In this document: positions 1-23,675 of the stretch, piece by piece | Position numbering within the stretch: the first letter of the stretch is position 1 | Layout: each line of letters starts with the position of its first letter | Origin: an uncultured Chroococcidiopsis sp. | GTDB taxonomy: Bacteria; Cyanobacteriota; Cyanobacteriia; Cyanobacteriales; Chroococcidiopsidaceae | Length of the DNA: 23,675 bases | Assembly (NCBI GenBank): GCA_964248365.1 | Contig: CAXTYC010000046.1 | Coordinates: 9,306 to 32,980 of the forward strand | Direction of reading: 5' to 3' | Translations under genes and position numbers: made by a program | Notes under the pieces: generated by a model | Seen by the model: the letters and a program-made list of their open reading frames with translations, nothing else | Told to the model about the DNA's origin: nothing | Databases searched by the model: none

Positions 1-58
1 AATTCGTGAGCGCGAATTCGTGAGCGCGAATTCGTGAGCGCGAATTCGTGAGCGCTCA
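1..58. repeat. 14-bp tandem repeat (AATTCGTGAGCGCG, about 4 copies), candidate centromere (parS/parC-like) upstream of parA
   Basis: Units at 1-14, 15-28, 29-42, 43-55; ends in palindrome TGAGCGCTCA (49-58). Starts at the window edge so may be longer. The repeat is seen directly; the function is inferred from position. Confidence 0.85.
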
Positions 59-152
59 AACGAGGCATCTTGTGCTTTGCTTTAGTAATTCCCACTCGTT
101 TCTGCTTTATAAGTATTCGGTTCCCTCCAGATTCCGTTTGAATTACTAATTA

Positions 153-195
153 TTAACAATAGCTAAATTTAGCCATTTAACAATAGCTAAATTTA
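153..195. promoter_or_regulatory. 19-bp direct repeat pair TTAACAATAGCTAAATTTA, probable operator of the par operon
   Basis: Identical copies at 153-171 and 177-195 (24-bp period); palindrome GCTAAATTTAGC at 162-173; about 75 bp upstream of the likely parA start. Confidence 0.6.
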
Positions 196-270
196 TTCTT
201 TGACAAAATGCGCTATTTGTGTAAAGCTAATAGTAACAAGGCGCGTCTTATTGTTCTAAGTGAAAAAGTT

Positions 271-1047
271 ATGTTGACCATTACCGTATCTTCCTTGTCG
301 GGCGGGCAAGGGAAGACAACGGCAACACTATTTCTGGGACGGATGTTTGTAGAGCTGGGGTATACAGTCTTATTAGTGGATGCCGATCCGCAAGCCAGCC
401 TCACGGTTTACTTGGGTCACGAAGTAGAGGCAAATAGCCCAACTCTTTTGGAGTTAATCAAAAAGACTGTGCCGATAGAAGACACGATCTATGAGCAAGA
501 CGTACATGAAAATTTATTTCTAATTCCTGCCGATGATGCTTTGAATGGAGTTCAGGATTACCTTAGTGCTAGTGGGGTTGGAGCCACGTTACTCAGGCAC
601 CGACTAGAACCTATTGCCAAAGATTTTCAAATTTGCCTAATTGATTCCCCACCGCAACGAACACAGATTGCGCTGACTACAATTGGAGCAGCGGACTACA
701 TACTCATTCCCTGCGAGACAACAGTTAAGGGTTTTGGCTCCCTAGTACGAACTCTAGACTTGGTTAATAATCTCTTGGAAGTTAAAGCTACTGTTGCAGA
801 AATTTTGGGAGTGCTGCCCTTTCGCGATCGCTGGATCGGCATGAACCAGTCAACCGAAAGCCGCATGATTGTTGAAGGGATGATTGAAGAAGTTGGGTTT
901 GAGCTAGTACTGCCATCTATTCGGGAATCGGAACGCTACAAGCAAGCATTGAACAAGCGCGTCAGCGTTAGGGAGCTAGGTTATCCAGACCTGGAATATC
1001 CGTTTGAAGTGTTGTCGCAGAAGATTGTTAAGCACCTGGAGGGCTAA
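271..1047 (+). CDS. parA: ParA-family ATPase, McdA-like (Walker A lacking the signature Lys)
   Basis: Walker A SLSGGQGKTT, A' VLLVDADPQASLT, B LIDSPP. ATG at 271 gives the usual spacing to Walker A; the ORF track start at 208 is probably too long. Confidence 0.92.
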   Translation: MLTITVSSLSGGQGKTTATLFLGRMFVELGYTVLLVDADPQASLTVYLGHEVEANSPTLLELIKKTVPIEDTIYEQDVHENLFLIPADDALNGVQDYLSASGVGATLLRHRLEPIAKDFQICLIDSPPQRTQIALTTIGAADYILIPCETTVKGFGSLVRTLDLVNNLLEVKATVAEILGVLPFRDRWIGMNQSTESRMIVEGMIEEVGFELVLPSIRESERYKQALNKRVSVRELGYPDLEYPFEVLSQKIVKHLEG

Positions 1048-1049
1048 AC

Positions 1050-1535
1050 GTGTCAGATGTTCTGAATCAAATTAAAGCGTCGCGGAATCGCGCTACTGTC
1101 CCTGCGAGAGTTGATTCTCTACTCAAACAAAATCCTACATTCGCTCAAGGATCTGATAGTGTTAGTACACACAAGGCGATCGCTCCTGACTCTTCTGTTG
1201 ACGAAGCCGCTGCCTCAAATACACAACAGCAGCCCCGTACTAATTCAAGTTCGCTCTCCTTTGAAGCTTTACGCGCAGAGCTTGAAAAATATCCTGAGAT
1301 TATCCGTCACTCAGCTATTCGCTTGGAGAAAGAGCTTGACTCTAGATTGACGAGGTTTTGCAAAGAAAATGGATGCACAATTGAGACTTTTCTTGAAGCA
1401 GCTTTTGAAGAGGCGATCGCTGACACAAAGCTATGCGAGAAAATCCTAAGTAATGCTAGGAAGCGCTATGCGAGTCGTAAGAAAGCTGGTAAGCTCCGAC
1501 AGTTGATCACCCAATTAGAGAAGGCAGGAGTCTAA
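1050..1535 (+). CDS. Small ParA partner (McdB-like / RHH-type centromere-binding candidate)
   Basis: GTG start 2 nt after the parA stop; basic N-terminal peptide (KASRNRATVPAR), low-complexity linker, strand-helix-helix pattern (RHSAIRLEKELDSRLTRFCKENGCTIETFLEAAF), C-terminal coiled coil. Confidence 0.75.
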   Translation: MSDVLNQIKASRNRATVPARVDSLLKQNPTFAQGSDSVSTHKAIAPDSSVDEAAASNTQQQPRTNSSSLSFEALRAELEKYPEIIRHSAIRLEKELDSRLTRFCKENGCTIETFLEAAFEEAIADTKLCEKILSNARKRYASRKKAGKLRQLITQLEKAGV

Positions 1536-1652
1536 ACAGCCAAGAACAAACCTGTAATTGCTAACTTTGAATATCATTCTGAAGATAGTACCTAAGTAAT
1601 AAAAAATGCGCTCATAAGTATTAATCAAAGTAGCACTCTTGTAAACTTAGTT

Positions 1653-2090
1653 ATGACGAGACTTACCGTAGAATCTACAGCAGTTCAAAGCTATTTGAAC
1701 ATATTACAAGCAATTATAAGTAGAATGGCAACAAATAGTGCTAATTGTAAAACCTGGTGTGTAACATTAGTTTCTGCCATTCTTGTCATTATTGCTGATA
1801 AAGGAAAGACAGAATATATCTGGATTACTCTCATTCCTGTATTACTTTTCTTCTTTCTTGACGCTTATTATTTAAGCTTAGAAAGAGATTTTCGCTCCTT
1901 ATATAACACATTTATCAGAAAACTTCATACAGGAAATATCTCAGCGGATGAAGTTTTTACTATATCTGTAGATGGTAGTTTTACACATACAGTCACCTCG
2001 GTAACTAACTCTCTGCTTTCACTATCTATTTTTCCGTTCTACACATTTTTACTTGTAATGCTTGTGGTAGCAAGATTTAAAATATTTTAA
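1653..2090 (+). CDS. Small ~3-TM membrane protein, putative effector associated with the TIR gene
   Basis: Hydrophobic segments WCVTLVSAILVII, IWITLIPVLLFFFLDAYYL and LLSLSIFPFYTFLLVMLVV. The motifs RMATNS..K.W and LDAYYL..ER.FR.LY are, from my recollection, typical of small TM proteins found beside DUF1863 TIRs. Confidence 0.75.
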   Translation: MTRLTVESTAVQSYLNILQAIISRMATNSANCKTWCVTLVSAILVIIADKGKTEYIWITLIPVLLFFFLDAYYLSLERDFRSLYNTFIRKLHTGNISADEVFTISVDGSFTHTVTSVTNSLLSLSIFPFYTFLLVMLVVARFKIF

Positions 2091-2123
2091 TTTCTCTAGC
2101 TTTAAAATTAAAATTATATCAAC

Positions 2124-2642
2124 TTACCGAAGAGCTTTCTTTGCCGCCGCTTCTATCCATGAGCTAATGTTTTTGTAACCATTATCAGCTATCCAGTAAT
2201 AGGTTGGGAACAACTCAGAAAAGTACACCTTGCTTTTGATACCTCCAAGCAGAGCCATTCTACGCTCCTCCTCTATATGGAAATTATCGAACGGGTTTTT
2301 GCCCTTAGTGTCAGTCTCACCATGCTCATTCTTAAGGTTATGGATGTAGATTCCGAGAAGCCCCTTTCTACGTCTATAGCTCTCTTCAATTTCGTAATTT
2401 ACCCACTTTCTTTGAGATGTCTCTGCCCCAATCAACACTACTGTAACAGAAGTATTTGTAAGTCCATCATCTATCAATTTTTTTAGAGCAGAGTCGCCCT
2501 TTGTTTTTACCTTTTCCCAAAGCGAAGCATCGTACCAGACTGCTTCTTGTTCACCTGGTTGTACAACCCAACTATTACGAACTTGATTGACGCGCCAAAT
2601 ATCTCGCTGATAATGAAAACTAAAGAATGCACGACGTGCCAT
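2124..2642 (-). CDS. thsB: ThsB-like TIR-domain protein (DUF1863/MTH538 family)
   Basis: N-terminal RRAFFSFHYQRD.WRVNQVRN, SVTVVLIG.ET..RKWVNYEI (catalytic Glu retained), KGLLGIYI, G.NPFD. Confidence 0.9.
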   Translation of the reverse strand: MARRAFFSFHYQRDIWRVNQVRNSWVVQPGEQEAVWYDASLWEKVKTKGDSALKKLIDDGLTNTSVTVVLIGAETSQRKWVNYEIEESYRRRKGLLGIYIHNLKNEHGETDTKGKNPFDNFHIEEERRMALLGGIKSKVYFSELFPTYYWIADNGYKNISSWIEAAAKKALR

Positions 2643-2689
2643 AAGCTAACATCTGTCTCCTGAAAAATTGAAGCAAAAGAGTAAAATGT

Positions 2690-2740
2690 AAAGATGGGAA
2701 TCCCATCTTTATAGTAACTTTATAGTAAAATTATACTAAA
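2690..2740. promoter_or_regulatory. 21-bp palindrome plus three 11-bp AT-rich repeats in the divergent TIR/NACHT promoter region
   Basis: AAAGATGGGA-A-TCCCATCTTT at 2690-2710; TTTATAGTAAC/TTTATAGTAAA/ATTATACTAAA at 2708-2740. Confidence 0.55.
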
Positions 2741-2958
2741 TAAATGTATTGTGGCTAGGACTTTGATTTAACTTGATTTTTAGGGAATCTAGGTTAGACC
2801 CATTCCAGTAGAAACCATAGGTAAAGATGGAAGCTATTGTAAAGTTTTATTTCCCAATCACATAACTTATAGAACTCACAGATAAGTCAAATCTCTACTT
2901 ATACAATGCTCTAGCATCCATCTGCCATGCTAAAGCAGTAAACATTGGTGCAATAGAG

Positions 2959-5418
2959 ATGTCGAAACGCTCACTCAAATTGTCAAGAGAAGGTATTAAA
3001 ATTTCAAACAAGGCTTTGAAGAGTAAGAATTGGTCTAAAGAATATTTGGCAGGTCATCTATCTCTCTCCCCTTCAACAATTCATAACTTTTTCGCTGGAA
3101 AGCCAGTTGACCGGACAAATTTTTTATTAATTTGTGATGCACTGGCTCTGAATATACAGGAAGTTGCTGATTTATTTCCAGATGCGGAAACTGAGCCGGA
3201 TGAGCAAAAACAAGACACTAGCTTTAATATTGATGCACTAGTGCAGGAGGTACGGCAGAAAATACGAGACAGTATTATTACGCGATGCGGCATTATAAGA
3301 GTGCTAGATATGTCTCAACCGATTGGGTTGAATGATATCTATACTAAAGTCAACATCTTGGAGAAAATCACTGGACGTAGACGCAAGGAAATTCCTGAAC
3401 TCCTACTTGAATGCACGAGAGAAAATTTTGACCGCGTTGGACTATCGCGCATTACTGAGGAACGAATACCTGGACTAGATGCTATCTTGAAATATGCACT
3501 GCTTGTAATTTTAGGAAAGCCAGGAGCGGGGAAGACCACCTTTTTGAAGTATTTGGCTATAGAGTGCATATTAGGTGAAGCTTTAGATAAATTAGTGCCA
3601 ATTTTTGTCACTCTTAAAGACTTTGCTCAAGCAGCAAATCAAGTAAGCTTACTAGAGTATATCAATCAGCAATTTGACGAATGTGGAGTATCATCTGCTC
3701 AAGTTGCTAACTTATTGACTTCAGGCAGAGTTTTATTTCTACTAGATGGACTAGATGAAGTTCAAGAAAAAGATACTCTCAGGATTTTCAACCAAATCAG
3801 TGAACTGTCTAACCAAAACAAGGATAATCACTTTGTTATTACTTGCCGGATTGCAGCTAAGGAATATACTTTAGAAAAGTTTACCGAGGTAGAAGTTGCC
3901 GATTTTGACGAGTCACAGATCCAAACATTTGTTACCAAATGGTTCAAAGCGAAAGATGACGATTTAGACCAGCAGTTTCTCCAATGCCTCAAAGAAAATA
4001 AGCCAATTCAAGAACTGGCAAGCAATCCTTTGCTACTGACATTACTGTGTTTAGAGTTTGAAGATGCTGGTGACTTTCCCAATGACCGAGCAGAGTTATA
4101 TAAAAGGGCAACTAATACTCTACTAAGAAAGTGGGATGCTAAGCGTGGGATTCAGCGCGATATTGTTTACCACCAGCTATCCGTCCAGCGCAAGGAAAAT
4201 TTACTTAGCCACATTGCTATAACTACTTTTGAAAAAGGAGATTACTTTTTAAAGCAGAGACAGGTGGAGCAGTATATTGCTGATTACATTCAGAATTTGA
4301 CTGAAAAGAAAGCTGACCAAGAAACACTACAGTTAGATAGCGAAGCCGTGCTGAAATCTATAGAAGCACAGCATGGATTATTAGTGGAACGAGCGCGGGG
4401 AATTTATTCATTTTCCCATCTGACATTTCAGGAATATTTTACAGCTAGAAGTATTGTCAACAGTGCCAATCCACGAGCCTCCGACGATCCTGCTTTGCGA
4501 GGTCTGCTTTGGCATACTTTTGAGAAACGTTGGCGTGAGGTTTTTCTGCTAGTAACTGAGATGTTGTCTAGTGCAGACATTTTATTGCTGTTGATGAAGC
4601 ACACTATTGATATGTGGGCATCACAATATCGACCCTTGCAAGAGCTTTTAACTTGGGCAAGTCAAAAAGCTCGTGAAGTTTCTACTCCTTACTTTGAAGC
4701 AACAGTAAGAGCTTTTTATTTATGTCTTGTTGTTGGAATTCACATCATTGACAATTGCGATTACCCTTTTAACAAAGTTTGGCAGATTGGGGAAATATGC
4801 GCTCTTTTGTCAGCACTTGATAACAGGATCAGCTTGGATTTTTATCACGGTTGTGCTTTAGGATTTGGTATGGGTAGTTTTCATGGCTCTCTCGACCCCA
4901 GCCTTGATCTTGACTTGAATTTATGTCATGCTCGCGCCCAAGCCTCTTTAATCGGTCGTACTGCCTCTTTAGAAGCTACGGAATTTTCTAATTTTCTTGA
5001 TGAAACTGACCGCGACCATTTGTTAGACGATACTAACTTTTATACTCTCACTGATGCTTTGTATAAAGTGTTTAGCTGTAAAATTGACAGCGATTTAGAT
5101 TCATCTCTACTGTCACTAGATAATGAATTACCTCAAGGTGTATATGATGATTGGGAGAGATATGATGAATGGCGAAAAAATAGAAGTTTATCTTGGGCTG
5201 AGGAGTTAAGAGCAGTAATTATGAAGCACCGCAACATAGATTATAAGTGGCAATTGACTGATGAGGATTGGGCGCTATTGAGAGCATATTGCTATGCAAA
5301 TGGCTTGTTATTAAATTGCTTGAATAGCGAGTGCTATTGTTTGCGTGAGGTACGACAGGCAATCCAATCAACTTTATTATTGCCATTTAATGAGATTGAA
5401 AAGCTCTTACAAGCTTAG
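2959..5418 (+). CDS. NACHT (STAND) NTPase with N-terminal XRE-like HTH and C-terminal helical (NCH2-type) domain
   Basis: HTH WSKEYLAGHLSLSPSTIHNFFAGKPV; Walker A GKPGAGKTT; Walker B FLLDGLDE; ITCR sensor; NPLLL; YSFSHLTFQEYFTA; C-terminal HRNI...W.....L..Y.YAN.LLLNCLNS, typical of cyanobacterial NACHTs. Confidence 0.93.
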   Translation: MSKRSLKLSREGIKISNKALKSKNWSKEYLAGHLSLSPSTIHNFFAGKPVDRTNFLLICDALALNIQEVADLFPDAETEPDEQKQDTSFNIDALVQEVRQKIRDSIITRCGIIRVLDMSQPIGLNDIYTKVNILEKITGRRRKEIPELLLECTRENFDRVGLSRITEERIPGLDAILKYALLVILGKPGAGKTTFLKYLAIECILGEALDKLVPIFVTLKDFAQAANQVSLLEYINQQFDECGVSSAQVANLLTSGRVLFLLDGLDEVQEKDTLRIFNQISELSNQNKDNHFVITCRIAAKEYTLEKFTEVEVADFDESQIQTFVTKWFKAKDDDLDQQFLQCLKENKPIQELASNPLLLTLLCLEFEDAGDFPNDRAELYKRATNTLLRKWDAKRGIQRDIVYHQLSVQRKENLLSHIAITTFEKGDYFLKQRQVEQYIADYIQNLTEKKADQETLQLDSEAVLKSIEAQHGLLVERARGIYSFSHLTFQEYFTARSIVNSANPRASDDPALRGLLWHTFEKRWREVFLLVTEMLSSADILLLLMKHTIDMWASQYRPLQELLTWASQKAREVSTPYFEATVRAFYLCLVVGIHIIDNCDYPFNKVWQIGEICALLSALDNRISLDFYHGCALGFGMGSFHGSLDPSLDLDLNLCHARAQASLIGRTASLEATEFSNFLDETDRDHLLDDTNFYTLTDALYKVFSCKIDSDLDSSLLSLDNELPQGVYDDWERYDEWRKNRSLSWAEELRAVIMKHRNIDYKWQLTDEDWALLRAYCYANGLLLNCLNSECYCLREVRQAIQSTLLLPFNEIEKLLQA

Positions 5419-5440
5419 TTGTCACTTGCTGCGTTAGCTA

Positions 5441-5544
5441 GGGGTGTAGTCATAACCCTTGGTGAGAGAAATAGCTCAACACTCAATAATTGACAAGCGC
5501 TATGGTTGCATGGATGTCAGACTAACTATCTTTGACTACACCCC
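5441..5544. mobile_element. 104-bp MITE-like element, 12-bp TIR GGGGTGTAGTCA, TA target duplication
   Basis: Perfect 17-bp inverted repeat 5436-5452 / 5533-5549 including the flanking AGCTA/TAGCT; too short to encode a transposase. Confidence 0.65.
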
Positions 5545-5607
5545 TAGCTGTCCCATGAACTAGTTGTGACCATACCCTGCTGCTAAGTAGGAAGACAGAA
5601 ATAATTA

Positions 5608-5676
5608 CACGGCAGGCTTTGGGTCAAGTCGAAGTATAGTAAGGTTTGGTCGCGTAATCTATATAAGCCTGCCGTG
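5608..5676. mobile_element. 69-bp MITE-like element, TIR CACGGCAGGCTT, flanked by TAATTA on both sides
   Basis: Perfect 20-bp inverted repeat 5600-5619 / 5665-5684 with a 45-nt loop. Confidence 0.6.
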
Positions 5677-5796
5677 TAATTATTAGCGTCCAGGTACATA
5701 CCTTCATACTCTCATCTTACCATGATAAAATATAGGTATACCTTGATAGCTGACTGGGGTTTATTACCTAAATTTTACCTAAATAAGTACCAAGAC

Positions 5797-6360
5797 ATGA
5801 GCAATACAGGGCGCGACAAGAAGCTGGCATCATTTAACTGCGATGAGGATTTGTGGTCTTCTTTCAGGAGCCGCTGCTCTGAGCAGGGGACAACAGCAAC
5901 GGCGACACTCACCAGTTTTATCCAACTCTATTTGGATGGCAAGTTAGATAATCTAGATGCTGATGCGTTGGGCGAGCGCATAGACAAACGAGTTAGGGCA
6001 AGTGTAGACGAGTATCTAACCGCTCACCCATTGCGTCGGGAGGTGGCTGCTTTATCAGAGAAGATTGCTAACCTGGAGGGGCAATTAAGCGCAAACCTCA
6101 CCCGCACTAATACTAAGCCAACAACTTTCAAGAAAGAACGCTCTGAATGGTTTATTCAGGAGCGAGCTAAATATTTGGGGGTTAGATTAAATGCCGACCA
6201 ACTCATGAAGGTAGAAATGTTTGCAGCAGATGCCTATAAAGATCGTCACTCTAAACTACCTATTAAAAAACTCGTAAGAGGGCTGCCTGCTTCTGTCTAC
6301 CCAGCAGCAGACGTTGATATTCTAGATTCGCTGATTCGAGGTGTGGCAACTAGAGGATAA
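5797..6360 (+). CDS. Putative DNA-binding protein with N-terminal RHH/CopG-like domain and coiled coil
   Basis: KLASFNCDEDLWSSFRSRCSEQGTTATATLTSFIQLYL fits a strand-helix-helix pattern; EVAALSEKIANLEGQL coiled coil; ATG 5797 preferred over 5722. Confidence 0.65.
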   Translation: MSNTGRDKKLASFNCDEDLWSSFRSRCSEQGTTATATLTSFIQLYLDGKLDNLDADALGERIDKRVRASVDEYLTAHPLRREVAALSEKIANLEGQLSANLTRTNTKPTTFKKERSEWFIQERAKYLGVRLNADQLMKVEMFAADAYKDRHSKLPIKKLVRGLPASVYPAADVDILDSLIRGVATRG

Positions 6361-6639
6361 GGCATCGAGACTATTAGCCGAACCTCTCACCACAACGACA
6401 TCTGCCAAGCGCGAGACATTGGCTCGTTTGGCTTGTGCGTGCAGCGCCCTTGTGACAAAAACATATACTACACGGTGAAGTGATATACATCATCACCACC
6501 GCCCACTCAAGACCCCTTTTGCCAAGCGTGGCAATAACTTGAGTCAAATGGGTGTTGAGAAGTGATATTCTCGCAATGCTTTTTTTCGGGTGGGGTTTGC
6601 GCGAGAATATTTAATTAATAGTTGACAGAGCTATGAAGA

Positions 6640-7620
6640 GTGAAAAGTAACGCTTACGCTTTTCTACCCGACAATAAGACGCTGGTATTAGCCAAACCGT
6701 TACCGCTAACAATGCATCCAGCCCAAGTCTACTTGGCTTCTTTGGGAGCGGGGTCGAGGCGGACGATGCGCGAGGCGTTAAATGCGATCGCTCATTTGCT
6801 AACTAATGGAAATTGTGATGCATTAACTTTAGATTGGGCAGCTTTGCGCTATCAACATACGGCAGCAGTGCGCTCGGTGCTGATGGAGAAGTACAGTCCC
6901 GCTACTGCTAATAAAATGCTGTGTGCGTTGCGGCGGACTTTGAAAGAAGCACGGCGACTGGGGTTGATGGCAGCTTCTGACTATGACGCTGCTTCCGATG
7001 TTGAATCGGTTAGGGGAGAGAGGTTACTACGGGGACGGGCGCTCTCTGGGTCAGAGATTGCTGCACTGATGGATACTTGTACAAATGACCCCACAGCAGT
7101 GGGAGTCAGGGATGCAGCAATGTTGGCGATTTTGATGGTGGGGTTGCGACGCAGTGAAGTAGTGAAACTTGACTTGAAAGATTTCAACCACCGCACTAGG
7201 GCGCTAACAATTCGAGGGGCTAAGGGTCGCAAAGAGCGAATGAATTATTTGCCCGTTGCAGCGGTAATGGCTGTAGAAGATTGGTTGGTTATCCGAGGAA
7301 AAGCACCAGGACCACTGCTATATCCTTTAGATAAAGCCAAGCGCATTATAACTCGCCGCATGAGCGAGCAGGGGGTAATGACAGCGCTGCAAAGAAGAGG
7401 GAAAAAAGCCGGGATAGCACCGTTTTCTCCTCATGACTTGAGAAGGACGTTTATTAGTGACCTACTGGATGCGGGGGCAGACATTGTTACTGTATCCCAG
7501 CTGGCAGGTCATGCGAATCCCAGCACTACGTCTAGATACGATAGACGTGGGGAAGCGGCAAAGCGTAAGGCAATTGATTTATTGAATGTACCTTACAGTG
7601 GGCATCCAACTCAAATTTAA
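6640..7620 (+). CDS. Tyrosine recombinase (XerC/D-like, probable plasmid multimer resolvase)
   Basis: Catalytic set intact: GLRRSE (R), GAKGRK (K), HDLRR (H-x-x-R), AGH (H), TTSRYDRR (Y). Confidence 0.95.
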   Translation: MKSNAYAFLPDNKTLVLAKPLPLTMHPAQVYLASLGAGSRRTMREALNAIAHLLTNGNCDALTLDWAALRYQHTAAVRSVLMEKYSPATANKMLCALRRTLKEARRLGLMAASDYDAASDVESVRGERLLRGRALSGSEIAALMDTCTNDPTAVGVRDAAMLAILMVGLRRSEVVKLDLKDFNHRTRALTIRGAKGRKERMNYLPVAAVMAVEDWLVIRGKAPGPLLYPLDKAKRIITRRMSEQGVMTALQRRGKKAGIAPFSPHDLRRTFISDLLDAGADIVTVSQLAGHANPSTTSRYDRRGEAAKRKAIDLLNVPYSGHPTQI

Positions 7621-7720
7621 TTAAGAGTCACGCATTTGACTCCGACAAATAAACCCAATCATCGGCTGGATTTATAATTCATCGCCGTTCCCTCGTGACC
7701 ACACCCCTACTCGTACTAAA

Positions 7721-7842
7721 GTGATAAAACGTTAGTTAATGTAAATATTTACCTACAATTTATCACAAAGGCGAGTATATTTGGTCGAAAGCTGTGTTAA
7801 TATGTTGGTAGATGTAAATTAGTACCAACATTTTGTCACAAA
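7721..7842. promoter_or_regulatory. Twin palindromic operator of the AbiE operon
   Basis: Two 49-nt imperfect palindromes that align to each other without gaps (7721-7769, arms GTGATAAA/TTTATCAC; 7794-7842, arms ATGTTGGTA/TACCAACAT). AbiEi antitoxins are known to autorepress through two promoter inverted repeats. Confidence 0.75.
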
Positions 7843-7873
7843 ACGCTCGGCATTCCTGACGATCTATCTTCGT

Positions 7874-8470
7874 ATGTCAAAGACACAGCAAGTGCTGGAG
7901 CTTGCCCGTGAGGTGGGCGTAATTAGAGCCAAAGATGTAGAGGCACTCGGAATTCATCGTCAGTATCTAAAGCGTCTTGAACAGCTTGGATTGCTCATTC
8001 GTTCTGGACGTGGAATTTATACTTATGTTGACGCTGATATCACGGAGAGACATAGCCTGGTTGAGGCGGCTAAAAGAGTCCCATCAGGAGTTGTTTGTCT
8101 GCTCTCTGCACTTAGCTTTCACGAACTGACGACACAAGCGCCTTTCGAGATTTGGCTGGCGATCGACCAAAAAGCACGTTCTCCCAAGGAAGCTATCCTG
8201 CCTTTGCGAATCGTTTATATGTCCGGTCAAGCACTTTCAACTGGGATTGAGTCGCACTCTATTGAAGGAGTGTCAGTGCGAGTATACTGTCTCGCCAAAA
8301 CGGTTGCAGACTGCTTTAAGTATCGCAACAAAATTGGTCTTGATATTGCTCTTGAAGCGCTGCGGTCTTGTTGGAAGCAACGACGCTGCACGATAGACGA
8401 GCTTTGGCACTATGCCAAGATTTGCCGAGTGCAGAATGTAATCCGCCCTTATCTGGAATTACTTGGATGA
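7874..8470 (+). CDS. abiEi: Type IV toxin-antitoxin AbiEi-family antitoxin
   Basis: N-terminal wHTH ending RSGRGIY; GVVCLLSALSFHELTTQ; KTVADCFKYRNKIGLDIALEAL. Confidence 0.93.
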   Translation: MSKTQQVLELAREVGVIRAKDVEALGIHRQYLKRLEQLGLLIRSGRGIYTYVDADITERHSLVEAAKRVPSGVVCLLSALSFHELTTQAPFEIWLAIDQKARSPKEAILPLRIVYMSGQALSTGIESHSIEGVSVRVYCLAKTVADCFKYRNKIGLDIALEALRSCWKQRRCTIDELWHYAKICRVQNVIRPYLELLG

Positions 8471-9390
8471 ATCAAAAGCCGCAAGGTAACATAGCCAGCT
8501 CCACAAGAGCGCGACTACTTCAGCTCTCAAAGCAGCTTGGGGAAGACTTCAATCTTTTGCTAACACGATATGCTTTGGATCGTCTGCTGTACAGGTTAAG
8601 TCAATCTGAGTACAAAAATCAGTTTATTATCAAGGGAGCTACACTCTTTAGTGTGTGGCAAGGTGAACCACACAGAGCCACAAAAGATTTAGATTTACTT
8701 GGGTATGGAGTGAATGAAATTCCCGAATTGATAGAGCTTTTCAAAGCAGTTTGTCAGCAACAATGTTCGGCAGATGGTATGGAGTTTCAAGCAGAAACTA
8801 TTACCGGAGAAAAAATTAAAGAAGAGGAAGAATACGAGGGAGTAAGACTCAAAATAGCAGGTATGTTAGGAACTGCTAGAATTAACACTCAAATTGACAT
8901 TGGGTTTGGTGATGCAGTCACTCCCGCCCCTGAAGAAGTTGAGTTTCCAACTATTCTAGATTTACCAGCACCGCGTTTACGAATTTATCCTCGTGAGACA
9001 GTAGTTGCTGAAAAGTTCCAAGCAATGGTTTCCCTTGGAATAATGAACAGTCGATTGAAGGACTTTTACGATATTTGGTTTCTTTCTCGGAATTTTGAGT
9101 TTCAAGGAAGGAAGCTAGTTCAAGCTATTAAAGCCACGTTTTCACGGCGACAGACAGCAATACCTTCAACCGTACCGTTTGCTCTAACACCGGAATTTGC
9201 ATCAGATGCGGTTAAACAGCAACAGTGGAAAGGCTTTCTGAATAAGGGGCGACTCAAAATTGAGCCTCAATCATTCAGTGAAGTTGTTGCTGCATTAAAG
9301 GACTTCCTCATGCCACCTACTCTCGCAGCACAACAAGAGCAAGCATTCGAGCAACTTTGGGTTCCATCGAAAGGCTGGCGCTCTTTCTAA
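8467..9390 (+). CDS. abiEii: AbiEii/AbiGii-family nucleotidyltransferase toxin
   Basis: IIKGATL, HRATKDLDLL, QIDIGFGD, AEKFQAM, NSRLKDFYDI. ATG 8467 overlaps the antitoxin stop (ATGA); the ORF track start at 8368 is probably spurious. Confidence 0.93.
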   Translation: MNQKPQGNIASSTRARLLQLSKQLGEDFNLLLTRYALDRLLYRLSQSEYKNQFIIKGATLFSVWQGEPHRATKDLDLLGYGVNEIPELIELFKAVCQQQCSADGMEFQAETITGEKIKEEEEYEGVRLKIAGMLGTARINTQIDIGFGDAVTPAPEEVEFPTILDLPAPRLRIYPRETVVAEKFQAMVSLGIMNSRLKDFYDIWFLSRNFEFQGRKLVQAIKATFSRRQTAIPSTVPFALTPEFASDAVKQQQWKGFLNKGRLKIEPQSFSEVVAALKDFLMPPTLAAQQEQAFEQLWVPSKGWRSF

Positions 9391-9416
9391 CACTACCCTT
9401 GGTAGTACCTGAACGG

Positions 9417-12400
9417 TTAAGGTATATCCAGATGAGGCAGCAAGGTGCTAGCGCGTCCTTGTAAAGAGTCGATTAAGGAGCGGATTTTCTGTTTCACCCA
9501 ACTTGGCACAACTTGCCATAATTGCCGCTTCTGCTGTGGAGTCCAGGTTTTGAAGAGTTCTAACTCTTCTACTGCATCATTAGAAGCGATCGCCCCCAAA
9601 AGCTCCACCCCAGAAGGGATATCTTTAGGTGTCAGCGAGTCTGAAGGAGGCAGCAGGTTTTTTGATTCTGTTGTTGTAACCCCCGATGATTTATTTATAT
9701 AGGGAGGGGTTACAACTAGAGGGGTGACATCCCCAAATTGTGTTGCTGCTGGTGCATAAGCTTCCCGTTTAGCCTGACGCGAGTCTAAAATCGACAGCAA
9801 GAAAGCCCAGGCATCTGGTTCAATCCATACGCAGCGGGATTGATTTCTCCCCTTGCGCCGCGCCACAGTTTTAACACCCATTTGCTCTAGCAGCCGCCGG
9901 AAAATCCAGATGTTAGTAGCGTATAGGGGATTATCAGGAATAGAGAAGCCAAAGAACATCTGCACCTGTCGGCTACTAGCCCTAACCCTTGAACCCAAGG
10001 GTTCTAAATCTGCATCAGTCCATTCCCTTCCAGGCACAAGAAATGGCAGCAGTCCAAGCGTATCTCTAGCAAATCGTCGCAGGGAATAGCAGGGATGGTC
10101 AAAAGGTAGTACCCCCTGTCCCCACCCCAGTTGGCGCTCAAATGCATCAAGGTCGCGTTTGGTTGATAATTCTGCACCTTTTAGCAACACTTCCAATTCT
10201 ACAATCTGCCCCCGACGTTTACCGCCGTCGTCAAAAGCTACTAACTGGGGAGTAACATTTTCTTGACAGTAAAAGTCAGCGATTTGGGTTTTTTCAATCG
10301 CTATTTGGTCTTCTGGGCTAATAAACTCTTGGCGCTCTAGGGTTGCCTGATCTGATTTATTGAGCAATTTAGCCTGAGCGACTTTGGAGTAATACTCTTC
10401 TTTTACCAAGCCTCTAGCAAAAGCCATCGCGTCTTTGACCTGCGAATTAGGGTCTAGATGCACAACTTCAACAGTATTACCTTCGTAGCGGAGCCGTTCT
10501 AGTAGATTAGCCCTCAAATGCCACATCGCGGCGTTGGTTTTGGCAGTTAGCTTAGTCCACAAATCCAGGTGGGGGTTGTTGTCCCAGTCAAATGCTTCGA
10601 TACCAGGAATCATGTCGGGGGTAAGACTAGTGCGGATAACAGAGATTTCTGCCTCCCAGCGGGTTTTGAGAGTTTGTTTTAGCCTATACGGGTATTCACT
10701 TTTACCTACCTTGCTAAAGTTCTTGCCTGTAACAGCACACCAGACGACGCGAGGAATATTAGCTCTTACCCGACTTAGAGCTTGCGCGGCATCAGCATCG
10801 GTGAGTGTGCCGTAGAACAGTCCATACACTTTATCAAAATGCTCTACTTCAATGCTAACTCCAGTTGCCATGCTAGGAGTAGCAATGACAGAATCTGCGT
10901 CTATTACTCGCGAGTTGATGTTGCGAATAAAATCCACTTCAAACTCGCCCCCCGATGTGTCGCTATTGATTAAGACCAAGTTAGTCCTTTGAGAGTTTGA
11001 AGCACTTTGTATTGTCTCAACCAGGTGCTTAAGGGCGATTGAGCCGCGCTTGGCATCGGTGGCGACAAAGACTTTCAATCCTGCCCGAATGTCAGCCAGT
11101 AGTTCCGCGACAATCGCATCATCGCCTGCGGCTTCAATAAAGCGCACCGGATAGCCTGAAGGCTGATAATCATTGCGAATGAGGTAAACCTCTGTTGCCG
11201 CGCCTCGCAGCGCCCGCAAATAGTCTATTCCTATATCCGCTGCATCCGCATCTGCTACAACTACCCAACTGGCTACCCGAATCAGCCAATGCAGCCTTGC
11301 AAGTAATGCGGCGCGTTTACCGTCTTTGTTGCAGGTGGAACTGGTGAGTAAATGGGTAAACACTTGCATAAACTCATCAATCACCAGAACGCAGCCTGCA
11401 AACTTTTCAGGGTTGATGGACAGCAGGCTGTCTACGCACAAACCAAGGCGCATGGTGTAAGCAGAGCCTGTGATGAAATCACCATTCACCCGATCTACAT
11501 CGCCTTTGTAGTCTAATCCCATCCTCGCGCAAAGATTACGCATGAGGGCGATGCGGTGTCCGGCGGCGATCGCTTTGGGAGCATTTTGCACTAGGCGGCT
11601 GATGAATTTGGTTTTACCCGTGCCTTTACCGGAGGCAAGTACAATAATACCGCCGTTGGGCAGATCCTGAATATTCAATTGCTCTAGTCGCATTCCATCC
11701 ATCTGGGGTTGAGCGGCTTGTATTTGCTCAATTGTCAGTTCTGGAGTGGAAAGTTGCAGCCAGGGGGTGTAAGTTAACTCTGCTTGTTTCCTGATCCGCC
11801 ACTGCCAAGAATAGAAGGTTTTGGCTTGCTGGTAAATAGCTTCAAATGCGGCAGCGCCCCTAGCAACCACAAAGTCGTCTACCCCTTTTTCTGGTCCTGG
11901 TAAAGAGATGACATGAATCTCACAGCCTCGAAGCTCTAGCAGTCGCCCTGTCTTCAGGATGGCGAGGTTGACGTTTTTGATGGTTTTGGGTTTGGTGTCG
12001 CGGTCAAAGCAGAAGTAGAAGCGGCGACCTGGGGTGGCGAATAGTTCTAACTCAGGAATTAGGGATTCAGCCCAAACCTTGCCCCATTCATCCCGCATGA
12101 CTCGCCGACCATTAAAAATTCCAGGCAAGGCGATCGCCACGTATCCTAAACTTAACAGACAGCCTGCTTTCTTCGCTCCTTCAACTAGGATGATAGGAAT
12201 TTCAGGATGTGACAGCACCCACTGCCAAAATTCAAAAGAGTCTGTTTTTCGAGTGGTTGTGCGAGCGTTGACGGAGCGATCCAACTGCTCTTGTGAACAA
12301 TCCGCTATTACTCCGTAGCGGATTGCTATTTCTAGCCAAAGGCGGTCGGGAGGATTGAGAAAAAAGGCACGAGTTGGGGTTTTGGGCGGATGCTCGTACT

Positions 12401-12740
12401 TAATCTCCTTGCCACTCTTAAAGTTGTGTCGGCGGCTATCTGGTTTAAAGCACCCCCATAACATGGGCTGCCAGTTGTTGAGTGGGTCGATCCCAGAACA
12501 CCACCACCCGCCCTGTTCCGTATGAGCGTACTGCCGGATTATATGGGAGACTAACCGCCCTGTATTGGTGCGCTCCAGTTTATCCGAGTAGCAGAGGTAC
12601 TCGTAGGGTGTTGCCCCGACTAGGCTTTTGATATGATCCCAGATAATTTCAGGGGCGACACGACTTTGCAACCATTCTTCCCAGTGCCTCTGGTTGATGT
12701 GGAATGGGTGTGGCTTGGGGGGAAGCGAGTCATGGAACAT
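9417..12740 (-). CDS. repA: Plasmid replication protein, CyRepA1 type (DUF3854 Toprim-like domain plus SF2 origin-binding helicase-like domain)
   Basis: IKYEHPP, LVEGAKKAG, FCFDRD.K, KGVDDF (DUF3854/Toprim motifs); Walker A SGKGTGKT; LVIDEFMQV; TPSMATGVSI; QALSRVR. Confidence 0.9.
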   Translation of the reverse strand: MFHDSLPPKPHPFHINQRHWEEWLQSRVAPEIIWDHIKSLVGATPYEYLCYSDKLERTNTGRLVSHIIRQYAHTEQGGWWCSGIDPLNNWQPMLWGCFKPDSRRHNFKSGKEIKYEHPPKTPTRAFFLNPPDRLWLEIAIRYGVIADCSQEQLDRSVNARTTTRKTDSFEFWQWVLSHPEIPIILVEGAKKAGCLLSLGYVAIALPGIFNGRRVMRDEWGKVWAESLIPELELFATPGRRFYFCFDRDTKPKTIKNVNLAILKTGRLLELRGCEIHVISLPGPEKGVDDFVVARGAAAFEAIYQQAKTFYSWQWRIRKQAELTYTPWLQLSTPELTIEQIQAAQPQMDGMRLEQLNIQDLPNGGIIVLASGKGTGKTKFISRLVQNAPKAIAAGHRIALMRNLCARMGLDYKGDVDRVNGDFITGSAYTMRLGLCVDSLLSINPEKFAGCVLVIDEFMQVFTHLLTSSTCNKDGKRAALLARLHWLIRVASWVVVADADAADIGIDYLRALRGAATEVYLIRNDYQPSGYPVRFIEAAGDDAIVAELLADIRAGLKVFVATDAKRGSIALKHLVETIQSASNSQRTNLVLINSDTSGGEFEVDFIRNINSRVIDADSVIATPSMATGVSIEVEHFDKVYGLFYGTLTDADAAQALSRVRANIPRVVWCAVTGKNFSKVGKSEYPYRLKQTLKTRWEAEISVIRTSLTPDMIPGIEAFDWDNNPHLDLWTKLTAKTNAAMWHLRANLLERLRYEGNTVEVVHLDPNSQVKDAMAFARGLVKEEYYSKVAQAKLLNKSDQATLERQEFISPEDQIAIEKTQIADFYCQENVTPQLVAFDDGGKRRGQIVELEVLLKGAELSTKRDLDAFERQLGWGQGVLPFDHPCYSLRRFARDTLGLLPFLVPGREWTDADLEPLGSRVRASSRQVQMFFGFSIPDNPLYATNIWIFRRLLEQMGVKTVARRKGRNQSRCVWIEPDAWAFLLSILDSRQAKREAYAPAATQFGDVTPLVVTPPYINKSSGVTTTESKNLLPPSDSLTPKDIPSGVELLGAIASNDAVEELELFKTWTPQQKRQLWQVVPSWVKQKIRSLIDSLQGRASTLLPHLDIP
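9673..9716. repeat. 11-bp inverted repeat around an AT-rich spacer inside the 3' end of rep
   Basis: GTTGTAACCCC (9673-9683) / GGGGTTACAAC (9706-9716); spacer contains ATTTATTTATATA. Confidence 0.8.
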
Positions 12741-12842
12741 TAAGCTCTCTGCCTCTTGTGTAGAGGAATACAGAGGCAGATTGTCCCAGATTTGTTTGTC
12801 GGCTTTTTTTTAGTGGATTAGTCTTATCAGACTACTTAGAAG

Positions 12843-13048
12843 TGTTAGCAAGGCTGAAACCTTTAATGGGTAAAGGTTTCAAAAATGGCTGGTCGGGGGA
12901 TACTAGAGGTTTGGTCGGGGGATACTAGAGGTTTGGTCGGGGGATACTAGAGACTTTGTTAGCAAGATACAACCATTATCCTATAAGAGTTTGAGGCTAA
13001 ATTTTTAGATTATTTTTTTGCTAACAAGCTGCTAACAGGCTGCTAACA
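12843..13048. other. Iteron-type replication origin candidate
   Basis: Three copies of TGGTCGGGGGATACTAGAG at 22-bp period (12890, 12912, 12934); palindrome 12855-12881; five TGTTAGCA boxes (12843, 12957 forward; 13019, 13030, 13041 reverse); AT-rich tract ~12998-13019. Confidence 0.75.
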
Positions 13049-13088
13049 AAAACTAGCCCTTAGCTAGGACTGGTATTTCCAAACAGAG

Positions 13089-15188
13089 CTAATCCTGAAT
13101 TGGCAGTAGTTCTCTTAGCTTGGCTTCCATATCGGGGGATGGGGTACGTTTACCTTTTTCCCAATATCCGACCAGTACGTCGCTCACGCCCAGCCATCCC
13201 GCTAGCTTCCTCTGACTCCAGCCCTTGGCTTCCCTAGCTTTGCGTATTTGGTTTCCCGTTAGCTTGGTCGTCGCTGCTGGTTGTAGCTTCTGAGTCTTTG
13301 GTTTTGGCTCTACCTTAGCTGTAAGCAGTTCTGGTATGGGTTCTGGAGGGTTAATAGTTAACTTGGCTTGAAGCAATCGATCTATAATCTTGATTTTTCT
13401 CCAGTCTTCCGGCTTTGGAGCATTAATTCCAGGCTGTAGCCACTCTGGATAGGATTCATCAAAATGAATCTGCCATCCTAGTTGCACTAGCAGTTTCAAG
13501 GCATTATCCCAGCGTTGCTTCAGGTCATATGCTTTACGCTTATCACTACGGGCAGCATCAATGACGGTATGGGGCAGCATTGCCTCTAGCAAAGTTGCTA
13601 CCCGATACTTTCCAATAGCGTGAATCCTACTATCCATCGTTAAGTGGATAGCCAGCCTTAACGCCAGTTCATCATGGTACGGGTCAATTCTGAGAATATC
13701 TTGAGCCAAGTAGCCAAATTGGTACAAAGCTTCTTTAAGCCTGCTGCCTGCCTTGTTCAGAAAACTTTGGAAGATTAAACCAGGTTGAACGGTTATGTAG
13801 ACCTCTTCTGGCTTTTCTACCTTCCCTTCCAGGTTTAGCTGTCCTCGTGGAGCAACTACAACACTCCACATTCTACCTGTAGGGGTACTAGCATTGATGC
13901 CACCCTTTTTGTTTCTGCCTTCAACCCAGACAGATTTCACCAGCAAGCAGTCTAGAACAAAAGCAGCTTTAGCGATCTCGTTTAACTTTTCATGGATTGG
14001 TAGATCAGTTCGTTTATCCCAACCCAGATACTTGACTACATCACTAGCCTTGAGGCTGAATTTGCCCTCCCAAGGTACAGACTGATTCATTGTATGAGCT
14101 GCAAAAATTAGATGCAGCTTTACGGTATTGAAGCCAAACTTATCTATGATTTGCTCAGCCTGATTCCAGGGAAGCACTGAAATATCACCAGGGCTAGTGA
14201 TGTAGTGTTCGATGTAATTATTTGAGTTGCCCTTGGCTTGATGTTGAAAACAAGCGAGTCCACTTGCATCTTTATGCCATAGGTCTTTTCTAATTTGAGC
14301 AGTAATTGCGCTGGCGAAAGCAGCGAAACTAGGGACAGCTAAGGTAGCATCCGTTAATCTAGAATCTGTAACTGGTATTGAATCTTTAGTATTATCTTGT
14401 TTAAATCCTAAAATCTTATCCAAATCTGCCAAGGTAAGACTTGGTAAATCTAATCCTTCGATAATAGCTGGGGCAATTCTTTGAGAAAGGTTTTGTAAAA
14501 TTAGAGAAATCTCGTATTTTAAAAAGGCTGTGTCCCCTTTAAGATAGCGGTTAAAAGTTTCATGCCGACTTTCAGGACTCATGTTAGCGCAAGCTTCTGC
14601 ACCTAGGTCTTGCTCCATTCTTTCCCAAGCTGAGACAGCAAGATAGGTTAATACATCTTTAGCACACCCTTCCCAAGTTCCAGACATTTCAAATCCAGGG
14701 GCAAAATCTTTCTCTAAATGCTTAACTACCTTTTCCACCTCTGTTTCATTAAGGCTTAACTTAACTGCTGCTAAGTTACTTTCTTTATCAAAAATGATTG
14801 TAAATGGTGGGAGTTCTGGTTCTAAGAATTCTTGTGTTGTTTTTAGACGGACTTGAATTAGATGCTCGTATAGTTTTATCAAATGAAAAGATAACTGAAC
14901 TGCTACCAAACTCAAAAGCGGTGACTCATTACGTAGCCATAAGGCAGTTTGCTTAACTTGTTCTGGGTCAAGATTGTTTTTAAACAGATTAAATTGATAA
15001 TGAAATTTATCAACTTGCTCAATAATTTGTTGTTCGCTATTTTTTTTAAGCTTTTCTGCTGGAACGAGTACGACTGCTCCCGTATCTTGATTAATGGCAG
15101 AGACATAATCTACACGTTCGTACTGCGGTAGATCTTTCCAAAAACTTGTCGGCTCAAACTCAAAGATGTCATCATTTTTGTCGCTCAT
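13089..15188 (-). CDS. 699-aa plasmid protein with C-terminal XRE HTH; candidate iteron-binding replication initiator
   Basis: C-terminal HTH IRKAREAKGWSQRKLAGWLGVSDVLVGYWEKGKRTPS; central KLHLIFAAH...PWEGKFSLKASDVVKYLG region suggests a winged helix; stop is ~40 bp from the repeat region. The CDS is secure; the initiator role is inferred. Confidence 0.7.
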   Translation of the reverse strand: MSDKNDDIFEFEPTSFWKDLPQYERVDYVSAINQDTGAVVLVPAEKLKKNSEQQIIEQVDKFHYQFNLFKNNLDPEQVKQTALWLRNESPLLSLVAVQLSFHLIKLYEHLIQVRLKTTQEFLEPELPPFTIIFDKESNLAAVKLSLNETEVEKVVKHLEKDFAPGFEMSGTWEGCAKDVLTYLAVSAWERMEQDLGAEACANMSPESRHETFNRYLKGDTAFLKYEISLILQNLSQRIAPAIIEGLDLPSLTLADLDKILGFKQDNTKDSIPVTDSRLTDATLAVPSFAAFASAITAQIRKDLWHKDASGLACFQHQAKGNSNNYIEHYITSPGDISVLPWNQAEQIIDKFGFNTVKLHLIFAAHTMNQSVPWEGKFSLKASDVVKYLGWDKRTDLPIHEKLNEIAKAAFVLDCLLVKSVWVEGRNKKGGINASTPTGRMWSVVVAPRGQLNLEGKVEKPEEVYITVQPGLIFQSFLNKAGSRLKEALYQFGYLAQDILRIDPYHDELALRLAIHLTMDSRIHAIGKYRVATLLEAMLPHTVIDAARSDKRKAYDLKQRWDNALKLLVQLGWQIHFDESYPEWLQPGINAPKPEDWRKIKIIDRLLQAKLTINPPEPIPELLTAKVEPKPKTQKLQPAATTKLTGNQIRKAREAKGWSQRKLAGWLGVSDVLVGYWEKGKRTPSPDMEAKLRELLPIQD

Positions 15189-15307
15189 AACTTTGTATAC
15201 TCCATTGGGTTTCTGGTGGAAACGTTAGGCAAAGCTTGCGCTCCAATTGCTTTTAAACTGGGAATTACTCGCTCTTTTAACCAAATGTGCGCGCTCGTCC
15301 CCACCCA

Positions 15308-15868
15308 TCACTTGCTGGGGACGACCAGGCGATATGGACAAGAAATCGTCCCAGACTTGGACTTAAAATTCTGTTGACACTGAGAAATCGCATCCTGATT
15401 CAGATAGTAAATTTTCCTAGCTCTGTCACTCGTATTGGCAACACTCGTTAGCTCGGTGCGCGTCCGCGCCCAAGTGCCAAAAGAAGCCCCCGCCGCAAAA
15501 GCAAATATACCAGTAAAGATGCAGGCTAGTGCTATATAGCGGGCTAAGCCATTCGGGTTGGAAGCATCAATCACTCCCGACATTGCCCCTTCCACCCGTT
15601 CTCCCAGAGCAATGATGTTCTGTTCGTAATTTTGCAGGAACAATAGCAGAGTATCAATTTGTTGCCCAGAGGGGAATTCGTTCAGCAGTTTCGTCAGTAT
15701 ATATAGATAATATTCGCAGCAGACCAGATACGGATAATATACCGATCCATAGCTTACCCCCGTCAGCCGGGAAAACTCATTTAACCTTTGCTGATTAGAG
15801 GCTGGCAGCTGTTGATACAGTTCCTCAATCGAAGTGTAGTGGAAGCTGGGGCGATTCCCGTTATTCAT
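15308..15868 (-). CDS. Single-TM protein, third gene of the mobilization-accessory operon (TraM/MobE position)
   Basis: TM segment YIALACIFTGIFAFAAGASFG; ATG directly abuts the upstream TAA. Confidence 0.6.
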   Translation of the reverse strand: MNNGNRPSFHYTSIEELYQQLPASNQQRLNEFSRLTGVSYGSVYYPYLVCCEYYLYILTKLLNEFPSGQQIDTLLLFLQNYEQNIIALGERVEGAMSGVIDASNPNGLARYIALACIFTGIFAFAAGASFGTWARTRTELTSVANTSDRARKIYYLNQDAISQCQQNFKSKSGTISCPYRLVVPSK

Positions 15869-16666
15869 TTACTTCCGCCTCCGCAAACGAGTGTTTTGCG
15901 TTTGAGATTCTGCATTCAAGCTGACAGGTAAGCCCAAATATTTAGCCGCCGCTTCTAGTTGCCTGTCCTGCTTCGTCCTCCAAACCTCAATAAAGCCCTT
16001 ATAATTAATGTCCATATCCGACTGGGGGCTGAGCAGATAGCCAAGACTTCGCCTTGCCGTTGCCAGCCTGTCTGCCGCTGCACTCTCCAATGGCTCGGAC
16101 ACAATCTCTATGCCAGAAGCCTCAAGAACGGATGCTCTTTCCCTTGATGCATTGTATTCGGTAAAGTCGTGGTTTTTAGCTGCTAAATTTTTAGCAATCA
16201 CCCAATCCACACTCGTGCCATAAGCCTCCCACAGAGCTAAAAGACTATCCAGCGCTTCTGGATCTCCCGACATGGGAACCAAGAAAGTGATGCGTTTGCC
16301 ATGAGCCGCTAGGGATTTAGCTATTTGACCGTCGTGCTGTAGCTGCGCCCAAAATCGAGATGAAGAATTAGCTGGAGAATCAATCAACACCAGTGGTTCA
16401 GTGTGTTCGGGAGAGAGTAAATCCAACAAGTAGCGCCGTGCGTCGGGTCCTAATAGATCGATGGATTTGACCCAAGGTTCTCCCTCATAGGCATAGGACA
16501 GGGTGTTATGGTCTGTATCCCCATCAATCGCCAGAAGTTGCGAGTCTAAACGAAGAATGCGATCGATCAAGCACAGGGCTAGAGTTGACTTGCCTACCGA
16601 TCCCTTATTCTGAGCTATAGCTACAATCCGGGTGGTTATGGGTAGATCTTGTGCCTCAACGCTCAC
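15869..16666 (-). CDS. ParA/MinD-superfamily ATPase, TraL/MobD-like
   Basis: NKGSVGKST Walker A, AIDGDTDHNTL, VLIDSPA, WVIAKNL; middle gene of a coupled three-gene operon. Confidence 0.75.
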   Translation of the reverse strand: MSVEAQDLPITTRIVAIAQNKGSVGKSTLALCLIDRILRLDSQLLAIDGDTDHNTLSYAYEGEPWVKSIDLLGPDARRYLLDLLSPEHTEPLVLIDSPANSSSRFWAQLQHDGQIAKSLAAHGKRITFLVPMSGDPEALDSLLALWEAYGTSVDWVIAKNLAAKNHDFTEYNASRERASVLEASGIEIVSEPLESAAADRLATARRSLGYLLSPQSDMDINYKGFIEVWRTKQDRQLEAAAKYLGLPVSLNAESQTQNTRLRRRK

Positions 16667-17088
16667 TATTTCCTCCTGGGTTTGAGCTTGGGTTGATAAT
16701 CCTCTTGCGTGGTGGGGTTGGAATGAGACAATTCAGTACTGAATCGGGATGAATCAGTAGCAGCAGAAATATCTGCCTCCTGCGAGATTGGCTCTCCCTT
16801 TTTGCCTTTAACTGCTCCTATATAGCGCCGCAAAGTGGAAGCACTAATTGAAAAACCACAGTCCTTTAAGAGAAGAGCTAAGTCTTCATAGGTATATCCC
16901 TTGCTCAGAGCGTGGATAATCTTAGATCTATTCGACTGAAGATATTCTTTAGCCGAGCGTGGTTTAGCAATTGACGGAAGCTGTTCTAATTTTTCAAAAA
17001 ATGTTGAAAATACTGCATCCAAATCTGGTTGCTGAGTCGATGAAGTTGATGCTAGCTCTCCAGTAGGCTTTTGACCTGATGAATCCAT
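16666..17088 (-). CDS. TraK/MobC-like small DNA-binding protein
   Basis: KIIHALSKGYTYEDLALLLKDCGFSISASTLRRYI HTH-like motif; stop overlaps the next start (TAGTG). Confidence 0.65.
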   Translation of the reverse strand: MDSSGQKPTGELASTSSTQQPDLDAVFSTFFEKLEQLPSIAKPRSAKEYLQSNRSKIIHALSKGYTYEDLALLLKDCGFSISASTLRRYIGAVKGKKGEPISQEADISAATDSSRFSTELSHSNPTTQEDYQPKLKPRRK

Positions 17089-17286
17089 AACGAAGCACTT
17101 ATATTCTCAATATCATCTGCATCAAGATCTAGCAGTTTTGACTAGATGCCCAACAAGACGTGAAGTGTTCTTGAATATAACAGTTCTATTTATTCCCCCA
17201 AGCAACGGCAGCAAGTGAAATTATGTTAATTCAACCTGACAAAAAGCTACCACCCTCCTCATTAAAACCGACAATAATAATCTACT

Positions 17287-17559
17287 GCACTTGTAGTAAA
17301 TTTGACTTTATGCTGCAATAACCTTAATAAAACTTGAATTCTATAGTTTTAAATATCATCCCCTGTTGGGGCAGTAAATGAAATAATGTTAAATATTTTT
17401 CCTGAAAAGCCCACCACGTTTTTGCACAAAACTGTCCAAAGTAACACGAGGCACTTGCAGCAGTTTTTACTTTATGCTGCAATAACCTTAATAAAATTTG
17501 AATTAAATACTTTAAATATCATCCCCTGCTAGAGCAGTAGGTGAAATAATATTAAATAT
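17287..17559. repeat. Imperfect ~110-bp direct repeat, two copies, non-coding
   Basis: 17287-17396 aligns to 17451-17559 with one indel; identical blocks ACTTTATGCTGCAATAACCTTAATAAAA and TTTAAATATCATCCCCTG. Confidence 0.9.
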
Positions 17560-17636
17560 CCCCGACGAAAAACTCCCACACCTAGCTAAAAATCGTCAAA
17601 AAAAAACATACTGCCCCAGCAGCCGTCGAATAAACC

Positions 17637-20600
17637 TTGGTAAAACTCCCCGAAAGAAGCCCCACACCCGATTTAGTAGTAACGGCAGCGACTGCTCCTG
17701 CTTCATCCACTTGGGGCGCAACTGTTCCAGTTTCTTGGACTGTTACTAACCAAGGTTCTGCCACAGCTCTTGGCGATTGGTATGACTACATCTACGCTTC
17801 GGGTGATGACACTTTTGACGCTACAGATACTTTAGTTAGTTATGTAGAAACAGGAGACCAAACACCTCTGGCTCCTGGAGCCAGCTATACCATTAGCAAA
17901 AATATCACTATCCCGGCTTCTGCTACTGGCAAATCCTACCTGCTATTTGTTACTGACAGAGATCGCAATCAGGGCGAGACTGACGAAACGAATAATATCA
18001 AAGCGATCGCTACAATAGGTTCACCTGACTTAGTAGTGTCAGCCGCTACTGCTCCAACCGATGCTACGTGGGGACAAACTATTCCAGTTTCTTGGACTGT
18101 TACTAACCAAGGTTCTGCCACAACTCTTGGCGGCTGGTATGACTACATCTACGCTTCGGGTGATGACACTTTAGATGCCACAGATACTCTAGTAACCTCT
18201 ATAGAGGCAGGAGGTAAAACGCCCCTAGCACCTGGGCAAAGCTACACTATCTCCCAAAACATTACCATTCCAACATCTGCCACAGGTAAATCCTATTTAC
18301 TGTTTGTTACTGACAGAGATAGACAACTGTTTGAGAGTAATGAAACGAATAATGTCAAAGCGCTTGCTGCATTGGCTGCTCCTGACCTTGTTGTTTCAGA
18401 AGTCATAGCTCCTCCCCCCTCTGCGTGGAACCAAACTATTCCAATATCCTGGACTGTGACTAATCAGAGCGAGCGCGCTGCCCGACAAAGCTGGTATGAC
18501 TACATTTATGCTTCCAGCGATGCTAACTTGGATGCAAAAGACATTGTTGTCGGCAAAACTCTCATCTCGAATCAAACACCCCTAGCCCCTGGAGCTAGTT
18601 ACACCCTAACCCAAAACATTACTCTACCGACTGATGCCACTGGCAAACCTTATCTGCTAGTTGTTGCCGATGGCAGTAACGACCAACTGGAGAGCAACGA
18701 GAGCAACAACGTACTAACGACACAACTAGGAGCAAATCAATGGGTGCATATTGCTGCTGTAGTGGATGCCTCGAAGGGAATGCAGCTGTATGTGAATGGG
18801 AAACTCCGAGCTGACGAAGCCACAGATAGTCGTCCATCCGCCGCTATAGTGCTGTCTGCCAGTTTTGGCAGCGCTACCAACACTTTGAATGGACAACTGG
18901 ATGAAGTTCGCATTTGGAATGTTGCCCGCACCCAAGCCGAGATCCAAGCGAACCTTAACCAGAGTTTAACTGGTAATGAGTCCGGTCTAGTTGACTACTG
19001 GCGGTTTGACGAAGGTTCAGGAACCACTGTTACCGACCAAACAACCAATCGCAACAATGGCACGCTAATGGGCGGAACGACATGGGCTGGGTACTCTGCC
19101 CCGGTTGGCACCTCCTCTGACGCGACTGGTCAGCGCCGCTTTACCTACGACCCAACCTTCAATCAGATCACTAGCACAACTGACGAATTGGGGCGGCAGA
19201 TATTATATGACATTGACCCCACCGATGGCAATATTCGCTCTACCACCCAAGTAGTGGGTGCAGTCGGTGGAACGGATGATGTAGTCACCCGTTATACCTA
19301 CACTGCTCACGGACAAATTGACACCATTACAGATCCTTTGGGGCGGATAACAGATTACGACTATGACACTCATGGAAACCTAATTAGAACCACGTTTGCT
19401 AAAGGAACAGTGGATGAAGCCGTGCAGCGATTCGAGTATGATGCGGCTGGTAATCGTACTGCAAGTATTGATGAAAACGGTAATCGTACCCAGTATGTTT
19501 ACGATGCGCTCAACCGACTAGTCAAAGTAATTGAAGCAGATCCGGATGGTTCTGGTCCTCTCACCTCTCCTGTTACTACTTTCGCCTATGATGCTGACGG
19601 CAACCTGATTGCTACCACTGACGTACAAAATCACACAACACAGAATGAATATGATGCCCTCAGTCGCCGTACCAAAACCATTGATGCTATTGGCGGTGTC
19701 ACCTCTATCGGCTACGACGCTAAGGGTAATCCAATATCCATTACCAATCCTCTGGGTCACAAAACACAAAACAAGTATGACAGCCGCGATCGCCTAATTG
19801 AATCCATTGACCCCCAAGGTGGTCGCACTGGGTATCGCTACGACTTTGACAATAATCTTACTGCTGTCATTGACCCACTAGGCAACCGCACTAGTTATAT
19901 CTACGATGCCCGTAACCGCAAAATTCAGGAAATCGATCCTCTTGGTAATACCACTGCTTATAGCTACAATTCTGTCAATAACCTATTAGCACAAACTGAC
20001 CCAAATGGTCACCTAACTCGGTTTGTCTACGACGATCTCAATCGCCTAATCCAACAGACTGATGCCAAAGGTGGCGTGGCTACCACAAGCTATGACGCAG
20101 TGGGTAATGTCGTCGCCCAAACTGACGAACTGGGGCGGATCACCCGATATACTTATGACAATCTCAATCGGCAAACTCAAATTACCGATGCTAGTGGTGG
20201 CATTACCAAATTTGGCTATGATGCAGCTGGCAATCTGCTGTCACTCACCGATCAACTAAACCACACTACCCAGTACACCTACGATGCCCTAAATCGTCGC
20301 ACCAAAGTGACTGACCCGCTGGGCAATAGTACAAGCTATGCCTACGACGGCGTGGATAACCTCACGGCAGTAACGGATGCCTTGGGGCGTACCACCCAGA
20401 TGGGCTACGATGCGCTCAATCGCCGTACTGCCACTATCGATGCTCTAGGTAACACAACAACTACAGCGTATGATGCCTTTGGTAATGCGATCGCCCTCAC
20501 CGATGAGTTGGGGCGGACTACTAAGTTCACCTATGATGGGCGCAATTTACAAACTGCTGTCATCGATCCGCTAGGACATACCACAACCAGCCAATATGAT

Positions 20601-23030
20601 GCTCATGGCAACTTGGTGGCAATTGCCGATGCATTGGGTAACACTAGTCGCTATCGTTATGACGCTAATAATCGCAAGACAGCAGTAATCGATCCTAATG
20701 GTCAGACAACAACCACTAGTTATGATGCAGTTGGTAATGTGCTAACGATCGCCGATCCAGTAGGCAACACCACTAGCTACAGCTACGATGCACTGGATCG
20801 AGTAGTTACAGATACGAACGAACTGGGCAAAACTCGTTCCTACCAGTACGATGCTGTAGGTAATAGAATTGCTGCAACCGATCGCAACGGACGCAAGCGC
20901 ACCTTCACCTACGATGCCTTAGACCGCCAAACCGCAGAAAAATGGCTCGATGCCAATGGCAACCCCATTCGTACAATTAACTACAGCTTTGATGCAGCCA
21001 GCCAACTTACTGCTGCTGGCGACCTTGACTCAGCTTACGCCTATACTTACGATGCTGCTGGACAGCTCACATCTGTGGATAATACAGGCACGAAAGGCTT
21101 ACCAAAGGTTGTTTTGGGCTACACCTACGATGCTTTTGGCAATCGTCTTAGTGTCACGGATGCAATCACTGGTCAGCTGCATGGCACTGAAGTTTACACC
21201 TATGATGCACTAAACCGCGTTACTCGCATTACCCAAAGTGGTAACAGCGTAGTTAATAAGCGAGTAGATATGGTTTACGATGCTGCAAGCCAGATGACAG
21301 GCTTAACTCGCTATGCAGATTTAGCTGGAACGCAATCAGTTGCGAACAGTACCTATAGCTATGATGCAGCTGGAAGATTAACGCAGCTAACCCATAATCG
21401 AGGGGCAACAACTTTAGCTGCCTTAGCTTGGGTTTACGACGTTGCCAACCGCATCACTCGGTTTACCTCGCCAGATGGCATTAGCAACTATACTTACGAT
21501 GCAACTGACCAACTGACTAGCACCGATCGTAGCTTCCAGAGCGACGAGGCGTATAATTACGATGCCAATGGCAACAGAACCAACACTGGTTATCAAACAG
21601 GTAGCAACAACCGCCTGTTAAGCGATGGCTTGTATAACTACGAATATGACAACGAAGGTAATCGGACTAAGCGCACTTCTATTGCTACAGGTGAAGTTAC
21701 CGAATACACCTGGGATTATCGGAATCGGTTAACTCAAGTTGTTACCAAAGATACTGCTGGCAACGTTATCAAATCTGCCGATTACACCTACGATGTGTTT
21801 GACCGCCGCATTGCTAAATCAGTAGATCCAGATGGGGCTGGAAGTGCATTAGCCACAGTTGAGCGCTATGTGTATGACGGTGACAACATTGCTCTGGTCT
21901 TTGATGGCAATGGTACTTCCTCTCATCGCTACTTGTATGGATCGGGAGTCGATTCTTTCCTAGCGGATGAGAATGCTTCTGGACAGGTATTGTGGGCGCT
22001 ATCCAACAACCAGGGAACTGTGCGCGATCTTGTAGATTCCACAGGCACTATCCAGAACCATATCACCTATGACAGTTTTGGGCAGATTACCACCCAAACT
22101 AATACAGCAGTAGACTTCCGGTTTGGCTACACGGGGCGCGAGCTTGATCAGGAGACAGGGCAATACTATTATCGCGCACGGTACTACGACGCAGGTGTTG
22201 GTCGGTTCATTAGTGAAGACCCAATTGGGTTTACAGCTGGGGATGCAAATCTCTACAGGTATGTTGGTAATTCTCCCCTCAATGCCACAGATCCAAGTGG
22301 AAATGACTGGACTATTCCAATGCCTGGAGGACTCCTTAACCGAGCTGCCGCAGCTGGCGCAGGGCTTCTTAACCGAGCTGCCGCAACAGTAGGAGCAGCA
22401 GAGATCGCAATACCAGCAGTCGTCACAGGTGGCGTGATTGTTGGCACTCAAGAGCGAACGGCAGATGATACTGCTATACTTCGCAATCGCACTCGTAGTA
22501 ATACTGGTTATAACCCAGATTTAGATCCAAATAGGATCAATCGTCCTAGTAATGTACCACAGCTAAACATACCTAACCATACTGGTCATCCAAGGGCTGC
22601 GGATGTAGAAACAGGGACTCGTCCTTTTCCTGGCGCAGGCTCCAGGCAGGAACGAGATACTCACACTCTTCCTCGCTCTTGCCCCGCGGATTTTTCTCCA
22701 CCTTATTTTTCAAGTTCCGATGATGAAGAAAATTCGACTCCTGCATCAACTCCAGTTGGAAGGAAAGGATCGCCTTTCGATATAGAGCCTGGAATTAATC
22801 AACCTAGGACAATTGGAGGTCGCGAGTATTCAGGCCACGCTTTAGACCAAATGCAGGGACGTGGATTAACGCCATCTGTTGTAGAAAATACTGTTCAGGC
22901 AGGACAGTCAATGCCAGGAAAGAGAGCTGGAACAACTGCCCATTATGATTCTGTCAACAATGTTACTGTAATTACTGATACGGCTACTGGCCGTGTGATA
23001 ACAGCTGCTCCTGGGCGAATTAAACAGTAA
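17637..23030 (+). CDS. RHS/YD-repeat polymorphic toxin: 3 CARDB, partial LamG, YD repeats, RHS core and C-terminal RNase-like toxin; probably 5'-truncated
   Basis: CARDB (PDLVV...VSWTVTNQG...E.NETNN) at 17667, 18024, 18381; LamG (WVHIAAV, GQLDEVRIWN, YWRFDEG); many YD repeats; core YYYRARYYD...RFISEDPIG...NLYRYVGNSPLNATDPSG ending at 22301; tip YSGHALDQMQGRG. Confidence 0.9.
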   Translation: MVKLPERSPTPDLVVTAATAPASSTWGATVPVSWTVTNQGSATALGDWYDYIYASGDDTFDATDTLVSYVETGDQTPLAPGASYTISKNITIPASATGKSYLLFVTDRDRNQGETDETNNIKAIATIGSPDLVVSAATAPTDATWGQTIPVSWTVTNQGSATTLGGWYDYIYASGDDTLDATDTLVTSIEAGGKTPLAPGQSYTISQNITIPTSATGKSYLLFVTDRDRQLFESNETNNVKALAALAAPDLVVSEVIAPPPSAWNQTIPISWTVTNQSERAARQSWYDYIYASSDANLDAKDIVVGKTLISNQTPLAPGASYTLTQNITLPTDATGKPYLLVVADGSNDQLESNESNNVLTTQLGANQWVHIAAVVDASKGMQLYVNGKLRADEATDSRPSAAIVLSASFGSATNTLNGQLDEVRIWNVARTQAEIQANLNQSLTGNESGLVDYWRFDEGSGTTVTDQTTNRNNGTLMGGTTWAGYSAPVGTSSDATGQRRFTYDPTFNQITSTTDELGRQILYDIDPTDGNIRSTTQVVGAVGGTDDVVTRYTYTAHGQIDTITDPLGRITDYDYDTHGNLIRTTFAKGTVDEAVQRFEYDAAGNRTASIDENGNRTQYVYDALNRLVKVIEADPDGSGPLTSPVTTFAYDADGNLIATTDVQNHTTQNEYDALSRRTKTIDAIGGVTSIGYDAKGNPISITNPLGHKTQNKYDSRDRLIESIDPQGGRTGYRYDFDNNLTAVIDPLGNRTSYIYDARNRKIQEIDPLGNTTAYSYNSVNNLLAQTDPNGHLTRFVYDDLNRLIQQTDAKGGVATTSYDAVGNVVAQTDELGRITRYTYDNLNRQTQITDASGGITKFGYDAAGNLLSLTDQLNHTTQYTYDALNRRTKVTDPLGNSTSYAYDGVDNLTAVTDALGRTTQMGYDALNRRTATIDALGNTTTTAYDAFGNAIALTDELGRTTKFTYDGRNLQTAVIDPLGHTTTSQYDAHGNLVAIADALGNTSRYRYDANNRKTAVIDPNGQTTTTSYDAVGNVLTIADPVGNTTSYSYDALDRVVTDTNELGKTRSYQYDAVGNRIAATDRNGRKRTFTYDALDRQTAEKWLDANGNPIRTINYSFDAASQLTAAGDLDSAYAYTYDAAGQLTSVDNTGTKGLPKVVLGYTYDAFGNRLSVTDAITGQLHGTEVYTYDALNRVTRITQSGNSVVNKRVDMVYDAASQMTGLTRYADLAGTQSVANSTYSYDAAGRLTQLTHNRGATTLAALAWVYDVANRITRFTSPDGISNYTYDATDQLTSTDRSFQSDEAYNYDANGNRTNTGYQTGSNNRLLSDGLYNYEYDNEGNRTKRTSIATGEVTEYTWDYRNRLTQVVTKDTAGNVIKSADYTYDVFDRRIAKSVDPDGAGSALATVERYVYDGDNIALVFDGNGTSSHRYLYGSGVDSFLADENASGQVLWALSNNQGTVRDLVDSTGTIQNHITYDSFGQITTQTNTAVDFRFGYTGRELDQETGQYYYRARYYDAGVGRFISEDPIGFTAGDANLYRYVGNSPLNATDPSGNDWTIPMPGGLLNRAAAAGAGLLNRAAATVGAAEIAIPAVVTGGVIVGTQERTADDTAILRNRTRSNTGYNPDLDPNRINRPSNVPQLNIPNHTGHPRAADVETGTRPFPGAGSRQERDTHTLPRSCPADFSPPYFSSSDDEENSTPASTPVGRKGSPFDIEPGINQPRTIGGREYSGHALDQMQGRGLTPSVVENTVQAGQSMPGKRAGTTAHYDSVNNVTVITDTATGRVITAAPGRIKQ
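17667..18715 (+). repeat. Three intragenic CARDB repeats at exactly 357-nt period
   Basis: Copies 1 and 2 share long identical DNA blocks (e.g. TTCCAGTTTCTTGGACTGTTACTAACCAAGGTTCTGCCACA); copy 3 is more diverged. Confidence 0.85.
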
Positions 23031-23042
23031 ATTAAGAAAAAA

Positions 23043-23339
23043 ATGCACAAACAAGATCAGCAACAATATCGACTTATAAAAGAGTACTTACAAGAGTTTG
23101 AGAATGGTCAATTAAAGCTTGGTAGGCTCATTAATCTTCTTGAAGGACTAATTGGATCTCTCCAAGAAGTTGACAAAGAATGGAAAGATACTTTTCAAAG
23201 TGAATGGTGGACTCTGGAACAGGTGTATGCTGTAGCGCGTGATCGGCAAGAAGCAAAATTATCACTAGAAAGCCAAAACCTAGTTATTGAAGCAATAGAG
23301 AATATGAAGCATCTCTTGAAAGAAATCGAGAACAGTTAG
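23043..23339 (+). CDS. Putative immunity protein for the RHS C-terminal toxin
   Basis: 98-aa acidic, helical-looking ORF 12 nt after the toxin stop; call is positional. Confidence 0.75.
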   Translation: MHKQDQQQYRLIKEYLQEFENGQLKLGRLINLLEGLIGSLQEVDKEWKDTFQSEWWTLEQVYAVARDRQEAKLSLESQNLVIEAIENMKHLLKEIENS

Positions 23340-23343
23340 ACAA

Positions 23344-23416
23344 CAGCAAGATAAGGTAAGTACTGTTAACTCTGTTAAGATGATAGATTATTATCCGATA
23401 GCTTACCTTTCTTCTG
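23344..23416 (+). terminator. Imperfect long hairpin after the immunity gene, possible terminator or RNA-stability element
   Basis: AAGGTAAG (23353-23360) / CTTACCTT (23402-23409), extendable by CAG.AAGA / TCTT.CTG; large loop and no clean U-tract. Confidence 0.35.
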
Positions 23417-23675
23417 TGACCCTGGGGAGAGTATAAGAGGTCATTTATAAAGAAAAAGTAAAGGCAGGTAAGTTGGGTGCAACGCGAAAAAGTGGGATCA
23501 AGCTGGATAAAGTCTAACAGTCAAAATGGAGTCGCAAAAAGTTGACCAAGTACCAGCAGCCCATTGGCAGCGCGCGTGCAAGATCGCTTCAGCATTTCCC
23601 TGTAACCAGAATTTGCCATTACCGAATGGCACTAAGAAAAGCCGAAACGCTTGTGGTTTAAGCAGTTTGCAATTG

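Follow-up and report, generated by a model that had tools for sequence, protein, structure and literature searches.

The locus

Two convergent genes are the subject of this analysis. They lie in the window, our term for the whole stretch of 23,675 nucleotides that was analysed, which forms the final 23.7 kb of a 33-kb contig from an uncultured Chroococcidiopsis sp. As the preliminary description had it, a TIR gene and a gene for a protein with three membrane helices stand tail to tail, 33 bp apart, and both reading frames are open (Table 1). In four out of four public runs, from four studies, a single contig spans the junction, which is thus not an assembly artefact; one of the four runs could be the source sample. 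There are few changes in the junction across these four runs.

Table 1. Positions of the gene pair and its flanking regions in the window
Feature	Position	Strand	Basis
3-TM membrane protein, 145 aa, PDC-M50A family, predicted effector (likely ThsF-like)	1653..2090	+	PADLOC, hydropathy, AF2
AT-rich 33-bp gap separating both stop codons	2091..2123	.	sequence
ThsB TIR (DUF1863), 172 aa, PDC-M50B family, predicted signal synthase	2124..2642	-	Pfam, PADLOC, PDB
Region upstream of the TIR gene, shared divergently with the HTH-NACHT gene	2643..2958	.	

The GC content is 32% in the membrane protein gene, 42% in the TIR gene and 45% in the window. A sequence scan found no terminator-like consensus site in the gap. 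The scan gave one terminator-like site against 0.7 expected by chance, and promoter-like sites were not above chance (7 against 5.4 expected). At 2689-2711, 47 bp ahead of the TIR start, is an inverted repeat with a 10-bp stem. It could be an operator or attenuator, but chance alone would be expected to give a single site of this kind.

The window carries a ParA-type ATPase, a CyRepA1 replication protein, a tyrosine recombinase, an AbiE pair, a NACHT protein and an RHS-repeat protein, and from this cargo we infer that the contig is plasmid-like. The nearest named homologues of the window are from Nostoc and Pseudanabaena, in keeping with a cyanobacterial contig. A 14-bp tandem repeat at window positions 1-55, which enters the window out of the assembly gap preceding it, and a pair of 24-bp direct repeats at 153-200, ahead of parA, are possibly centromere- or iteron-like sites. 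The other conflict-related cargo consists of an HTH-NACHT-NCH2 protein (2959-5418), an AbiEi/AbiEii pair (7874-9390) and a CARDB/RHS-repeat protein of 1,797 aa (17637-23030). We considered the neighbouring NACHT gene as a third component and rejected it, as look-alikes occur elsewhere in the genome and in relatives without the cassette. The cassette is accessory: its DNA was not found in the 40 relatives searched, and the one relative with a similar partition gene lacks it at that place.

The TIR protein is close to type I ThsB

The preliminary description had recognised an intact DUF1863 TIR with a catalytic glutamate in the motif WVNYEI. The profile searches bear this out, with a Pfam ThsB_TIR/DUF1863 match at E 2.2e-27 and the motif starting at residue 80, so that the glutamate is E84. 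In PADLOC, the protein matches ThsB1 (E 3.7e-66) and PDC-M50B (E 7.5e-65 over residues 1-169). The closest solved chains are 9B7D and 6LHY, the latter B. cereus ThsB, at E 1e-37, and in the alignment E84 is in register with their catalytic E85. A study of ThsB shows that E85 is required for the production of cADPR isomers (PMC10022894).

In a quick tree of 104 TIRs, in which the comparators came from Bacillales only and from which CAP12-type, SEFIR, weak and off-length TIRs had been excluded, the window TIR falls in a clade of 55 rows (SH-aLRT 99). This clade includes four of the six ThsB proteins partnered with SIR2-SLOG and 50 TIRs partnered with the membrane protein family; none of the Macro-, SLATT- or caspase-partnered TIRs of the tree is in it. 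TIRs partnered with the membrane protein family are also found in other clades. The grouping with type I ThsB favours 3'cADPR as the likely signal, because the closest relatives of the window TIR are the type I enzymes that make this molecule. The earlier suggestion of a different signal is for the same reason not favoured.

The likeness to type I Thoeris of B. cereus MSX-D12 (6LHY) lies in the TIR, a close relative with its catalytic glutamate in register; the difference is that the SIR2-SLOG ThsA of type I was not found in the window or genome here. The preliminary description had reported no SIR2-SLOG, Macro or caspase effector in the window, and none was detected in its main reading frames (16 compared with Pfam/NCBIfam and 14 with PADLOC). 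In profile searches whose positive controls were detected, SIR2_2 and the CAP12-type TIR were not found in the genome. Matches to STALD and to ThsA_Macro were also lacking in the genome, in searches whose positive controls were silent. Overall, no ThsA was found in the window or the genome.

The genome is 99.97% complete and has only two TIR_2 matches, each beside a member of the membrane protein family. The second locus, on contig C38 (L001:5466-7723), encodes a PDC-M50A paralogue of 160 aa with 28% identity to the window protein, 101 bp upstream of a co-directional SEFIR-PfkB gene. The SEFIR-PfkB fusion, which includes a sugar-kinase domain, has 557 aa and matches PADLOC bSEFIR.

The membrane protein belongs to a large family with conserved polar residues

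The 145-aa protein has hydrophobic peaks near residues 38, 64 and 130 in a hydropathy analysis, in line with the three membrane helices first proposed. The AF2 monomer model has long helices at 9-50, 53-93 and 127-144, with a mean pLDDT of 95. Four PADLOC models of PDC-M50A match the protein, the best at E 2.3e-32 over residues 12-141, and no Pfam or NCBIfam family was matched at E 0.01. The family is large and comprises 3,579 relatives when clustered at 50% identity (E 0.001). No fused sensor domain was found in the 18 longer relatives scanned with Pfam, and a scan of viral contigs using the window protein gave no match.

Polar residues near the membrane had been singled out in the preliminary description. 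Their conservation holds, though the spacing given as RMATNS..K.W does not, as the gap from S29 to K33 is three residues. The polar positions that are conserved best among 272 homologues are Q19, R24, N28, S29, K33, D70, E77, R81 and S123 (90-100%), including R24 at 100%, K33 at 96%, D70 and E77 at 99% and R81 at 90%; W35 is at 96%. These polar positions border the membrane segments, being located on the N-terminal helix and on the helix after TM2, and presumably face the cytoplasm. Since these residues are nearly invariant while the partner TIRs vary widely, the pattern fits a small-molecule receptor.

The structure searches were largely blank. Neither Foldseek of the monomer model against the PDB nor a search of a viral structure library gave a match at E 0.001; in the viral library, a DUF2270 protein ranked third (E 1.1). 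A sequence profile found nothing in the PDB. VIA-align returned generic helical matches, the best (Z 9.2) to unrelated helical proteins. In the ESM Atlas, unnamed clusters came first, followed by 8xMP (PF24838) at 0.85-0.86; this is a lead only, and 8xMP is weakly matched by 6 of 113 relatives. These blank searches do not show a new fold. A four-copy complex prediction scored 0.12 against a mark of 0.42, four not being the expected ring size.

The membrane protein family is linked to TIR genes

Enrichment of the membrane protein's homologues beside TIR genes was a central expectation, and it is what we observe. Among the best 80 of at least 513 confirmed genome loci, 71 have a TIR gene within 400 bp, compared with 2 of 119 positions taken 3.5-3.9 kb away as controls. 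The loci were retrieved with a Bacillus-centred alignment as query; TIRs were called with local profiles, and weaker calls were checked against Pfam and PADLOC. These counts overstate independence, because the 71 linked loci (from the best 80 of at least 513) include kin, among them several from Neobacillus and Poribacteria, as well as a small number of broken TIRs. Of the nine loci without a TIR in that set, two lie less than 200 bp from the end of a contig.

The linkage recurs in other collections. On viral contigs, 14 of 17 loci have a TIR within 400 bp; the corresponding counts are 10 of 19 for the closer metagenome loci (some of the other nine being on short contigs) and 7 of 10 for the strong cyanobacterial loci, both loci of this genome included. 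All eight annotated plasmid or phage regions that were fetched have an annotated TIR gene, neighbouring or one gene away. Thus, the partnership between TIR and membrane protein is real. The partner classes comprise ThsB, TIR_2, CAP12-type, SEFIR, TIR-NB-ARC-WD40 and Roc-COR-TIR proteins.

Our own profiles for SIR2-SLOG, Macro-TM, SLATT and caspase effectors gave no match in the loci bearing the membrane protein (L001-L148). We therefore suggest that the membrane protein usually fills the effector slot alone. Viewed from the TIR side, only 1 of 30 Bacillales ThsB loci has a partner from this family. Five weak cyanobacterial matches (L012-L016; E 5e-7 to 5e-6) were excluded as a different family with no TIR in flanks of about 1.5 kb; one of them was scanned against PADLOC and had no PDC-M50A match.

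The convergent layout is uncommon and recurs

The preliminary description had called the tail-to-tail layout atypical. It is indeed uncommon, yet it is not confined to the window. Among the 71 linked loci (from the best 80 of at least 513), the membrane protein gene precedes the TIR gene in 46 and follows it in 17; TIRs are on both sides in 3, and the pair is convergent in 4 and divergent in 1. Co-directional pairs thus make up 66 of the 71, unlike the pair in the window. A convergent pair is also found in another cyanobacterium (L011). The nearest relatives of the window TIR (71% identity) are divergent to membrane protein genes whose products are just 54% identical to the window protein. Because the convergent layout recurs and these nearest relatives are divergent, the two modules are taken to be reshuffled in cyanobacteria. 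The layout is the only unusual feature of the pair. It would not prevent function, since a diffusible signal needs no co-transcription.

The pair matches PDC-M50 and is likely a type V Thoeris system

The preliminary description allowed that similar pairs might already be catalogued, and they are. The pair corresponds, by profile matches, to the PADLOC candidate system PDC-M50, with both component models (PDC-M50A and PDC-M50B) strongly matched by adjacent genes, the B component 33 bp from the A component. This removes the novelty first claimed for it. The difference is that the window genes face each other, unlike those of most family loci. The assignment is by profile matches and adjacency. 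The PDC set comprises 145 untested phage defence candidates, according to its description (bioRxiv 10.1101/2024.01.29.577857), the main text of which does not name M50. No mention of the term PDC-M50 was found in the papers searched.

ThsF, DUF2270 and type V Thoeris appear in the relevant sense only in a preprint of December 2025 (bioRxiv 10.64898/2025.12.03.692087) among the matches listed. This preprint validates type V Thoeris as ThsB together with a three-helix membrane effector, ThsF, which is annotated as DUF2270 and triggered by 3'cADPR. ThsF has no separate sensor domain, and in the model it forms a heptamer whose basic pockets lie at the subunit boundaries. The idea of a ligand-gated membrane effector without a sensor domain, put forward in the preliminary description, is thus how type V is described. 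In the same source, type V occurs in about 1.2% of genomes and is enriched in Bacteroidota, its TIR cluster is shared with types I and IV, and one type V variant is not triggered by 3'cADPR. The named systems come from B. thuringiensis DAR 81934 and Bacillus sp. 1NLA3E; two plasmid searches listed 60 of 136 and 40 of 145 records, and no plasmid of the validation strains was among those listed. The effector is placed as 'adjacent' in the methods and in operons in the text (bioRxiv 10.64898/2025.12.03.692087).

The window pair resembles type V in many respects. It has a stand-alone ThsB, from a type I-like clade and with a glutamate at the catalytic position, beside a small protein with three predicted membrane helices and without a separate sensor domain; the effector gene adjoins thsB at 33 bp but is on the opposite strand. 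The conserved R24, K33 and R81 would be compatible with the basic pockets of the type V ring. DUF2270 is the top weak Pfam match of the family. The differences are that this match is sub-threshold, that the comparison with ThsF is by description, and that the window genes are convergent and cyanobacterial whereas the named systems are from Bacillus.

The DUF2270 label deserves closer attention. The window membrane protein has no match to DUF2270 (PF10028), while 17 of 113 relatives match it weakly (best E 0.0012), as do 11 of 42 in a second set; the best E-values among family members are 0.0009-0.002. These matches score higher than SLATT controls. In a profile-profile comparison (HHalign), the family and true DUF2270 align with a probability of 9-10% over 40 columns, or 0.2% in global mode. 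Above the cut-off, DUF2270 was found in none of 381 Bacillales genomes, none of 201 genomes of Cyanobacteriota and 1 of 221 of Bacteroidota, with no TIR in its flanks. The membrane protein family itself is present in Bacillus and Bacteroidota; in the latter it occurs in 6 of 221 genomes, the centre genome included, and is beside a TIR-like gene in 5. The preprint is silent on whether its label reflects a threshold or a remote match (bioRxiv 10.64898/2025.12.03.692087). True DUF2270 was not found in the Bacillales genomes searched, though both type V systems named there come from Bacillus, and in Bacteroidota it was found less often than the membrane protein family; this suggests that the label is a remote annotation of the PDC-M50A family. 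The weak profile-profile comparison with true DUF2270 speaks against this, as do the single partner among 30 Bacillales ThsB loci and the lack of a description of ThsJ in the preprint text. Thus, with ThsF compared by description and not by sequence, the pair is a likely member of type V, and it would tie PDC-M50 to type V Thoeris.

Other known systems fit less well. For type II, there is no Macro-TM protein in the window, and none was found in the genome in a search whose positive control was silent. For type VII, SLATT_6 is matched by 1 of 113 relatives (E 0.008), and none of eight SLATT-type proteins reaches 1 bit with the family profile. The type VII effector ThsH is a small, nucleotide-gated membrane effector with a SLATT domain (bioRxiv 10.64898/2025.12.03.692087). 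The window protein is likewise small and in the membrane, and it has no sequence match to ThsH or to PycTM. PycTM, of the Pycsar system, is a small membrane effector gated by a nucleotide signal. The likeness to PycTM drawn in the preliminary description stands as an analogy and goes no further, as there is no PycTM match at E up to 1 and no cyclase was found in the window.

Proposed mechanism and alternatives

We suggest that the pair is a PDC-M50 system and probably a type V Thoeris system, in which a TIR signal, likely 3'cADPR, would open a membrane ring and the infected cell would be stopped. The observations behind this are the intact genes, the family matches, the glutamate at the catalytic position, the conserved polar residues and the linkage of the family to TIRs. 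In this scheme, the TIR would sense the phage and make a cyclic ADP-ribose from NAD+, most likely 3'cADPR. The membrane protein would form a ring, with the cyclic ADP-ribose binding at predicted conserved basic pockets. The ligand-bound ring may then open or disrupt the membrane, and this would stop the infected cell. Because the signal would be diffusible, the two genes would not have to be co-transcribed.

Several points speak against type V. The window protein has no DUF2270 match and those of its relatives are weak, few Bacillales ThsB loci have a partner from this family, 9 of the 19 closer relatives have no TIR within 400 bp, and most linked pairs are co-directional, unlike this one. In addition, the partner TIR classes of the family (TIR_2, CAP12-type, SEFIR and TIR-STAND) need not make one signal. 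Alternatively, the membrane protein may be not ThsF but ThsJ, the effector of type IX, or one of the other putative membrane effectors of the preprint, likely gated by another or an additional molecule. We regard this as unlikely, though it is the strongest of the alternatives. The DUF2270 similarity is below every threshold, and the family pairs with many TIR classes. In addition, the nature of ThsJ is not described in the preprint text, and the type IX TIR, from Bacillus, makes 3'cADPR without that molecule triggering toxicity (bioRxiv 10.64898/2025.12.03.692087). Yet the three-helix topology and the top-ranked weak DUF2270 match fit the description of ThsF, as do the clade shared with type I TIRs and the presence of the family in Bacillus and Bacteroidota.

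The roles could also be reversed, with the membrane protein sensing phage damage or a phage protein and activating the TIR by contact, so that the TIR kills by draining NAD+. The preprint cautions that this may be how some of the untested pairs act, and it treats the CAP12-type TIR as an NAD+-depleting effector class (bioRxiv 10.64898/2025.12.03.692087). The family does occur beside CAP12-type TIRs and beside SEFIR proteins. SEFIR proteins are also an NAD+-depleting effector class. We nonetheless find this reading very improbable, as the window TIR is a stand-alone ThsB close to signalling ThsB, and diverse partner TIRs set against near-invariant polar residues are easier to reconcile with a site for a small molecule than with an interface between proteins. 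The least credible reading is a rearranged remnant, in which inversion or separate insertions left both genes uncoupled or silent on the plasmid-like contig: the convergent layout, the differing GC contents, the reshuffling seen in the nearest TIR relatives and the existence of relatives with broken or missing TIRs would agree with it, but neither frame is broken and every key residue is in place, the same junction occurs in all four runs, and convergent pairs recur in L011 and in 4 of the 71 linked loci (from the best 80 of at least 513).

Implications

The pair adds a cyanobacterial, plasmid-borne candidate member to a catalogued family. Its convergent layout offers a natural test of whether Thoeris partners need a shared diffusible signal and not an operon. 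If confirmed, one small membrane family accompanies many bacterial TIR classes, SEFIR and CAP12-type included, and the PDC-M50A family could be a convenient reporter for the signals of its partner TIR enzymes.

A further idea, which we consider doubtful, is that PDC-M50A is a very large family (more than 3,500 clusters at 50% identity) distinct from ThsF and a general reader of TIR signals. If so, it would serve ThsB, TIR_2, CAP12-type, SEFIR and TIR-STAND enzymes from separate transcription units, and its paralogues, which in this genome adjoin both TIR genes found, may decode different or new ADP-ribose signals. The TIR and SEFIR proteins now supposed to drain NAD would then become signal synthases.

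Variant loci of the family

Several loci depart from the usual pair. In seven Bacillales loci (L026, L028, L030-L032, L034 and L036), a CAP12/Pycsar-type TIR of about 335 to 370 aa, a class usually read as an NAD-draining effector, adjoins the membrane protein gene. At L165:93-2210, also from Bacillales, a SIR2-SLOG ThsA, a ThsB and a gene of the membrane protein family, the last cut by the contig end, stand in a row; two effectors may share one TIR here. Two divergent membrane paralogues, by eye one of the window type and one of the C38 type, lie in tandem at L133:3956-5019 and L134:3956-5027 with no TIR within 400 bp. Beside the closest cyanobacterial relatives (L004:1057-1671, L006:736-1332 and L124:755-1165) there is a protein of about 200 aa with at most a faint TIR_2 match (E 1e-4 in one), possibly a divergent TIR family. 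At L064:5433-6131, L136:2090-2953 and L082:4418-4975, the TIR is replaced as neighbour by a SLOG cluster-3 or nucleoside-deoxyribosyltransferase-like gene. At L084:1434-5399, a 1,321-aa frame with methyltransferase domains of the Eco57I/MmeI type carries the membrane domain at its C terminus and is either a fusion or the result of a lost stop. Finally, a 14-kb Vibrio phage record (PQ189363.1; L194:1347-2635) carries ThsB and the membrane protein gene directly after an integrase, and two further records like it were matched.
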